Below, in pieces: positions 1 to 64,000 of a stretch of DNA of 64,000 nt. Numbering within the stretch: position 1 is the stretch's first letter; every line of letters starts with the position of its first letter. The DNA is from Solirubrobacteraceae bacterium (lineage in GTDB: Bacteria; Actinomycetota; Thermoleophilia; Solirubrobacterales; Solirubrobacteraceae): positions 90,999 through 154,998 of the forward strand of contig JAUJPF010000001.1 in assembly GCA_030447275.1 (NCBI GenBank). Reading direction: 5' to 3'. The position numbers and the translations under genes were made by a program. The notes below the pieces were generated by a model. That model did no database searches and was not told the origin of the DNA. It saw nothing but the letters and a program-made list of their open reading frames with translations.

Positions 1-293
1 CCGACTCCACGACGGACGCGAAGGTGCGCAGCGTCACCACGCGCGTGCGCTTCACCTACGACCCGCCGCACCGCGTGAGCTGGACGCAGGAGAAGGGCGA
101 CCTGAAGTCGCTCGACGGCTCCTGGGAGCTGGAGGACGTGGGCGGCGGTCGGACGCGCGCGACCTACCGGCTCGAGGGCGAGCCCGGGCGCGTCCTGGGG
201 ATGCTCGTGCGCGGCCCGGTCCAGGACCGGCTGCGCGGCGTCCTCGTCGGCGGCCGGCCGGAGGAGCTCAGGAGGCGGCTGACGACCGGCTGA
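1..293 (+). CDS. SRPBCC/START-fold (polyketide cyclase/dehydrase-like) protein; 5' end lies outside the window
   Basis: The frame is open from the window edge to the stop at 291-293. The tail SWTQEKGDLKSLDGSWELEDVGGGRTRATYRLEGEPG resembles the C-terminal half of SRPBCC proteins, and third codon positions are GC-rich. Confidence 0.55.
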   Translation, partial: DSTTDAKVRSVTTRVRFTYDPPHRVSWTQEKGDLKSLDGSWELEDVGGGRTRATYRLEGEPGRVLGMLVRGPVQDRLRGVLVGGRPEELRRRLTTG

Positions 294-843
294 ACCGGTT
301 CGTCATGCGGCCGACGCGCTCGGCCGCGCCCTGGAGCGGCTCGACGGTGTCGGCGACCGTCTCCACCGCGTCCTCGAGCTGCTCGACGGTGTCGAGCCCC
401 TCGAGCAGGCGCGGCAGCGCAGCGCGGAACGTCCGCATGTGCGCCTCGAGCAGCTCGCTGACCTCGGTGAGCCGCGCACCGCCCTCGATCAGCTCGCGCG
501 TGTCGCTGTCGAGCACGCGGCCTGTGGCGGTCAGCTCCTCGCCGCCGAGGACGATCTCGCGCGCGTTCGCGTTGACGCGCTTCGTCTCCATCGTCAGCTC
601 GGCGCCGCCGTCGACGATCTCGCGGCCGACCGCGATGATCGAGGCCGCCACCGGAAGCAGCTCCGCCGCCAGCGCGTTGAGCGTCCCGATCTCGGCGATG
701 AGAAGGTCGATGCGCTTGCGGACCTCATCCACGGGATCCGCTTCGCGTTGGGCGCGCTCGGCGATCGTGGCGAGGTCGTCGAGCGCCTGGCCGACGCGCA
801 GCGGCGCGCGGATCGGGGCTAGGAGGATGGAGGAGTGGTCCAC
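268..843 (-). CDS. Hypothetical helical protein with three 21-aa internal repeats (REIVDGGAELT / REIVLGGEELT / RELIEGGARLT)
   Basis: This is the protein-like C-terminal 191 aa of the 268..1485 ORF. A GTG at 843 is preceded by GGAGGA. It lies directly downstream of the ABC1 kinase stop at 899. The start is uncertain. Confidence 0.55.
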   Translation of the reverse strand: MDHSSILLAPIRAPLRVGQALDDLATIAERAQREADPVDEVRKRIDLLIAEIGTLNALAAELLPVAASIIAVGREIVDGGAELTMETKRVNANAREIVLGGEELTATGRVLDSDTRELIEGGARLTEVSELLEAHMRTFRAALPRLLEGLDTVEQLEDAVETVADTVEPLQGAAERVGRMTNRFSRSSAAS

Positions 844-898
844 GTCCTCCGGATACCCGTGCTCGCGGCGGCGGGGCGCAGCGTGGCGCCCCGCCACG

Positions 899-2083
899 TC
901 ATCGTGGCGCCGCGCCGCCCGCCAGCGCCAGCCAGTCCTCGGTCGCGCCGAGGCGCGCGAGCAGCGCGACGAGCTGGCCGAGCATCCGCCCGAGCGCGAG
1001 GTCCTGCGGCGTCGGCGACGCGGCGGTCGCGAGCGTGGCGAGCTGCGGTGCGACGCCCACGGCCCGGTCGGCCGCGGCGACCAGAGCGTCGGTGTCGAGC
1101 GTCGCCGGCCCCGCGAGGAAGCCGGCGAGGACGTCGCGCAGCAGCCCGTGCGCGTCGCGCGCCTGCGCCGCCGGCAGGACGCCGGCGCCGTCGACGAGCG
1201 CGGCGAAGGCCGCGGCGTCGTCGGACGCGAGCGCGCCGAGCGCGTCGAGCGCCTGCTGCGCACGCGCGCGGTCGACGGGTCGCGCGACGCCCATGCCGAG
1301 CAGGGCGAGCGTCCCGTCGGGCTGGACGACGACGTGCCCGGGGCGCGGGTCCACCGGCGCGAGCCCGGCACCGAGCGCGGCCGCGCGGAACGCCGCCACC
1401 AGCGCGCGGGCCGCCGCGCCGGGATCGTCGAGCGCCGCGCCGTCGGCGAGCGTCGTGCCCTCGACCAGGTCGCTGACGAGCACACCCGACGCGCACAGCT
1501 CGAGGTGGGGCCGGGGGACGGTGACGCCGGCGACGCCGCGCAGCGCGCGGGCGACGCGCCGCTGCTGCGACGCCTCGTGCTCGAAGTCGAGCTCGTCCAG
1601 CGCCTGCTCGCGCGCGTCGCGCAGCACGGACCCGGCGTCGATGTTGGGGAACGCGGCGCGCAGCGGCGCGGCGAGCGTGTCGAGCAGCGCGAGGTCGTTG
1701 CGCACCGCGCGTTCGAGCCCGGGGCGGCGGACCTTCACGGCGACGGGTGCGCCGTCGAGCTCGGCCCGGTGGACCTGCGACGCGGGGCGCACCGCGATCG
1801 GGTCGTCGTCGAGGTCGTCGAGCACCTGGCCGGGCGCGCGCCCCCACGCCTCGCGCAGCGCGCGCTCGACGTCGCGCTTCGACACCGGCCCGCCGACCGC
1901 GTCGCGCGCCGCGGCCACCTCGCGCTCGAACGCGGGGCGGAGCTCCGGCGGCAGCGTCGCCGCGTCCACGACGCCCGCCGCGCGAGCGATCGCGACCTGC
2001 GCCGACGGCGCGCGGCGCAGCAGGCCCGCGCCGACGTCGACGAGCGTGCGCAGCGCGGGCGGGAAGTCGAGCCGGGGCGGCAT
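899..2083 (-). CDS. ABC1/UbiB-family atypical protein kinase
   Basis: 394-aa ORF with VAVKVRRPG, a DFEHEA-type segment and the VDPRPGHVVV motif typical of ABC1/AarF kinases. Confidence 0.8.
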   Translation of the reverse strand: MPPRLDFPPALRTLVDVGAGLLRRAPSAQVAIARAAGVVDAATLPPELRPAFEREVAAARDAVGGPVSKRDVERALREAWGRAPGQVLDDLDDDPIAVRPASQVHRAELDGAPVAVKVRRPGLERAVRNDLALLDTLAAPLRAAFPNIDAGSVLRDAREQALDELDFEHEASQQRRVARALRGVAGVTVPRPHLELCASGVLVSDLVEGTTLADGAALDDPGAAARALVAAFRAAALGAGLAPVDPRPGHVVVQPDGTLALLGMGVARPVDRARAQQALDALGALASDDAAAFAALVDGAGVLPAAQARDAHGLLRDVLAGFLAGPATLDTDALVAAADRAVGVAPQLATLATAASPTPQDLALGRMLGQLVALLARLGATEDWLALAGGAAPR

Positions 2084-2120
2084 CCGGCGAGACTGCCCCG
2101 TCGGGGGCCCGCCTACGCCA

Positions 2121-2531
2121 CTAGCCCTCGAGCTCGCTCTCGGCGAGCGCGTCGTCGCCGCTCTCGTGCAGCTCGAGGTGGACGATGCGCCCGTCGCGGA
2201 CCTCGATCAGCAGGCCGTACGGCACGACGACGTCGGGCGTGTGCACGGGCGCGTCGGCGAGGCGCCCGCGCAGCTCGCACGCCGCGACCACGATCCCGCC
2301 GCGGTGGGCGACGACGTCGAGCGTCTCGTGCAGCTCCGACGCGCTGTGGAAGATGCTCAGGTAGTACGGGCGCAGCTCGTCGTGGCCGCGGAACGTCCCC
2401 ATGCTCACCCGCCGGCGGTCGACGACGAGGGCGTCGGACGCGTAGAACCCCATCATCGCGTCGATGTCCATGCGGCTGAACGCCGCGGAGTTCGCCTTCA
2501 CGACGGCGACCGGGTCCTCGGAGTCCGCCAT
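2121..2531 (-). CDS. SnoaL-like / NTF2-fold protein
   Basis: 136 aa with an NTF2-like pattern (AFSRMDIDAMMGFYASDALVVD ... LIEVRDGRIVHLELH). Confidence 0.7.
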   Translation of the reverse strand: MADSEDPVAVVKANSAAFSRMDIDAMMGFYASDALVVDRRRVSMGTFRGHDELRPYYLSIFHSASELHETLDVVAHRGGIVVAACELRGRLADAPVHTPDVVVPYGLLIEVRDGRIVHLELHESGDDALAESELEG

Positions 2532-2570
2532 GCCCGCGAGCCTAGCTCCCGGCCCGTACGGCTCCCCGGC

Positions 2571-3110
2571 TCACGCCCGCTTCAGCGTCCGGAACGTGAT
2601 CGAGTAGCGCAGCGCCTTGGCCTCGGGGATCGAGTGCTGCCACGACCAGCGCGCCTTGCCGCCGAGCACGTACGCCGAGCGCGGCGCCAGCTCGATCGCG
2701 GCCGTCTGGCGCTCGCCCTTGACCGTTCGCTGGAACCGCATGCGGCACGGCGACAGCAGCGAGACGCCCGCGATGCGCGAGCCGAACATCGGCGCGTCGC
2801 GGTGCCAGCCGATGCCGGCGCCCTCCGGGTAGCGCGAGACCAGGATCTGGACGAGGTCCTCTGGCTCGCGCTCGATCAGCGCGGCGCAGCGGTCGCGCAG
2901 GAAGTGCAGCGGCTCGGGGAGCGGATCGCCCGGCCCCAGCTCGCCCGACGCGTACTCGTAGTCGAGGCCGAAGTGGCGGACGGTGCGCCGCGCGGTCTGC
3001 CCGCGCATCGTCAGCGTGCGGAAGTCGAGCGCCTCGACCGCGTCGAGGATCCGCCGCTCCTCCTCGGCGCTGACGAAGTCCTCGACGTAGGTCAGGTCTT
3101 CCGGCAGCAC
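2571..3110 (-). CDS. AlkB-like Fe(II)/2-oxoglutarate dioxygenase
   Basis: 179 aa with the LTYVEDFVSAEEERRIL N-terminus, GWHRDAP (HxD) and RYSITFR, typical of the AlkB/2OG-FeII_Oxy_2 family. Confidence 0.8.
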   Translation of the reverse strand: MLPEDLTYVEDFVSAEEERRILDAVEALDFRTLTMRGQTARRTVRHFGLDYEYASGELGPGDPLPEPLHFLRDRCAALIEREPEDLVQILVSRYPEGAGIGWHRDAPMFGSRIAGVSLLSPCRMRFQRTVKGERQTAAIELAPRSAYVLGGKARWSWQHSIPEAKALRYSITFRTLKRA

Positions 3111-3151
3111 ACCGGCGGAGCTACCCGCCCTCGCGCCCTACCCTCTGCCAC

Positions 3152-3613
3152 ATGACCGCCGACGACCGCTCGCCGGCCGAGCGGCTGCTGGACCGCAACC
3201 GCGATCCCGAGGACAGCGGCCGCTCGCTGTCGCGCCACGCCCGCCAGTACCAGCGGACGCTCGAGGGCTACCTCCAGGCCGGGCACCGGCCGCGGTGGAT
3301 GGAGCGCCTGGCCGAGATCGACCTGGAGACGGGGCGCGAGCGGCGCCGGCTCGAGCGCGCGCACCGCGGCCTGCGCGAGGAGTGCGGCGACGACGATGTC
3401 GACTTCGCGCGCCGCTGGCGGGCCGTCGCCCGGGCGTGGCCGTTCGACGACGTCAACGAGCTGATCCGCCAGCACAACGACTGGTACCCGATCGAGCGCA
3501 ACCTCCCGGTGGACCCGCGCACCCGCGACTACGTCCTCATCCACGGCCGCTCGTACCGGCGCGACCCGCTCGACGCCGCCTGGGTGCTCGCGCAGTTCCC
3601 CGCCGAGGGCTAG
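3152..3613 (+). CDS. Hypothetical protein (conserved-looking, acidic/basic helical)
   Basis: 153-aa ORF with normal composition. Its stop abuts the ATG of the kinase gene (TAG-ATG at 3611-3616), suggesting an operon. Confidence 0.6.
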   Translation: MTADDRSPAERLLDRNRDPEDSGRSLSRHARQYQRTLEGYLQAGHRPRWMERLAEIDLETGRERRRLERAHRGLREECGDDDVDFARRWRAVARAWPFDDVNELIRQHNDWYPIERNLPVDPRTRDYVLIHGRSYRRDPLDAAWVLAQFPAEG

Positions 3614-5077
3614 ATGGAGCGCCCGGGCACCGTCCTCGCCGGCCGCTACCGCGTGGAGCGTCATGTCGGGTCGGGCGGGATGGGCACCGTCTACCTCGCC
3701 CGCGACGAGGTCCTCGACCGCAACGTCGCCGTCAAGGCCGTCCACGCCGAGCCCGACTCCGAGCACGGCCGGCGGATCATGCGCGAGGCGCGGCTCGGTG
3801 CCGGGCTGCGCCATCCGCAGCTCGTCACGGTCTACGACGTCGTCCCGCAGGAGGGCTCGATCCTGCTCATCACCGAGTACGTGGAGGGGCAGACGCTCGC
3901 CGACGCGCTGCGCCGCGGGCCGCTCGACCCGCCGCGCGCGCTCCAGGTGCTGCGGGCCGTCGCGGGGGCGCTCGACCACGCCCACCACCAGGGGATCGTG
4001 CACCGCGACGTCAAGCCGGCGAACGTGCTGGTGGGGGAGGGAGGCCGGGCGAAGCTCGCCGACCTCGGGATCGCGACCGCGTCCGACGCGACGAAGATCA
4101 CCCGCACCGGCGGGACCCTCGGCACCGTCGCCTACATGGCGCCCGAGCAGTTCGAGCCCGGGCCGGCGACGCCCGCCGCCGACGTCTACGCGCTCACGGC
4201 GGTGGCGTTCGAGATGCTCGCGGGGCGGCGTCCGTACCCCGGAGCGACCGCGTTCGAGGTCTTCGAGCGGCTGCGCGCGGGCGGGTCGCCGCCGGACGTG
4301 CGCGAGGCCCGGCCCGACCTACCGCCCGCCGTCGGAGAGGCGCTGGCCCGCGGGATGGCGACCGATCCGGCGGCTCGCCCCGCGACCGCCGGCGCACTCG
4401 TAGACGAGCTGGAGGCGGCGCTCGCGCCGGAGGTCGAGGCGCAGCCCGTCGCCGCGCCCCCTCCGTCACCGCCTCCGGCCCCGGACGACACGCGGCAGAT
4501 GGAGCCCGTGACCCCGCGACCTTCGCCGCCGCGCGACGACCCTCCCCGCCCGCGGCGCCGCCACGCGGCGCTCGCCCCGCTCGCGCTCCTCGGCCTCGTC
4601 GCGGTGGTCGTGGCCATCGTGCTCGCCCCGTCGGGCGGCGACGGCGAGCCCGAGCCGGCGCAGCGCGCCGACCAGCCGGCCACGACGACGACGGAGGCCC
4701 AGACGCAGCCGCCCGGGCCCACCACCGCCGCAGCGCCCAAGGCACCGCGCACCCCCGTCGACTCCGTCCGCGCCTTCTACGAGCGCGCCGCCGAGGGCGA
4801 CCTCGCCGGAGCCTGGCGGCTCGCCGGCCCCCGCCTCCGCGCGGACTTCGGCAACAGCCTCGACGCGTTCAGCGGCGATCTCGGCTCGCTGCGCTCGATC
4901 ACCTTTCGCCGGATCGAGCAGGAGGGGACGGCGGGGGAGACGGCCACCGTCGCGCTCGAGACCGTCGCCGAGCACACCGACCGCACGGATCGGTGCAGCG
5001 GGACGGTTCAGACCGTCCGCAACGCGAAGGGCCGCTGGCTGGTCGAGCCCTACGGCGTGAGCTGCGACTCCTCCTGA
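3614..5077 (+). CDS. Ser/Thr protein kinase with Pro-rich linker, one TM helix and an extracytoplasmic C-terminal domain
   Basis: Hanks-kinase motifs GSGGMGTVYLA, VAVK, HRDVKPANVLV, DLGIA and GTVAYMAPE. TM segment ALAPLALLGLVAVVVAIVLA. Confidence 0.92.
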   Translation: MERPGTVLAGRYRVERHVGSGGMGTVYLARDEVLDRNVAVKAVHAEPDSEHGRRIMREARLGAGLRHPQLVTVYDVVPQEGSILLITEYVEGQTLADALRRGPLDPPRALQVLRAVAGALDHAHHQGIVHRDVKPANVLVGEGGRAKLADLGIATASDATKITRTGGTLGTVAYMAPEQFEPGPATPAADVYALTAVAFEMLAGRRPYPGATAFEVFERLRAGGSPPDVREARPDLPPAVGEALARGMATDPAARPATAGALVDELEAALAPEVEAQPVAAPPPSPPPAPDDTRQMEPVTPRPSPPRDDPPRPRRRHAALAPLALLGLVAVVVAIVLAPSGGDGEPEPAQRADQPATTTTEAQTQPPGPTTAAAPKAPRTPVDSVRAFYERAAEGDLAGAWRLAGPRLRADFGNSLDAFSGDLGSLRSITFRRIEQEGTAGETATVALETVAEHTDRTDRCSGTVQTVRNAKGRWLVEPYGVSCDSS

Positions 5078-5095
5078 GCGGGTACACCGGTCAGG

Positions 5096-6649
5096 GTGAG
5101 CGGCGTCTCGCTGCACGGATCGACGCATCCCATGGGCGAGCTGGCGGAGCGGCTGCCCGCGGTCCTCTTCGTGGCCGAGCACGGCCGGCCGACGTACGTC
5201 AGCCCCGCGGCGACCACGCTGCTCGGCAACCCGCCGGAGCACTACCTCGCCGATCCCATCGCGTGGGAGCGCGATCGCGTGACGCTCCACGAGATCTCGA
5301 ACACGGTCAAAGAGGACGGCACGCGCCGCACGTACGGCGCGCTCGTCGCCGCGAACCCGGCGCTCGACCCGCTCACCGACCTCCCGGCCCGCGGCCTGCT
5401 GCTGGAGCACGTCCGCGCCGCGGTCGCCCGCTCCCGCCCGGCCGATACGACCGTCGCCGTCCTGCACGCTGGGCTCGACCGCCTCGACCTCGTCGCCGCC
5501 GGCCTCGGCCGCGACGCGTACGAGGCCGTGATCCGCGAGGTCGCGCGGCGCGTCCGCGACGCGATGCCCGAGACGGCGATCGTCGCGAGCCTCGCGGACG
5601 GCGAGCTTGCCGGGCTGCTCGCCGACATCGAGGGCGACCCGACCACGTTCGTCGAGGCGGCGGCCGGGCACGTCATCGTCGCCGCCGGCCGGCCGCTCGA
5701 GGTCGACGGCGAGCGGTTCGAGCTGACCGCACGCGTCGGGGCGAGCGTCCTCGCGGCCGACGCCGCCGACGAGCACGCGCTGCTGCGCCACGCCGACGCG
5801 GCGATGCGCGCCGCCCGTCGCGGCGACGGCAACCGCGTGCTCTTCTACGAGGGCGGGACCGCCGACGCGCTCGAGCGGCTGCTCATGACCGGCCGCCTGC
5901 GCCGCGCGGTCGACGAGGGCGAGCTGCTGCTGCACTTCCAGCCGATCTTCCGGCTGCCCGCCGGGAGCGTCGTCGCCGTCGAGGCGCTGCTGCGCTGGCG
6001 CGACCCCGACCGCGGGCTCGTTCCTCCGCTCGACTTCATCCCCGTCGCGGAGTACACGGGCATGATCGAGCCGATCGGCCACTGGGTCGTCGAGACGTGC
6101 TGCGCGCAGTCGGCGGCGTGGCGGGCCGCCGGCCTCGACGTGCCGGTGAGCTTCAACGTCTCGCCGCGCCAGTTCCGCGACCCGGCGTTCGTCGACGTCA
6201 TCGAGTGCGAGGTCGAGCGCCACGGGATCCCCGCGTCCGCGCTCATCGTCGAGGTCACCGAGTCGGTGGCGATGCGCGAGCCCGCGTGCGTCGAGCCGGT
6301 GCTCGAGCGGCTGCGCGGGCTCGGCGTCCGGCTGGCCATCGACGACTTCGGCGCGGGCTACTCGTCGCTCGCGCGGCTGCGCGAGCTGGAGGTCGACCTG
6401 CTGAAGATCGACCGCACCTTCATGGCCGAGGCGGCGACCGATCCGCGCGCGGGGCGGCTCGTGGGTGCGGCGCTCGACCTCGCCGCGGCGCTCGACATGT
6501 CAGCCGTCGCCGAGGGCGTCGAGACGGAGCAGCAGCGGCGCTTCCTCGTCGACCGCGGGTGCGCCCTGGCCCAGGGCTTCCACCTCGCGCGGCCGCTTCC
6601 GGCGGCCGAGGCGACCGCGCTGCTCTCCGCCGCGCCCGGCGACGGTTGA
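5096..6649 (+). CDS. PAS-like / degenerate GGDEF / EAL domain protein (probable c-di-GMP phosphodiesterase)
   Basis: EAL-domain motifs EALLRW, DDFGAGYSSL, KIDRTF, AEGVET and QGF are present. The GGDEF site reads LADGEL (degenerate). An alternative start is the ATG at 5132. Confidence 0.88.
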   Translation: MSGVSLHGSTHPMGELAERLPAVLFVAEHGRPTYVSPAATTLLGNPPEHYLADPIAWERDRVTLHEISNTVKEDGTRRTYGALVAANPALDPLTDLPARGLLLEHVRAAVARSRPADTTVAVLHAGLDRLDLVAAGLGRDAYEAVIREVARRVRDAMPETAIVASLADGELAGLLADIEGDPTTFVEAAAGHVIVAAGRPLEVDGERFELTARVGASVLAADAADEHALLRHADAAMRAARRGDGNRVLFYEGGTADALERLLMTGRLRRAVDEGELLLHFQPIFRLPAGSVVAVEALLRWRDPDRGLVPPLDFIPVAEYTGMIEPIGHWVVETCCAQSAAWRAAGLDVPVSFNVSPRQFRDPAFVDVIECEVERHGIPASALIVEVTESVAMREPACVEPVLERLRGLGVRLAIDDFGAGYSSLARLRELEVDLLKIDRTFMAEAATDPRAGRLVGAALDLAAALDMSAVAEGVETEQQRRFLVDRGCALAQGFHLARPLPAAEATALLSAAPGDG

Positions 6650-6679
6650 GAACCGCCGCGCCGGGCAGGACGAGCGCCC

Positions 6680-7861
6680 ATGAAGGCAGTGGCTTGGCAC
6701 GGCAGGCGCGACGTCCGCGTGGACGAGGTCCCCGATCCGAAGATCGAGGAGCCGACCGACGCGATCGTCCGCATCACGACGACCGCCCTGTGCGGTTCCG
6801 ACCTCCATCTCTACGAGGTCCTCGGCCCGTTCATCCGCGAGGGCATGATCCTCGGCCACGAGCCGATGGGGATCGTCGAGGAGGTCGGCTCCGCGGTCAC
6901 CAACCTCAAGCCCGGCGACCGCGTCGTGATGCCGTTCCAGATCTCCTGCGGCACGTGCTTCATGTGCGACCAGGGCCTCCAGACGCAGTGCGAGACGACG
7001 CAGACGCGCGAGGAGGGCCGCGGGGCGATGCTCTTCGGCTACACGCGGCTCTACGGCGACAAGGACGGCGGTCAGGCCGAGTACCTGCGCGTTCCCCAGG
7101 CCCAGTACACGCACATCAAGGTGCCGGAGGGCCCGCCCGACGAGCGCTTCGTCTACCTGTCCGACGTCCTGCCCACTGCGTGGCAGGCGGTCGAGTACGC
7201 GAGCGTGCCCGACGGCGGCAGCGTGTGCATCCTCGGCCTAGGGCCGATCGGCGACATGTCGGCGCGGATCGCGATGCACAAGGGCTACCGGGTCATCGGC
7301 GTCGACCTCGTCGACGAGCGCCTCCAGCGCGTCTCGGAGCGCGGGGCGGAAACCGTGGACCTGCGCGAGGTCGACGACGTCGGCGAGGCGGTTCGCGAGC
7401 TGACCGACGGCCGCGGCACCGACGCGGTGATCGACGCCGTCGGGATGGAGGCGCACGGGTCGCCGGGCGCCGCGATCGCCCACCGGATGGTCGGGCTGCT
7501 GCCGGACTTCCTCGGCGAGCAGGTCATGAACAAGGCCGGGATCGACAAGCTCAACGCGGTCTACACCGCGATCGACGTCGTCCGCCGCGGCGGCACGATC
7601 AGCCTCAGCGGCGTCTACGGCGGCATGGCCGACCCGCTCCCGCTGCTGACGATGTTCGACAAGCAGATCCAGTTCCGGATGGGCCAGGCGAACGTCAAGC
7701 ACTGGGTCGACGAGCTCATGCCGCTCGTCCTCGACGACGCCGACCCGCTGGGCGTGGAGAACTTCCACACCCACGCGGTCCCGCTCGACGAGGCGCCGCA
7801 GGCCTACGAGACGTTCCAGAAGAAGCGCGACGGCGCGATCAAGTACCTGTTCAAGCCGTAG
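6680..7861 (+). CDS. Zinc-dependent alcohol/formaldehyde dehydrogenase family protein
   Basis: Motifs CGSDLH, GHEPMGIVEEVG and the structural-zinc Cys cluster CGTCFMCDQGLQTQC. 393 aa. Confidence 0.9.
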   Translation: MKAVAWHGRRDVRVDEVPDPKIEEPTDAIVRITTTALCGSDLHLYEVLGPFIREGMILGHEPMGIVEEVGSAVTNLKPGDRVVMPFQISCGTCFMCDQGLQTQCETTQTREEGRGAMLFGYTRLYGDKDGGQAEYLRVPQAQYTHIKVPEGPPDERFVYLSDVLPTAWQAVEYASVPDGGSVCILGLGPIGDMSARIAMHKGYRVIGVDLVDERLQRVSERGAETVDLREVDDVGEAVRELTDGRGTDAVIDAVGMEAHGSPGAAIAHRMVGLLPDFLGEQVMNKAGIDKLNAVYTAIDVVRRGGTISLSGVYGGMADPLPLLTMFDKQIQFRMGQANVKHWVDELMPLVLDDADPLGVENFHTHAVPLDEAPQAYETFQKKRDGAIKYLFKP

Positions 7862-7872
7862 GGGCCGGCGGG

Positions 7873-7892
7873 ACGGGAGCATCCGCTCCCGT
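7873..7892 (+). terminator. GC-rich hairpin just after the dehydrogenase stop
   Basis: ACGGGAGC-ATCC-GCTCCCGT forms an 8-bp perfect stem with a 4-nt loop, 12 nt after the stop. There is no U-tract, which is usual for high-GC genomes. Confidence 0.4.
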
Positions 7893-8174
7893 GCCATCGT
7901 CGCGGGAGATGGCGTTCTCGCCGAACTGGGACTGGAGCCCCGAGCTCGACCGGACCGCGCGGGGCGAGCACGACGACGCGGCTGAGGGACCTGCTGCGGT
8001 GGCAGGGGTTCTCGTCGTTCATGGCGCCGGCGGACCTCGCCGCCGCCGCCGACGCGCGCGAGCTGGCCATGAGCCGGATGCAGGGGGAGGCGGAGGCGCT
8101 CGGCGCGGACGGGATCGTCGGCGTCGAGCTGGCCGAGGCCCTCCCATCCCCAGCCCCGGGCGCGGGTCGATCGC

Positions 8175-8384
8175 GTGACCGTCGACCTCGGCGCGCGCCG
8201 CTTCGTGCTCCGCCGCGAGCACCGCCACCTCGTCGCCGAGATCGAGACGAGGGTCCACGACATGCGCCGCCGCACGGAGCGCGTCACCTTCGGCGCATGG
8301 CTGGCCGCCCTCCGGGTCGCGCTCGAGGAGCACGCCGCGGAGAGCGCCGAGTCCCGCGCCGCGCTCGACCAGCTCCTGCGATGA
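8175..8384 (+). CDS. Small hypothetical protein (69 aa)
   Basis: GTG-started ORF with strongly GC-rich third positions and a helical, non-repetitive sequence (HLVAEIETRVHDMRRRTERVTFGAWLAALRVALEEH). No family recognised. Confidence 0.35.
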   Translation: MTVDLGARRFVLRREHRHLVAEIETRVHDMRRRTERVTFGAWLAALRVALEEHAAESAESRAALDQLLR

Positions 8385-8414
8385 GTTTCCGCCGCCGCCC
8401 GGGTCGAAGGGAAC

Positions 8415-8816
8415 ATGAGCGATCTCACGCAGACCCCCACCACCCTCTCGAACATCGGCGTCGCCATGTTCACCGTGTCCGACCAGGACGAGGCGATCGC
8501 GTTCTACACGGAGAAGCTCGGCTTCGAGCTGCGCGCCGACACGCCGTTCGGCGAGAACGGCGAGATGCGCTGGATCGAGGTGGCCCCTCCCGGTTCGACC
8601 GCGCGGCTGGCCCTGAACCCGCCGATGCAGGACGAGCCCGGCGGCAGCTCGATCGGCGTCGAGACGACCGACGTCCTCGGCGAGCACGCCCGGCTGAGCG
8701 CCATCGGCGGGATCGACCTCGACCCGGAGCCGATGCGCGTCCCCGGCGCGCCGCTGATGTTCATGCTGCGCGACCCGGACCGCAACCACGTCGTGGTGGT
8801 CGCGGCGGCGCAGTAG
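8415..8816 (+). CDS. VOC (glyoxalase/bleomycin-resistance/dioxygenase) family protein
   Basis: 133 aa. Motifs IGVAMFTVSDQDEAIAFYTEKLGFEL ... FMLRDPDRNHVVV match the VOC fold pattern. Confidence 0.8.
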   Translation: MSDLTQTPTTLSNIGVAMFTVSDQDEAIAFYTEKLGFELRADTPFGENGEMRWIEVAPPGSTARLALNPPMQDEPGGSSIGVETTDVLGEHARLSAIGGIDLDPEPMRVPGAPLMFMLRDPDRNHVVVVAAAQ

Positions 8817-8837
8817 CCCGCGGAGGGAGAGGGCTGG

Positions 8838-8953
8838 GTGCACAACGCTCCACGCGACGACCGATCGGCCGCGCGTGGAGCGTTACGCACACCATGCGGA
8901 ACGAACTGGCCACGCACGAAAACAGGACCCCGCGCGTGGAGCGTTACGCACAC
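8838..8953. repeat. Inverted repeat plus 24-nt direct repeat in a convergent intergenic region
   Basis: Left arm 8838-8856 (GTGCACAACGCTCCACGCG) pairs 17/19 with 8872-8890. The loop contains the palindrome CCGATCGG. CCGCGCGTGGAGCGTTACGCACAC occurs identically at 8869-8892 and 8930-8953. Confidence 0.8.
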
Positions 8954-9199
8954 GAGGAGGAGCGGAGCGAAGACGGGCGCAGCGACGACCCCTCTTCCCT
9001 CACCGAGCAGTTCAGACCAGCGCGCAGCCCGCAGAACGAAAGCGCACAGAGCTCGCGGATGCCCAGGAAGTAGCCACTGCGCCGCCGGGTCCATCCGGAT
9101 CTCGGCCAGGCGCTCCTCCTTGTCCGGCACGATGTTCAGCCGGTGGATCCGCTGGAACGTCTGCGGGCCGATGGTAGGACGGAACCCGGCCCGGGCGGC

Positions 9200-9562
9200 T
9201 CAGTCGTCGGGCGCGTCGGTGACGGTGTCCGCGAACGTGAACTCGCGGTCCAGGCGGGTCGCCGCCATCACGCTGCGCACCTGCGGCTGGGCCCCGACCA
9301 ACACCATCGGGGCGTGGGCGGCCGTCGCGCGGCGCAGGACGTTCAGGAGCGCCGCGAGCCCGGCCGAGTCGACGAAGCCGACCCCTTCGAGCTCGATCAG
9401 CAGCCGCTGGGCCCCGGCGCGCAACGCGTCGGCGGCCGGGGTGACGAAGCGCGGCGCGGCGGCCACGTCGAGATCGCCGACGAGCGAGAGCACGTCGGCG
9501 ACGTCCGTATGGGCGTGCACGACCACGAGGTTCCTGCCGTGTCGCAACGAATCCGTTCTCAC
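9200..9562 (-). CDS. STAS-domain anti-sigma-factor antagonist
   Basis: 120 aa with GDLDVAAAPRF ... LIELEGVGFVDSAGLAALL, typical of the SpoIIAA/RsbV family. Confidence 0.85.
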   Translation of the reverse strand: MRTDSLRHGRNLVVVHAHTDVADVLSLVGDLDVAAAPRFVTPAADALRAGAQRLLIELEGVGFVDSAGLAALLNVLRRATAAHAPMVLVGAQPQVRSVMAATRLDREFTFADTVTDAPDD

Positions 9563-9597
9563 ATCCCCAGCAACGCTGGGATCGCACTGAGGTTGGT

Positions 9598-9807
9598 TCA
9601 GACCGCGCGGATCTCACGGCCGTGGGCGACGACCACGTCCCCGGCCCGGATCTGGCGCCCGCGCCGGGTCTCGGGCTCGCCGTTGACGGTCACGCCGTCC
9701 TCGGCGAGGACGACCTTGGCCTCGGCGCCGGAGTCCACGAGCCCGGCCGCCTTCAGGAGCTGGCCGAGGCGGATCGTGTCGCCGCGGATCGCGAACTCCT
9801 CGCTCAC
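9598..9807 (-). CDS. S4-domain RNA-binding protein (YbcJ-like)
   Basis: 69 aa, IRLGQLLKAAGLVDSGAEAKVVLAEDGVTVNGEPETRRGRQIRAGDVV. The GTG start overlaps the upstream stop (GTGA at 9804-9807). Confidence 0.8.
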   Translation of the reverse strand: MSEEFAIRGDTIRLGQLLKAAGLVDSGAEAKVVLAEDGVTVNGEPETRRGRQIRAGDVVVAHGREIRAV

Positions 9808-10424
9808 TGCGCGGGCATCAGCGGCGACCGCGGCCGCGCGGCGAGGCGGCGCGGGGCCGCGAGCCTTTCGAGCATCAGCGCGGTGTCGGCGATGGGGACG
9901 CCTGTCAAATGATTCTCGCGCGCCGCGAAGTCGGCGACGATCGCCTCGACCGCGGTGGCGTAGGCGGACGCGTCGCCGGCGGCGAGCGCCGCGACGGCGT
10001 CGGCGGTGCGCGCGAACGCGTCCGAGCCGGCGCGCATCGCCTCCGCCGCCCGTGCCGCGAGCTCGTCGTCGCCCTCGACGAGCGCCGCGATCCCCAGCGC
10101 GTACGCCGAGGTGGGGGAGCCGGGGTCGCCGATCGCCGAGCGGACGAACCGCGCGGCGGTCGTCGCCTCGCCGGCCAGCACGGCGGCCTTGATCATTCCG
10201 ACGAGCCGGCCGAACGCGTCCGGCGGAGCGACGTCCCACGACGCCCGGTAGCGGTCGGACGCGGCGCGCAGGGCGTCGCGCGCGGCGACGTCGTCGCCGT
10301 CGAGCAGCGCGCGGTGCGCCTCGGCCTCCAGCGTGATCGCCTCCTCGAGGAGGACCTTGTGCTGCTCGGCTTCCACCGCCGAGACGCTATCGGGGAGCGC
10401 GCGCAGGCCGTAGAGTCGCGCCAT
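9804..10424 (-). CDS. Hypothetical all-alpha protein
   Basis: Ala-rich but non-repetitive 206-aa tail of ORF 9804..10820, translationally coupled to the S4 gene. The ATG at 10424 overlaps the divergent start at 10423; a GTG a few codons downstream is an alternative start. Confidence 0.5.
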   Translation of the reverse strand: MARLYGLRALPDSVSAVEAEQHKVLLEEAITLEAEAHRALLDGDDVAARDALRAASDRYRASWDVAPPDAFGRLVGMIKAAVLAGEATTAARFVRSAIGDPGSPTSAYALGIAALVEGDDELAARAAEAMRAGSDAFARTADAVAALAAGDASAYATAVEAIVADFAARENHLTGVPIADTALMLERLAAPRRLAARPRSPLMPAQ

Positions 10425-10950
10425 GAGCGCCACCGAGCAGCACCAGCAGTCGACCACCGAGCAGCGCCTGCGCACGATCTGGCGCGAGCTGTTCGAGGAT
10501 CGCGACCTCGGCAAGGCGTCCGAGTGGTGGTCGGAGCGCACGGTCGACCACTTCCTCGCGCTCGGCGTCTCGGCGACCGGCGCGGCGGAGCTCACGAGCT
10601 TCTTCCGCGAGCTGTTCGAGGCGGTTCCGGACGCGAAGATGCCGATCGAGCAGCTGACGGCCGACGACGACGCCCGCCGCGCCGTCGTGCAGTGGCACCT
10701 CACCGGCACGATGAGCGGCAAGCCGTTCCAGGGGATCGAGCCGCCGCCCGGCCGGCGCGTCGACATCCGCGGCTGCGACGTCTTCACCCTCGACGAGGAC
10801 GGCCGCGTCCTCGAGAACACGATCTACTACGACGCCGCCGAGTTCGCGCGGCAGATCGGGATGCTGCCGCCGCGCGACTCGGCCGTCGACCGCGGGATCA
10901 CGGCGGCGTTCAACGCGTCGACGCGGTTGCGCGCGAAGCTCCGGCGCTGA
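10423..10950 (+). CDS. SnoaL-like ester cyclase / NTF2-fold protein
   Basis: 175 aa. IWRELFEDRDLGKASEWW ... VQWHLTGTMSGKPFQGIEPPPGRRVDIRGCDVFTLDEDGRVLENTIYYD is the classic SnoaL_2 pattern. Confidence 0.8.
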   Translation: MSATEQHQQSTTEQRLRTIWRELFEDRDLGKASEWWSERTVDHFLALGVSATGAAELTSFFRELFEAVPDAKMPIEQLTADDDARRAVVQWHLTGTMSGKPFQGIEPPPGRRVDIRGCDVFTLDEDGRVLENTIYYDAAEFARQIGMLPPRDSAVDRGITAAFNASTRLRAKLRR

Positions 10951-11368
10951 GGGCGAGGCCGCCCGCGAGGAGGACGGCGCCGAACACGAGGAACCCGACG
11001 TCCCATCCGAGCGGGCCGCCGAGGTCGTCGCGCACGTGGTGGATCCCCAGCAGGAAGTGGTTGAGCGCGCCGTCGACGACGTTGAACGCGCCCCACCCGG
11101 CGAGCATCAGGCCGGCGTGGCGGCGCCACGGCGGCGCGAACTCGCCGCGCTGCCACGAGCGGACGGTGAGCGTGCTTCCCGCGAGCACGGCGAGCCACGT
11201 CGCGGCGTGGAAGAGGCCGTCGGCGAGCGTGTTGCGCTCGAGCCCGGCGAGCGAGGTCATCGGATGGTCGCCGGTGCCCGTGAGCAGGTGGTGCCACTGG
11301 AGGATCTGGTGCAGCACGATCCCGTCGACGAAGCCGCCGAGACCGATTCCCAGGAGGAGCGCGGGCAT
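10910..11368 (-). CDS. DUF2243-type integral membrane protein
   Basis: 152 aa with 4 predicted TM helices. GGFVDGIVLHQILQWHH and NHFLLGIHHV are the motifs I associate with DUF2243. Confidence 0.7.
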   Translation of the reverse strand: MPALLLGIGLGGFVDGIVLHQILQWHHLLTGTGDHPMTSLAGLERNTLADGLFHAATWLAVLAGSTLTVRSWQRGEFAPPWRRHAGLMLAGWGAFNVVDGALNHFLLGIHHVRDDLGGPLGWDVGFLVFGAVLLAGGLALSAGASRATASTR

Positions 11369-11374
11369 GCGTCG

Positions 11375-12381
11375 CTAGACGCGAACGCGCAGCATCCGGG
11401 GCCGCGACGCGCGGTTGCCGGCGCCGTCGGTCGCCCGGATCCACACGCGGTAGGTCCCGCGCGGGAGCCGGTCGGTGCGCGCCGCGATGCGGCCGATCGC
11501 CGTGCGCCGGAAGTGGCGCCGGCGGCAGCGGCTCCGGCGGCGGTCGACCCGAGCGCCGCGCACGGCGCGGCAGCGGCGTCCCGCCTGGCGGGCGAGCGCG
11601 ACGTCGACGCTGCGCACGCCGCTCGGGTCGGTGGCGACGACGTCGCGCAGCCGGCTCGCCGCGAACACGCTGCCGGGCGAGCGGCTCGCGGCGCCCGCCA
11701 CGGGCAGGTCGGCCGGCAGCAGCGCGACCAGCGGCGGCAGGAGGTCGAGCTTCGGCAGCGCGGGCAACGCGATCCCCAGCGCGCCCCAGCTCGGGCGGTA
11801 GTCCGCGTGGACGCCGTCGGTGACCGGGACCGCGGCCGCGCCCGGGCTGCCGACGTCGAGGCGGTGGATGGCGCTCCCGCGGCCGTCGGCGCCGCTCTTC
11901 GAGAAGAACAGCGTCGGCCCGAACGGCGACCACGCGATCTCGCTGTCCTGGTCCGAGCGCGGCACCAGCTCGCCGGTGAGGAGGTCGAGCGTGTAGAGCG
12001 TGCCCCGCAGCCCGAGGCCGAGCATCCGCCCGTCGGGCGAGAACGCCAGCGTGAACGGCGCGACCTCGTTCCCGGCGGCGATCACCTCGTGCGACGGCCC
12101 GCCCGCGAGCGGGCGGCTCACGATCGACGCGGGGGCGCCAGGCATGGAGCCGTGGCGCAGGTGGATGATCCGTACGCGATCCGCGTGCCGAGCAGGTCGA
12201 ACGCCGCCGTCTGCGCGTTGTCCAGCACGCGGTGCGCGCCCGTGCCGTCGTCGGCGACCCGCCACACCTCGGCGTGGCACTCGGGCGTGCAGCGAGCGGA
12301 CGTGTAGACGAGCTCCGCCGCCGCGGGCACGGCGAACGCGAGCGTCGTCGCCGCGGTCAGGGCGCAGAGCGGCTCCCTCAT
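11375..12381 (-). pseudogene. Secreted TolB-like beta-propeller protein with Ig-like C-terminus, split by a frameshift near 12170-12175
   Basis: The signal peptide and first blade lie in the frame of ORF 12118..12381 (...LLGTRIAY). The sequence continues as RIIHLRHGS...FSPDGRML...WSPFGPTLFF in the frame of ORF 11375..12280. The frame change fits a 1-nt deletion. Confidence 0.6.
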
Positions 12382-12432
12382 CGAGCCAAGGTTACGAGAC
12401 CCGCTGACGCGCGGTCAGCCGCCGCGGCGCTC

Positions 12433-13296
12433 CTAGTGGTTGACGCGGATCAACCCCCGCAGGATGTGGTGGTCGGACGCCGTGATCGCGTTGTGGACCG
12501 ACCCGTCGAGGACGTCCCAGTCGCGGTTGTTGACCCACGTGTAGTCGATCTTCCCGCGGTCGTGGGTCGCCGCACCGCAGCGGCACGTCTCGAAGCCCTG
12601 GTCGACCTCCTCGAAGATGCCGTGCGCCCCGCCCCCGAACATCGTGTAGTGGTAGAAGCGGTCGAGCTTCTCGGACTGCGGCTCGACGTTGAAGTCGCCC
12701 ATCAGCACGACGCGCTTGCCGTCGTTGGCGAGCGGCTCGACGTACTCCTTGACCGCCCGGATCTGGTCGTCCTTGTAGATCTGCGTGTACTCCGGGAACT
12801 CGTTGTCGATGTGTGTCGTGCACGTGTGGACCCAGACGGCGGCCTCCGCGGTCTTGCAGAGGAGCTTGCGACGCTCGTAGCTCGGATGCGGCAGCTCCTT
12901 GACGTACCGGCTCCCCGCGACCACGTCGCCACGGATGAGGACCGCGATGCCGTAGTCGTGCTCCGGGATGTCGCCGCCGTCGTCGCAGAGCCCGTCGTAG
13001 TGGTCCGTGTCGACCGTCTCCGCGAACTCGCCGTGCCAGGCCGGGGGGAGGCGCGCCATCAGCTCGCGGTACTGGTTCTCGCAGACCTCGTTCAGGCTGA
13101 CGAACTTCGGGTCGTCCCCGGGGTTGATCGTGAGCGAGTCGACGATCGGCCCGACCGGGTCGGACCGGCCGTCCTCCTGCGTGTTGCCCGCCATGTTGAA
13201 GTGCCACGTCTTCCACTGGTGGCTGGCCGCGGCCGTTCCGGCCTGCGCGCTGACGATCATGAGCGCGAGCAGCAGCGCGCGGGCGAATCTGGGCAT
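12433..13296 (-). CDS. Secreted endonuclease/exonuclease/phosphatase (EEP) family protein
   Basis: Signal peptide MPRFARALLLALMIVSAQAGTAAA, WHFNMAGN near the N-terminus, MGDFN and C-terminal SDHHIL motifs. It has 7 Cys residues. Confidence 0.8.
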   Translation of the reverse strand: MPRFARALLLALMIVSAQAGTAAASHQWKTWHFNMAGNTQEDGRSDPVGPIVDSLTINPGDDPKFVSLNEVCENQYRELMARLPPAWHGEFAETVDTDHYDGLCDDGGDIPEHDYGIAVLIRGDVVAGSRYVKELPHPSYERRKLLCKTAEAAVWVHTCTTHIDNEFPEYTQIYKDDQIRAVKEYVEPLANDGKRVVLMGDFNVEPQSEKLDRFYHYTMFGGGAHGIFEEVDQGFETCRCGAATHDRGKIDYTWVNNRDWDVLDGSVHNAITASDHHILRGLIRVNH

Positions 13297-13336
13297 GCGG
13301 CGAGCATCCCACCACCGAGCAGGAAACGCAATGCAG

Positions 13337-13795
13337 TCAGCGGCCGAAGCCGCTGACGAACCGCCTGGCGCTGCCCGCGACCGCGCCCAGCAGCTCGCGG
13401 ACCTCGGACAGGCCGGCGCGCAGCTCGGCGTCGCCGACCTCGACGGGCATCATCGAGTCCTGGAGCGTCGCGAGCGCGCCGTCCGCGCGGGCCACGGCGT
13501 CGACGGCGGAGTCGACGAACCCCTTGACCCCGCGCGACGCGGCGCCGGAGGACGCCGGCGTGAAGTCGCGGCGCGGCAGCCCGTGGCGGTCGGCGAACGC
13601 CGAGTGGGTGCGCCGGGCGCGCCCGTACGCGACCTGGACAGGGCGGAAGATCTCCTCCTCGAGCCTGTCCGCGCTCAGCTCGTCGAGCTGCTCGTAGGCG
13701 TCGCCCAGCGCCGCGAGCGCGACACCGATCTCGTCGATCGCGGCGGCGATCGCGTCGAGCAGCTCCTGCCGGGCCTCGGCGGCGACGTAGGTCAT
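13337..13795 (-). CDS. Hypothetical helical protein
   Basis: 152-aa ORF with balanced composition and GC-rich third positions. No motif recognised. Confidence 0.5.
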   Translation of the reverse strand: MTYVAAEARQELLDAIAAAIDEIGVALAALGDAYEQLDELSADRLEEEIFRPVQVAYGRARRTHSAFADRHGLPRRDFTPASSGAASRGVKGFVDSAVDAVARADGALATLQDSMMPVEVGDAELRAGLSEVRELLGAVAGSARRFVSGFGR

Positions 13796-13804
13796 ACCGC
13801 CACG

Positions 13805-14101
13805 CTAGAGGTCCGTCTGCTTCACCGTCGGGCTGGGGTGGACGCTGACCACCCGCAGCGTCTCGTCGCCAGCGCACTTGAAGCCGTGCGGCGTCTCGGC
13901 GGGGACGGTGACGATGTTCCCGCCCTCGACCGTGAGCTGCTCGTCGCCCGCGGTGAACACCGCCGTGCCGGTCTCGACGACGAACACCTCCGGGTACGGG
14001 TGCACGTGCAGATCGGGGCCGTGGCCGCGCTCGTACGTGGTGACGAAGATCGAGACCGGCGCCTCGTCGCGGCGGTCATCGATGGGGGTGACGGTCGCCA
14101 T
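13805..14101 (-). CDS. Cupin-domain protein
   Basis: 98 aa with GPDLHVHPYPEVFVVETG ... VTVPAETPHGF (cupin motifs 1 and 2). Confidence 0.8.
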   Translation of the reverse strand: MATVTPIDDRRDEAPVSIFVTTYERGHGPDLHVHPYPEVFVVETGTAVFTAGDEQLTVEGGNIVTVPAETPHGFKCAGDETLRVVSVHPSPTVKQTDL

Positions 14102-14170
14102 GGGCGGAGCGTACGTAACGTGGCGGCGAACGCCTCGTTCGATCCGACGCGGCTCGGCTGACCCGTCCCG

Positions 14171-14458
14171 TCAGGCGCCGGCGGGGCGCCGCCTGACGAG
14201 CCACCGGTCGACGACGAAGCCGCCGAACGGGAGCACCGCGCCGGCGAGCACCCACAGCGTCGTCGACCCGCTCCAGCCGAGCCGGTCGCGCAGCCGCAGC
14301 GCGAGGAGCACGTAGGCCACGAACAGCGCGCCGTGGATCGGTCCGAGGACCGTCACGCCGAGCTCGCCCGAGCCCGTGTGCTTCAGGTAGCTCGCGACCA
14401 GCAGCGCGAGGAACGACGTCGCCTCGGCGAGCGCCACGATGCGGAACGGCTTGATCAT
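14171..14458 (-). CDS. DUF3817-type small membrane protein
   Basis: 95 aa with 3 TM helices. FRIVALAEATSFLALL ... GPIHGALFVAYV fits the DUF3817 pattern. Confidence 0.7.
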   Translation of the reverse strand: MIKPFRIVALAEATSFLALLVASYLKHTGSGELGVTVLGPIHGALFVAYVLLALRLRDRLGWSGSTTLWVLAGAVLPFGGFVVDRWLVRRRPAGA

Positions 14459-14476
14459 CGGCTGCCAGTGTGACGG

Positions 14477-16820
<2,344 letters not shown>

Positions 16821-16829
16821 CGACGCGCG

Positions 16830-17240
16830 CTAGGCCTGCTCGATGCGCAGGAAGTTGCCAGCGGGGTCGCGGAACGCGGCGTCACGCGCGCCCCAGGGCT
16901 GGCTCAGCGGCTCCTGCAGCACCTCGACGCCGGGCGCGGCCGCGATCTTCTCGAACGTCGCGTCGAGGTCCTCGGCGCTGAAGTGGAGGGGACGCAGCTC
17001 GCCCTTGGCGAGCAGCGCGGCGACCGTGTCGCCGTCCTCCTGCGAGCGCCCGGCGTGCGGCTGGGAGAGCACGATCTGGATCTCCGGCTGGGTGTCGCTC
17101 GCGAGCGTGATCCAGCGGAACGGGTCGCGCTTCACCTCGTTGCGGACGGTGAGCCCGAGGGTGTCGCGGTAGAAGGCGAGGGCGGCATCGGGGTCGTCGA
17201 CGAGGACGTGCACGGCGCGGATCGCAACGGTCATGGGCAC
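16830..17240 (-). CDS. VOC family (glyoxalase/bleomycin-resistance-like) protein
   Basis: 136 aa. HVLVDDPDAALAFYRDTLGL ... FRDPAGNFLRIEQ. Confidence 0.8.
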   Translation of the reverse strand: MPMTVAIRAVHVLVDDPDAALAFYRDTLGLTVRNEVKRDPFRWITLASDTQPEIQIVLSQPHAGRSQEDGDTVAALLAKGELRPLHFSAEDLDATFEKIAAAPGVEVLQEPLSQPWGARDAAFRDPAGNFLRIEQA

Positions 17241-17244
17241 GAGA

Positions 17245-17700
17245 CTAGGAACGTGCCGGCGCGGATGCTTCTCCGAAACTGCTCGATCGCCGTGTCGGCT
17301 TGCGCGGCCGGGTGAGCACCATCACCTGGCAGCCCGGGATGACCTCGAGCTCGGCGTGGTCGCGGGCGCGGTAGGCGCTCGGCGTCTCGCCGACGACCTG
17401 CGTGAACCGGGCGGAGAACGAGCCGAGGCTGGTGCAGCCGACGGCGAAGCAGGCCTCGGTCACGCTCATGTCGCCGCGGCGCAGCAGCGCGGTGGCGCGC
17501 TCGATGCGCCGGGTCATCAGGTACGAGTACGGCGTCTCGCCGTACGCGTCGCGGAAGCGCCGGCTGAAGTGCGCGGTCGACATGAACGCGGTGCGGGCCA
17601 GCGCCGCGACGTCGAGCGGCCGGCCGTACTCGCGATCCATCCGGTCGCGGGCGCGCCGCAGCCGCCGCAGCTCGTCGAGGTCCGGTGCGCCCACGGTCAC
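17245..17700 (-). CDS. AraC-family HTH transcriptional regulator (short form)
   Basis: 151 aa starting at the GTG at 17700. FMSTAHFSRRFRDAYGETPYSYLMTRRIERATALL and FAVGCTSLGSFSARF are the two AraC HTH units. Confidence 0.8.
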   Translation of the reverse strand: MTVGAPDLDELRRLRRARDRMDREYGRPLDVAALARTAFMSTAHFSRRFRDAYGETPYSYLMTRRIERATALLRRGDMSVTEACFAVGCTSLGSFSARFTQVVGETPSAYRARDHAELEVIPGCQVMVLTRPRKPTRRSSSFGEASAPARS

Positions 17701-18876
17701 AGTGTGCCGGGAACGCTGCGGCGCAGCTGCCGCGTCTCGGGGAGGACGAGGAGCACCGCGGCGAGCGCACCGAAGATCCCGAACGCCACCCAGAGGGAGG
17801 CGCTCACGCCGATCGCCGCCGCCAGCGGCGCCCAGATGACCATGCCGAGCGGATAGAAGGCAAACGAGCCGAACCAGTCGTACGAGCTCACGCGCGAGAG
17901 CGACTCCGCCGGGATCTGCCGCTGAAGCGTCGACTCCCAGACCGACGTCCCGAGCATCAGCCCGATTCCGGAAAGGAAGGCGCTGAACGCGAGCAGCGCG
18001 ACGGGCGCACCCGCGGCGAGGAACGCGGGGGAGGGCGAACAGGCCCTCCACCAGCGCCACGAGGATGAGCGGCCGCAGCGGATCGACGCGCGTCGCGACC
18101 GCGCTTCCCACGAGCGCGCCGACGCCGATCGCCGCGAGGACGGCGCCCCACGCGTCGGCCCCGCCGAGCTCGCGGTCGGCGACGACCGGGCCGAGCGCGC
18201 TTCACGCGGCCCACATCATGTTCCCGAGCGCGAAGTAGCCGACGAAGGTCCAGACCCACCGCCGCGAGCGGAAGGCGACCCACCCCGTCCGCAGGTCGGC
18301 GAGGAACGATGCGCCGCGCTCGCGCGCGCGGACGGGAACGCGAAGTGCGGCGAGGCACGCTGCGCTGACGGCGAACGTCGCGGCGTCGACGGCGATCGCG
18401 GCGCCGGCCCCCAGGGCGGCGACGATCAGGCCCGCGGCGAGCGGTCCGACGATCTCGCCGGCCGAAACCGCGGTCGAGCGCAGCGCGTTCGCCCGCTGGA
18501 GGTGCTCGGCGGGGACGAGCTCGGGGAGCAGCCCGGTCGAGGCGGGGCTGAAGAACCCGGTCCCGAGGCCGGTGAGTGCCGCGGGCACGGCCAGCATCCA
18601 GACCTCCGCGACGCCGCCGATCAGCAGCGCCGCCGTCAGGCCCTGCGTCACGACCCTCAAGAGGTCGGCCGTGACCATGACCGTCCGGCGCGAGACGCGG
18701 TCGGCGACCACACCGCCGACGAGGACGCTCATCACCAGCGGCGCCGTGCGCGCCGCGCGCACGAGACCGACGGCCGCCGCCGAGCCGCCGATCTCGAGCA
18801 CGGCGAACGCCAGCGCCGCGGCCACCATCCGATCGCCGAGGACGGACACGCCGTGCGCGAATGACCGGCAGCTCAC
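17697..18876 (-). pseudogene. MFS transporter (EntS/MFS_3-like) with an in-frame TGA, a frameshift and a truncated 5' end
   Basis: The N-terminal half is ORF 18202..18876. The stop at 18202-18204 sits where TGG would give ...NMMWAAWSALGPVV.... The frame is then lost at the G5/C5 run 18027-18031 (EGLFALP|PAFLAAGAPV...). The C-terminal part is ORF 17697..17957. Confidence 0.75.
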
Positions 18877-19015
18877 CCTCGATCTCGACCCGCGCCCGTG
18901 TCAGCCCGCGTCGCGCGAGCTCCGGGATCACCGAACCGAGGGAGCGGCGTTCCGCGGCCGCGATCTCGCGTGCAGCCGCGACGAGGTCGTCGTCGAGCTC
19001 GACCGTGATGCGCAC
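18854..19015 (-). pseudogene. N-terminal stub of a VapB-type (ribbon-helix-helix) antitoxin, run into the MFS gene
   Basis: VRITVELDDDLVAAAREIAAAERRSLGSVIPELARRGLTRARVEIEGELPVIRA matches the usual VapB N-terminus. There is no stop codon, no C-terminal toxin-binding tail and no PIN gene downstream. Confidence 0.55.
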
Positions 19016-19063
19016 GCGCCTGATGCTAATCCCCACCACCGCATCACGAGCTGACGTCCGCTA

Positions 19064-19110
19064 GGAGCCGGTCGTGCGTGATTCGATGTCGAGAACCTCC
19101 GACCGGCTCC
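19064..19110. promoter_or_regulatory. 11-bp perfect inverted repeat upstream of the YCII-sigma operon
   Basis: GGAGCCGGTCG (19064-19074) and CGACCGGCTCC (19100-19110) are separated by 25 nt, about 55 nt upstream of the ATG at 19165. Confidence 0.3.
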
Positions 19111-19164
19111 GCTCACCAGGCGAAGGGCCACGAGACGCGCGGCCCACGACACCAGGAGACCACG

Positions 19165-19575
19165 ATGCCCAAGTACCTGCTTCTCAAGCACTACCGCGGC
19201 GGCCCCGAGCCGCACCATCCCTTTCCCCCGATGGACCAGTGGGCGCCGGAGGACGTGGAGGCGCACATGGCCTTCCTGCGGCGCGTCAGCGAGGTGCTCG
19301 AGGAGAGCGGCGAGTACGTCGGGGCGCAGGCGCTCACGCCGAAGCGCACCTGGGTCCGCTACGGCGGCCCGGACGCCGCGCCCGTCACCACCGACGGCCC
19401 GCACCCCGAGACCAGCGACCTCGTGGCGGGCTGGTACATGATCGACGTCGAGTCGTATGAGCGCGCGCTCGAGATCGCGGCGTTCGTGTCCTCGGAGCCC
19501 GGCCCCGGCGGAGAGCCGCTGTACGAGTGGATCGACGTCCGGGAGGTCATGTCCGGGGCGCCGTCGGAGGGCTGA
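19165..19575 (+). CDS. YCII/DGPF-domain protein
   Basis: MPKYLLLKHYRGGPEP... ; ATG preceded by AGGAGA. It has the usual position directly upstream of a DUF6596-type sigma factor. Confidence 0.75.
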   Translation: MPKYLLLKHYRGGPEPHHPFPPMDQWAPEDVEAHMAFLRRVSEVLEESGEYVGAQALTPKRTWVRYGGPDAAPVTTDGPHPETSDLVAGWYMIDVESYERALEIAAFVSSEPGPGGEPLYEWIDVREVMSGAPSEG

Positions 19576-19579
19576 GCCC

Positions 19580-20836
19580 GTGCAACGGCTGGACGAGGGC
19601 GCGCTGCGCGCCCTCGTCCCCCGGGTGCTCGCCGGCCTGGTCCGCCGGGGGGAGGACTTCGACGCCGCCGAGGACGCGCTCCAGGAGGCGCTGCTGGAGG
19701 CGTTGCGGGTCTGGCCCGAGCACCCGCCGCGCGACCCGCGCGCGTGGCTGACCACGGTCGCGACGCGGCGGCTCGTCGACGCCCACCGCAGCGAGGTCGC
19801 CCGGCAGCGCCGCGAGGAGACGGCGTACGCGGAGCCGCCGCCGGTCGCCACGGAGGAGGGCGACGACACCCTCTTCCTGCTCTTCTGCTGCTGTCACCCC
19901 GACCTCGCGCCCGCCTCCCAGGTGGCGCTGACCCTGCGCGCCGTCGGCGGCCTCGCCACGCGGGAGATCGCCGACGCCTTCTACGTTCCGGAGGCGACGA
20001 TGGCGCAGCGGATCAGCCGCGCCAAGCGCGCCCTGCACGGGCGCCGGCTGGACCAGCCCGGCGACCTCGCCGTCGTGCTGCGCGTGCTCTACCTCGTCTA
20101 CACCGCCGGCCACGCCGGACGGGTCGACCTGGCCCGCGAGGCGATCCGGCTCGCCCGCCAGCTCACCCTCGCGACCGAGGAGCCCGAGGCGCGCGGGCTG
20201 CTGGCGCTGATGCTCCTGAACCACGCCCGGCTCCCGGCGCGGCTCGACGCCGAGGGCCGGATCGTCACGCTCGACCGCCAGGATCGCAGCCTGTGGAACA
20301 CGCGCGAGATCGCCGAGGGCGTCCGCGTCCTGCAATCGGCGCTCGCCACGCAGACGGAGGAACGGCCGCCGGGCCGCTACCAGGTCGAGGCGGCGATCGC
20401 CGCCCTGCACGCCGACGCGGCGAGCGCCGAGCAGACCGACTGGCCGCAGATCCTCGCGTGGTACGACGAGCTCGTCGCGCTGACCGAGGACCCGGTACGC
20501 GAGGATCCTGCCGCCGTGCTCGGCCGCGCGGTCGCCGTCGGCCACGTCCTCGGCGCCGCCGCCGGGCTGCGCGAGACCGACCGGCTGCGCGAGGCGATCG
20601 GCGAGCGCCACCGGTGGCACGCCGTGCGCGGCCACCTGCACGAGCTCGACGGCGACCTCCCGGCCGCCGCCGCGGCCTACGCCGAGGCGGCCCGCCGGGC
20701 GACGAACGTCGCCGAGCGCGACCACCTGGTCCGCCAGGCGGCCCGGGCGCGGGTCGACGCTTCGCGCGAGTGGACGTTGACGTCGAGCGGGGTCAGGGTC
20801 TCACCGCCTCTGGACAAAGGCGCGACGAGACGCTAA
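19580..20836 (+). CDS. ECF-like sigma-70 family factor with a long C-terminal (DUF6596/TPR-like) extension
   Basis: Region 2 (AEDALQEALLEALRVWP...AWLTTVATRRLVDAHR) and region 4 (ALTLRAVGGLATREIADAFYVPEATMAQRISRAKRAL) are followed by about 230 aa of helical extension. GTG start at 19580. Confidence 0.8.
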   Translation: MQRLDEGALRALVPRVLAGLVRRGEDFDAAEDALQEALLEALRVWPEHPPRDPRAWLTTVATRRLVDAHRSEVARQRREETAYAEPPPVATEEGDDTLFLLFCCCHPDLAPASQVALTLRAVGGLATREIADAFYVPEATMAQRISRAKRALHGRRLDQPGDLAVVLRVLYLVYTAGHAGRVDLAREAIRLARQLTLATEEPEARGLLALMLLNHARLPARLDAEGRIVTLDRQDRSLWNTREIAEGVRVLQSALATQTEERPPGRYQVEAAIAALHADAASAEQTDWPQILAWYDELVALTEDPVREDPAAVLGRAVAVGHVLGAAAGLRETDRLREAIGERHRWHAVRGHLHELDGDLPAAAAAYAEAARRATNVAERDHLVRQAARARVDASREWTLTSSGVRVSPPLDKGATRR

Positions 20837-20868
20837 AGTCCGTAGCTCCCGCTACCGAGTTTCTGAAG

Positions 20869-21426
20869 ATGCCGACGCTCCTCAACCGCAACGAAGCGGC
20901 CGACCTCGCGGGCCTGTCCGTCAACGCCGTCAAGAATGCGCTCGACAGGAAGATCGTGCCCGCCGCCGTCAGCGAGGGCGGCCAGTCGCTCATCGACGCG
21001 CGTGACGTCGCGGTGCTGGTGATCCTCGCGTCCCTGGACACGCTGCGCGCCGCCGACAAGCGCCGCGTGCGGGACTGGCTGGTGACTGACCGCGTAAGCC
21101 GGCGGCTGCGCCTGAACGACGTCCTCACCGTTGAGCGCGTCCCGCACGCCGACCGCGCCGCAGAGGAGGCCGAGCGCTACGCGCACCTGCGGGACAAGTG
21201 GATCGTCAGCGACCCGGCCGTGCGCGGCGGTGAGCCTGTGGTTCGCGGCTCGCGCATCAGCGTGCACACGCTCGCCGAGCGCCTTGCACACGGGGAGAGC
21301 GACGAGATCCTCGACCGCGACATGCCCCACGTCCCGAAGGAGGCGCGGGAAGTAACCGTCCGGTACGCGAAGACCCACCCCCGGCGTGGCCGCCCTGCCG
21401 CACGCCGGAAGTTGCGCGCCGCGTGA
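20869..21426 (+). CDS. HTH + DUF433 domain protein (antitoxin-type architecture), no cognate toxin adjacent
   Basis: 185 aa. The N-terminal LNRNEAADLAGLSVNAVKNALDRKIV looks like an HTH. The C-terminal SDPAVRGGEPVVRGSRISVHTLAERLAHGESDEIL is the DUF433 signature. Confidence 0.75.
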   Translation: MPTLLNRNEAADLAGLSVNAVKNALDRKIVPAAVSEGGQSLIDARDVAVLVILASLDTLRAADKRRVRDWLVTDRVSRRLRLNDVLTVERVPHADRAAEEAERYAHLRDKWIVSDPAVRGGEPVVRGSRISVHTLAERLAHGESDEILDRDMPHVPKEAREVTVRYAKTHPRRGRPAARRKLRAA

Positions 21427-21509
21427 ATGTGCGCCGCGAGCCACCGCAAACCGATCTGCGTGCCGCTGCTCCGTACGAGTACACATAAGCGGCGTTATCG
21501 AGCGTTGGA

Positions 21510-22850
21510 TCAGGACGAAACGCGGTCCACGACGAGCCGGAAGCTCGCGCCGCTCCGGCCTGGGGCCCACAGCGTGTCCTTCGCGCTATGCGGGGTGAAT
21601 CGGGGGCGCCATCCCGGCTGGTTGGCGGCGAGCGGGACCAGATGGACCACTGCCTCTTCGCCTGACGCTTGGTCCACGAGACGACCGCGAAGGTGCCGCC
21701 CCTGGAAGCCGCCCAGGTCTGGGATGTGGCGCGCCCACAGGTTGTGGTCGTTGCGATCGAGGGTTATGTCGAGCGGCGCGGGCAGCGCTTCGAAGTTCAC
21801 CGTGGGCGTGACTTCCTCGACGAGCCGGCGCATTACCCCGAGGGCCTTTGCGAGAGCGGCGTCGCTCGTGTCGGCGAGCGACACTCGGCGATACCACCCG
21901 TCCTTCGTCTCGCCTCCGATGCCTGCCTCCGCCAACACCGCCCGCGCTCGATCGAACGGGTCCTGTGGAAAGTCCGCTGTCGCCTTGAGCGTGATCCCGA
22001 GTCGCTTGCTTTCGAGCCAGGCGACCTGACGCTGCTGTCCGCGCGTCACGGTGATGCTCGGGCCGTACGTGCGCCAAATGACGTCGGCTCCTGCTTCGGC
22101 GGCCTCCGTCAGAAAGCTTGCTATCGGCTCCCGGGTGCGCTCCGGAATCTGCTCAAAGAACGTTTCTTGGTCGAGCGGCGGCGGGTTCGGCGTGTCCCCT
22201 CGTGGATCGGAGGCGAGCGGCTTGACGACAAGCCTCGGCACGAAGCACTCGACTGGGCCGCGGAAGTAGCTGACCTCCAAGCCGAAGAACCGTTGGCCAC
22301 GCGCGTTCAGATACTCGAGCACGCGCTGCACGTTCAGCGGGATCTGGGGTGCGGCTACGACCAGTGTGAAGTCGCCGGCGGCAAGTGTCTGACCGAGTTG
22401 CTCCGCGACGGCGTCGGGCTCGACGGTGCCCTCGGTGAGGCTCTCTACGATGTACTCGCTGATCGAAGGGAACGGTGGCGTCTCGCCCACCGCAGCAAGG
22501 AACGGCTGGAGGACGCGCTGGTCGAACTCTTCGAGCGAGAGACCCCATAGCGATGCTGCGTAGTCCAGCAACTGCGCGACGACGCGCCGCGTGTCTGGGT
22601 TTCCCTCGTTCTTGACCTCGACGAGACACAGCCGCCCGCGGTCGTCGACGAGGACGAGGTCGGCGTAGCCGGCAGCGAGCCCCGACTCGCGCCCAACGAC
22701 GATCGCCTCGCCGAGGCCGAGGTCGGACGAAGGCAGGAGCGCGGGATATTGCGTCAGAGCGTCATGCAGTTCGGCTTCTGTGGGCAGCGCGGCCTCCCCC
22801 ACGATCTGCGGCTCCGCATCCTGGGCTCGAATCAGCACGTGGCGGGTCAT
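21510..22850 (-). CDS. PD-(D/E)xK (NucS/RecB-like) nuclease-domain protein with an uncharacterised C-terminal half of about 230 aa
   Basis: 446 aa. The core GYADLVLVDDRGRLCLVEVKNEGNPDTRRVVAQLLDYAASL (D...ExK...Q, nt 22551-22670) is followed by FTLVVAAPQIPLNVQRVLEYLN. I could not assign the remainder. Confidence 0.75.
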   Translation of the reverse strand: MTRHVLIRAQDAEPQIVGEAALPTEAELHDALTQYPALLPSSDLGLGEAIVVGRESGLAAGYADLVLVDDRGRLCLVEVKNEGNPDTRRVVAQLLDYAASLWGLSLEEFDQRVLQPFLAAVGETPPFPSISEYIVESLTEGTVEPDAVAEQLGQTLAAGDFTLVVAAPQIPLNVQRVLEYLNARGQRFFGLEVSYFRGPVECFVPRLVVKPLASDPRGDTPNPPPLDQETFFEQIPERTREPIASFLTEAAEAGADVIWRTYGPSITVTRGQQRQVAWLESKRLGITLKATADFPQDPFDRARAVLAEAGIGGETKDGWYRRVSLADTSDAALAKALGVMRRLVEEVTPTVNFEALPAPLDITLDRNDHNLWARHIPDLGGFQGRHLRGRLVDQASGEEAVVHLVPLAANQPGWRPRFTPHSAKDTLWAPGRSGASFRLVVDRVSS

Positions 22851-23000
22851 CCGGTCGCTGCCGTCCGCGGCCGCCTCGGGGCCGCTCCCCGAGCATTGCG
22901 GGTCGAACCCCTTGCCGCGCTTGCGGCCGTCGACCTCGCTCTGTCGTCAAGCGATGCCATTCTTCCGCTCGTGTCAGCGGCGTCGGGCAGTCGTGCGCTC

Positions 23001-23630
23001 ATGTCTAAGAGCATCTTCACCCGCGCTGGCTCGATCTACGCGCCGTTCGCCACCGCCGAGGTCCGGCGGATGCGGCGCCTCGTCGGACAGGTAGACCGTC
23101 TGCGCGGCTTCTCGTTCTTCGAGCATCCGCAACACCGGATGAAGGCCACCTTCGCCGGCGGAGTGGTTTCGAACGTGCGGGCGGACGCTCCGGGCGATGA
23201 GGCGATCTTCGCGGTCGTCCGATCTTCCGCGAGCTCTACAACCCGCACAGCACGACGAGCGCCGACCAGATCGTGATGCTCCTGAGCCGCCGCGCTCACG
23301 AACAGGCGTCCGTCTTCCCAAATGAAGCGATCGCTGACCTCCGGGAACTACGACGGCCTCCGGTGGCGACGAAAGAATGACCCGCGAAGCAGCCTGTTCG
23401 AAGAGAGCGGCGCCGGGACCTTCGTCGCACGAACGCGCGAGTCCATCATCGACACCTGGCTCTACGGCGAGTATCTCCACTTCGACGAGCCAAGAGCGGC
23501 CGAGCTCGTGGAGGGCCACCCAGCGACGGAGATGATGAAGTCACGCTCCTCTCGGCGATCCACGACTTCAGCACCATCTGGGGCCACGTCCGCAACGCTG
23601 CATTCGCAGCGACGCGCGAGCCGTCACTGA
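23001..23630 (+). pseudogene. Shattered ORF of unknown family (about 210 aa spread over four frame segments)
   Basis: Protein-like segments are MSKSIFTRAGSIYAPF...AIFAVV (frame 0), IFRELYNPHSTTSADQIVMLLSRRAHEQ (frame 2 from about 23222), SLFEESGAGTFVARTRESIIDTWLYGEYLHFDEPRAAELVEG (frame 0) and DDEVTLLSAIHDFSTIWGHVRNAAF (frame 2 from about 23531). Confidence 0.45.
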
Positions 23631-23693
23631 TTCGGTAGCGACGACGGCGCCGCGCCCGAGCACGGCGCCCGGGTCGGCGTCGATACTGCCGTC

Positions 23694-24773
23694 ATGTACG
23701 AGACCGACCTGCACCTCGAGCCCAACGAGGCCTCCGACCTCTGCGACGTGTTCGACGACGACGTCCTGCGCGCGCGCGGCTGGGACGAGGCGCTGCTGAC
23801 GGTCATGGACGAGGCGCCCGCCGAAGAGGCGCTTGCGCTCATCGTCCACGAGGCGGGTGCCGGGCACGGCGAGGGCTGGAGCGCGATGCGGGTGCCGTCG
23901 GACGCCGGCGGCGACGCCGGCCGCACCGAGGATGCGGAGGCGTGCGCCCGGCGCGACGGGTTCGTCTACGTCATGGGCTCGCAGTTCGGCAAGAAGAGCG
24001 GGCCGCTGGCCGCCAAGCGATCGTGGATCGCGCGCGTCCCGGAGGCCGCGCTGCTCGAGGCGATCGACGGCGGCACGCCGGCGCCGCTCGAGGTCGCGCG
24101 GACGCGCTTCGCCGTCCACCGCGCCGTCAACGACGCCATCGTCGCGGCGGGGATCGACGTGCTCGAGCTCGGGGACCGCTCGCGCGAGGCGTACATCGAC
24201 GCGACGATCGCCGTCGGCGAGGAGAAGGGCAAGCGCTGGGCAGGGCGCGTCGCGCCGCACGACCATCCGCTCAACGTCGAGGGCATCGAGTTCCGCGCGG
24301 GCGGCGCGCTGCTGATCGGCCTGCGCTACCCGGTCACGGCAGACGGCCGGCCGATGCTCGTCGAGGTCGGCGACCCGGGCGCCCTCTTCGACGAGCCCGA
24401 GCGGCCGCCGGCGTGCGACGCGGTGTGGGTGCTCGACGGGTGCGGGACGGCGGCGCAGCCCGCAGGCATCCGCGCGCTCCACACCCACGGCGAGGACCGG
24501 TTCGACGCGATCGTCGGGGACCTCGACGCCGCGAACAAGGGCGCCACCGTCCTCGAGGACCACCCCCACGGCGGCGCGGCGACCTCGCGCCACGTCTGCT
24601 TCGCGCTTCCGGCGGGACGAGGCGGCGCGGTCGACGCCGAGCTGGTCCACGACTTCGGCGACGTCCGCCGCGTCGAGGGGCTCGTCGTGCACGACGACGG
24701 AAGCGCGCACTACGTGCTCGACGAGGAAGGCCGCGTCGCGCTGCGGACCAGCCCCTTCAGCGCCGCCACGTAG
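23694..24773 (+). CDS. DUF3616-like hypothetical protein
   Basis: 359 aa. FVYVMGSQFGKKSGPLAAKRSW and LNVEGIEFRAGGALLIGLRYPV resemble my recollection of DUF3616 motifs. Assigned from memory only. Confidence 0.5.
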   Translation: MYETDLHLEPNEASDLCDVFDDDVLRARGWDEALLTVMDEAPAEEALALIVHEAGAGHGEGWSAMRVPSDAGGDAGRTEDAEACARRDGFVYVMGSQFGKKSGPLAAKRSWIARVPEAALLEAIDGGTPAPLEVARTRFAVHRAVNDAIVAAGIDVLELGDRSREAYIDATIAVGEEKGKRWAGRVAPHDHPLNVEGIEFRAGGALLIGLRYPVTADGRPMLVEVGDPGALFDEPERPPACDAVWVLDGCGTAAQPAGIRALHTHGEDRFDAIVGDLDAANKGATVLEDHPHGGAATSRHVCFALPAGRGGAVDAELVHDFGDVRRVEGLVVHDDGSAHYVLDEEGRVALRTSPFSAAT

Positions 24774-24883
24774 ATCTCCGAGAACGTGGGGAACGGCCGG
24801 ATCGTGTCGCGCAGCACGTCGAGCGGGACCCGTGCGCGAATCGCGAGCGTCGCCTGCTGGAGCCACTCGCCGGCCTCCGGTCC
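24749..24883 (-). pseudogene. C-terminal remnant (about 45 aa) of a pyridine-nucleotide-disulfide (FAD/NAD) oxidoreductase
   Basis: GPEAGEWLQQATLAIRARVPLDVLRDTIRPFPTFSEIYVAALKGL is the dimerisation-domain C-terminus of this family. No upstream part exists; the next gene's stop is at 24889. Confidence 0.6.
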
Positions 24884-24888
24884 GAGCG

Positions 24889-26286
24889 CTAGTGGCAGGA
24901 CCTCACGTTCGGGACGTCGACGCGGTGGTTGCCCGATTCGGTGAGCGTGCCGACGACGCGCCGGTAGTACCACCGGCCGGGCGAGCACTTCCAGTACAGG
25001 CGCCGGTCCGCGGTGATCGTCACCGGGGTCTTGTCGCAGCGGCCCAGGCGGCAGAGGTGCGCGGTGCCGTGCGCCCGCGCCCGCGGGCTGCCCCATCCCG
25101 TCCAGTGCAGGTCGCTGGCGAAGCCGGTCATCCCGTCGAGGATGAGCGGCAGGCGGGCGGGCCTGACGCGCTCCTCGTCGCCGGTTCCGAGTCCGATCCT
25201 GGTGGCCTGCGGCGGTGTCAGCCGCTGGCGGCACTTCGCCGACGTCGCCGGGGCGAGCCGCCCGGATGTGGCGCGGATCGTGTGCGCGGCCCGTCGCGCG
25301 AACACGCTCGCGCGGATGCTCGCGAAGACGTCCCGCGCGGGGGCCTCCCGAAGGAGCTTCGCCAGTCGCTCGAGGGCCTGGGCCGAGGTCTTGGCGTGGT
25401 TCTCGTCCTCCATACGGTCGCCGGACGCGCGGCCGCCGCGCAAGAGCAGGTCATAGGCGAACGGCGCGCACGCGCCGGCGATCGCGTACTCGGCCTCGAG
25501 CTCCGTGATGCCGGTGACGTAGAGACTCCAGGCGGCCTCGCGATCCTGCTCGGGGAGGGACTCGGACAGGCCTGCCTCGGCAAGCACGACGACCGCCGTC
25601 GCGAAGCCGTTGAAGATGAGCTGGTGGCGCTGGTAGCTGTACTCGGCGTAGTGCGTTTCGACCACGCCGGGGGTCGCGACGCCGCCCCGCTCGACGGGCA
25701 GCTCGAAGACCGCGATCAGGCCGCGGACCATCGCCAGGTCGCGCTCCGCGTTGCTCTGCTCGAAGGCCAGCAGCCACGCACGCAGGGCGCTCGCGTGCGA
25801 AAGGCCGCTGATCCAGCGCTCGGGGCTGAAGCGACCGTCGCCACCGCACGGCACCCCCTCGCGGCACGCCTTCCCGAGCTGGCCGTGCTCGAAGACCCGC
25901 GGCGCGTCGCCGCGGCGCACCGCGTAGCGCTCGGCTTCCTCCAGCCGGAGGCGCCCGAGCTCGTTCACGACCGGGTTCTCGTCGCGGAGCTCCTGAGCCG
26001 CCCGCACGAACGTGTCGTGCCAGTCGACGTGCCAGTGACGACGGTCGTCGCCGGGGCGCGCCTTGAAGCGACCGAACAGGAGCTTGGTGTCGTGGCCGGG
26101 CACCTCCATGCCGACGCCCCGTGTGGCGCACTCTCCCGGCCTCGGGTCACCCGCCTCCGCGTTCGCGAGCGACAGCTCATGGCAGTGCTGGTCGACCTCG
26201 CGCTCGAAGACGGTCAGCGCGTCGTCGGCGGCGTGGGCGGTCGCCGGGAAGGCGAGGGCGATGAGGAGCAGCGGGAGCAGGCGCAC
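24889..26286 (-). CDS. Secreted hypothetical protein (465 aa, Cys-containing)
   Basis: Signal peptide MRLLPLLLIALAFPATAHA and normal, non-repetitive composition. No family recognised. Confidence 0.6.
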   Translation of the reverse strand: MRLLPLLLIALAFPATAHAADDALTVFEREVDQHCHELSLANAEAGDPRPGECATRGVGMEVPGHDTKLLFGRFKARPGDDRRHWHVDWHDTFVRAAQELRDENPVVNELGRLRLEEAERYAVRRGDAPRVFEHGQLGKACREGVPCGGDGRFSPERWISGLSHASALRAWLLAFEQSNAERDLAMVRGLIAVFELPVERGGVATPGVVETHYAEYSYQRHQLIFNGFATAVVVLAEAGLSESLPEQDREAAWSLYVTGITELEAEYAIAGACAPFAYDLLLRGGRASGDRMEDENHAKTSAQALERLAKLLREAPARDVFASIRASVFARRAAHTIRATSGRLAPATSAKCRQRLTPPQATRIGLGTGDEERVRPARLPLILDGMTGFASDLHWTGWGSPRARAHGTAHLCRLGRCDKTPVTITADRRLYWKCSPGRWYYRRVVGTLTESGNHRVDVPNVRSCH

Positions 26287-26352
26287 CGGCCCGCCATCGG
26301 CAGCGCGGGCGTCACCTGAATGCTGAGGCGCACATCATCGACCGCCGGCGTC

Positions 26353-27447
26353 CTACGCCGCCGGCGGCACGAAGCACAGCTCCGGTCGGTCGGGCCGGTT
26401 GAGCGCGCGGCGCAGCGACGCGAACGCCACCGCGCCGGCGAGGAGCGGCAGCCAGAACAGGATCACCCGGTAGACGAGCACCGCCGCGACGGTCACCGCC
26501 GGCGGCGTGCCGAAGACGATCAGCGTGCCGATCAGGCCGCCGTCGATCCCCCCGAGCCCGCCGGGCAGCGGCAGCAGCCCGCCGAGCTGGCCGATGAGAT
26601 AGCCGAGCAGGATCACCGTGATCGGCGGCGAGGCCCCGAACGCGTGGAACGTCGCCCACAGGACCGCGTTGTCCCACGCCCAGTAGCCGACCGACCCCGC
26701 GATCACGAGCGCGTTGCGCGAGCGCACCATCTGCACCGCCTCCCCCGCGCCGCCCACGAGTGCCCGGCGCGCATGCCCCAGCGCGCGCGGCACGCGCCCG
26801 GCCTCCGCCGCGACCGGCTCCCCCGCCCCGAGCCGCGGCACCACGAGCACCGCGGCGATCACGAGCAGCGCGCCCGCCGCCGGCACCGCGGTCAGCCACA
26901 GCGAGAGGTCGGGGCCCACCAGCCCGAGCGCCAGCACGGTGCCGAGCACCGCCACCGCGACGAAGTTGACCGAGCTCTTGATGAGGAAGAACGCCACCGA
27001 GCGGCGCGCGATCCGGTCCGCCGGCATGCCGCCCTCGCGCAGGATCCACGCACCCAGAGCGAGCCCTCCCGCCCCGCTGGCGGGAACGATCGAGCCGGCG
27101 CCGAGCTCCGACAGCCCGATCTCCCAGCTCGTCCGCCACGGCACGGTGTGGCAGAAGATGGGCCGGAACATCAGGACGTAGGACACGCACGACAGCGCCT
27201 CGAACGCCACGGCCAGCGCCAGCCACTCCGGCCGCGCCTTCCCCAGCAGGTCGCGCACCTCCCCCAGCCCCGGAGCGAGCAGGAGCACGAGCCCGACCAC
27301 CACCAGGACCGCGACGATCTGGAGCGTGCGCCGCACGAGCCGGCGCGGCGCGAACTCGTCGGGCAACTCGACCTCGGGCGTCGGCCCGGGCGGCTCGATC
27401 GGCTCGAACCGGAAGGTCTGCCCGTCCTTGGTCCGCAGCTCGTCCAA
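26353..27447 (-). CDS. UPF0104 / lysylphosphatidylglycerol-synthase-TM-region (flippase-like) membrane protein
   Basis: Multi-TM tail of ORF 26353..27942 (RRLVRRTLQIVAVLVVVGLVLLL ... LPLPGGLGGIDGGLI). The start is uncertain: TTG 27447, TTG 27366 or GTG 27336. Confidence 0.75.
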   Translation of the reverse strand: MDELRTKDGQTFRFEPIEPPGPTPEVELPDEFAPRRLVRRTLQIVAVLVVVGLVLLLAPGLGEVRDLLGKARPEWLALAVAFEALSCVSYVLMFRPIFCHTVPWRTSWEIGLSELGAGSIVPASGAGGLALGAWILREGGMPADRIARRSVAFFLIKSSVNFVAVAVLGTVLALGLVGPDLSLWLTAVPAAGALLVIAAVLVVPRLGAGEPVAAEAGRVPRALGHARRALVGGAGEAVQMVRSRNALVIAGSVGYWAWDNAVLWATFHAFGASPPITVILLGYLIGQLGGLLPLPGGLGGIDGGLIGTLIVFGTPPAVTVAAVLVYRVILFWLPLLAGAVAFASLRRALNRPDRPELCFVPPAA

Positions 27448-27516
27448 CGGTCCGAGGCTAGAAGCCGGAGCCCCGGGTTGGCAACCGCGGCGGCGGCCGG
27501 TTAGCGTCTGCCGCGC

Positions 27517-28032
27517 ATGAGCCAGATCCCCGCCGTCGATCCCGATCGACCGTTCTTCCTCCAGAACCTGCTCACGTCGATCGCGATGTCGAAGCCCGGC
27601 CGCTGGTTCGCCATCAACGTGGCTGCGCGGGTCGACCCGGTCCTGATGAAGCTCACGAAGGGCCGGATCTCGACGTTCTTCAGCGCACCCGTGGTCCTGC
27701 TGACGACGACAGGACGGCGCAGCGGGCAGCCGCGGACGGTGCCCGTCCTCTACTACACCGACGGCGCCGATGTGATCGTGATCGCGTCCTCGTTCGGCCG
27801 CGCGAAGCACCCCGCCTGGTACCACAACCTGCGGGCCAACGGGGTCGCCGCGCTGACCGCTCGTGGCCGCAGCGGTCCGTACGTCGCCACCGAGGTCGCC
27901 GACCCCGACGAGCGGCTGCGCCTGTACCGGCGCGGCGAGCACCTCTACCGCGGCTGGCGCGACTACGAGGCGATGGCCGGCGCCGCGGGCAGGCAGATCT
28001 CCGTCTTCCGCCTGGCGGCCGCGACGACCTAG
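27517..28032 (+). CDS. Deazaflavin (F420)-dependent nitroreductase family protein (DUF385)
   Basis: PVVLLTTTGRRSGQPRTVPVLYYTDGADVIVIASSFGRAKHPAWYHNL is the family signature. Confidence 0.85.
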   Translation: MSQIPAVDPDRPFFLQNLLTSIAMSKPGRWFAINVAARVDPVLMKLTKGRISTFFSAPVVLLTTTGRRSGQPRTVPVLYYTDGADVIVIASSFGRAKHPAWYHNLRANGVAALTARGRSGPYVATEVADPDERLRLYRRGEHLYRGWRDYEAMAGAAGRQISVFRLAAATT

Positions 28033-28063
28033 CGCGTCACGGAATCGGGCCTGCGCGGGCGCG

Positions 28064-29008
28064 TCAGCCAGCGCGCCGCGCGGCGACGAGGTCGCGCGAC
28101 GCTCCGTCCCACCCTGGGCGGGCGAACGCGAACCCGCCCTCGAGCAGCCGCCCGGGGACGACCCGCCGGCTCTTGAGGATCAGCTCGGTCTCCGTGCGCA
28201 GCGCGAGCGCGCCCGCCTCGAGCATCCAGCGCGTCGCGGGGAGCCCGATGCGCGTCCCCCACGCCTCGCGCAGCTGCGCGAACAGCTCGCGCTGCGGCAG
28301 CGGGTTCGGCGAGGCGACGTTGACCGCGCCCTCCACGCCGTCGTGCTCGATCAGCCAGCGCAGCGCGGCGACGAAGTCCTCGTGGTGGATCCACGAGACG
28401 TACTGGCGCCCGCCCGCCGCGGGCCCGGCCAGCCGGAGCCGCACGAGGCGCAGCAGGACGTCGAAGACGCCCCCGCGGTCCGGGCTCATGACCATCGCCG
28501 AGCGCAGCAGCACCTTGCGCGTGTGCGGCGTCACGGCCTCGCTCGCGGCACGCTCCCACGCCTTCGCCACGTCGATGCTGAAGCGCCACGTGTCGGGCGC
28601 GCCCGGCTCGTCGCCGCCGAGGATGCCCGTGCGCTCGTCGTTGGGCGCGTCGTAGCGGTGCGCGTAGATCGTCGCGGTGCTCGACTGGAGCCACAGCGCA
28701 GGCGGGTCGGAGGCGCGCGCGATCGCCTCCCCCAGCACGCGCGTCGAGTCGACCCGCGAGTCCATCATCGCCCGCCGGTTGGCCGCGTTGTAGCGGCAGT
28801 CGACGCTGCGCCCCGCGAGGTTGACGACGACGTCGGCGCCGTCGACGTGCTCGGCCCACGGCCCGAGCGTCCGCCCGTCCCACGGCACGGTGGAGCCTCG
28901 GCCCGAGCGGCTCAGGATCACGACCTCGTGCCCGGCGGCGGCGAACGCCCGGCGGAGGATCGTGCCCACCTGCCCTGTCCCGCCCGCCAGCACGATCATT
29001 TTGACCAT
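28064..29008 (-). CDS. TIGR01777/YfcH-type NAD-dependent epimerase family protein (DUF1731 C-terminus)
   Basis: MIVLAGGTGQVG Rossmann motif ... WIHHEDFV ... SRRVVPGRLLEGGF. The probable start is ATG 29008 or 28999 rather than 29047. Confidence 0.85.
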   Translation of the reverse strand: MVKMIVLAGGTGQVGTILRRAFAAAGHEVVILSRSGRGSTVPWDGRTLGPWAEHVDGADVVVNLAGRSVDCRYNAANRRAMMDSRVDSTRVLGEAIARASDPPALWLQSSTATIYAHRYDAPNDERTGILGGDEPGAPDTWRFSIDVAKAWERAASEAVTPHTRKVLLRSAMVMSPDRGGVFDVLLRLVRLRLAGPAAGGRQYVSWIHHEDFVAALRWLIEHDGVEGAVNVASPNPLPQRELFAQLREAWGTRIGLPATRWMLEAGALALRTETELILKSRRVVPGRLLEGGFAFARPGWDGASRDLVAARRAG

Positions 29009-29045
29009 GTGGTCAAGAATAGCGCGCCGGGTAGCCCGGGTCTCC

Positions 29046-29210
29046 ATGGCCTCGCGACCGTTCGATCCCGCGCTCCGCGGCGTCCTCGACTACTCGACCG
29101 GAGCGCTGCTCCGGGTCCTCCCGAAGGCGCTCGACATCGAAGGCTCCACCGCGGCGCGGATCATGCGCGGCTCGGGCGCAGCGCACGCGGGCTACAGCCG
29201 GTCGCGATGA
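29046..29210 (+). CDS. Small hypothetical protein (54 aa)
   Basis: ATG ORF with GC-rich third positions (MASRPFDPALRGVLDYSTGALLRVLPKAL...). Its stop overlaps the next ATG (ATGA at 29207-29210). Confidence 0.35.
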   Translation: MASRPFDPALRGVLDYSTGALLRVLPKALDIEGSTAARIMRGSGAAHAGYSRSR

Positions 29211-29380
29211 CAGAGTCGGGCGAGGGCAACCACCCGGAGCGCCCCGAGAAGGGCACGAAGCGCTCGGTCGCCGACGCGCCGCCCGCGTTCCCGTCCGGGC
29301 ATCCGGCGCGCGAGGCGCGCTTCACGCGCGAGGGCGCGGGCGCGCCGGGCGGCAACGGCGCGTCGACCGACAGCTACTAG
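29207..29380 (+). CDS. Small hydrophilic hypothetical protein (57 aa)
   Basis: MTESGEGNHPERPEKGTKRSVADAPP... ; GC-rich third positions, ATGA-coupled to the preceding small ORF. The pair could instead be one frameshifted gene. Confidence 0.3.
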   Translation: MTESGEGNHPERPEKGTKRSVADAPPAFPSGHPAREARFTREGAGAPGGNGASTDSY

Positions 29381-30606
29381 GCGGGCGCCTCGTCGCGGCG
29401 CGGGCTGCGGGCGCCGCGGCGCCCGGCGGCGGCGATCTCCTCGACCGCGTCGCACAGCCGGGCGGCCTCGGCGGCGGTGTTGTAGTGCAGGAAGCCGGCC
29501 CGGACGGCGCCGCCGTGCTCCTCGAGGCCGAGCGCCTCCATGAGCGACAGCGCGTAGTAGTTGCCGTCCCACACGAACACGTCGCGCTCGGCGAGCTGCT
29601 CGGCCACCGCGCGCGGGCTCGTGCCGTCGACCGTGAAGCAGAAGGTCGGCGTCCGCGCCGCCGGGTCGTCGACGCCGTGGAGCGTCACGCCGTCGATCGC
29701 GGTCAGCCGCTCGAGGACGTCCCGCGAGAGCGACTCCTCGTGCTCGCGGATCCGCGCGTACGCCGCGTCGAGGTCGCCGCCGCCGAGGCCGGCGATGTAG
29801 TCGATGGCCGCGACCGTCCCGGCGAGCGCCTCGAACGACGGCGTGCCGGTCTCGAACCGGTGGCCGGCGGGCGTCTCGCTCGCGGGCCGCACGCGGTCGG
29901 CGGGCCACGACTCCGCGAGGTTGCGCCGGATCGCCGCCACGCCGAGGTGCGGGCCGAAGAACTTGTAGGGCGAGCACAGCAGCACGTCGAGCCCGAGCGC
30001 CGCGCGGTCGGGCCGGCGGTGCGGCGCGTAGTGCACGGCGTCGCCCCACGCCAGCGCGCCGGCGGCGTGCGCCGCCTCGGCGATCCGCCGCGCGTCGGTC
30101 AGCGACCCGACGGCGTTCGACGCCAGCGTGAACGCGACGACGCGCGTGCGGTCACCGAGGAGCCCCTCGAGCGCGTCGACGTCGAGCGTCGCGTCCTCGG
30201 CCCGCACCGGCGCGGTGCGGACGACGAGCCCGTGGTCCTCGGCGACGCGCAGCCACGGCGCGACGTTCGCGTCGTGGTCGAGCTCGGTCACGACGATCTC
30301 GTCGCCGGGAGCGAGCGTCCGCGCGACCGCGTGCGCGAGCAGGAAGTTGAGCGTCGTCATGTTCGCGCCGAACGCGATCTCCTCCGGCGCGCTCCCGGTC
30401 AGCGCGCCGCCCGCGCGCCGCGCCGCGGCGATCAGCTCGATCGTCTCGCGCGAGGTCGCGAACACGCCGCCGTCGTTCGCGGTCCCGCGACGGAGGTGGC
30501 CGGCGATCGCCTCGATGACCTCCTCGGGCGCCTGCGAGCCGCCGGGGCCGTCGAGGAACGCGGCGCCGCGCGCCAGCGCCGGGAAGCGGGAGCGGACATG
30601 TTCCAT
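29377..30606 (-). CDS. Class V aminotransferase / cysteine-desulfurase-like PLP enzyme
   Basis: 409 aa. FLDGPGGSQAP, TELDHDANV, DAVHYAPH and CSPYKFFGPH (PLP-Lys region). Confidence 0.85.
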   Translation of the reverse strand: MEHVRSRFPALARGAAFLDGPGGSQAPEEVIEAIAGHLRRGTANDGGVFATSRETIELIAAARRAGGALTGSAPEEIAFGANMTTLNFLLAHAVARTLAPGDEIVVTELDHDANVAPWLRVAEDHGLVVRTAPVRAEDATLDVDALEGLLGDRTRVVAFTLASNAVGSLTDARRIAEAAHAAGALAWGDAVHYAPHRRPDRAALGLDVLLCSPYKFFGPHLGVAAIRRNLAESWPADRVRPASETPAGHRFETGTPSFEALAGTVAAIDYIAGLGGGDLDAAYARIREHEESLSRDVLERLTAIDGVTLHGVDDPAARTPTFCFTVDGTSPRAVAEQLAERDVFVWDGNYYALSLMEALGLEEHGGAVRAGFLHYNTAAEAARLCDAVEEIAAAGRRGARSPRRDEAPA

Positions 30607-30672
30607 CGGACGGAGGGTACGGACGCGGCATGAAGATCCCCGCCGGCCCGCTGCTCAACCGCCCGCAGCGGC

Positions 30673-31299
30673 TCAGAGGTGCGCCACGTCGTTGAAGCTG
30701 CGCAGCAGCCAGCGGCCGTCGCCCAGCACGACCAGGCGGGTGATCGAGCCGTTGTCGGCGTGGACGAACGCGAACGGGCGGCTGCTCGTCGCCTGCCGGC
30801 AGATCTCGCCGATGACGCCGCCGTGCACGACCGCGGCGGCGACGTTGCCCGGACCGGTCGCCGCCACGATCGCCTCGACGCCCGCGCGCACCCGCGCGGC
30901 GACCGCGTCCGGCGCCTCCGCGCCGGGGATGACGTCCCAGCGCTCCTCGTCGACGACGCGCCGCGCGAGCGGGTCCCCGTCGGCCATGCGGATGCGGAAC
31001 TCGCCGCCCTCCCACTCCCCCAGGCTGATCTCGCACAGATCCTCGATCGCCGCCGGCTCGAGCGCGGTGCGCGCGGCGAGCGGCGCCGCCGTCTGCGCCG
31101 TGCGCTGAAGGGGCGTGACGAACAGCGCGGAGAGCGGCTCGGCGCAAAGGCGCTCGGCGACCGCCGCGGCCTGCGCCTCGCCCTCCGGCGACAGCGGCGG
31201 ATCGCCTCGGCCGAGGACGAGCGGGAAGCGCTCCCCCGGCACCACCGGCGCCGACGCGCCGTGGCGGACGAGCACGACCTCGGTGGCGTCGGGCGGCAA
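30673..31299 (-). CDS. Histidine phosphatase (phosphoglycerate-mutase-like) family protein
   Basis: VLVRHGAS (RHG motif), [24 protein letters not shown]. Confidence 0.85.
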
Positions 31300-31328
31300 C
31301 GCGAAAGCGCGCTGCGGATAGCGCTCGG

Positions 31329-31772
31329 TCAGGTCTTCTTCGCGGACGAACGCCGGCGCGTGCCGGTCGACGACGCCCTGCTCGTCGAGGACTTCGTCGT
31401 CGCGCGCTTGCGCGTCGCCGCGCCCTTCTTCGCTGCGGTGCTCCGCGTCGCCGCAGTCTTCTTCGCAGCGGTGCTGCGCGTCGCCGCGCCCTTCTTCGCA
31501 GCGGTGCTGCGCGCGGTCGCCTTGCGCGCCCGCGTTCGCGCCGCCTTCTTCGCGGCCTCGGAGCGCGTCGGCGACTTGCCGGTGATCCGACCCTCGAGCT
31601 CGTCGGCCAGGCTGCGAAGATCGTCGATGAGGCGCTGCGCCGTCTGCTGACTCGCCGCTGCGCCGCTGCGGCCGGCGCCGGCCGCGTCGCTCAGCACGCG
31701 GGCGGCGCGCTTGCGCAGACCACGCGCGCGGAGCATCTCGAACAGCTCGTCGGTCCTGGACGTGTCGGCCAT
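31329..31772 (-). CDS. Basic protein with a histone-H1-like Ala/Lys repeat tail
   Basis: ATG 31772 is preceded by GAGGAGAGGG. The N-terminal helical domain of about 70 aa is followed by [11 protein letters not shown]-type repeats. Confidence 0.7.
31410..31508. repeat. Three tandem 33-bp repeats inside the histone-like gene
   Basis: The units 31410-31442, 31443-31475 and 31476-31508 differ at only a few positions and encode RSTAAKK(G/T)AAT. Confidence 0.9.
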
Positions 31773-31952
31773 GCCCTCTCCTCGGCTCGCAGCAGGTGTC
31801 ACACGACCATGCCCCGACGGGGTTGTGTTTATGCTTGCGTCGTCCGGCCGGGCCTACGAGGGTCTCCGGCGCAACGCAGTGAATCAGCGCCCGCAGTCGT
31901 CGCCGATGTGCCGCTTCGGATCGCAGTTCACACCGTACGAGGAGAGGTCGGC

Positions 31953-32156
31953 ATGGCGACCGGGACCGTCAAGTGGTTCAACGATGACAAGGGCTTCGGG
32001 TTCATCACGCCCGACGAGGGGGGCAAGGACCTCTTCGTGCACCACACGGGCATCAACTCCGGCGGGTTCCGCTCGCTGACCGAGGGCGCCCGCGTCTCGT
32101 TCGAGGCCGAGGCGGGCGACAAGGGCCCGAAGGCCGTCAACGTCCAGCCGCTCTAG
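31953..32156 (+). CDS. cspA: Cold-shock protein (CspA family)
   Basis: [34 protein letters not shown] (RNP1/RNP2). GGAGAGG lies 6 nt upstream. A leader of about 150 nt follows the divergent gene. Confidence 0.95.
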
Positions 32157-32189
32157 AGCGGCGCTGTCGGGCGTCTCGGTGTCGGGGCC

Positions 32190-32633
32190 GTGAGCTCGAG
32201 CCCCGAGGCGTGGGGCGTCTGGCGGATCCCCGAGACGGAGCTCGGCGTCCTCGGCGACGTCAGCGGGCTCGACGTCCTCGAGCTCGGCTGCGGCGCGGCG
32301 CAGTGGTCGATCGCGCTCGCGTGGTGCTGGGGCACGCCGCTGCTCGAGTCGTGCTGGCCGGTCGACATGGAGGCGCCGGGGACCGAGCTCGTGCGCGACA
32401 TGTTCGGCATGCACCGCTTCGTCGACGAGACGGACGGCAGCATCGTCTTCATGCTCCCCCACCCCGCCACGATTGCCGCGCTGGGCGGTGCCGGCCTCGT
32501 CGTCGAGTCGCTGCTCGAGCTCCAGCCACCACCGGACGCGACGAGCACCTACCGCCCGGCGCCCGAGGAGCTCGCGTGGGCGCGGGGCTGGCCGATGGAG
32601 GAGATCTGGCGTGCCCGCAAGCGGGTCGCATGA
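32190..32633 (+). pseudogene. Class I SAM-dependent methyltransferase remnant (5'-truncated and internally deleted, still in frame)
   Basis: Motif I VLELGCGAAQWSIALA is followed directly by the C-terminal segment CWPVD...LVRDMFGMHRF...STYRP...WARGWPMEEIW. Roughly 100 aa of Rossmann core expected between them are absent. Confidence 0.5.
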
Positions 32634-33655
32634 CGCCGCGACCGGTCTTCGACGGCCACAACGACATGCTCACCGCCTGCGAGCCCGCGGACTTCACCGG
32701 CGGGCGCGACGACGGGCACTTGGACCTCGCGCGCTGCCGCGCCGGCGGCTTCGCCGGCGGGATCTTCGCAATCTTCAGCCCGACGCCGGGCGACGAGCCG
32801 GAGTGGCCCGACATCGGGCCGTACGACGTCCCGCCCGCGGACCCGCTCGACCACGCCGAAGCCCTCGCCCACGCGGCGACGAGCGCGGCGAAGCTCTTCG
32901 CGCTCGAGGCGCTCGGCGCCGTCCGCGTCGTGCGCGGCACCGCCGACCTCGACCGCGCGCCCGACGAGGGACGGATCGCGGCGGTCCTGCACCTGGAGGG
33001 CGCCGAGGCGATCGCGCCCGACCTCGCGAACCTCGACATGTGGTACGAGGCGGGGCTGCGCTCGCTCGGGCCGGTGTGGAGCCGGCCGAACGCGTTCGCG
33101 CACGGCGTCCCGTTCCGCTTTCCGGGCTCGCCCGACGTCGGGCCGGGCTTGTCGAAGGAGGGCGAGCGGCTTGTGCGGCGCTGCAACGAGCTGGGGATCG
33201 TGGTCGACACGAGCCACCTCAACGAGGCGGGGTTCTGGGACGTCGCGCGGATCACCGGCGCGCCGCTCGTCGCCTCGCACTCCGGCGTGCACGCGCTGTG
33301 CGAGAGCTCGCGGAACTTGTCTCAGGAGCAGCTCGAGGCGATCGGCACCACGGGCGGCCTCGTTGGCATCGTCTTCGCCGTCGGCTTCCTGCGCGCCGAT
33401 GGCAACTACGACGCCGACACACCGCTCGAGACGATCGTCGCCCACGCACGCCACGTCGCCGACCGCATCGGCGTCGACCACGTCGCGCTCGGGTCGGACT
33501 TCGACGGCGCGCGCATCCCGGCCCCGCTCGGCGACGCCGCCGGCCTCCCCCGCCTGCTCGACGCGCTGCGCGACGGCGGCTTCACCGGCGACGAGATCGA
33601 CCGGATCGCGTGGGGCAACTGGCGCCGGGTGCTCGGCGCGAGCTGGACGGCGTAG
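32630..33655 (+). CDS. Membrane-dipeptidase family (peptidase M19) protein
   Basis: FDGHNDM, HLEGAEA, VDTSHL, ASHSG and LGSDFDG motifs. ATGA overlap with the upstream ORF. Confidence 0.9.
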   Translation: MTPRPVFDGHNDMLTACEPADFTGGRDDGHLDLARCRAGGFAGGIFAIFSPTPGDEPEWPDIGPYDVPPADPLDHAEALAHAATSAAKLFALEALGAVRVVRGTADLDRAPDEGRIAAVLHLEGAEAIAPDLANLDMWYEAGLRSLGPVWSRPNAFAHGVPFRFPGSPDVGPGLSKEGERLVRRCNELGIVVDTSHLNEAGFWDVARITGAPLVASHSGVHALCESSRNLSQEQLEAIGTTGGLVGIVFAVGFLRADGNYDADTPLETIVAHARHVADRIGVDHVALGSDFDGARIPAPLGDAAGLPRLLDALRDGGFTGDEIDRIAWGNWRRVLGASWTA

Positions 33656-33671
33656 CGAGAGGCGGCCTGAC

Positions 33672-33697
33672 CCGGACGGGCCGTTCGGCCCGCCCGG
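33672..33697 (+). terminator. GC-rich hairpin after the dipeptidase gene
   Basis: CCGGACGGGCCG-TT-CGGCCCGCCCGG has a 7-bp core stem plus a 4-bp outer stem with bulges, 17 nt after the stop. No U-tract. Confidence 0.35.
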
Positions 33698-34192
33698 TGC
33701 CGCCCCAGACTCGATCGACGCTGTCCTGCTTGTCCCAGGACTGAAGTGTCTGCCTGGGCTGGCGACACTCCCAACCGCCGGGACTGGCCGCCGGCCACGA
33801 GGGCCGGCGCGTTGCCGCGGCTGGGCGCCTCGAGGGACGCCCGTGGTCGAGTGGCCGATCCGCCGGAGGCAGCAGCGTAGCCGGACCGCGCGTGGCTGTG
33901 CACGGCCTTGGCGCCGGGAACGTGCACAGAGCGACGAAGCGCGCCCCGGCGCGCTTCGCGGGCCGCGACGATGCAGGCGACCTTTCGGGAAAGGTCAAGG
34001 CCGGAAGCCGACACGTCGCGCCCCGGACGCTGGGCCGGTTGCCCCCCTTCACGCCCGGCGTCCGGGCGCCTCGTGCCGCTGCTCGCGTCGCCGCCCGCCC
34101 GGTCGCGCCGGAGAAAAAGGTGTGCGATTCGGGGTGGAACTTCTTCCGATCGAGGGTCATCGTGTGCGCCGTCCCCAAGCAGGTCGGAGGAA

Positions 34193-34387
34193 ATGAAGAC
34201 GATGGCCCACGAGCGCTGGGCGAAGCGAATGGACGATGCCGTGCAGACCGCCTGGCTGCGCGGTCTGCGCTCGACGGCGCGTTCCGAGAAGGGCGCCACC
34301 GCGCCGAGCCTCCTCGCGAAGGCTCCGCGCACGAAGCAGTCGCTGGCCAACTTGGACCGCACGGTTTCCGCGGGGGCGGACCGCTAG
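34193..34387 (+). CDS. Small basic hypothetical protein (61-64 aa)
   Basis: GGAGGA lies upstream of ATG 34193 and ATG 34202. Most third positions are G/C (MAHERWAKRMDDAVQTAWLRGLRSTARSEKG...). The stop overlaps the convergent GntR stop. Confidence 0.4.
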   Translation: MKTMAHERWAKRMDDAVQTAWLRGLRSTARSEKGATAPSLLAKAPRTKQSLANLDRTVSAGADR

Positions 34388-35073
34388 GCGGGTGAGCGGC
34401 CGGGCGCGCCCTTCGCGTCCGGCCCGCCCTGCTCCAGCAGATCGATCACGGCGCGCGCCGACGCGCGCAGGTGCTCGCGCAGCGCGTCGGGACCGCGCTG
34501 CTCGAGGTCGTCGACGAGCTGCTCGTGGTCGCCGGCCATGCGCTCGTACGTCCACGACGGCCTGAGCTGGACGAGGAAGAGCCGCGTCTCCGCGGCGAGC
34601 GCACGGTGGGCGGCGGCGATGCGCGGGCTGTGCGACGCGGCGACGAGCGCGTGGTGCACGTCCTCGTGGGCGTCGACGACGGCGCTCCACCGCGGGCGCG
34701 CGCGCCGGCACGCCTGCGCGAGCCGCGCGGTCGCCGCGTGGACCTCGGCGGGCAGTGCGCCGTCGTAGCGCTCGAGCGCGAGCCGCGCCGCCTCGAGCTC
34801 GAGCGCGGCGCGCAGCTCGTAGAGGCCCTGGACGGCGGCGGCGTCGAGCGCGGCGACGCGCGCGCCGCGGTGCGGCTCGACGACGACGAGCCCCTCGGCC
34901 TCGAGCGCGCGCAGCGCCGCGCGGACGGTGTGCCGTGCGACGTCGTAGCCGGTGCTCAGCTCCTGCTCGCGCAGGCGCGCGCCGCCGCCCAGCTCGCCGT
35001 CGAGGATCCGCGCGCGCAGCGCCTCCGCGAGCGCGTCGACGGTCGAGCGGCGGTCGAGCGGCGTGACGCTCAC
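34384..35073 (-). CDS. GntR-family (FadR/FCD subfamily) transcriptional regulator
   Basis: LREQELSTGYDVARHTVRAALRALEAEGLVVVEPHRGARV wHTH plus a helical FCD domain. GTGA overlap with the EamA gene at 35070-35073. Confidence 0.85.
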   Translation of the reverse strand: MSVTPLDRRSTVDALAEALRARILDGELGGGARLREQELSTGYDVARHTVRAALRALEAEGLVVVEPHRGARVAALDAAAVQGLYELRAALELEAARLALERYDGALPAEVHAATARLAQACRRARPRWSAVVDAHEDVHHALVAASHSPRIAAAHRALAAETRLFLVQLRPSWTYERMAGDHEQLVDDLEQRGPDALREHLRASARAVIDLLEQGGPDAKGAPGRSPA

Positions 35074-35978
35074 GCCGCGGCCTTCGCTGGGCGCGAAGCG
35101 GTGCGCGCGGCGCGTGTCGGGCGCGCCGGCAGCGCGAGCGCGGCGAGACCGCCGAGCACGAGCGCGGCCCCGGCGACCGCGAGCGCGCCGGGGCGCTCCG
35201 ACAGGACGAGCGCGCCGAGGACGCTCGCCGTCAGCGGCTCGGCGAGCGTCAGCGTCGCGGTCTCCCCCGCGCCGAGGACGCGCAGCCCGCGCGCGAAGAG
35301 GACGTAGGCGAGCGCGGTGGGGATCGCGCCGAGGTAGAGCGCGAGCAGGATCCCGTCGACGGTGGTGAACGGCGCGCCGCCGGACGCGACGAGCAGCGGG
35401 GCGAGCAGCAGCGCGGCGGCGCCGAAGCCGCGCGCCATGACCGCCTCGGGCGGGTGGCCGGCGTCGAGCATGCGCTTCGAGCCGACGGTGTAGACGGCGT
35501 ACGACGCGCCGGCGACGAGCGCGAGGCCGACGCCCGCGAGCGAGACGCGCGCGTCGCTGCCGGCGAGCACGAGAAGGACGACGCCCGCGGTGGCGAGCGC
35601 CGTACACGCCGCCCAGCGGCCGGTGAGCGGCGTGCCGCCGACGACCCGGCCGAGGAGACCGGCCATCGCGGGCGCCGACCCGAGCGCGACCACGGTCCCC
35701 ACCGCGACGCCGGTGTCCTCGACGGCGGCGAAGAACGACAGCTGGTAGCCGGCGACGCCGACCGCGGTTCCGGCGAGGGCCGGCAGCGGCCAGGCCGGGC
35801 TGCCCTCCCCCCGCCGCGCACGCCGCTCCACCGCCCACGCCGCGAGCGCGAGCAGCGCTGCACCCACGGCGATCCTCCCCGCCCCCACGCTGAGCGGCGA
35901 CCCCTCCGGGCCGAGCGCCTGCGCGGTGCCGGTCGTCCCGAAGAGGATGGCCGCGAGGAGGACGAGGGCGCGCGGCAT
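35070..35978 (-). CDS. EamA/DMT-family transporter
   Basis: 302 aa with about 10 TM helices and the duplicated EamA pattern. Confidence 0.8.
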   Translation of the reverse strand: MPRALVLLAAILFGTTGTAQALGPEGSPLSVGAGRIAVGAALLALAAWAVERRARRGEGSPAWPLPALAGTAVGVAGYQLSFFAAVEDTGVAVGTVVALGSAPAMAGLLGRVVGGTPLTGRWAACTALATAGVVLLVLAGSDARVSLAGVGLALVAGASYAVYTVGSKRMLDAGHPPEAVMARGFGAAALLLAPLLVASGGAPFTTVDGILLALYLGAIPTALAYVLFARGLRVLGAGETATLTLAEPLTASVLGALVLSERPGALAVAGAALVLGGLAALALPARPTRAARTASRPAKAAA

Positions 35979-35998
35979 TGACCGGATTGGTCCACAAT

Positions 35999-36625
35999 TC
36001 AACGGCCGGGCGCAAACCGCAGCCGGTGCAGCCCGACCCCGGGCGGCTCGTGCGCGCCGGTGCTGACGACCTCGGCCCCGGCCGCGGCGGCGCCGACGAG
36101 GAAGTCGGGGAACGGCGGGCGGTTCGGGTCGGCGAGCCACACCTCCCCGCCCAGGCGCGGCAGCAGCTCGAGCAGCAGCGGTACGTTGCGCCGCTCGTAG
36201 AGGACGTCGGCGGCGAGGACGAGGTCCCACGGGGCGCGCTCGACGAGCTCGTCCGGGCGCTCCCACGCGCAGACCCCCGTCTCGACGTTCGCGCCGTTGC
36301 GCAGCGCGTTTCGCCTCGCGAGCGCCAGCGCCTCCTCCGACCAGTCGGTCGCGAGCACCCGCGCGCCGCCGAGCGCCGCGGCGATGCTCGGCAGCGCGAG
36401 GCCGCCGCACCCCAGCTCGACGACCCGCTTGCCGCGCACCGGCCGCGACCACACCTCGCGCGCGAGCGCGGCGCCGCTCGGCCACAGCTCGGCCCAGTAC
36501 GGCATCCGCTCCTCGCGCTCGAACGCCTCTTCGTCGAGCAGCGACTCCGAGTCGCGCGGGCGCAGCACCGCCAGCTCGCGATCGGGCAGCGGGACGATCT
36601 CCTCCACCAGGTCCACGACGCGCAA
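35999..36625 (-). CDS. Class I SAM-dependent methyltransferase (Nnt1/METTL21-like)
   Basis: YWAELWPSGAALA ... VVELGCGGLALPSIAAA ... LAADVLYE. Confidence 0.75.
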   Translation of the reverse strand: MRVVDLVEEIVPLPDRELAVLRPRDSESLLDEEAFEREERMPYWAELWPSGAALAREVWSRPVRGKRVVELGCGGLALPSIAAALGGARVLATDWSEEALALARRNALRNGANVETGVCAWERPDELVERAPWDLVLAADVLYERRNVPLLLELLPRLGGEVWLADPNRPPFPDFLVGAAAAGAEVVSTGAHEPPGVGLHRLRFAPGR

Positions 36626-36636
36626 AGCTACGCGGC

Positions 36637-37131
36637 GTGACCCTTGCGTACGTCTTCTGGCACTGGCCCGCGCAGCACGACGGCTACGAGACGGCCATCG
36701 AGCGCTTCCACGCGGCGCTCGACCGTCCGGGCACGGCGACGTTCCGGCTCGAGCGCGCGCCGTGGGAGAGCCCGCGCGACGCGCCGTACGAGGACTGGTA
36801 TCCGGTCGACGACTGGACTGCGCTCGGCGAGCTCAACGACTTCGCGGTCAGCGGCAGCCGCAGGGCGCCGCACGACGCCGTCGCGCACATGTCGCGCTCC
36901 GGCGCCGGCGGCGTCTACCGCCGGCTCCAGGACGGCCCGCCGCTGGGCGAGGTGCGCTTCGCCGCGTGGCTCGACCGGCGGCCGCCGCCGCTCCCGGCCG
37001 GCGCCGCAGTGTGGCAGCGTCAGCTCGTGCTCGGGCCGGCGCCGGAGTACGCGGTCCTCGGGGCGTCCCCGGTCGCGCTCGACGCGGGCGGCGTCCTCAC
37101 CGGGCCGCGGCTCGTCGCCGCGCGGGCCTGA
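36637..37131 (+). CDS. Hypothetical protein
   Basis: 164-aa ORF (MTLAYVFWHWPAQHDGYETAIERFHAAL...) with normal composition. Confidence 0.55.
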   Translation: MTLAYVFWHWPAQHDGYETAIERFHAALDRPGTATFRLERAPWESPRDAPYEDWYPVDDWTALGELNDFAVSGSRRAPHDAVAHMSRSGAGGVYRRLQDGPPLGEVRFAAWLDRRPPPLPAGAAVWQRQLVLGPAPEYAVLGASPVALDAGGVLTGPRLVAARA

Positions 37132-37913
37132 TCGCGCTCGCGCAGCCGGAGCTCCATGCGCACCGCGATGCCCGAACCGACCAGCATCACCATCGCCATC
37201 GTGTACAGGCCAATCAGGAGCACGGCGAGCAGGAGGAACAGGCGCACGGCGGCGAAGCCGGCGGCGGCGTCGAAGTACAGGCCGATCAGCCACGGGATGG
37301 CGGGGAGCGCGATCCCCGCCGGGATCGCGCCGATAAGCGAGGCGCGCCACTTCATGCGCGAGCGCGGCGCGTACCGGTAGATGACCGCGAACACGAGGAC
37401 GGAACCGACGGCGCTGAACACCAGCGACATGCCGTTGCCGCCGAGCGCCAGCCAGCGCAGCGCGTCGCCGATCACCGGCGCGCCGGCGGCCGCGAAGACG
37501 AACGCGACGGCGACGAGCGCCCCCAGAGCCATGTTGCGGATTCGCCCGGTGACGACGTTGTGGCGAGTGCAGTCGAGGATCCGCGACTCGCAGCGCTCGA
37601 TCACGCCGATCGCACCCGACGACGTCCACAGCATCGCCGCGACCGCGACGGCGAGCAGCCACGGCGAGTCGTTGCGGGCGCCATCCACGAGGTTCTCGAC
37701 GTCGGCGTGCACGGCGTCGGGAAGGAACCGGTTGAGCTGCTCCGCCACCTCGATCGCCGACAGGAAGTCCTTCAGGAGCAGCGCCTCGATCGCCGCGATG
37801 CCCAGCGCGAACGGCGCCAGCGAGAGCAGCAGGTAGTAGGTCAGGGCCGGGACGTCGTCCGCGATGCCCTGCCCCCAGTAGAAGTCGAAGACCCGACGGC
37901 CGAGGCGCCCCAC
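37020..37913 (-). CDS. YihY/BrkB-family membrane protein
   Basis: GIADDVPALTYYLLLSLAPFALG ... multi-TM. GTG start at 37913. The 3' end overlaps the convergent gene by 112 nt. Confidence 0.75.
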   Translation of the reverse strand: MGRLGRRVFDFYWGQGIADDVPALTYYLLLSLAPFALGIAAIEALLLKDFLSAIEVAEQLNRFLPDAVHADVENLVDGARNDSPWLLAVAVAAMLWTSSGAIGVIERCESRILDCTRHNVVTGRIRNMALGALVAVAFVFAAAGAPVIGDALRWLALGGNGMSLVFSAVGSVLVFAVIYRYAPRSRMKWRASLIGAIPAGIALPAIPWLIGLYFDAAAGFAAVRLFLLLAVLLIGLYTMAMVMLVGSGIAVRMELRLRERDQARAATSRGPVRTPPASSATGDAPRTAYSGAGPSTS

Positions 37914-37929
37914 GGTCGGAGTCTGCCCG

Positions 37930-38370
37930 CTACCGCTGCACCGCGAACCGCAGGGCGTGGATCTGCGACTGGCCGAAGGAGCCGGTCTGGACCGGGCCGG
38001 CGGCGGTCGCGCGGTCGCCGAGCCGTGGGTCGCGGCGCGGGCGCAGGGACGGCTTGACGTCGACGGCGGTGGCGCCGGGCAGCGAGATCCCGCCCGCGGC
38101 GATGACCACGTGGAGGTCGCCGTCGCCGTCGGGGTCGACGGCCTCGACGAGGACGACCCGGCCGATGACGCTGCGGCAGCCGGGGACGTTCGCGGGGCAG
38201 CGGGCACGGCGCAGCGGCTTGGCCCTGGGCTTCCGGTCGCGGCGCTCGGTCCGTGGAGCGCGGTCACGGTTCTCGGGCTCGCCGCCCAGCAGCGGCGCGC
38301 CGGCGCGGTCGCGATCGAGCAGCACGAGCCCCGCGACGGCGAGCAGCGCGATGACCAGGAGGACCTTCAT
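37930..38370 (-). CDS. Small membrane-anchored or secreted hypothetical protein
   Basis: MKVLLVIALLAVAGLVLL signal/anchor. ATGA overlap with the upstream thioesterase gene at 38367-38370. Confidence 0.55.
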   Translation of the reverse strand: MKVLLVIALLAVAGLVLLDRDRAGAPLLGGEPENRDRAPRTERRDRKPRAKPLRRARCPANVPGCRSVIGRVVLVEAVDPDGDGDLHVVIAAGGISLPGATAVDVKPSLRPRRDPRLGDRATAAGPVQTGSFGQSQIHALRFAVQR

Positions 38371-39137
38371 GGGCGCCCGACGTACAGCGTCTGCTGGCCG
38401 GTCCCGACGGGGCCCTCGCGGTCGTGGAGCGTCGACAGCGCGAGCCCCACCCCGTTGGGCTGCACGATTGTCCGCGCGTCGAGCGCGACCCACTCGCCGC
38501 GCGGCGGTCGGTGCAGCGAGACGGTCAGGTCGGTGTTCACGAACAGCCACGACCCGTCGAAGCTCAGGACGCGGCTCACGCCGTTGCCGAAGTCGGCGGC
38601 CGCGGCGGCGCGCATCGCCGGGCTCGGCTCCTCGCCCTCGACGACCTCGTGCGCGAGGCGGAACCAGACGGCGCCCGGGCCGCCGCTCCAGTCGCCGACG
38701 ACCCAGCGCATCTCCATGCCGGTGCGGTAGAAGGCCTCGTCGGCGTCGCCGCCCCAGTCGTCGGTGCGTCCGTCCTCGGGCGGGACGGTGAGCGGCGGGC
38801 CTTCGGTGTCGGCGGGCAGGCCGTCGAGCTCCTGACGCTGGAGCAGCAGCGCGCTCGCGCGGCACATCTCGCGCCCGTCGGCGAGCGCGAGGTTGGCGCG
38901 CGCGAGCTGCATCCGGCGCCCGCGCCGCGACAGCTCGGCCTCGACGCGGACCGGTTCGAGCGGGACCGCGCCGAGGAACTCCACGGTCAACCGCGCGAGC
39001 TGCATCTCGGGCGCGAGCGCCTCGATCGCGCGCACGAGCAGCGCCGACGGCGCGCCGCCGTGCTGCATCCCCGGGTCCCAGGGCCCGCGCGCGTGCCCGG
39101 TCGGCACGAACAGGTCGCCCTCGCGGCCGAAGACCAT
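38367..39137 (-). CDS. Thioesterase-like (hotdog-fold) superfamily protein
   Basis: 256 aa. GPWDPGMQHGGAPSALL and the two-lobe layout resemble acyl-CoA thioesterase-like (4HBT_3) proteins. Confidence 0.55.
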   Translation of the reverse strand: MVFGREGDLFVPTGHARGPWDPGMQHGGAPSALLVRAIEALAPEMQLARLTVEFLGAVPLEPVRVEAELSRRGRRMQLARANLALADGREMCRASALLLQRQELDGLPADTEGPPLTVPPEDGRTDDWGGDADEAFYRTGMEMRWVVGDWSGGPGAVWFRLAHEVVEGEEPSPAMRAAAAADFGNGVSRVLSFDGSWLFVNTDLTVSLHRPPRGEWVALDARTIVQPNGVGLALSTLHDREGPVGTGQQTLYVGRP

Positions 39138-39147
39138 CCGCCGAAGG

Positions 39148-39552
39148 CTACGACCGAAGCCAGATCGCTCCGTCGCGCACGTCGACGGCGCGGCGCCGCA
39201 GCCGGAACGCGCCGTTCGTGTAGCCCTGGATCGTCTTCGAGTAGGGCGGGAAGCCGAAGATGCGGCCCTTCGGCCCCGAAACCATCTCCCCCGTCTCCAC
39301 GTCGTAGCGGGCGCGGTGCCACGGGCACTCGAGGCAGCCGTCGCGGATCTGGCCCTGACCGAGCTTCGCGAACTGGTGGCGGCAGACGTTCGAGACGGCG
39401 AACGGGCGGTCGCCGGCCATCCCGACGGCGAGCGTCCCGAACCGGGCGGTCTCGACCTCGACCACGCCCGACGGCGGAAGGTCGGCGAGGGCGACGAGGC
39501 GGTCGCCGACCGCGTGGACGGGATTGCGCGTCTTGATCTCGGGAACCAGCAT
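39148..39552 (-). CDS. Rieske [2Fe-2S] domain protein
   Basis: CRHQ ... CPWH ligand motifs in a 134-aa protein. Confidence 0.85.
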   Translation of the reverse strand: MLVPEIKTRNPVHAVGDRLVALADLPPSGVVEVETARFGTLAVGMAGDRPFAVSNVCRHQFAKLGQGQIRDGCLECPWHRARYDVETGEMVSGPKGRIFGFPPYSKTIQGYTNGAFRLRRRAVDVRDGAIWLRS

Positions 39553-39601
39553 GCGTCGCCGCTACCCGCGCCCCGGGCGGCGGCGCGCCGGGCTCGGGCG
39601 A

Positions 39602-40393
39602 TCAGGCGTATGCGCGGTCGGCTAGCTCGGCGATGACCTTCGAGAGCTGACCTCCCTGCCAGGCGAGCGGGGACAAGCCCTCGTCCTCGACGCGCAGCTC
39701 GGCGTTCGGCATCCGGCGCGCGTACTCCGCGCCGACCTCGTACGGGTGGCCCGGGTCGGCCTCGTCGCGGCTGAGGACGACGATGGTCGGCGCAGCAATT
39801 CGGTCGAGGACGTCGAGCGAGTCGAACGGCTTCGAGCGCGGGACGCAGCGCAGCGCGTCGGCGACGGCGTCCGGGCGCTCGTGGCGGCCGAGGCGCTGCC
39901 GGACGACCTTCAGGACCGTCTCGCGGTAGCGCTCGTCGAGGTGCTCGGCGTCGCCGTAGGCCTCGACGAACGCGTCGACGCCCCCGCTGCGCAGCGCTTC
40001 GCTCAGCCGGTCCCAGCGCTCGAGGCCGGGCGGGTGGTCGGGGTGGAACGCGGGCGTGATGAGGACGAGGCCGGCGACGAGGTCGGGCTCCTCGAGCGCG
40101 ACCCGCAGCGCGGTGTGCGCGCCCATCGACGCGCCGGCCAGGACGGCGCGCTCGAGGCCGAGCGAGTCGAGGACGTCGAGCAGGTCGGCGGCCAGGCACT
40201 CGTAGCCGTAGGCCTCCCGCGCGGGCGCGGGCTCCGACTCGCCGTGGCCGCGCGCGTCGTAGGCGATCACGCGGTGGCCGGACCGCGGCAGCGACTTCGA
40301 CCCCATCACCACGTAGCGCCGCGTGGCCGTGAGGCCGTGGAGCAGGACGACGACCGGGCCCTCTCCCTGGTCGTCGATGGCCAGCCGCAGCAC
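39602..40393 (-). CDS. Alpha/beta hydrolase
   Basis: VVLLHGL ... GASMGA nucleophile elbow. 263 aa. Confidence 0.8.
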   Translation of the reverse strand: MLRLAIDDQGEGPVVVLLHGLTATRRYVVMGSKSLPRSGHRVIAYDARGHGESEPAPAREAYGYECLAADLLDVLDSLGLERAVLAGASMGAHTALRVALEEPDLVAGLVLITPAFHPDHPPGLERWDRLSEALRSGGVDAFVEAYGDAEHLDERYRETVLKVVRQRLGRHERPDAVADALRCVPRSKPFDSLDVLDRIAAPTIVVLSRDEADPGHPYEVGAEYARRMPNAELRVEDEGLSPLAWQGGQLSKVIAELADRAYA

Positions 40394-40410
40394 GCCTCTA
40401 CATTAAGACC

Positions 40411-41154
40411 ATGACCGTCATCGACGTCACCGACGCGACCTTCGCCGAGGAGGTCGTCGAGCGCTCGAAGCAGCTCCCCGTCGTGGTGGACTTCTGGGCC
40501 GAGTGGTGCGGCCCGTGCCGCCAGCTCGGTCCGCTCGTCGAGCGCGAGGCCAACGCGCGCGAGGGCCAGGTCGTGCTGGCCAAGGTCGACACCGACGCCA
40601 ACCAGCAGACGGCGATGCAGTTCCGCATCCAGGGGATCCCCGCGGTCAAGGCGTTCAAGGACGGCGCGGTCGTCGACGAGTTCGTCGGCGCGCAGCCGGC
40701 GCCCGCGGTCGCGCGCTTCTTCGACAAGCTCGTGCCGAGCGAGGCCGAGACGCTGGCCTCCGCCGGCGACGAGGCGTCGCTGCGGCGAGCCCTCGAGCTG
40801 GAGCCGGCGCGCGCGGACGCCGCCGTCCGCCTCGCGAAGCTGCTCCTCGCCCGCGGCGAGCGCGACGAGGCGCTCACCCTGGCCGAAGGGGTCCCCGGCG
40901 ACTTCCAGGCCGAGGGCCTCGCCGCGCGCATCCGGCTCGAGCAGCAGGGGGAGCCGGACTTGTCTCAGGCATGGGAGGCGCTCGACGCCGGCGACCACGA
41001 GCGCGCGATCGACGTGCTCATCGCCGCGCTCCCGAACGCCGACGGCGCCAGGGACGACATCCGCCAGGCGGTCGTCGCCGTCCTCGACGAGCTCGGCGTC
41101 GAGCACCCGCTCGCGCGCGACGCGCGCCGCCGCCTCGCCGCCGCGCTCTACTGA
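40411..41154 (+). CDS. Thioredoxin-domain protein with a TPR-like C-terminus (YbbN/CnoX-like)
   Basis: VVVDFWAEWCGPCRQL active site plus a helical C-terminal half. Confidence 0.85.
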   Translation: MTVIDVTDATFAEEVVERSKQLPVVVDFWAEWCGPCRQLGPLVEREANAREGQVVLAKVDTDANQQTAMQFRIQGIPAVKAFKDGAVVDEFVGAQPAPAVARFFDKLVPSEAETLASAGDEASLRRALELEPARADAAVRLAKLLLARGERDEALTLAEGVPGDFQAEGLAARIRLEQQGEPDLSQAWEALDAGDHERAIDVLIAALPNADGARDDIRQAVVAVLDELGVEHPLARDARRRLAAALY

Positions 41155-41158
41155 GGCC

Positions 41159-41334
41159 GTGCACACGGCCGGGCTGATCCTGGTCGTCCTCGCCGTCGCG
41201 GGCCTCTCCGCCATCGACAGCGCCCGCGGGAACCGCCGGTACGGCGGCCCGCCGATGGACGACGCGTTCGGCCCGAGCGCCCCCTCGCGCTCTGCTTCGC
41301 GGTGCCGGGCGTCGTCCTGCTGATCCTCGGCTAG
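41159..41334 (+). CDS. Possible small 2-TM protein, apparently split between two frames
   Basis: The GTG ORF 41159..41323 begins with a TM helix (HTAGLILVVLAVAGLSAI). A second TM helix (PLALCFAVPGVVLLILG-stop at 41332-41334) lies in another frame. Confidence 0.2.
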
Positions 41335-42191
41335 AGCAGCCGCAGCTCGCGCGCCACTGCGTCGGGGTCCTCGAGCTGCGGGTAGTGCCCGACGCCGGCG
41401 AGCTCGGCGACCGCGGCGTCCGGGCGGCGCAGCCGCAGCTCGGCGAGCATGTGCTCGCCGCTGACCGGGTCGAGCGGCCCCCACACGAACCGCAGCGGGA
41501 CGTCGGCGCGCGCGATCGTCTCCTCCCAGCGCCGCGCGAACCGCCGGCGCTCCTCGATGTACGCGAGCAGCGCATGACCGAGGTCACGACCGCCGCGGTT
41601 CGTCAGGGCGACCCAGTGCTCGTGCAGCTCGTCGTCGGCGACCGGCCGGGCGATCACGCGCCGCAGGCCCGCGCGGAAGGTGCGTTCCGTCGTCAGGCGC
41701 GACAGGACCGGTCCGCTCAGCCGGTGCGCGAGCAGCTTCTGGACGAGCAGCGGGCGGTGGAGCGACGGGATCATCCCGCCGTTGAGGAAGGCGACCGACG
41801 CCAGCTCGACCGGCAGGTCGCCGTCGTCGCGCCGCGCGAGCAGCTCCTGCGCCACCGACACGCCGTAGTCGTGGGCGACGAGCGCGGTCCGCTCCACCCC
41901 GAGGTGCTTCCACGCGGCCTCGACGGCGTCGGCCTGCTCGAGCAGCGAGTACCGGTGGGGCTTCGGCTTGTCGGAGTCGCCGAAGCCGAGGAAGTCGAGG
42001 GCCAGCAGCCGCCGCTCCCCGCGGAGCCTCGCGAACATCGGCGCCCAGTCGAGCGACGACGTCGGAAAGCCGTGCAGGAACGTCACCAGCGGCGCGCCGG
42101 GCGGGCCGTCCTCGCGGACGAACACGCGGTGCCCGCCGGGCCCGTCGACGCGCCGGCCGCCGGCCCACCACTCCGCGGCGCGCGCGGTCAC
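41331..42191 (-). CDS. Alpha/beta hydrolase
   Basis: VTFLHGFPTSSLDW ... AHDYGVSV. The GTG start overlaps the upstream stop (GTGA at 42188-42191). Confidence 0.8.
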   Translation of the reverse strand: MTARAAEWWAGGRRVDGPGGHRVFVREDGPPGAPLVTFLHGFPTSSLDWAPMFARLRGERRLLALDFLGFGDSDKPKPHRYSLLEQADAVEAAWKHLGVERTALVAHDYGVSVAQELLARRDDGDLPVELASVAFLNGGMIPSLHRPLLVQKLLAHRLSGPVLSRLTTERTFRAGLRRVIARPVADDELHEHWVALTNRGGRDLGHALLAYIEERRRFARRWEETIARADVPLRFVWGPLDPVSGEHMLAELRLRRPDAAVAELAGVGHYPQLEDPDAVARELRLL

Positions 42192-43000
42192 CCCGCCGTG
42201 GCCGCCGCCCGGACGTGGTCGCGGACGAGCTCGGCGCTGCGCTGCGGCTGCTCCCACCAGAACAGGTGGCCGACGCCCTCCAGCTCGACCAGCCGGGCCC
42301 CCGGGATGCGATCGGCGATGACGCGCGAGTTCTGAGGCGGCAGCATCACGTCGGCCGTGCCGTGGACCACCAGCGTCGGCGCCGCGATCCGGTCGAGGCG
42401 GCCCGAGGTGTCGTGGCCCGCGCCCGCGCGGAGCTGGAGCGCGATCACGCTCACCGAGACGCGCCCTGCCAGCGCCATCTCCCGCCACGGCTCGTACGCG
42501 CCCGGCTTCGCGGCGAACTCGGGCGAGACGTTGATCTCCCAGTTCGTGCGCAGCGCGCGCTCGCGGTCGCCGGACTGCCACGCCTCGCCGAGCCGCTGGA
42601 GGTTCTCGGGGGGCGTCAGTGCGCTGCCCTCCCCGCCCGCGTACGAGCAGCCGAGGACGAGCGTCCGCACGCGCTCGGGGTGCCGGAGCACGAGCTCCTG
42701 GGCCACCATGCCGCCGAGCGAGATCCCGACGACGTGGGCGCTGTCGATGTCGAGCGCGTCGAGGAGCCCGGCGGCGTCCTCGGCGAGGTCGACGATCGTG
42801 AACTCCTCGCTGACGCGGCTGGACCGGCCGACCCCGCGGTGGTCGTAGGCGATGACGCGGAAGTCGGCGGCCAGCACGTCCAGGAACGGCCCGCCCCACG
42901 AGAGGTGCGTCCCGGCGAGGCCCATGATCAGCAGCACCGGCTCGCCCTCCCCCCGCTCGGCGTAGTGCAGCTCGAAGCCGTTCACGCTCGCCGTCGGCAC
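42188..43000 (-). CDS. Alpha/beta hydrolase
   Basis: VLLIMGLAG ... GISLGGMVAQE nucleophile elbow. 270 aa. Confidence 0.85.
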   Translation of the reverse strand: MPTASVNGFELHYAERGEGEPVLLIMGLAGTHLSWGGPFLDVLAADFRVIAYDHRGVGRSSRVSEEFTIVDLAEDAAGLLDALDIDSAHVVGISLGGMVAQELVLRHPERVRTLVLGCSYAGGEGSALTPPENLQRLGEAWQSGDRERALRTNWEINVSPEFAAKPGAYEPWREMALAGRVSVSVIALQLRAGAGHDTSGRLDRIAAPTLVVHGTADVMLPPQNSRVIADRIPGARLVELEGVGHLFWWEQPQRSAELVRDHVRAAATAG

Positions 43001-43010
43001 CTCCCCCAGC

Positions 43011-44069
43011 CTAGACGGGGAGCGCCATCTGCCCGTCGTCGACCGCGGGCGAGTCGCCGTGGTCGAACGCGGCGACGCGCACGCCCAGCAGCCGGACCGG
43101 CCGAGCCGGCGCGTACTCGCGCAGCAGATCGAGCGCGACGCCGCCGACGACCCCCGGATCGTTCGTCGGCGCGGCGATCGTGCGGGCGCGGGTCACGGTC
43201 GTCCAGTCGTCGAGGCGCACCTTGATCGCGATGTTCCGCCCGCGCCGCTCCTGCTTGGCCAGGCGCACGCACAGCTCGCGGGCGAGCACGTCGAGGCGCC
43301 CCTCGAGCTCGAGCGGGTCGGCGACGTCATGGTCGAACGTCGTCTCGCGCGACTCGGACACCGCGACGCGCTCGAGCGTCAGGTGCTCGCCGCCGTGGAA
43401 GCTCGCCCGCCGCTTGAGATCGGGCCCGTGGTTGGCACCGAAGTGCTCGACGAGCAGGCTCTCGGGCGCCGCGGCGAGCGCGCCGAGCGTCGTCAGCTTG
43501 AGGCGCTCCAGCCGCGCGACGGTCTTCGGGCCGATCCCGGGGACGAGCCCCGGCGGGCGGTCGGCGAAGCGCGCGCACGCGTCTTCGCGGCTCAGCACGA
43601 CGAACCCCGCGGGCTTCTCGGCGTCGGAGGCCACCTTCGCCACCAGCTTGTTCGGCCCGATGCCGACGGAGGCGGTCAGCCCCGTCTCCTCCCGGATCGC
43701 GGCGACGAGGCGGCGCATCGCCGCTCGCGGCGCGACGAGCCCGTCGAGGTCGAGGTACGCCTCGTCGAGCCCGAGGACCTCCACGCGCTCGACGTGGGCG
43801 CGCAGCAGCGCCATCACCTTCGCGGACGCCTCGCGGTAGGCGACGAAGTCCGGCGGGATGAGGACCGCGTCCGGGCACAGCCGCCGCGCCCGGGCCGTCG
43901 GCATCGCCGACCCGATGCCGAACTTCCGCGCCTCGTACGACGCCGTCGTCACCACCGCCCGTGGCCCGCTGCCGGAGACGATCACCGGCTTGCCCGCAAG
44001 CTCCGGCCGGCGGAGCAGCTCGACGCTCGCGTAGAAGGCGTCGACGTCGAGGTGGGCGATGCGGGCCAT
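43011..44069 (-). CDS. dinB: DNA polymerase IV (Y-family)
   Basis: IAHLDVDAFYASVE ... LGLDEAYLD ... SVGIGPNKLVAKVASD. Confidence 0.93.
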   Translation of the reverse strand: MARIAHLDVDAFYASVELLRRPELAGKPVIVSGSGPRAVVTTASYEARKFGIGSAMPTARARRLCPDAVLIPPDFVAYREASAKVMALLRAHVERVEVLGLDEAYLDLDGLVAPRAAMRRLVAAIREETGLTASVGIGPNKLVAKVASDAEKPAGFVVLSREDACARFADRPPGLVPGIGPKTVARLERLKLTTLGALAAAPESLLVEHFGANHGPDLKRRASFHGGEHLTLERVAVSESRETTFDHDVADPLELEGRLDVLARELCVRLAKQERRGRNIAIKVRLDDWTTVTRARTIAAPTNDPGVVGGVALDLLREYAPARPVRLLGVRVAAFDHGDSPAVDDGQMALPV

Positions 44070-44082
44070 CGGGCGGCGAACG

Positions 44083-44757
44083 TTAGTGCGCGACCCAGAC
44101 CCTTCCGACGGAGCCGAACCCGAGGCGGTACTTCGTCGCGGCGGTGAGGTCGAACTCCCGCGCGCCGACGTACGGGCCCCGGTCGATGACCCGCGCCCGC
44201 ACGACGCGCGAGCCGTTGCGGAGCACGACCCTCGTGCCGCACGGCAGCGACTTGTGCGCGACGCCGATCGTCCCGGCGGACAGCGTCCCGCCGCAGCCGA
44301 GGGCGTTGCCGTACAGGCCCGGCCCGTACCACGACGCGAGCGCGGGGCGGAACGCGTTGAGCCGCCCGGCGCCGCGCGACGCGGGTCGCGCGGTGCGGTC
44401 GCCGCCGAAGCGGATGCGGACGAGCGACGTGCCCGTCGTGCGGGCGCGGTGGCGCAGGACGAAGCGGCCCGCCCTGTCTGTCAGGTCGCCGTCGAGCTGG
44501 CGCCAGCGCCCGCGCGCCAGACGCTCGAGACGGACGATGCGGTTGGCCTGGCGCGGGCGCAGCACGCCGCGGACGAAGGCGGTACGGCCCGTGCGGACGT
44601 CCAGCCGCTTCGCCGTGACGGCGAGCTTCGCTGCCGCGCGCGGCGCGGCGGCCGGAGCTTCGGTCTGGGCGGTCGCGGCGCTTCCGGCGCCGAGCATGGT
44701 CGTTGCGAGTGCGCCGGCGGCCAGGGTGGCGCGGCCGCGCGTCGAGTTCGGCCTCAT
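44083..44757 (-). CDS. Secreted RlpA-like (DPBB-fold) lytic transglycosylase family protein
   Basis: Signal peptide, then ASWYGPGLYGNALGCGGTL ... GVAHKSLPCGTRV ... VRARVIDRGPY (DPBB_1 signature). Confidence 0.8.
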   Translation of the reverse strand: MRPNSTRGRATLAAGALATTMLGAGSAATAQTEAPAAAPRAAAKLAVTAKRLDVRTGRTAFVRGVLRPRQANRIVRLERLARGRWRQLDGDLTDRAGRFVLRHRARTTGTSLVRIRFGGDRTARPASRGAGRLNAFRPALASWYGPGLYGNALGCGGTLSAGTIGVAHKSLPCGTRVVLRNGSRVVRARVIDRGPYVGAREFDLTAATKYRLGFGSVGRVWVAH

Positions 44758-44779
44758 GTCGAGGGCCCTCCTTGAGCTG

Positions 44780-44922
44780 TCTCTTTGGCGCCTACGAGGT
44801 GAGCTGACGGGCTCGCGGCCGCTCAGGCCGCTACACCGCGATCACGCGGCGATTCGCCCCAGCCGCGCGGAGTCGCGCGGCAGTGGTTCCCCCGTCCGGC
44901 CGTGGCCGGTTCGGCGATCGAA
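44780..44922 (-). promoter_or_regulatory. c-di-AMP riboswitch (ydaO/yuaA class) in the 5' leader of the RlpA-like gene
   Basis: The minus strand reads GATCGCCGAACCGG...ACGGGGGAACCAC...GGGGCGAATC...GAGCCCGTCAGCTCACCTCGTAGGCGCCAAAGAGA. This tracks the recalled ydaO core (AUCGCnnAAnC, CGGGGGAnCCA, GGGGUGAAUC, CCCGUCAGCUAACCUCGUAAGCG..AAAGAGA). AAGGAGGG and the ATG follow. Confidence 0.75.
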
Positions 44923-44970
44923 CAACCGTTCGTACGGTAGGAGCGACCTACGGGATCACTGTGTGGTGCG

Positions 44971-46101
44971 TCACAACACGTCGAGCGCGTACGTGCCGGC
45001 CAGGATCTGACCGCCCATCGCCGCGTACAGCGCCTCGTCGCGCGTACCGCCGCCGTTCGCCGCCGCCGCGCGACCCGCGTCGATCAGCTCGAGGATCCGC
45101 GCGGCGACGGGATGGGCGTCGGCGCGCCGGCACGCGAGCGCCGCCAGGCCGAGCGGCTCGTCGACCGGCTGGTCGTCGAACGACCGGTTGGCCGCGACGC
45201 CGAGGTGCGTGACGACCCGCTCGAACGCCACGTCGCGCGGCCCCAGCTGGCCGGCGCCCGGAGCGGGGCCGACGTCCAGCGGCTCGTCCCCCGCGAGCAC
45301 GCGGTCGAGCGACGCCCCGGCGATCGCCCGCAGCGCGTCGCCGTCGAGCGCGCACAGCAGCGCGCAGCGCAGGAACGCGAGCCCCTGGAACAGCGAGCTG
45401 CCGTAGGGCATGTCGCTCGCGTAGAGGATCCGCCCCGGCGGGACGGTGGTGTAGAGCGCGAGCAGGTCGCTGACCTGCCACCACGACGTGTCGAAGAACA
45501 GGTTCGGGAGCTCCGCCGCGTAGGGCGCGATCCAGCCGGTGTCGCTGATCCCCGCGTGGGCGAGGATGAGCCGCGCCCCGGGGTGCTCGCGCGCCATGTG
45601 CAGCACGCTCTCGCCGAGCTGCGGTATCCCGCGGCCGGCGTGGAAGAGGACCGCATGGCGCTCCGCGCCGGCCAGCGCGACCACGGCCTCGACGACCGGG
45701 TGCGGCAGCGCGAAGCCGTCCGAGCGCGGGTGGAGCTTGAATCCGCGCGCGCCCGCCTCCAGGCAGCGCCGGGCCTCGTCGAGCGCCCCGTCGGCGTTCG
45801 GATCGATCCGCGCGAGCCCCGACAGCCGGCCCTCGGAGCCCGCGGACGCGGCGAGGACCCGGTCGTTGGCGGGCGGGTAGCCCGCGGGCTCCTGCGCCGC
45901 GAACACGAGCGCGCGCGCCTGGCCGGCGTTGTCGAGCCCGGCAATGATGTCATCGGGGCCGGCCTCGAACCCGTCCGGATCGTCGTGGCCGATGTGCGTG
46001 TGCGCGTCGCACCACACCGTCCCCGCGGGAAGGGCGGCGGCGTGCGCGTCGTAGAGCGGCCGCAGCAGCTCGTCGTATGGGGACCACGGGGCCGTCGGCA
46101 C
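44971..46101 (-). CDS. Amidohydrolase-2 (TIM-barrel metal-dependent hydrolase) family protein with a C-terminal extension
   Basis: CDAHTHIGH ... FKLHP ... LFHAG ... ILAHAG ... FDTSW ... YASDMPY. Confidence 0.75.
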   Translation of the reverse strand: MPTAPWSPYDELLRPLYDAHAAALPAGTVWCDAHTHIGHDDPDGFEAGPDDIIAGLDNAGQARALVFAAQEPAGYPPANDRVLAASAGSEGRLSGLARIDPNADGALDEARRCLEAGARGFKLHPRSDGFALPHPVVEAVVALAGAERHAVLFHAGRGIPQLGESVLHMAREHPGARLILAHAGISDTGWIAPYAAELPNLFFDTSWWQVSDLLALYTTVPPGRILYASDMPYGSSLFQGLAFLRCALLCALDGDALRAIAGASLDRVLAGDEPLDVGPAPGAGQLGPRDVAFERVVTHLGVAANRSFDDQPVDEPLGLAALACRRADAHPVAARILELIDAGRAAAANGGGTRDEALYAAMGGQILAGTYALDVL

Positions 46102-46120
46102 GGCCGGGGACGCTAAGCGA

Positions 46121-46672
46121 TCAGGCGGCCAGCGACAGCGCCGGCTCGGCGACCGCGTCCTCGAGCTCGTCGCGCAGCTTCGTCATGCCGAGCCGGATCC
46201 GGCTCTTGGCGGTGCCGAGCGGCACGCCGACGCGCCGGGCGATCTCGTCGGCGGTCAGCCCGCCCCAGTAGGCGAGCACGAGCGCCTCGCGCTGCGGCCC
46301 GGGGAGCTGCTGGAGGGCCTCCCGCACCGCGTCGCGCTCGTGGCGGCGCTCGGCGGCGACGAGCGGGCGCTCGTCGAGCCGCGGCTCGTCCTGGCCGACC
46401 ACCAGCTCGAGGCGGTCGCGAGCGCGGCCGGCGGCCTGACCCTCGCGGTAGACGTCGAGGGCCCGGCTGCGGGCCATGAGCCGCAGGTAGGACCCGAGGT
46501 CGCCCCGGCGCGCGTCGAAGCGCTGCGGGTTGCGCCAGAGCTTCAGGAAGACGTCCTGGGCGACGTCCTGGGCCTGTGCCTGGTTGCCGAGGATGCGGAG
46601 CGCGGCGCCGTAGACGCTGCGCGAGTGCTCGTCGTAGATGCGGCCGAAGGTGGTGGGGTCGGAGAGGGTCAT
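46121..46672 (-). CDS. ECF-type RNA polymerase sigma factor
   Basis: Region 2 (AQDVAQDVFLKLW) and region 4 (REALVLAYWGGLTADEIARRVGVPLGTAKSRIRLG). ATG 46672 is preceded by AAGGAA. Confidence 0.85.
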   Translation of the reverse strand: MTLSDPTTFGRIYDEHSRSVYGAALRILGNQAQAQDVAQDVFLKLWRNPQRFDARRGDLGSYLRLMARSRALDVYREGQAAGRARDRLELVVGQDEPRLDERPLVAAERRHERDAVREALQQLPGPQREALVLAYWGGLTADEIARRVGVPLGTAKSRIRLGMTKLRDELEDAVAEPALSLAA

Positions 46673-46785
46673 TGCGGTTCCTTGGATGGCCCGGTGTTCC
46701 ACAAGCTTACACATTCTGTTGAACCTTGCAAGGCCAACGTGTTGAAGGTTGCGGTCCGGCCCTTCGGCAGACAGGATCAGGAGCG

Positions 46786-48231
46786 GTGCCCCGCAACCCG
46801 AACCGCCTGACCGCGCTCGACTCCGCCTTTCTCCACATCGAGGAGTCCGGCGCCCACATGCACGTCGCGTCGGTGATGACGTTCGCCGGCGACCCGCCGG
46901 CCTACGACGACCTGCTGGAGGCGCTCGACTCGCGCCTGCACCTCGTCCCGCGCTACCGCCAGCGGCTCGCGCGCGTCCCGCTCGAGCAGGGGCGCCCCGT
47001 CTGGGTCGACGACCCCCACTTCAACCTGCGCTACCACCTGCGCCACACCGGGCTGCCCGCCCCGGGGGGCGAGGACGAGCTCAAGCGGCTGGCCGGGCGG
47101 CTGTTCAGCCAGCAGCTCGACCGCAGCAAGCCGCTGTGGGAGATCTGGCTCGTCGACGGCCTCGCCGGCGACCGCTTCGCGATCATCGGCAAGACCCACC
47201 ACGCGCTGGTCGACGGCGTCTCGGGCGTCGACATCACCACGGTGCTCTTCGACACCCAGCCCGAGCCGGCGCCGACCGCGCCGCCGGAGCGCCCGTGGGC
47301 GGCGAAGCCGCCGCCGGGCCGGGCCCAGCTCCTGGCCGAGGCGCTCGTCGAGCGCGCGACGGACCCGGCCGAGGCGTACCGCGCAGCGCGGTCGCTCGTC
47401 CGCGCGCCGCGGCGCGTCGCACGCGAGCTCGAGACGAACGTCGCCGGCGTCGGCGCCGCGCTGAGCGCCCTGCTGCGCCCCGCGCCGCCGTCGCCGCTGA
47501 ACGTCGCGATCGGCCCGCACCGCCGCTACACGTGGGTCGACGGCGACCTCCCCGAGTTCAAGGCGATCAAGGACGAGCTGGGCGGCACGATCAACGACGT
47601 CGTGCTCACCGCGGTGACCCTCGCCCTCGGCCGCTGGCTGCGCCGCCACGGCTTCCCGACCGAGGACGACCTCGAGCTGCGCGCGCTCGTCCCGGTGTCG
47701 GTCCGGGCCGATGTCGAGCGCGGCGCGCTCGGCAACCGCGTCGCGGCGATGTACGCCCCGCTCCCGGTGGGGATCGAGAACGCGGAGGAGGCGTACCGCC
47801 GCGTACACGAGGCGATGGCCGGGCTCAAGGAGTCGGGCCAGGCGGTGGGCGCGCAGGTCATCACCCAGCTCGGCGACTTCGCCCCGCCGACGATCCTGAG
47901 TCAGGCGGCCCGCCTGCAGACGCGTCAGCGCTGGTTCAACCTCGTGGTGACGAACGTCCCCGGGCCGCAGTTCCCGCTCTACGTGCTCGGCCACCGGCTC
48001 GAGCGCCTGTACCCGGTCGTCCCGCTGACGCCGAGGCAGGCGCTCGGCATCGCGATCATGAGCTACGACGGCCGGCTCGGGTTCGGGCTGCTCGGCGACT
48101 ACGACGCGCTCGCCGACATCGAGGACCTGGCGGGCGACCTCGACGCCGCGATCGGCCTGCTCGCGCGCGCCGCCGGCGTGCGGCGCCGGTTCGGGACGCG
48201 CCGGCGCACCCCGGCCCCCGCGTCGTCGTGA
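46786..48231 (+). CDS. Wax ester synthase / diacylglycerol acyltransferase (WS/DGAT) family protein
   Basis: HMHVASV, HHALVDGVSG (HHxxxDG active site) and NVPGP motifs. GTG start at 46786. Confidence 0.9.
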   Translation: MPRNPNRLTALDSAFLHIEESGAHMHVASVMTFAGDPPAYDDLLEALDSRLHLVPRYRQRLARVPLEQGRPVWVDDPHFNLRYHLRHTGLPAPGGEDELKRLAGRLFSQQLDRSKPLWEIWLVDGLAGDRFAIIGKTHHALVDGVSGVDITTVLFDTQPEPAPTAPPERPWAAKPPPGRAQLLAEALVERATDPAEAYRAARSLVRAPRRVARELETNVAGVGAALSALLRPAPPSPLNVAIGPHRRYTWVDGDLPEFKAIKDELGGTINDVVLTAVTLALGRWLRRHGFPTEDDLELRALVPVSVRADVERGALGNRVAAMYAPLPVGIENAEEAYRRVHEAMAGLKESGQAVGAQVITQLGDFAPPTILSQAARLQTRQRWFNLVVTNVPGPQFPLYVLGHRLERLYPVVPLTPRQALGIAIMSYDGRLGFGLLGDYDALADIEDLAGDLDAAIGLLARAAGVRRRFGTRRRTPAPASS

Positions 48232-48632
48232 GGCGCGGCGCGATGGTCGCCGCGGTGGCCGTGCTCACGGTCGCTGCCGTCATCGGGGTGCTCGCGTTCT
48301 TCAACTCGCGCGACGACTCGACGATCAGCGAGCGCGGCGGCGCGGCGCCGGGGAAGGCCGACCCGGGCGCGACGCGCGACGAGCTGAAGCGCGGCAACGT
48401 GGTCCTGCACTTCTCGGACCCGGCCGACGCGCCCACCCTGCGCCGGCTGGCCAGGGAGTTCGGCCCCCCGTCGCTCGCCGGCGAAGGCCAGGCGGTCCTG
48501 GTGCGCCGGACGCCCGGGACCCCCGGCGTCACCGCCGAGGCGTACAAGCGGCGGCTCGAGGCCCCGCGCCCCGACGACCCGGACCTGCGCGAGTTCATCG
48601 ACTACTGGCTCGGTCGCGGCGCGGTGCCATGA
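48228..48632 (+). CDS. Membrane-anchored hypothetical protein
   Basis: The GTG overlaps the WS/DGAT stop (GTGA). TM helix VAAVAVLTVAAVIGVLAFF, then a soluble domain. Alternative start at ATG 48243. Confidence 0.55.
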   Translation: MRRGAMVAAVAVLTVAAVIGVLAFFNSRDDSTISERGGAAPGKADPGATRDELKRGNVVLHFSDPADAPTLRRLAREFGPPSLAGEGQAVLVRRTPGTPGVTAEAYKRRLEAPRPDDPDLREFIDYWLGRGAVP

Positions 48633-48643
48633 TCTGAGAGGCC

Positions 48644-50362
48644 ATGCGCCTCGCCCTAGCGCAGATCGACGCCACCGTCGGCGACCTCGCCGGCAACGAA
48701 CGCCGGATCGTCGAGCGCCTCGACGAGGCGCGCGCGGCCGGCGCGCGGCTCGTCCTCTTCCCGGAGTGCGCGGTCAGCGGCTACCCCGCCGAGGACCTGC
48801 TGCTCAAGGACCACTTCCTCGCCGACTGCCGCGCCGCGCTCGACCGGATCGCCGAGCACACGGACGGCGTCGTGGCCGTCGTCGGGTTCCCCGAGCGCGC
48901 GCACGACGTCTTCAACTCCGCGGCCGTGCTCGCCGACGGCGAGGTCCGCGCGGTCTACCGCAAGATGCACCTGCCGAACTACGGCGTCTTCGACGAGGTG
49001 CGCTACTTCCAAGCCGGCAACCAGCCGGCGGTGATCGAGGTCGACGGCGTGCTCGTCGGGCTGACGGTCTGCGAGGACGTCTGGCAGCCCGGCCCGCCCG
49101 CGTCGCTCGAGGCGCTCGCCGGGGCGCAGCTCATCGTCAACATCTCCGCCTCGCCGTACGACCGTGGTAAGCCGGCGCGGCGCGAGCAGATGATCGTCCA
49201 GCGCGCGCGCGACTACGTGGCGGCGATGGCGTTCTGCGCGCTCGTCGGCGGCCAGGACGAGCTCGTCTTCGACGGCCACTCGTTCGTGTGCGACCACGAC
49301 GGCGCGATCGTCGCGCGCGCGCCCGGCTTCGCCGAGCACCTGCTCCTCTGCGACGTCGACCCCTCGGCCACCCGGCGCGGGCGCCTGCGCGACACGCGCC
49401 ACCGCGTCGCGGCGCGGGAGCTCGAGGCCGGGGTTCCCACGGTCGCCCGCCTGCGCCAGGCTCCGGCGCTCGCGGGCGCGCAGCCGGTCGCGCCGACCGT
49501 CGCGCCGTTCCTCGACCCTGACGCCGAGGTCTACGCCGCGCTCGTCACCGGCCTGCGCGACTACGTCGAGAAGAACGGCTTCGACCACGTCGTGCTCGGC
49601 CTCTCGGGCGGGATCGACTCGACGCTCGTCACGCTGCTCGCCGTCGACGCGCTCGGCGCCGGCCGCGTGAGCGCGGTGAGCATGCCCTCGCGCTACTCGT
49701 CGGAGGGGACGCGGTCCGACGCGCGCGCGCTGGCCGAGAACCTCGGGATCGACTTCCGCGAGCTGCCGATCGCCGCGCCCATGGGCGTCTACGACGAGGT
49801 GCTCGCCGACGCGTTCGCGGACCGCGAGCCCGACATCACCGAGGAGAACCTCCAGGCGCGCATCCGCGGGAACATCCTCATGGCGCTGTCGAACAAGTTC
49901 GGCTGGCTCGTGCTGACGACCGGCAACAAGTCCGAGCTGAGCGTCGGCTACTCGACGCTCTACGGCGACACCGCCGGCGGCTTCGCGGTGATCAAGGACG
50001 TGCCGAAGACGCTCGTCTACCGGCTCGTCGCCGTGCGCGCCGAGCGCGACCCGGTGTCGCCGATCCCCGAGACGATCGTCACGCGCGCGCCCAGCGCCGA
50101 GCTGCGCCCCGACCAGACCGACCAGGACTCGCTGCCCGACTACGACACGCTCGACGCCATCCTCGAGCTCTACGTCGAGGAGGACCTCGGGCGCGAGCAG
50201 ATCATCGCGCGCGGCCTGCCCGACGACGCCGTCGACCGCGTCATCGGCCTGGTCGACCTCGCCGAGTACAAGCGCCGCCAGAACCCGCCGGGGATCCGGA
50301 TCACCTCGAAGGCGTTCGGGCGCGACCGGCGGATGCCGATCACCAACCGGTATCGAGGCTGA
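48644..50362 (+). CDS. nadE: Glutamine-dependent NAD+ synthetase
   Basis: N-terminal nitrilase/CN-hydrolase domain (LVLFPECAVSGYP, CED) plus the synthetase domain (GLSGGIDS, GNKSELSVGYSTLYGD). Confidence 0.95.
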   Translation: MRLALAQIDATVGDLAGNERRIVERLDEARAAGARLVLFPECAVSGYPAEDLLLKDHFLADCRAALDRIAEHTDGVVAVVGFPERAHDVFNSAAVLADGEVRAVYRKMHLPNYGVFDEVRYFQAGNQPAVIEVDGVLVGLTVCEDVWQPGPPASLEALAGAQLIVNISASPYDRGKPARREQMIVQRARDYVAAMAFCALVGGQDELVFDGHSFVCDHDGAIVARAPGFAEHLLLCDVDPSATRRGRLRDTRHRVAARELEAGVPTVARLRQAPALAGAQPVAPTVAPFLDPDAEVYAALVTGLRDYVEKNGFDHVVLGLSGGIDSTLVTLLAVDALGAGRVSAVSMPSRYSSEGTRSDARALAENLGIDFRELPIAAPMGVYDEVLADAFADREPDITEENLQARIRGNILMALSNKFGWLVLTTGNKSELSVGYSTLYGDTAGGFAVIKDVPKTLVYRLVAVRAERDPVSPIPETIVTRAPSAELRPDQTDQDSLPDYDTLDAILELYVEEDLGREQIIARGLPDDAVDRVIGLVDLAEYKRRQNPPGIRITSKAFGRDRRMPITNRYRG

Positions 50363-51377
50363 GGCCGGCGGCGAGCGTCGCGACCACGCGGTGCGGTTCC
50401 CGCACGATCTGCCGCCACGTCACACGCAGCACACGATGGCCCGCCACCTGGAGCGCCGCGTCGCGCGCCCGGTCGCGCTCGAACGCCTGCCGACCGGCGT
50501 GGAACGCATAGCCGTCGACCTCGACGACGAGCCGCTCGCGAGGCCACAGCAGGTCGACCTCGAAGGGTCCCAGGCGTGCGTTCGCGACCGGGTGCGGCAG
50601 CCCGGCCTTCCTCACGAGCCCGAGCAGCCGTCGCTCGGCCTCCGATCGGGTGAGAGCGGGCGTGTCGAGGTCGGCGAGGATCGCGCGGAGGGCGCCGACG
50701 CCGCGGCGCGGGCCGGCGGCGTGGGCTTCACCGAGGAGGTCGCGGTCCGTCGTCAGGTGCCGGACCATTGCCGCTTCCACCGTGCGCTCCGTCTCCCTGC
50801 ACGGAAGCAGCGCGGCGAGGTCTATCAGGGTCCGTGCGGGGGTTGTGAGGGCGAGGCCGTGTCGACACATGACCTCGTCCGGCCGCAGGCTCGAGCGGTG
50901 CACGATGATGCCGCGATGGCGCGGTCGCCCGCTGCTCACCGTGACATGGATCGGCCCGGGGCGCGGCGGACGCAGCTCCCACAGCGCGGCGGCGGCGTGG
51001 TGGCTGAGCGCTGCTGTGGGGCCGCAGGCGAGAAGCGCCGCGGACAGCTCGGTGAAGGAGTCGGTGATCGGGCCGGCGAGGTACACGCCATGATGGAGCC
51101 GCGTCAGCCGGCCGTGCGTGCTCCGGTGTGCAATCGCGTCGCGGGTCAGCCCCGCCACGCGAAGCTGCGCGTACGACACGACGCCATGCTGCCGGGCGGC
51201 GACCTCGGCGACCCGTATATCCCTCCAGTCGCGCACGTTCTCCGGCCGCGTGGACGCTTCGTCGGCTCTGGCGCGAAGACGTGACCACTCGTTCGGGGAG
51301 GCGGCGCGAGTGGACGGTGGTGCGGGTTCCGGCATCACGCGGGGACGATGACGCGCCGGGATCCCCCGCTCGAGCAA
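50340..51377 (-). CDS. AbiEi-like N-terminal domain + DUF559 (Vsr-like endonuclease fold) protein
   Basis: GVVSYAQLRVAGLTRDAIAHRSTHGRLTRLHHGVY ... VDLLWPRERLVVEVDGYAFH. The start is uncertain (ATG 51335 is an alternative). The 3' end overlaps nadE by 23 nt. Confidence 0.7.
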   Translation of the reverse strand: MLERGIPARHRPRVMPEPAPPSTRAASPNEWSRLRARADEASTRPENVRDWRDIRVAEVAARQHGVVSYAQLRVAGLTRDAIAHRSTHGRLTRLHHGVYLAGPITDSFTELSAALLACGPTAALSHHAAAALWELRPPRPGPIHVTVSSGRPRHRGIIVHRSSLRPDEVMCRHGLALTTPARTLIDLAALLPCRETERTVEAAMVRHLTTDRDLLGEAHAAGPRRGVGALRAILADLDTPALTRSEAERRLLGLVRKAGLPHPVANARLGPFEVDLLWPRERLVVEVDGYAFHAGRQAFERDRARDAALQVAGHRVLRVTWRQIVREPHRVVATLAAGLSLDTGW

Positions 51378-51402
51378 TCGCGCGCGTCACGACACACGTT
51401 CC

Positions 51403-52032
51403 TCACTGAGCTGTTGCGAACCTGACGGAAACCGCGAGGAACCACAGACCGGCAAGAAGCGTCTCCGCGTCGCCGCCGCCGAGCTCGGCGGCGAGCGCGT
51501 CCGGGGTGAACCAGCGCTTGTAGACGCGGTGGCGGCTCCCGTCGTCGAGCTCGCGCTCCTGCCAGGCCTCGTCCGGCTCGCCCTCGCGCAGCGCCGAGTC
51601 GACGACGACCAGCTCGGAGGCGACGCGGCGGGCCTCGCTCAGGAACGCCGCGCGCTCCTCGCCCGCCAGGTGGCCGTAGAAGTGGCCGGCCAGCACACGG
51701 TCGAAGGCGCCGTCGGCGAACGGCAGCGCGAGCGCGTCGCCGACGAGCGCAAGGCCCTCGGGCAGGCGCGACTGCGCGATCCGCACCATCCCCGCGCTCT
51801 GGTCGAGGCCGACGACGAAGCCGCGCAGGTGGAGGGTCAGGAACGCCGTCCCGCAGGCGACGTCGAGCGTCCGCGCCGGCGGCAGCGCGGCGAGCGCCGC
51901 GGTCAGCGCGTCGCGCTCGGCGTCCCACCCCGGCCGGTCGCGCGAGGCGAAGCGCCCGGTCCCGAGGTACCAGTCGTCGTACTCGGCCGCCCGCGCCTCG
52001 TAGTAGGAGCGCATCGCGGGGTCACGGGTCAC
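51403..52032 (-). CDS. Class I SAM-dependent methyltransferase
   Basis: YYEARAAEYDDWY ... LDVACGTAFLT ... 209 aa. Confidence 0.8.
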   Translation of the reverse strand: MTRDPAMRSYYEARAAEYDDWYLGTGRFASRDRPGWDAERDALTAALAALPPARTLDVACGTAFLTLHLRGFVVGLDQSAGMVRIAQSRLPEGLALVGDALALPFADGAFDRVLAGHFYGHLAGEERAAFLSEARRVASELVVVDSALREGEPDEAWQERELDDGSRHRVYKRWFTPDALAAELGGGDAETLLAGLWFLAVSVRFATAQ

Positions 52033-52687
52033 GCCGGCACCACCAGGCCTCCGCGCGCAGCGGGATGACGACGTCGTCGTCGGCGAGCGAGGCGAGCACG
52101 CGCGCGCGCTCGTCCTCGGGCAGCACGGCGACGCCGCTCCACGACGCGACGTGCGCCCGCCAGCCGTCGGCGTCGAGGCGCAGCACGTGCTCGGCGCCGA
52201 CCAGCTCCGGCTCGGTGAAGCGGCCGCGCAGCGGATCCCGCCAGGCGCCCGACTCGCGCGCCTTCGTCGGCGAGAACGGCCGCTTCGGCAGCGCCGGCAG
52301 CGCCCCGAGCGACGGCAGCCCCTGGCCGGGGACGTGCCAGAGCAGGACGAGGAGGCCGCCGGGCCGCAGCACCCGCGCGATCTCCGCCGCCGCCGCGTCG
52401 GTCGCGAACCAGTGGAAGGCGTCGGCGACGAGCACGGCCTCGACGGAGCCGTCGCCGAGCGGGATCGCCTCGGCGTGCCCGACCAGCGCCTCGGCGTGCG
52501 GCGCCTCGAGGCGCAGCCGGTCGAGCATCGCCTGCGACGGGTCGACCGCGAACACCGGCGCGTCGAGCAGGCGGGTGAGCTTCCGCGTGCCGGCGGCGAG
52601 GTCGAGCTTCGGGCCGTCGGGAAGCGGGAGCGCGTCGAGGAGCTCCGGCGGCCACCCCGGCCGCCCGCGCTCGTAGAGGGCGGCCAC
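52022..52687 (-). CDS. Class I SAM-dependent methyltransferase
   Basis: LDLAAGTRKLT ... LVADAFHWF. The probable start is GTG 52687 (after AGGAGG), since the 52789 start would overlap the thioesterase gene. Confidence 0.7.
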   Translation of the reverse strand: MAALYERGRPGWPPELLDALPLPDGPKLDLAAGTRKLTRLLDAPVFAVDPSQAMLDRLRLEAPHAEALVGHAEAIPLGDGSVEAVLVADAFHWFATDAAAAEIARVLRPGGLLVLLWHVPGQGLPSLGALPALPKRPFSPTKARESGAWRDPLRGRFTEPELVGAEHVLRLDADGWRAHVASWSGVAVLPEDERARVLASLADDDVVIPLRAEAWWCRRDP

Positions 52688-52710
52688 GCCCTCCTGGAGC
52701 CAGGCGCGGC

Positions 52711-53109
52711 TCAGCGCACGGCGATCGTCATGCGCGTCACGGCGCACCGGCGGCCCTGGTCGTCGGAGATGTCGACGTCCCACACCCACGTCGTCCGGCC
52801 GCGGTGGATCCGCCGGGCGACGGCGTGAACGTTCCCCTCGGTGATCGGCCGCATGAACGACGTGGCGTTCGACAGGCCCATCGCCTGCTTGCCGTCGCCG
52901 GCCACCGCGACGGCGGTCGCCATCGACGCCAGCGACTCGCCGATCGAGGCGAAGACGCCGCCGTGGACCAGGCCCATCGGCTGCTTGATCTCGTCGCGGA
53001 CGGGGACCGTCGCGCGCACCTCGTCCTCGCTTACCGACTCCATGTCGATCCGCAGTCCGTACAGCGCGTCGAACGTCCTCTCGAGCGGGATGACGGGACC
53101 GTCAGGCAT
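52711..53109 (-). CDS. PaaI-family hotdog thioesterase
   Basis: QPMGLVHGGVFASIGESLAS ... GRTTWVWDVDI. Confidence 0.85.
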   Translation of the reverse strand: MPDGPVIPLERTFDALYGLRIDMESVSEDEVRATVPVRDEIKQPMGLVHGGVFASIGESLASMATAVAVAGDGKQAMGLSNATSFMRPITEGNVHAVARRIHRGRTTWVWDVDISDDQGRRCAVTRMTIAVR

Positions 53110-53144
53110 GCCGGCGGACCCTACCGATTACAGTTCCCCAGCCG

Positions 53145-54142
53145 ATGGCCAGGATCGACGACCTCAGACCCGACCAGCGCGCCGCGCTCCAGCTCCTGCT
53201 CCAGCAGGGCCGCAGCTACGAGGACATCGCCGGTCTGCTGCGGATGGAGCCCTCCGCCGTGCGCGAGCGGGCGCACTCCGCGCTGGACTCGCTGGGGCCC
53301 GAGGACGTCCCCGACCTGAGCATCGAGCAGCAGGACGACATCGCCGACTACCTGCTCGGCCAGCAGTCGGCGTCGCAGCGCGCCGGCACCCGCGACTTCC
53401 TCGAGCGCTCCGCCGCCGGCCGCGCGTGGGCGCGGGCCGTCTCCAGCGAGCTGCGGCCGCTCGCCGGCGACAACCTGCCCGAGATCCCCGCGGAGGCGGC
53501 CGAGGTCGACGAGGCCTTCGGCGCGCTGGAGGCGCGCACCGCCCACCGCGAGCGCACCGAGCGGTCCTCGCGCGTCGGCGGCGCGATCCTCATCGGCGCG
53601 GCGGTGCTCGCGCTCGTCGGGCTGGTGGCGCTCGGCATCAGCGTGCTCGGCGGCGGCGACGGCGGCGGCGACGACGACTCGCGCGCGACCGGGACGACGA
53701 CGACGGCCACACAGGCCCGGACCCAGCCGGCGGGCGAGCCCAGCGTGGTCGCGCAGATCAACCTGACCTCGCCCGAGGGCAACCGCAACATCCGCGGCGT
53801 GGCCCAGATCGCCGAGCAGCAGGGCACCCGCGCGATCGCGCTCGTCGCCGAGGGCTTCCCGCGCGCGACGAAGAGCCGCTTCTACGCGATCTGGGTCTAC
53901 CAGAGCGCCGAGAAGGCGCGCCGCCTCGGCTTCCCGCCGCAGCCCGACGAGAAGGGCCGGATCGCCACGAGCTTCCCGTACCCGAAGGACGCCAAGGACT
54001 TCGAGCAGCTCGTCGTCACGCAGGAGTCCCAGCAGTCGCCTCAGCGGCCGGGGAAGATCATCCTCAGCGGCCCGCTCCAGGGCACGCCGGTCAGCGGGAC
54101 GGCGACGGGCCCGGCGACGCAGCCGCAGGGCCAGCCCGAGGG

Positions 54143-54146
<4 letters not shown>
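53145..54146 (+). CDS. Sigma-70 region-4-like HTH / TM / anti-sigma-K (RskA-like) C-terminal domain protein
   Basis: N-terminus LRPDQRAALQLLLQQGRSYEDIAGLLRMEPSAVRERAHSAL, TM helix GGAILIGAAVLALVGLVALGISVL, and an extracytoplasmic domain with YAIWVY and LVVTQE. Confidence 0.65.
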
Positions 54147-55747
<1,601 letters not shown>

Positions 55748-55755
55748 CGGCCCGC

Positions 55756-56190
55756 TCACACGATCCCCTCGAGCGCATCGAGCGCCTCGTCGAGCTGCTT
55801 GCGCGTCGCGCGCCTGAGCATCGTCCCGCCGCCGATGCGCGAGATCCCGCGCAGCTTGTGGCGCGTGGTGATCGTCACGCGCGTGCCGCCCTCCTCCGGC
55901 TCGGCCTCGATCGCCGTGCTCGACTCGCGCAGGAAGCCCTCGAACGGCGTGCCCTCGACGTCCTGGGCCCAGCGCAAGAGCCGCGGCGCCTCGTCCTCGA
56001 GGATCCGGAAGTCGGCGCGGATGTCCTTGCCCTTCTGGGTGCGCATGACCTGCGTGAAGCGCCCGCCGGAGACGCTCTCGACGCGCCGCACCTTCGGCCA
56101 CCAGCGCGGCTGGTGGTGGGGGTCGCCGAGGACCCGCCACACCTGCTCCGGCGGCGCCTCCAGCACCCGGGATCGCTTGATCGTCGGCAT
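55756..56190 (-). CDS. SRPBCC-family protein
   Basis: 144 aa. IKRSRVLEAPPEQVWRVLGDPHHQPRWWP. Confidence 0.75.
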   Translation of the reverse strand: MPTIKRSRVLEAPPEQVWRVLGDPHHQPRWWPKVRRVESVSGGRFTQVMRTQKGKDIRADFRILEDEAPRLLRWAQDVEGTPFEGFLRESSTAIEAEPEEGGTRVTITTRHKLRGISRIGGGTMLRRATRKQLDEALDALEGIV

Positions 56191-56709
56191 CTAGGAGTCG
56201 TACGCGATGAGCGCCTCGACGTCGTAGCCGTCGAGCCGCTTGCGCCCCTCGAGGAAGGTCAGCTCGACGAGGAAGCCGCAGGCCACGACGGTCCCGTCGG
56301 CGGCCTCGGCCAGCTCGCACAGCGCCCTGGCCGTGCCGCCGGTGGCGAGCAGGTCGTCGTGGACGAGCACCCGCTCGCCGGCTGACACCGCGTCGGTGTG
56401 CAGCTCGAGCGTGCCGCGCCCGTACTCGAGCTCGTACTCGGCGGTGACGGTGTCGTGCGGCAGCTTCCCCGGCCTGCGCGCGAGCACGAACCCCGCACCC
56501 AGCTCGCGGGCCACCGCCGGGCCGAGCAGGAAGCCGCGCGCCTCCGCGCCGACGACGAGGTCGGGCCGGCGGTCGCGGAAGCGGTCGGCCAGCGCGGCCA
56601 CGGCGGCGTCGAGCGCCGGGCCGTCGGCCAGCAGCGGGGTGATGTCCTTGAACACGACGCCGGGCTTGGGGAAGTCCGGTATGTCGCGGATGAACGGGCG
56701 GAGGTCCAC
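56191..56709 (-). CDS. apt: Adenine phosphoribosyltransferase
   Basis: IRDIPDFPKPGVVFKDITPLL ... VLVHDDLLATGGTA (PRPP motif). Confidence 0.93.
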   Translation of the reverse strand: MDLRPFIRDIPDFPKPGVVFKDITPLLADGPALDAAVAALADRFRDRRPDLVVGAEARGFLLGPAVARELGAGFVLARRPGKLPHDTVTAEYELEYGRGTLELHTDAVSAGERVLVHDDLLATGGTARALCELAEAADGTVVACGFLVELTFLEGRKRLDGYDVEALIAYDS

Positions 56710-56712
56710 TCG

Positions 56713-57483
56713 CTACCCGACGACCTGGCGCAGGTCGCGGATGAGCAGCAGGTGCTTGAGGTGCGTCGCGACGGCTGCGAGGTTCTCGAGCGCCTCGATC
56801 GCCTCCTTGCGCCGCTCGGGGTTGCGCGAGCGCAGGGCCGGGGCGAGGATCGTCTGGAGCAGCTGGGCCTCGCGGTCGGCGCTCGACCGGAACACGCGCA
56901 GGTTGCGCCCGCCGACCCCGTAGCGCGCGAGCTCGGTGACGGCGCGGACGATCTCGCGCTCGGTCTCGTCGTAGTACTTCGCCCCCGCGCGGTTCTGGCC
57001 CTTGATGACGCCGTACTCCTCGAGCTCGCGGATGAGCGCCGGGTCGGCCCGCGTCTCCTCGACGACCTCCTCGAGCGAGTAGAGCGCGTTCTGCCCCGCG
57101 GTGACCGAGACCGCCGAGCGCCGCGCACCGCCGCCGGCCGCGCGGCCCGGCCGCGCCGGCGCGACCTCGGGCTCGTCCGCGCGCCCCGACGCCAGCTCCT
57201 GGCGGATGACCCGCAGCGGGAGGAACTCGTCGCGCTGGAGGCGCAGGATCGTGCGCAGCCGGGCCACGTCGGACTGCGCGTACAGGCGGTAGCCGCCGGG
57301 CGTGCGGCGCGGCGAGAGCAGCTTCTGGTCCTCCAGGTACCGGATCTTCGAGATCGAGATGTCCGGGAACTCCTGCTTCAGCGCCTTCGTGACGGCGCCG
57401 ATCGTCATCGCCTTCTCGCGCCGGCCGTCCGGCGACTCGAGGATCTGCTCCTCCTCGGGCAGCTCGACGTCCATGCCGCTCAT
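56713..57483 (-). CDS. MerR-family transcriptional regulator (FtsR-like, two-domain)
   Basis: MTIGAVTKALKQEFPDISISKIRYLEDQKLLSPRRTPGGYRLY. ATGA overlap with the FHA gene at 57480-57483. Confidence 0.85.
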   Translation of the reverse strand: MSGMDVELPEEEQILESPDGRREKAMTIGAVTKALKQEFPDISISKIRYLEDQKLLSPRRTPGGYRLYAQSDVARLRTILRLQRDEFLPLRVIRQELASGRADEPEVAPARPGRAAGGGARRSAVSVTAGQNALYSLEEVVEETRADPALIRELEEYGVIKGQNRAGAKYYDETEREIVRAVTELARYGVGGRNLRVFRSSADREAQLLQTILAPALRSRNPERRKEAIEALENLAAVATHLKHLLLIRDLRQVVG

Positions 57484-57956
57484 CGCTGGAGGAAGGTGAG
57501 CTTGTACTTGCCGACCTGGAGCTCGTCGCCGTCGGCCAGCCGGTGCGACTCGATCCGCCGCCGGTTCACGTACGTCCCGTTCAGCGAGCCGAGGTCGTCG
57601 AGGTAGAAGTCGCCGTTGCGCTTCACGAGCAGCGCGTGGTCGCGCGAGACCGTCACGTCGTCGAGGAAGACGTCGGAGTCCGGCCGGCGGCCGATCGTCA
57701 TCCGGTCGCGCTCGAGCGGGAACGACTCCCCCACGCGTCCGCCTCCGGAGCGGATGACCAGCGCGGCGCCCTTCTCGGCGATCTCCTCGACGTCGACCGG
57801 GATCAGCTCGCCGGTCTCGCCGACGCGGTACGTCGCCGTCGTCGGCTCGCCGCCCGGCTTGACCTCGGTCTGCGGGTTGAGGTACGCGCCGCACTTCTGG
57901 CAGTAGTTGGCCCCCTCGCCGTTGAGGAAGCCGCATTCGGGGCAGTGGGCCGCCAA
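57480..57956 (-). CDS. Zinc-ribbon + FHA-domain protein
   Basis: CPECGFLNGEGANYCQKCG, then MTIGRRPDSDVFLDDVTVSRDHALL ... GSLNGTYVN. Confidence 0.9.
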   Translation of the reverse strand: MAAHCPECGFLNGEGANYCQKCGAYLNPQTEVKPGGEPTTATYRVGETGELIPVDVEEIAEKGAALVIRSGGGRVGESFPLERDRMTIGRRPDSDVFLDDVTVSRDHALLVKRNGDFYLDDLGSLNGTYVNRRRIESHRLADGDELQVGKYKLTFLQR

Positions 57957-57960
57957 CGCC

Positions 57961-58221
57961 CTACTCCGGCTGCTCGCCCTCCGCCCCGGACCGGCCGGCG
58001 AGGATGTCGGTGAGCCGCTGCACGTCGGCGCCGGTGATGACGTCCTCGCCCTGATCGTGCTTCTTGCGCAGGCGGTTGACCAGCTCCGCGCGGAGGATGT
58101 CGATCTTGCCGTGGAGGATCCGGCGCTTGTACGAGATGTCGACCTCCTCCTCGGTGAGCTGCTGGATGAGGTCCTTCAGCTCCTGGTCCGAGAGGCTGCC
58201 GAGATCGGGGAAGGTGTCCAT
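57961..58221 (-). CDS. RsiG-like single-motif coiled-coil protein (candidate c-di-GMP-binding anti-sigma factor family)
   Basis: 86 aa. LSDQELKDLIQQLTEEEVDISYKRRILHGKIDILRAELVNRL contains E26-x3-S30-x2-R33-x3-H37-x3-D41, against the recalled RsiG motif E(X)3S(X)2R(X)3Q(X)3D. Confidence 0.5.
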   Translation of the reverse strand: MDTFPDLGSLSDQELKDLIQQLTEEEVDISYKRRILHGKIDILRAELVNRLRKKHDQGEDVITGADVQRLTDILAGRSGAEGEQPE

Positions 58222-58243
58222 GGCGCCACCTTATCTCAGAAGT

Positions 58244-58897
58244 TCAACGGGAGGTTGAGCCTTCGCGGATGTAGAGCGCCGTCGCCCAGATCGAGAGGAT
58301 GATCCCGATGTAGAGCAGCACCTCGGCGAAGTCCTCGACGCCGACGAGGGCGAAGAAGATCGCCGACAGCACCGGCCACACCGCGGCGCGCCCCGGCCAG
58401 TTGACGGTGAGGTCGATGCCGTGGCGCAGCGCCCACTGGCCGTAGGCGAGCTGCACGACCTCGCGCAGCGCCAGCAGGGCGAGCGCCCACCGCGGCAGCG
58501 TCTCGAAGTGCCAGACGACGACGATGCCGGCGAGCACGAGTGCGCGGTCGATGACGGGGTCGAGCAGCGCGCCGAGCTTCGAGTACTGGCCGGTGACGCG
58601 GGCGGCGATGCCGTCGGCGTAGTCGCCCCACCCGACGACGGCGAAGAGGATCGCCGGCAGCACGTCGGTCCCGTCGTCGCTCGTCAGCGCGAGGACGAGG
58701 AAGGCCGGGATCAGCGCCAGGCGCGCGAACGAGATCGCGTTCGGGATCGTCCACGGGCGCCACGGCGCGTCGCGCGTGGTCTCGGGCGGCGGCGGGCCGG
58801 AGCGGTCGAGCCCGGACAGCCGCCGGAACGTCAGCCGCGCTCGCTCTCCGGCGATCGCGGCCGCGTCCTGCGCGCGCTCTACGGGAGTCCGCGCCAT
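58244..58897 (-). CDS. pgsA: CDP-alcohol phosphatidyltransferase (PgsA-like)
   Basis: DYADGIAARVTGQYSKLGALLDPVIDR signature. ATG 58897 overlaps the proS 3' end by 19 nt. Confidence 0.8.
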   Translation of the reverse strand: MARTPVERAQDAAAIAGERARLTFRRLSGLDRSGPPPPETTRDAPWRPWTIPNAISFARLALIPAFLVLALTSDDGTDVLPAILFAVVGWGDYADGIAARVTGQYSKLGALLDPVIDRALVLAGIVVVWHFETLPRWALALLALREVVQLAYGQWALRHGIDLTVNWPGRAAVWPVLSAIFFALVGVEDFAEVLLYIGIILSIWATALYIREGSTSR

Positions 58898-60525
58898 CGC
58901 TCGCGCACCGCTTCGACGGGGCCGTCGAGCGGGACCGGGTCGAGGTCCGCGCGGCCGCGCCGGGCGACGGCCTCCGCCGCGCCGGACTCCAGCGAGCGCT
59001 TCCCGACGGTCAGTCGCAGCGGGCAGCCGAGCAGCTCGGCGTCGGCGAACTTCTCCCCCGCGCCCGCCGCGCGGTCGTCGAGCAGCACGTCGAGGCCGAC
59101 GGCCTGAAGCTCGCCGTAGAGGGACTCCGCCGCGCGCGCCTCGTCGCTGTTCGGCTTGCCGAGCGCGACGACCTCGACGTCGTACGGCGCGATCGCCTTC
59201 GGCCACGCGATGCCCTGCTCGTCGTGGAACTGCTCCACCGCGGCGGCGGCGATGCGCGCCGGGCCGATCCCGTACGAACCCATCCAGACGGGCTGCTCCT
59301 TGCCGTTCTCGTCGAGGAACGTCGCGCCGAGCGGCTCGGAGTACCGCGTGTTGAGCTTGAAGATGTTGCCGACCTCGATCGCCGGCTCGACCGTGATCGC
59401 CGCGCCGTTGACCGTGTCGCCCGCCACCACCGTCCGCACGTCGAGCGTCTCGCCCTGCACGCTGCGGACCTCGTGCCAGTCGGCCCGGTTGGCCCCCACG
59501 AGCCACGGGCCCTCCCCCACCGCGGCGTCGTAGACCGTCCGCACGTCGTCGCTCGGCCCGAGGAACCCGGCGGGGCGCCCGATCTCGTCCTCGCGCGCGG
59601 GCCGGTAGCCGGTCTTCAGCGCGTTGCGCAGCTTGAACTCGTTGACGCGGTGGTCGCCGCGGACGAACACGTCGACGCGCTCGCCGCCCTCGAGCACGAC
59701 CGGGAACGCCTTGAGGAGCCGGCCCTGCGGCACCCCGAGGGCGCCGGCGACCGCGTCGATGGTCGTCAGGCCCGGCGTGTGGTGCTCGCCGTCGAGGTCG
59801 AGCGGGCCGGGGTCCTGTGCGTCGGCGCTCGCGATCTCGACGTTGGCCGCGTAGCCCGGCGCCAGCGCGACGTCGTTCTCGCCCGCCGCGCACGGCGCCA
59901 TGAACTCGTGCGCCATCGACCCGCCCATCATGCCGACGTCCGCCTCGACGCTGTACCACTCGAGCCCGCAGCGCTCGAGGATGCGCGCGTAGGCCTCGGC
60001 GTGGAGGTCGTAGCCGGCCTGGAGCCCCTCGGCGTCGCGGTCGAACGTGTACGAGTCCTTCATGATGAACTCGCGCGTACGGAGCACGCCGGCGCGCGGC
60101 CGCGGCTCGTCGCGCTCCTTGACCTGGAAGTGGTAGAGGATCTTGGGGAGGTCGCGGTACGAGCGGATCGCGCCCGAGACGTGCAGCGTCACGACCTCCT
60201 CGTGGGTCATCGCGAGGACGTGCTCGGCCCCCTTGCGGTCGTTCAAGCGGAACTGCTCCGGGAAGCCGTAGCGCCCGCTCTTCTTCCAGAGCTCCGCCGG
60301 CTGCATGACCGGCATGAGCATCTCCTGGCCGCCGATCGCGTCGATCTCCTCGCGGATGATCTGCACCACCTTCTCGTGCACGCGCCAGCCCGCCGGCAGC
60401 CACGACCACAGCCCGGCGCCGACCTGGCGCACCAGCCCCGCACGGACCATCAGCTTGTGCGAGAGCGCCTCGGCGTCGGCCGGCGCCTCGCGCTCGGTGG
60501 GCAGGAACAGTCGGCTCAGGCGCAT
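58879..60525 (-). CDS. proS: Proline--tRNA ligase (bacterial type with editing domain)
   Basis: MRLSRLFLPTEREAPADAE..SHKLMVRAG, FRDE-like KERDEPRPRAGVLRTREFIMKD and GSYGIG. The probable start is ATG 60525. Confidence 0.95.
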   Translation of the reverse strand: MRLSRLFLPTEREAPADAEALSHKLMVRAGLVRQVGAGLWSWLPAGWRVHEKVVQIIREEIDAIGGQEMLMPVMQPAELWKKSGRYGFPEQFRLNDRKGAEHVLAMTHEEVVTLHVSGAIRSYRDLPKILYHFQVKERDEPRPRAGVLRTREFIMKDSYTFDRDAEGLQAGYDLHAEAYARILERCGLEWYSVEADVGMMGGSMAHEFMAPCAAGENDVALAPGYAANVEIASADAQDPGPLDLDGEHHTPGLTTIDAVAGALGVPQGRLLKAFPVVLEGGERVDVFVRGDHRVNEFKLRNALKTGYRPAREDEIGRPAGFLGPSDDVRTVYDAAVGEGPWLVGANRADWHEVRSVQGETLDVRTVVAGDTVNGAAITVEPAIEVGNIFKLNTRYSEPLGATFLDENGKEQPVWMGSYGIGPARIAAAAVEQFHDEQGIAWPKAIAPYDVEVVALGKPNSDEARAAESLYGELQAVGLDVLLDDRAAGAGEKFADAELLGCPLRLTVGKRSLESGAAEAVARRGRADLDPVPLDGPVEAVRERWRGLP

Positions 60526-60582
60526 CGCCGCAAGCGTATGGGAGCGCAACTCCGTCCGGCACCGTGAGTTCTCTTGCAGGCG

Positions 60583-61995
60583 ATGACGCTCCGTGCCCTC
60601 ATGCTCGCCCTGACCCTCGCGCTCGCGGCCGCCGCGCGGCGGCCGCGTCGAAGTCGATGGAGATCGGCGTGGCCGACGACCGGCTCCTGCTCGGCACCGA
60701 GCAGTCGGCGGCGCGCGCGATCTCCGACTGGCGCGCAGCGGGCGTCGACACCGTCCGCATCCTCGCCCGCTGGGGCGTCTATGCCCCGTCGCCGGAGTCG
60801 CGTACGGCCCCGGACGGGTTCGACGGCGCCAACCACGCCGACCCGCGCTACGACTGGTCCGCTCTCGACCGCGCCGTGGGCATGGTCGACGGCGCCGGGA
60901 TGCGCGTGATGCTCAGCGTCAGCGGCTGGGGCCCCGTGTGGGGCAGCGAGTACCCGGTCAAGGACAACCCGCGCTTCAAGCCCTCCCCAAGAAGTTCGCG
61001 GCGTTCGCCAACGCCGTCGCCACCCGCTACGGCGGCATGGTCGACCGCTACATCGTCTGGAACGAGCCGAACACGACGCTGTGGCTCCAGCCCCAGTCGC
61101 AGTGCGTCAAGCGCAGGTGCTCGCCGTACTCGCCGCACCACTACCGGCGGATCGTCCGCGCCGCCGACCCGGCGATCAAGCGCGCCGATCCTGGCGCGAA
61201 GCTGCTCGTCGGCTCGCTCGCCCCGCGGGGAACGTCGGGCACGTCGCCGAACGGCGCCATCCGGCCGCTGCTCTTCCTGCGCGAGCTGGGCTGTGTCAAC
61301 GCGAAGTTCAAGAAGACGCGGCGCAGCTTCTGCGCGGCTTCAAGCGCGGCGCCGACGGCCTCGCGTACCACCCGCACGGCCTGAAGCTGGCGCCGAACCG
61401 CGCCGACACCGTGCGCGACCAGGCGCACCTCGCCGACCTCTCGCAGGTCACCTCGACGCTCGACCGCGTCGTGCGGGCCGGCGGCCTGCGCGCCCGCGGC
61501 ACCCGCAGGCTGCCGCTGTACCTCGACGAGTACGCGTACCAGACCAAGCCGCGCCCGATCGGGTGCTCGGCGTCTCCGCGTCGAGCAGGCGCGCTACATG
61601 GCGCAGTCGGCGTACCTGGCCTGGAAGCACCCGCGGGTGCGCAACCTGACGTGGTACGTCTGGGAGGACGAGCCCGACAACGCCGCATGCGGCGGCTGGC
61701 AGTCCGGCGTCAAGTACCTGAGCGGCGAGCTGAAGCCGGCGTTCGCGGTCTTCCGCGCCCGTTTCTGGGCCGCCGCGCGCGGCGCGGCGTCGCCCGCCTG
61801 TGGGGCCAGGTGCGCCCCGGCGGCGGCACGACCGTCACGATCGAGCGCAAGTCGGGCAGCGGCTGGAAGCGTGTCGCCGAGGAGCGCACGGACGGTCGCG
61901 GCGCCTTCCGCCGACTCGTCCGCATCTCCGGCACCACCACGTTCCGGTTCCGCTGGGACGGCGGAACGAGCGTGCGCCGCAGCGTCAAGCCGTAG
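60583..61995 (+). pseudogene. Secreted glycoside-hydrolase-like (TIM-barrel, IVWNEPN motif) protein broken by about 6 frameshifts
   Basis: The signal peptide is in frame 1. Protein-like segments then step through frames 0 (60648-60985), 2 (60986-61336), 1 (61336-61555), 0 (about 61549-61577), 2 (about 61577-61790) and 1 (to 61995). Every step is consistent with a 1-nt deletion. Confidence 0.7.
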
Positions 61996-62020
61996 CGCGT
62001 CGCGCGTGTAGGCTCGGCGC

Positions 62021-63079
62021 ATGCCGCTGGCCAGCCGGCAGGCATCACCGCCGAGGAGCTTCAGCTGGCCGCGCGCAACCACGGGATGCCGCTCGAGGCC
62101 CTGCGCCACGACGTGACGCCCGTCGGGCGCACTACCTCCTGATCCACTACGACATCCCGGTCGTCGACGCCCCCGCCTGGCGCCTGGCGGTCGGCGACGC
62201 CGAGCTGACGCTGGACGAGATCAGGGCACGCGAGGCGGTCACGCGGCCGGTGACCCTGGAGTGCGCCGGCAACGGGCGGGCCGCACTGGCGCCGCGGCCG
62301 GTCAGCCAGCCGTGGCTCCTCGAGGCGGTCGGCAACGCCGAGTGGACGGGCACGCCGCTCGCGCCGCTGCTCGTGGCGGCGGGCATCCCGGAGGAACGCG
62401 GGAGATGCTGTTCAGCGGCCTCGATCGGGGCGTCGAGGGCGGCGTCGAGCAGGCGTACGAGCGCTCGCTGCCGCTCGAACAGGCGCTCCGCGAGGACGTC
62501 CTGCTCGCCTACGGCCTGAACGGCGGGCCGCTTCCGCCGCAGCACGGATTCCCCCTGCGGCTCCTCGTCCCCGGCTCGTACGGCATGGCGAGCGTCAAGT
62601 GGCTCTCGCGGATCACGTTCCTCCGCGAGCCGCACACCGGGTACCAGAACGCCACGGCGTACCGGATGCGCAGCGACGAGGACGACCCCGGAATCCCGGT
62701 CGGTCCGATCGAGCCGCGCGCGCTGATGGCCCCGCCCGGAGTGCCCGACTTCATGACCCGGCGGCGCTTCGCGCCCGCCGGCCGGATCACGCTCCACGGG
62801 CGGGCGTGGTCCGGCCACGGAGCGATCGAGCGTGTCGAGGTCAGCGCCGACGGCGGCGCGACCTGGCGCGCAGCCCATCTCGGCGCCGAGCACGGCTGGC
62901 GGGCGTGGTCGCTCGACTGGGAAGCCGAGCCCGGCGAGCACGTGCTCTGTAGCCGCGCGTTCGACAGCACCAGTCGCGGACAGCCCGACCTGCCGCCGTG
63001 GAACCTCGGCGGCTACGCCAACAACGCGGTTCAGCGCGTGGCGGTCACCGTCGGCGCGCCGGGCGCTCCCTCGGACTGA
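62021..63079 (+). pseudogene. Molybdopterin-dependent (sulfite-oxidase/YedY-fold) oxidoreductase broken by about 3 frameshifts
   Basis: MPLASRQ | GITAEELQLAARNHGMPLEALRHDVTPVG | HYLLIHYDIP...TLECAGNGR... | EMLFSGLDRG...GFPLRLLVPGSYGMASVKWL... ; the frame steps lie near 62038, 62128 and 62398. Confidence 0.7.
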
Positions 63080-63108
63080 CGCGCCCGGCGGGAGCGAACC
63101 GGCGCGTC
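63078..63108 (+). terminator. GC-rich hairpin overlapping the stop codon of the Moco-oxidoreductase pseudogene
   Basis: GACGCGCCCGG-loop-CCGGCGCGTC forms a 10-bp stem with one bulged C. Confidence 0.35.
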
Positions 63109-63179
63109 CCGTCGCCGCTGCGCCTAAGGTTCAGTCAATCGCCCGTCCCGGCCAAGGCAGCATCGGAGGAGTCCCACTC

Positions 63180-64000
63180 GTGAAGCGCTCGCTCGTCGTC
63201 GTCACCGGGGCCCTGCTCGGGCTCCTCGCACTCCTGCCCGGGGCCGGTTGGGCCAGCCACAACGCGGACGTCCACACGCCGAACATGTCGCTGCTCGCGA
63301 ACTTCGACGACGGCGGGAAGGCGCTCGACGGGTCGGACCTCGCCTTCTGGGGCTCGACCGCCGTGCTCCCGAACTACAACTCCCTGCGCCTCGTCGACAT
63401 CTCGGACCCGTTCGCTCCGCGGGAGCTCGGCGAGCTCGCCTGCCCTGGAGCGCAGGCCGACGTGACGGTGTGGAAGGACCTCGTCTTCATGTCGGTGGAC
63501 TCACCGCGCAGCGGGCCGCAATGTGGCGCCGGCGGCGCCCCGCTCGCCCAGCAGGAGCAGGGCACAGACTGGGAGGGGATCCGGATCATCTCGATCGCCG
63601 ACCCGAGCAAGCCCGAGCAGATCCACACCGTTCGCACCGGCTGCGGCTCGCACACGAACACGCTCGTTCCCGACGAGGCCAACGGCCGCCTGCTCATCTA
63701 CGTGAACTCCTATCCGACCGTCGGCATCCGCAGCCCGACCTGCAACGACGCCACGCACGAGCAGCTCTCCGTCATCGAGGTCCCGCTCGCCGATCCGCGT
63801 GCCGCGAAGGTCGTCTCGACGCCGAAGATCACGGCCGGGCCGAACTCGCCGTCCAACGGCTGCCACGACGTGACGGTCTTCCTCCCGAAGAAGATCGCGG
63901 CGGCCGCGTGCCTGCAGGAGACCCAGGTCTGGGACATCGCCGATCCGGTCAACCCCAAGGTCCTCACCACCTTCAAGAACCCGCAGATCCAGTTCGACCA
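63180..64000 (+). CDS. Secreted LVIVD-repeat beta-propeller protein; 3' end lies outside the window
   Basis: The GTG follows GGAGGAG. Signal peptide KRSLVVVTGALLGLLALLPGAGWA. Repeats LRLVDISDP, IRIISIADPSKP and QVWDIADPVNP. The frame stays open to the window end, so it is absent from the ORF track. Confidence 0.8.
   Translation, partial: MKRSLVVVTGALLGLLALLPGAGWASHNADVHTPNMSLLANFDDGGKALDGSDLAFWGSTAVLPNYNSLRLVDISDPFAPRELGELACPGAQADVTVWKDLVFMSVDSPRSGPQCGAGGAPLAQQEQGTDWEGIRIISIADPSKPEQIHTVRTGCGSHTNTLVPDEANGRLLIYVNSYPTVGIRSPTCNDATHEQLSVIEVPLADPRAAKVVSTPKITAGPNSPSNGCHDVTVFLPKKIAAAACLQETQVWDIADPVNPKVLTTFKNPQIQFD

Follow-up and report, generated by a model that had tools for sequence, protein, structure and literature searches.

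Within the window, which is the whole 64-kb stretch of Solirubrobacteraceae DNA that was analysed, a short segment differs in composition from its surroundings and carries an intact gene for a 446-aa nuclease together with a broken divergent gene. Next to this segment lies a gene for an antitoxin-type protein. The features are as follows.

20869..21426, plus strand: HTH+DUF433 gene, 185 aa, a neighbour that lies outside the cassette
21423..21488, plus strand: GTGA start/stop overlap at the DUF433 stop with a 21-codon ORF, which ends inside the cassette edge motif
21482..21506, no strand assigned: 25-nt edge motif CACATAAGCGGCGTTATCGAGCGTT, past the nuclease stop, at the outer edge of the DNA common to three sister cassettes
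21510..22850, minus strand: nuclease gene, an intact 446-aa ORF and the maintained cargo
21513..22184, minus strand: C-terminal two-domain module (aa 223-446), alpha/beta at ~228-347 and beta-rich at ~353-446
22212..22850, minus strand: N-terminal NucS/EndoMS-like PD-(D/E)xK domain (aa 1 to ~213)
22851..23000, no strand assigned: divergent intergenic region of 150 bp, presumably with both promoters
23001..23638, plus strand: partner pseudogene, from an orphan family whose members are ~213-226 aa long; three deletions shift its frame

The first-pass annotation had described a shift in composition across 20837-23690 and an island of three elements, the DUF433 gene, the nuclease gene and a shattered ORF. 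The foreign segment is real but more limited in extent (~21.5-23.6 kb), and of the three elements only the nuclease gene and the shattered ORF belong together as a unit. Composition is atypical only at ~21.48-23.64 kb of the window: GC is 0.667 in the cassette and 0.739 in the 3 kb on either side, the nuclease gene has a GC3 of 0.805 where the window averages 0.925 (sd 0.052, z = -2.3), and no interval of the 64-kb window deviates more in tetranucleotide usage than the 2-kb interval 21501-23500 (z 3.99). By composition the DUF433 gene resembles the host, with a GC3 of 0.903 and a tetranucleotide z of -0.4 for the interval 19501-21500. The segment from 21482 to 23638 is read as a horizontally acquired two-gene cassette of ~2.16 kb, made up of the intact 446-aa nuclease gene and a divergent gene for a protein of ~213 aa that is broken here. 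A Logan contig from run SRR24765285 matches at 100% identity across 4163 nt, possibly assembled from the same reads as the window.

Two sister cassettes are found on other Solirubrobacterales contigs (L032 and L022) whose flanks are unrelated to those of the window. Nucleotide identity to the window is 83% in both, over 2108 nt in L032 (window 21510-23610) and over 1538 nt in L022 (window 21510-23045). The offset in composition is alike in all three genomes, with cassettes of ~0.67 GC between flanks of 0.71-0.75. The neighbours on the two sides of each cassette are:

Window: DUF433 gene, cassette, gene for a 359-aa protein
L032: gene for a 658-aa protein, cassette, YkuD gene
L022: YCII gene, cassette, DUF5122 gene

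A check of close relatives for the segment had been suggested in the first-pass annotation, and in one relative (L024) the homologue of the 359-aa neighbour is 80% identical and the cassette beside it is missing. The label of DUF3616-like previously given to this neighbour was not reproduced, with no Pfam match at E <= 0.1. Thus two of the marks of a horizontally acquired islet are present, namely atypical composition and the same DNA in three differing contexts with absence from a relative, although rearrangement between fairly distant genomes could be a partial cause of the differing contexts. A third mark, genes for mobility, a tRNA as target or repeats at the flanks, was not seen. In agreement with what had been stated earlier from the letters, there is no integrase or transposase domain within or beside the cassette among the genes scanned at 14-28 kb, and flanking repeats do not exceed chance level; no terminal repeat or target-site duplication was found, and scans for tRNAs, Rfam RNAs and terminators around the cassette returned nothing.

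The 25-nt motif marks the outer edge of the cassette. The window has a single copy, and shuffled sequences gave 0 matches; L022 and L032 each have one copy too, 73-100 nt past the nuclease stop and with 1-2 mismatches, and beyond it there is no similarity among the three. No second copy of the motif was found, and it is absent from all other loci and viral contigs that were searched. The 150-bp region between the two divergent genes is conserved across the three cassettes, even in L022 which has no partner gene, and no consensus sigma-70 site was found within it.

The maintained cargo of the cassette is a single protein of 446 aa, the convergent ORF that had been noted across an 83-bp gap from the DUF433 gene and assigned to the PD-(D/E)xK nucleases, and both observations hold. 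The N-terminal half of the protein forms a PD-(D/E)xK nuclease domain of NucS/EndoMS type, in which the catalytic motif is complete. Residues E55, D64, E78-x-K80 and Q93, and also Y97, are invariant across an alignment of 38 homologues, and the acidic and lysine residues fall on the alpha-beta-beta-beta-alpha-beta core of the superfamily (predicted secondary structure H25-34, E49-58, E61-69, E74-79, H87-101). The AlphaFold model of the whole protein has a pLDDT of 86.9, and its best Foldseek matches are EndoMS 5gke and NucS 2vld (E 5e-4 to 2e-3, probability 1.0); the matches are PD-(D/E)xK enzymes, with TM-scores of only 0.17-0.34. The NCBIfam NucS model aligns to aa 24-101 at E 0.003 and 16.7 bits, against a cut-off of 216. 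Judged from its substitutions, the gene is under purifying selection, with a dN/dS of 0.11-0.18 against the sister cassettes and of 0.07 for the nuclease domain alone.

The C-terminal half is a family-specific two-domain module without detectable relative in the PDB or BFVD. It is modelled with high confidence (pLDDT 96.4, pTM 0.86), and the best structural matches are E 0.025 with TM 0.23-0.26 in the PDB and E 0.01 with TM 0.18 in BFVD. Pfam has no match to the module, and only 66 representatives match it at E <= 0.001 in 1.84 billion proteins; relatives of ~355 aa have its first domain only. A TIR-like middle domain was also considered, on a weak profile match to Brucella TIR proteins (E 0.017), and was rejected because Foldseek on the pLDDT 96 model gives no support for it.

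Homologues of the nuclease fall into about 185 sequence clusters, nearly all of ~445 aa and mostly from Solirubrobacterales. Neither Pfam nor NCBIfam has a model for the family, whose members are labelled hypothetical protein everywhere, and its distribution is patchy with only 18 loci among 185,579 species genomes. Some copies have decayed by IS insertion or truncation, for example through an IS110 insertion in one locus (L015). A phage origin was considered and set aside, as searches of IMG/VR, GenBank phages and PHROGs found no relative. The N-terminal domain has relatives on 24 plasmids, where they lie beside IS elements, integrases or an RM S subunit. When 398 neighbour ORFs from ~20 loci were clustered all against all, no conserved neighbour emerged, the IS110 transposase family aside. 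Some neighbourhoods hold TIR, MazE/PemK, RM methyltransferase or transposase genes, and many consist of ordinary metabolic genes such as those for aconitase, SHMT and dehydrogenases; likewise, the 149 neighbour proteins scanned, pooled over loci, gave scattered RM, TIR, TA, RT and transposase matches among many metabolic genes. Enrichment in defence islands is therefore not demonstrated.

The divergent ORF had been described as split into four frame segments, and comparison with an intact homologue makes it a real pseudogene. Nucleotide alignment to the intact copy in L032 places the frameshifts at 23219 (-1), ~23350 (-2) and ~23541 (-1), and six intact homologues are 52-73% identical over 97-100% of the reconstructed protein. 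The dN/dS against the intact copy is 0.27. It is apparent that the partner gene travelled with the nuclease, that it is dispensable and that it is dead here through the three frameshifts; it is intact in L032, and in L022 it is a truncated stump that has lost its start codon. The partner is absent from the other nuclease loci (~20), and members of its family occur without the nuclease in L034, L038 and the P0123 contig. The family has no match in Pfam, NCBIfam, PADLOC, PHROGs or a PDB sequence search, and a profile comparison found no similarity between partner and nuclease. In a type II toxin-antitoxin pair neither half is lost singly without inactivation of the toxin. A dependency of this kind between nuclease and partner is contradicted here, because in two of the three cassettes the partner has fallen into decay, each time independently, and the nuclease is under purifying selection.

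The 185-aa protein is a member of the DUF433 family (PF04255, aa 112-166, E 1.4e-12, 47.7 bits against a cut-off of 23.6), an antitoxin domain, which lies behind a weak HTH_17 match (E 0.019), as had been proposed. It has 89 homologues of ~183-185 aa. In two loci (L036 and L039) a DUF5615 gene comes directly after a DUF433 homologue at 51-66% identity and overlaps it by 4 bp, and in two others (L035 and L037) the homologues are solitary. No DUF5615, DUF4411 or PIN gene is adjacent in the window, where only 83 bp lie downstream of the DUF433 gene, and tblastn with a DUF5615 partner found no remnant (best E 1.8). The protein is therefore at most an orphan antitoxin or regulator, and its earlier description as an orphan stands. 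A test of whether the DUF433 and nuclease genes co-occur in other genomes had been proposed in the first-pass annotation, and a DUF433 gene lies near the nuclease homologue in 0 of ~22 loci (tblastn of the window neighbours, up to 10 kb on either side); the gene that accompanies the nuclease in the sister cassettes is the partner. The DNA that the sister cassettes have in common begins at the nuclease stop codon and the 25-nt motif and so leaves out the DUF433 gene. The adjacency of DUF433 gene and nuclease is accidental.

The closest relative in known enzymes is NucS/EndoMS (5gke, 2vld; NCBIfam NF003270), which shares the PD-(D/E)xK core and the motif E...D...ExK...Q...Y. The alignment is limited to positions 129-198 of the NucS HMM and aa 24-101 of the nuclease, with the rest of the profile unaligned; thus the N-terminal DNA-binding and dimerisation domain of NucS is undetected in the nuclease. 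The layout is also different, as NucS/EndoMS are proteins of about 230-250 aa with the DNA-binding and dimerisation part first and the nuclease at the C-terminus, whereas here the nuclease core comes first (aa ~25-210) in a protein of 446 aa, whose 224-aa C-terminal module NucS does not have. The score of 16.7 bits is far from what the full-length equivalog demands, and unlike NucS the gene is accessory, mobile and patchy.

The gene combination had been said to match no nameable defence system, and the nuclease belongs to no named family: its sole match in a defence library is a candidate, PADLOC PDC-S11, and it concerns the N-terminal domain. PDC-S11 is a single-gene phage defence candidate from the guilt-by-embedding approach, one of 145 untested candidates (bioRxiv 10.1101/2024.01.29.577857), and like the gene here it is a stand-alone nuclease gene. 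The match is E 9.5e-13 over aa 4-185 and profile positions 4-159, and the N-terminal ~160-190 positions of the profile are recovered at E 1e-12 to 1e-17 in the nuclease, its homologues and the plasmid relatives. The whole profile of 358-379 positions is not covered, since homologues and plasmid relatives reach position 218 at most; about half of the profile aligns to the nuclease and the C-terminal half is unrelated. The present family exceeds PDC-S11 by ~90 aa and has a beta-rich domain in addition. A likeness can also be drawn to solitary type IV-like restriction endonucleases and abortive nucleases, which similarly combine a nuclease domain with a non-catalytic module and have no cognate methyltransferase, and which are mobile, patchy and sometimes near RM, TA or TIR genes. 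This is a functional analogy only, and no modified-base reader (SRA, EVE, YTH), NTPase or known sensor domain can be recognised in the nuclease here.

The reading preferred here, with a probability of about 0.5 for the whole of it, is that an acquired nuclease cassette acts as a one-protein barrier and sits beside an unrelated orphan DUF433 gene. The 446-aa protein would be a stand-alone DNA-cutting enzyme in which the C-terminal module might control or target cutting; to do so it would read some feature of the DNA or sense an invader. It would thus form a one-protein barrier to foreign DNA such as phages, plasmids and ICEs, in the manner of solitary restriction-type or abortive nucleases. The acquired single-protein nuclease possibly has such a defensive role. 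A bolder version can only be put forward tentatively: that this is a new single-protein immunity family against mobile genetic elements, centred on Solirubrobacterales, with a NucS-type nuclease gated by a C-terminal sensor of new fold and with the ~213-aa partner an optional accessory that is repeatedly shed, such as a factor for specificity or regulation.

Other readings of the same genes were weighed against this. The two cassette genes could instead be an obligate system of the nuclease and the ~213-226-aa protein, effector with sensor, regulator or immunity protein, broken in the window so that the nuclease is residual or repurposed. Their transfer as one block with the divergent promoter region conserved, the intact partner in L032 and a pseudogene dN/dS that suggests function until recently are consistent with it. 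Loss of the partner in two of three sister cassettes next to a nuclease that keeps its active site and its selective constraint makes this unlikely, as do the many nuclease loci without the partner, the partner-family genes without a nuclease and the lack of any profile similarity or known domain that hints at a partner role. The earlier proposal, in which DUF433 gene, nuclease and shattered ORF were one three-part defence or TA-like module with the DUF433 protein regulating or neutralising the nuclease, is scarcely credible. It drew on the adjacency of the genes across the short convergent gap and on an antitoxin-type fold whose usual partner is missing, but no DUF433 gene accompanies the other nuclease genes, the cassette homology leaves it out, its composition is that of the host, its homologues pair with DUF5615 and the convergent orientation speaks against co-transcription.

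The nuclease might on the other hand serve the cell, as a NucS/EndoMS paralogue for DNA repair or recombination in genome maintenance rather than in conflict with foreign DNA. Mismatch-repair endonucleases are its best structural and HMM relatives, purifying selection is strong, many homologues sit amid metabolic genes and the family is absent from phage collections. A role of this sort is nevertheless rather improbable for a gene in which the catalytic core alone aligns to NucS, which is patchy and without conserved genomic position, which is foreign in composition in three genomes, which has lost copies to IS insertion or truncation and whose domain relatives are plasmid-borne. It is more improbable still that the nuclease is a selfish or addictive element that spreads itself without benefit to the host, as a homing endonuclease or solitary restriction enzyme does. 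A compact cassette that moves without a recombinase is in keeping with this, and the conserved edge motif could belong to a target or recombination site; but no intein, intron or disrupted target gene was seen, the insertion sites differ without duplicated target sequences, and purifying selection on a 446-aa multi-domain protein with ~185 diverged clusters fits host benefit at least equally.

If the one-protein barrier preferred here is a true defence or anti-plasmid effector, it would add a family from a poorly studied actinobacterial order that is rich in uncultured members. Its catalytic domain, of the mismatch-repair type, would be joined to a module that folds with confidence and has no known structural relative, and this module would be a candidate new sensor or DNA-reader domain. 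For annotation, the locus suggests that adjacency within a low-GC patch can mislead, as with the orphan antitoxin and the nuclease, and that accessory partners decay with the core effector kept.

The neighbouring DUF433 gene probably has a history of its own. The protein resembles that of the DUF433-DUF5615 type II TA pairs, the architecture earlier called VapB45-type, in having DUF433 behind an HTH, and differs from them in that the toxin gene is absent and in that it stands beside a nuclease to which it is not linked. It would be the surviving antitoxin or regulator half of such a pair, with the DUF5615 toxin presumably lost at or before the arrival of the cassette at this spot. The GTGA overlap at its stop is a signature common to the L036 and L039 junctions, and the 21-codon ORF that follows, weakly similar in its residues, is possibly the stump of the lost DUF5615 gene.

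Each of the three elements that the first-pass annotation combined into a low-GC defence or toxin-antitoxin-like module (20837-23690) is present at its given position, but the three-gene module dissolves into a two-gene cassette and an unrelated DUF433 gene. The real unit is the cassette of 2.16 kb (21482-23638), which is compositionally foreign, recurs in unrelated contexts and consists of a nuclease gene and a divergent partner gene. The window has a GC content of ~74%, and its genes have their closest database relatives in MAGs of Solirubrobacterales/Solirubrobacteraceae (Thermoleophilia, Actinomycetota); the gene order is as follows.

Genes around the cassette
19078-19575, +, YCII gene
19457-20836, +, ECF-type sigma factor with DUF6596
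20869-21426, +, HTH+DUF433 gene, 185 aa
21510-22850, -, 446-aa ORF (nuclease)
23001-23638, +, fragmented ORF (partner gene)
23694-24773, +, 359-aa ORF without a Pfam match
24889-26286, -, C5-epimerase-like gene

The stops of the DUF433 gene and the nuclease are 83 bp apart. The 359-aa gene had been labelled DUF3616-like, a label that could not be reproduced, with zero matches in Pfam, NCBIfam, PADLOC or PHROGs; its eight metagenomic homologues (53-80% identity) lie in varied contexts.

The compositional shift reported for the whole patch is real in kind, but not in extent. GC in 1-kb steps drops to 0.67-0.70 at 21-24 kb against ~0.74 elsewhere in the window, the nuclease has a GC3 of 0.805, where the genes beside it reach 0.94-0.96 (window mean 0.925, sd 0.052, giving a z of -2.3) and the interval 21501-23500 is the top tetranucleotide outlier of the 64 kb (z 3.99). 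The composition of the DUF433 gene resembles that of the host (GC3 0.903; z -0.4 for its interval). Across three genomes the GC of the cassette is 0.667, 0.674 and 0.672, against flanks of 0.71-0.75.

The two further copies are found on the contigs L032 and L022. With blastn 21510-23610 matches L032 at 83% identity over 2108 nt, a stretch comprising the nuclease, the 150-bp intergenic region and a nearly complete partner gene, and 21510-23045 matches L022 at 83% identity over 1538 nt. The flanking genes of the three loci have nothing in common.

Arrangement of the three cassette loci
Window: DUF433 gene, cassette, 359-aa gene
L032: 658-aa unknown, cassette, YkuD
L022: YCII, cassette, DUF5122 propeller protein

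All three cassettes carry a 25-nt motif, CACATAAGCGGCGTTATCGAGCGTT, at a variable distance past the nuclease stop (3 to ~100 nt), after which similarity among them ends; the motif is single-copy and found nowhere else. In the metagenomic relative L024 the counterpart of the 359-aa gene (80% identity) is accompanied by homologues of the genes at 14-18 kb of the window, the cassette, the sigma factor and the DUF433 gene all being missing there. Therefore, the shared cassette in unrelated contexts, its foreign GC and the cassette-free L024 show a small segment that moves horizontally. Neither mobility genes (integrase, transposase) nor meaningful repeats, tRNAs or Rfam RNAs accompany it; the first-pass annotation had likewise seen no integrase, transposase or flanking direct repeats.

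The partner gene is dead in the window. The ORF described as shattered into four frame segments is a true pseudogene: rebuilding the protein across the segments recovers six intact homologues (214-264 aa, 52-73% identity) that align to 97-100% of it. A nucleotide alignment to the nearest intact copy places losses of 1, 2 and 1 nt at 23219, ~23350 and ~23541. Over 4163 nt the sequence agrees at 100% identity with a Logan contig (run SRR24765285), which may stem from the reads behind the window's own assembly. The gene is intact in L032, and in L022 only ~60 nt of its 5' end are left, with the start codon mutated. The family is tiny (six clusters), has no match in Pfam, NCBIfam, PADLOC, PHROGs or the PDB, and shows no similarity to the nuclease profiles. 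The window and L032/L033 are the only places where it adjoins a nuclease; members on L038 and on the P0123 contig have no nuclease neighbour, and an intact one lies in an ICE-like stretch of L034 (4478-14634) with ParB_N, ArdC-N, a sigma-r4 HTH protein and a 1006-aa CHAT protease.

The product of the intact gene is a PD-(D/E)xK nuclease of the NucS type, joined to a C-terminal module for which the PDB and BFVD gave no match. Its homologues form 185 clusters, nearly all of ~445 aa and annotated hypothetical, which where taxonomy is given belong almost always to Solirubrobacterales; a scan of 185,579 species genomes found only 18 loci. E55, D64, E78-V-K80, Q93 and Y97 are invariant in an alignment of 38 sequences. 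The AlphaFold model (pLDDT 86.9) has EndoMS (5gke) and NucS (2vld) as its best PDB matches (E 5e-4 to 2e-3, probability 1.0), confined to the N-terminal half. The protein belongs to no Pfam family, and the NCBIfam NucS model aligns to aa 24-101 at 16.7 bits, against a cut-off of 216 bits. Positions 4-159 of the 358 in PADLOC profile PDC-S11 align to aa 4-185 (E 9.5e-13), with the homologues, the shorter relatives of ~355 aa and the plasmid-borne relatives aligning only to its first ~160-220 positions; PDC systems are 145 untested candidates from 'guilt-by-embedding' (bioRxiv 10.1101/2024.01.29.577857).

The C-terminal half (aa 223-446), modelled separately from 63 sequences, gave a pLDDT of 96.4 and a pTM of 0.86, and this predicted fold is unmatched in the libraries compared, with no significant match in the PDB (best E 0.025, TM ~0.25) or BFVD (best E 0.01, TM 0.18). 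Only 66 proteins among 1.84 billion representatives carry the module according to an exhaustive profile search, and the ~355-aa subgroup has only its first domain. A TIR-like middle domain was considered from a weak sequence match to Brucella TIR proteins (E 0.017) and rejected, structure giving no corroboration.

An obligate system of nuclease and partner, now broken, would be a rival explanation, but the partner has decayed independently in two of the three sister cassettes while the nuclease retains its active site. The dN/dS across the three nuclease genes is 0.11-0.18 (0.07 for the nuclease domain, 0.20 for the C-terminal module). Since the partner decays while the nuclease stays under purifying selection, it can be neither an essential antitoxin nor an obligate subunit. 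Other rivals are that the nuclease is a repair paralogue or a selfish nuclease. Clustering of 398 neighbour ORFs from ~21 loci gave no recurring neighbour family; some neighbourhoods contain TIR/ThsB-like, MazE/PemK, ResIII with methyltransferase, RM methyltransferase, reverse transcriptase or DDE transposase genes, and many others are metabolic. Remote relatives of the nuclease domain (25-34% identity, ~350 aa, 'hypothetical protein') are carried by 24 plasmids, of which Rhodococcus accounts for 16, and adjoin integrases or recombinases, IS elements and an RM S subunit; in L015 (2164-5028) an IS110-family transposase (Pfam DEDD_Tnp_IS110 and Transposase_20) splits a homologue. Searches of PHROGs, IMG/VR and GenBank phages gave no relative. 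Taken together, the nuclease gene looks like an accessory gene that stands alone and is tied to mobile DNA, for which a defence role would be plausible. The nuclease would work alone on DNA, its C-terminal module might target or gate it, and the benefit would be the restriction of foreign DNA. Solitary mobile nucleases as a kind and this catalytic domain are already known; no description exists of the nuclease family, of the way its domains are combined or of its partner.

Among individual homologue loci, TIR/ThsB-like, MazE, PemK and ResIII helicase with N6/N4 methyltransferase genes occur in L002 (2784-3152) and L003 (13267-18128), neighbourhoods which look like defence islands. In L009 and L016 the nuclease has transposase ORFs akin to that of L015 in its vicinity, and in L012 (206-2510) a relative of the nuclease lies ~7 kb from homologues of the ArdC-like gene of L034 and that gene's neighbour.

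The orphan DUF433 gene beside the cassette is unrelated to it. It has 89 homologues of ~183-185 aa, some annotated as excisionase-family HTH proteins, and in two of the four contexts examined (L036, 51% identity; L039, 66%) the homologue overlaps a DUF5615 gene by 4 bp at its stop, being solitary in the other two. The window holds no DUF5615 remnant. The DUF433 stop lies within a GTGA stop/start overlap as in those pairs, followed by a 21-codon ORF ending inside the cassette edge motif (21423-21488 together). This may be the stump of a toxin cut off when the cassette arrived, the similarity being too weak as evidence. The sole sigma-70-like promoter match in 20.7-23.8 kb (20811-20839, +, TGGACA-17-TAAAGT) lies shortly before the DUF433 start, across the 3' end of the sigma-factor gene, and suggests a separate promoter for the DUF433 gene.

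Elsewhere in the window, a 917-aa double P-loop ABC/UvrA-like ATPase (within 14076-18201) has a low GC3 of 0.806 and a tetranucleotide z of ~2.1; next come a glyoxalase/bleomycin-resistance-family gene and the gene of an AraC regulator. In L024 this three-gene block directly follows the homologue of the 359-aa gene, and thus 18.2-23.7 kb is variable or rearranged between relatives. The MFS transporter ORF abutting the AraC gene (18202-18876, -) aligns to no more than positions 3-218 of the MFS_1 profile (347 positions) and may be a truncated or frameshifted gene. ARAGORN calls a tRNA-Gln(CTG) at 2966-3057 (+), which at 92 nt is unusually long for a bacterial tRNA-Gln and so may be intron-containing, mis-bounded or false. 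Outside the cassette, 34501-36500 ranks as the second-strongest tetranucleotide outlier (z 2.77), and GC at 35-36 kb is unusually high (0.788).
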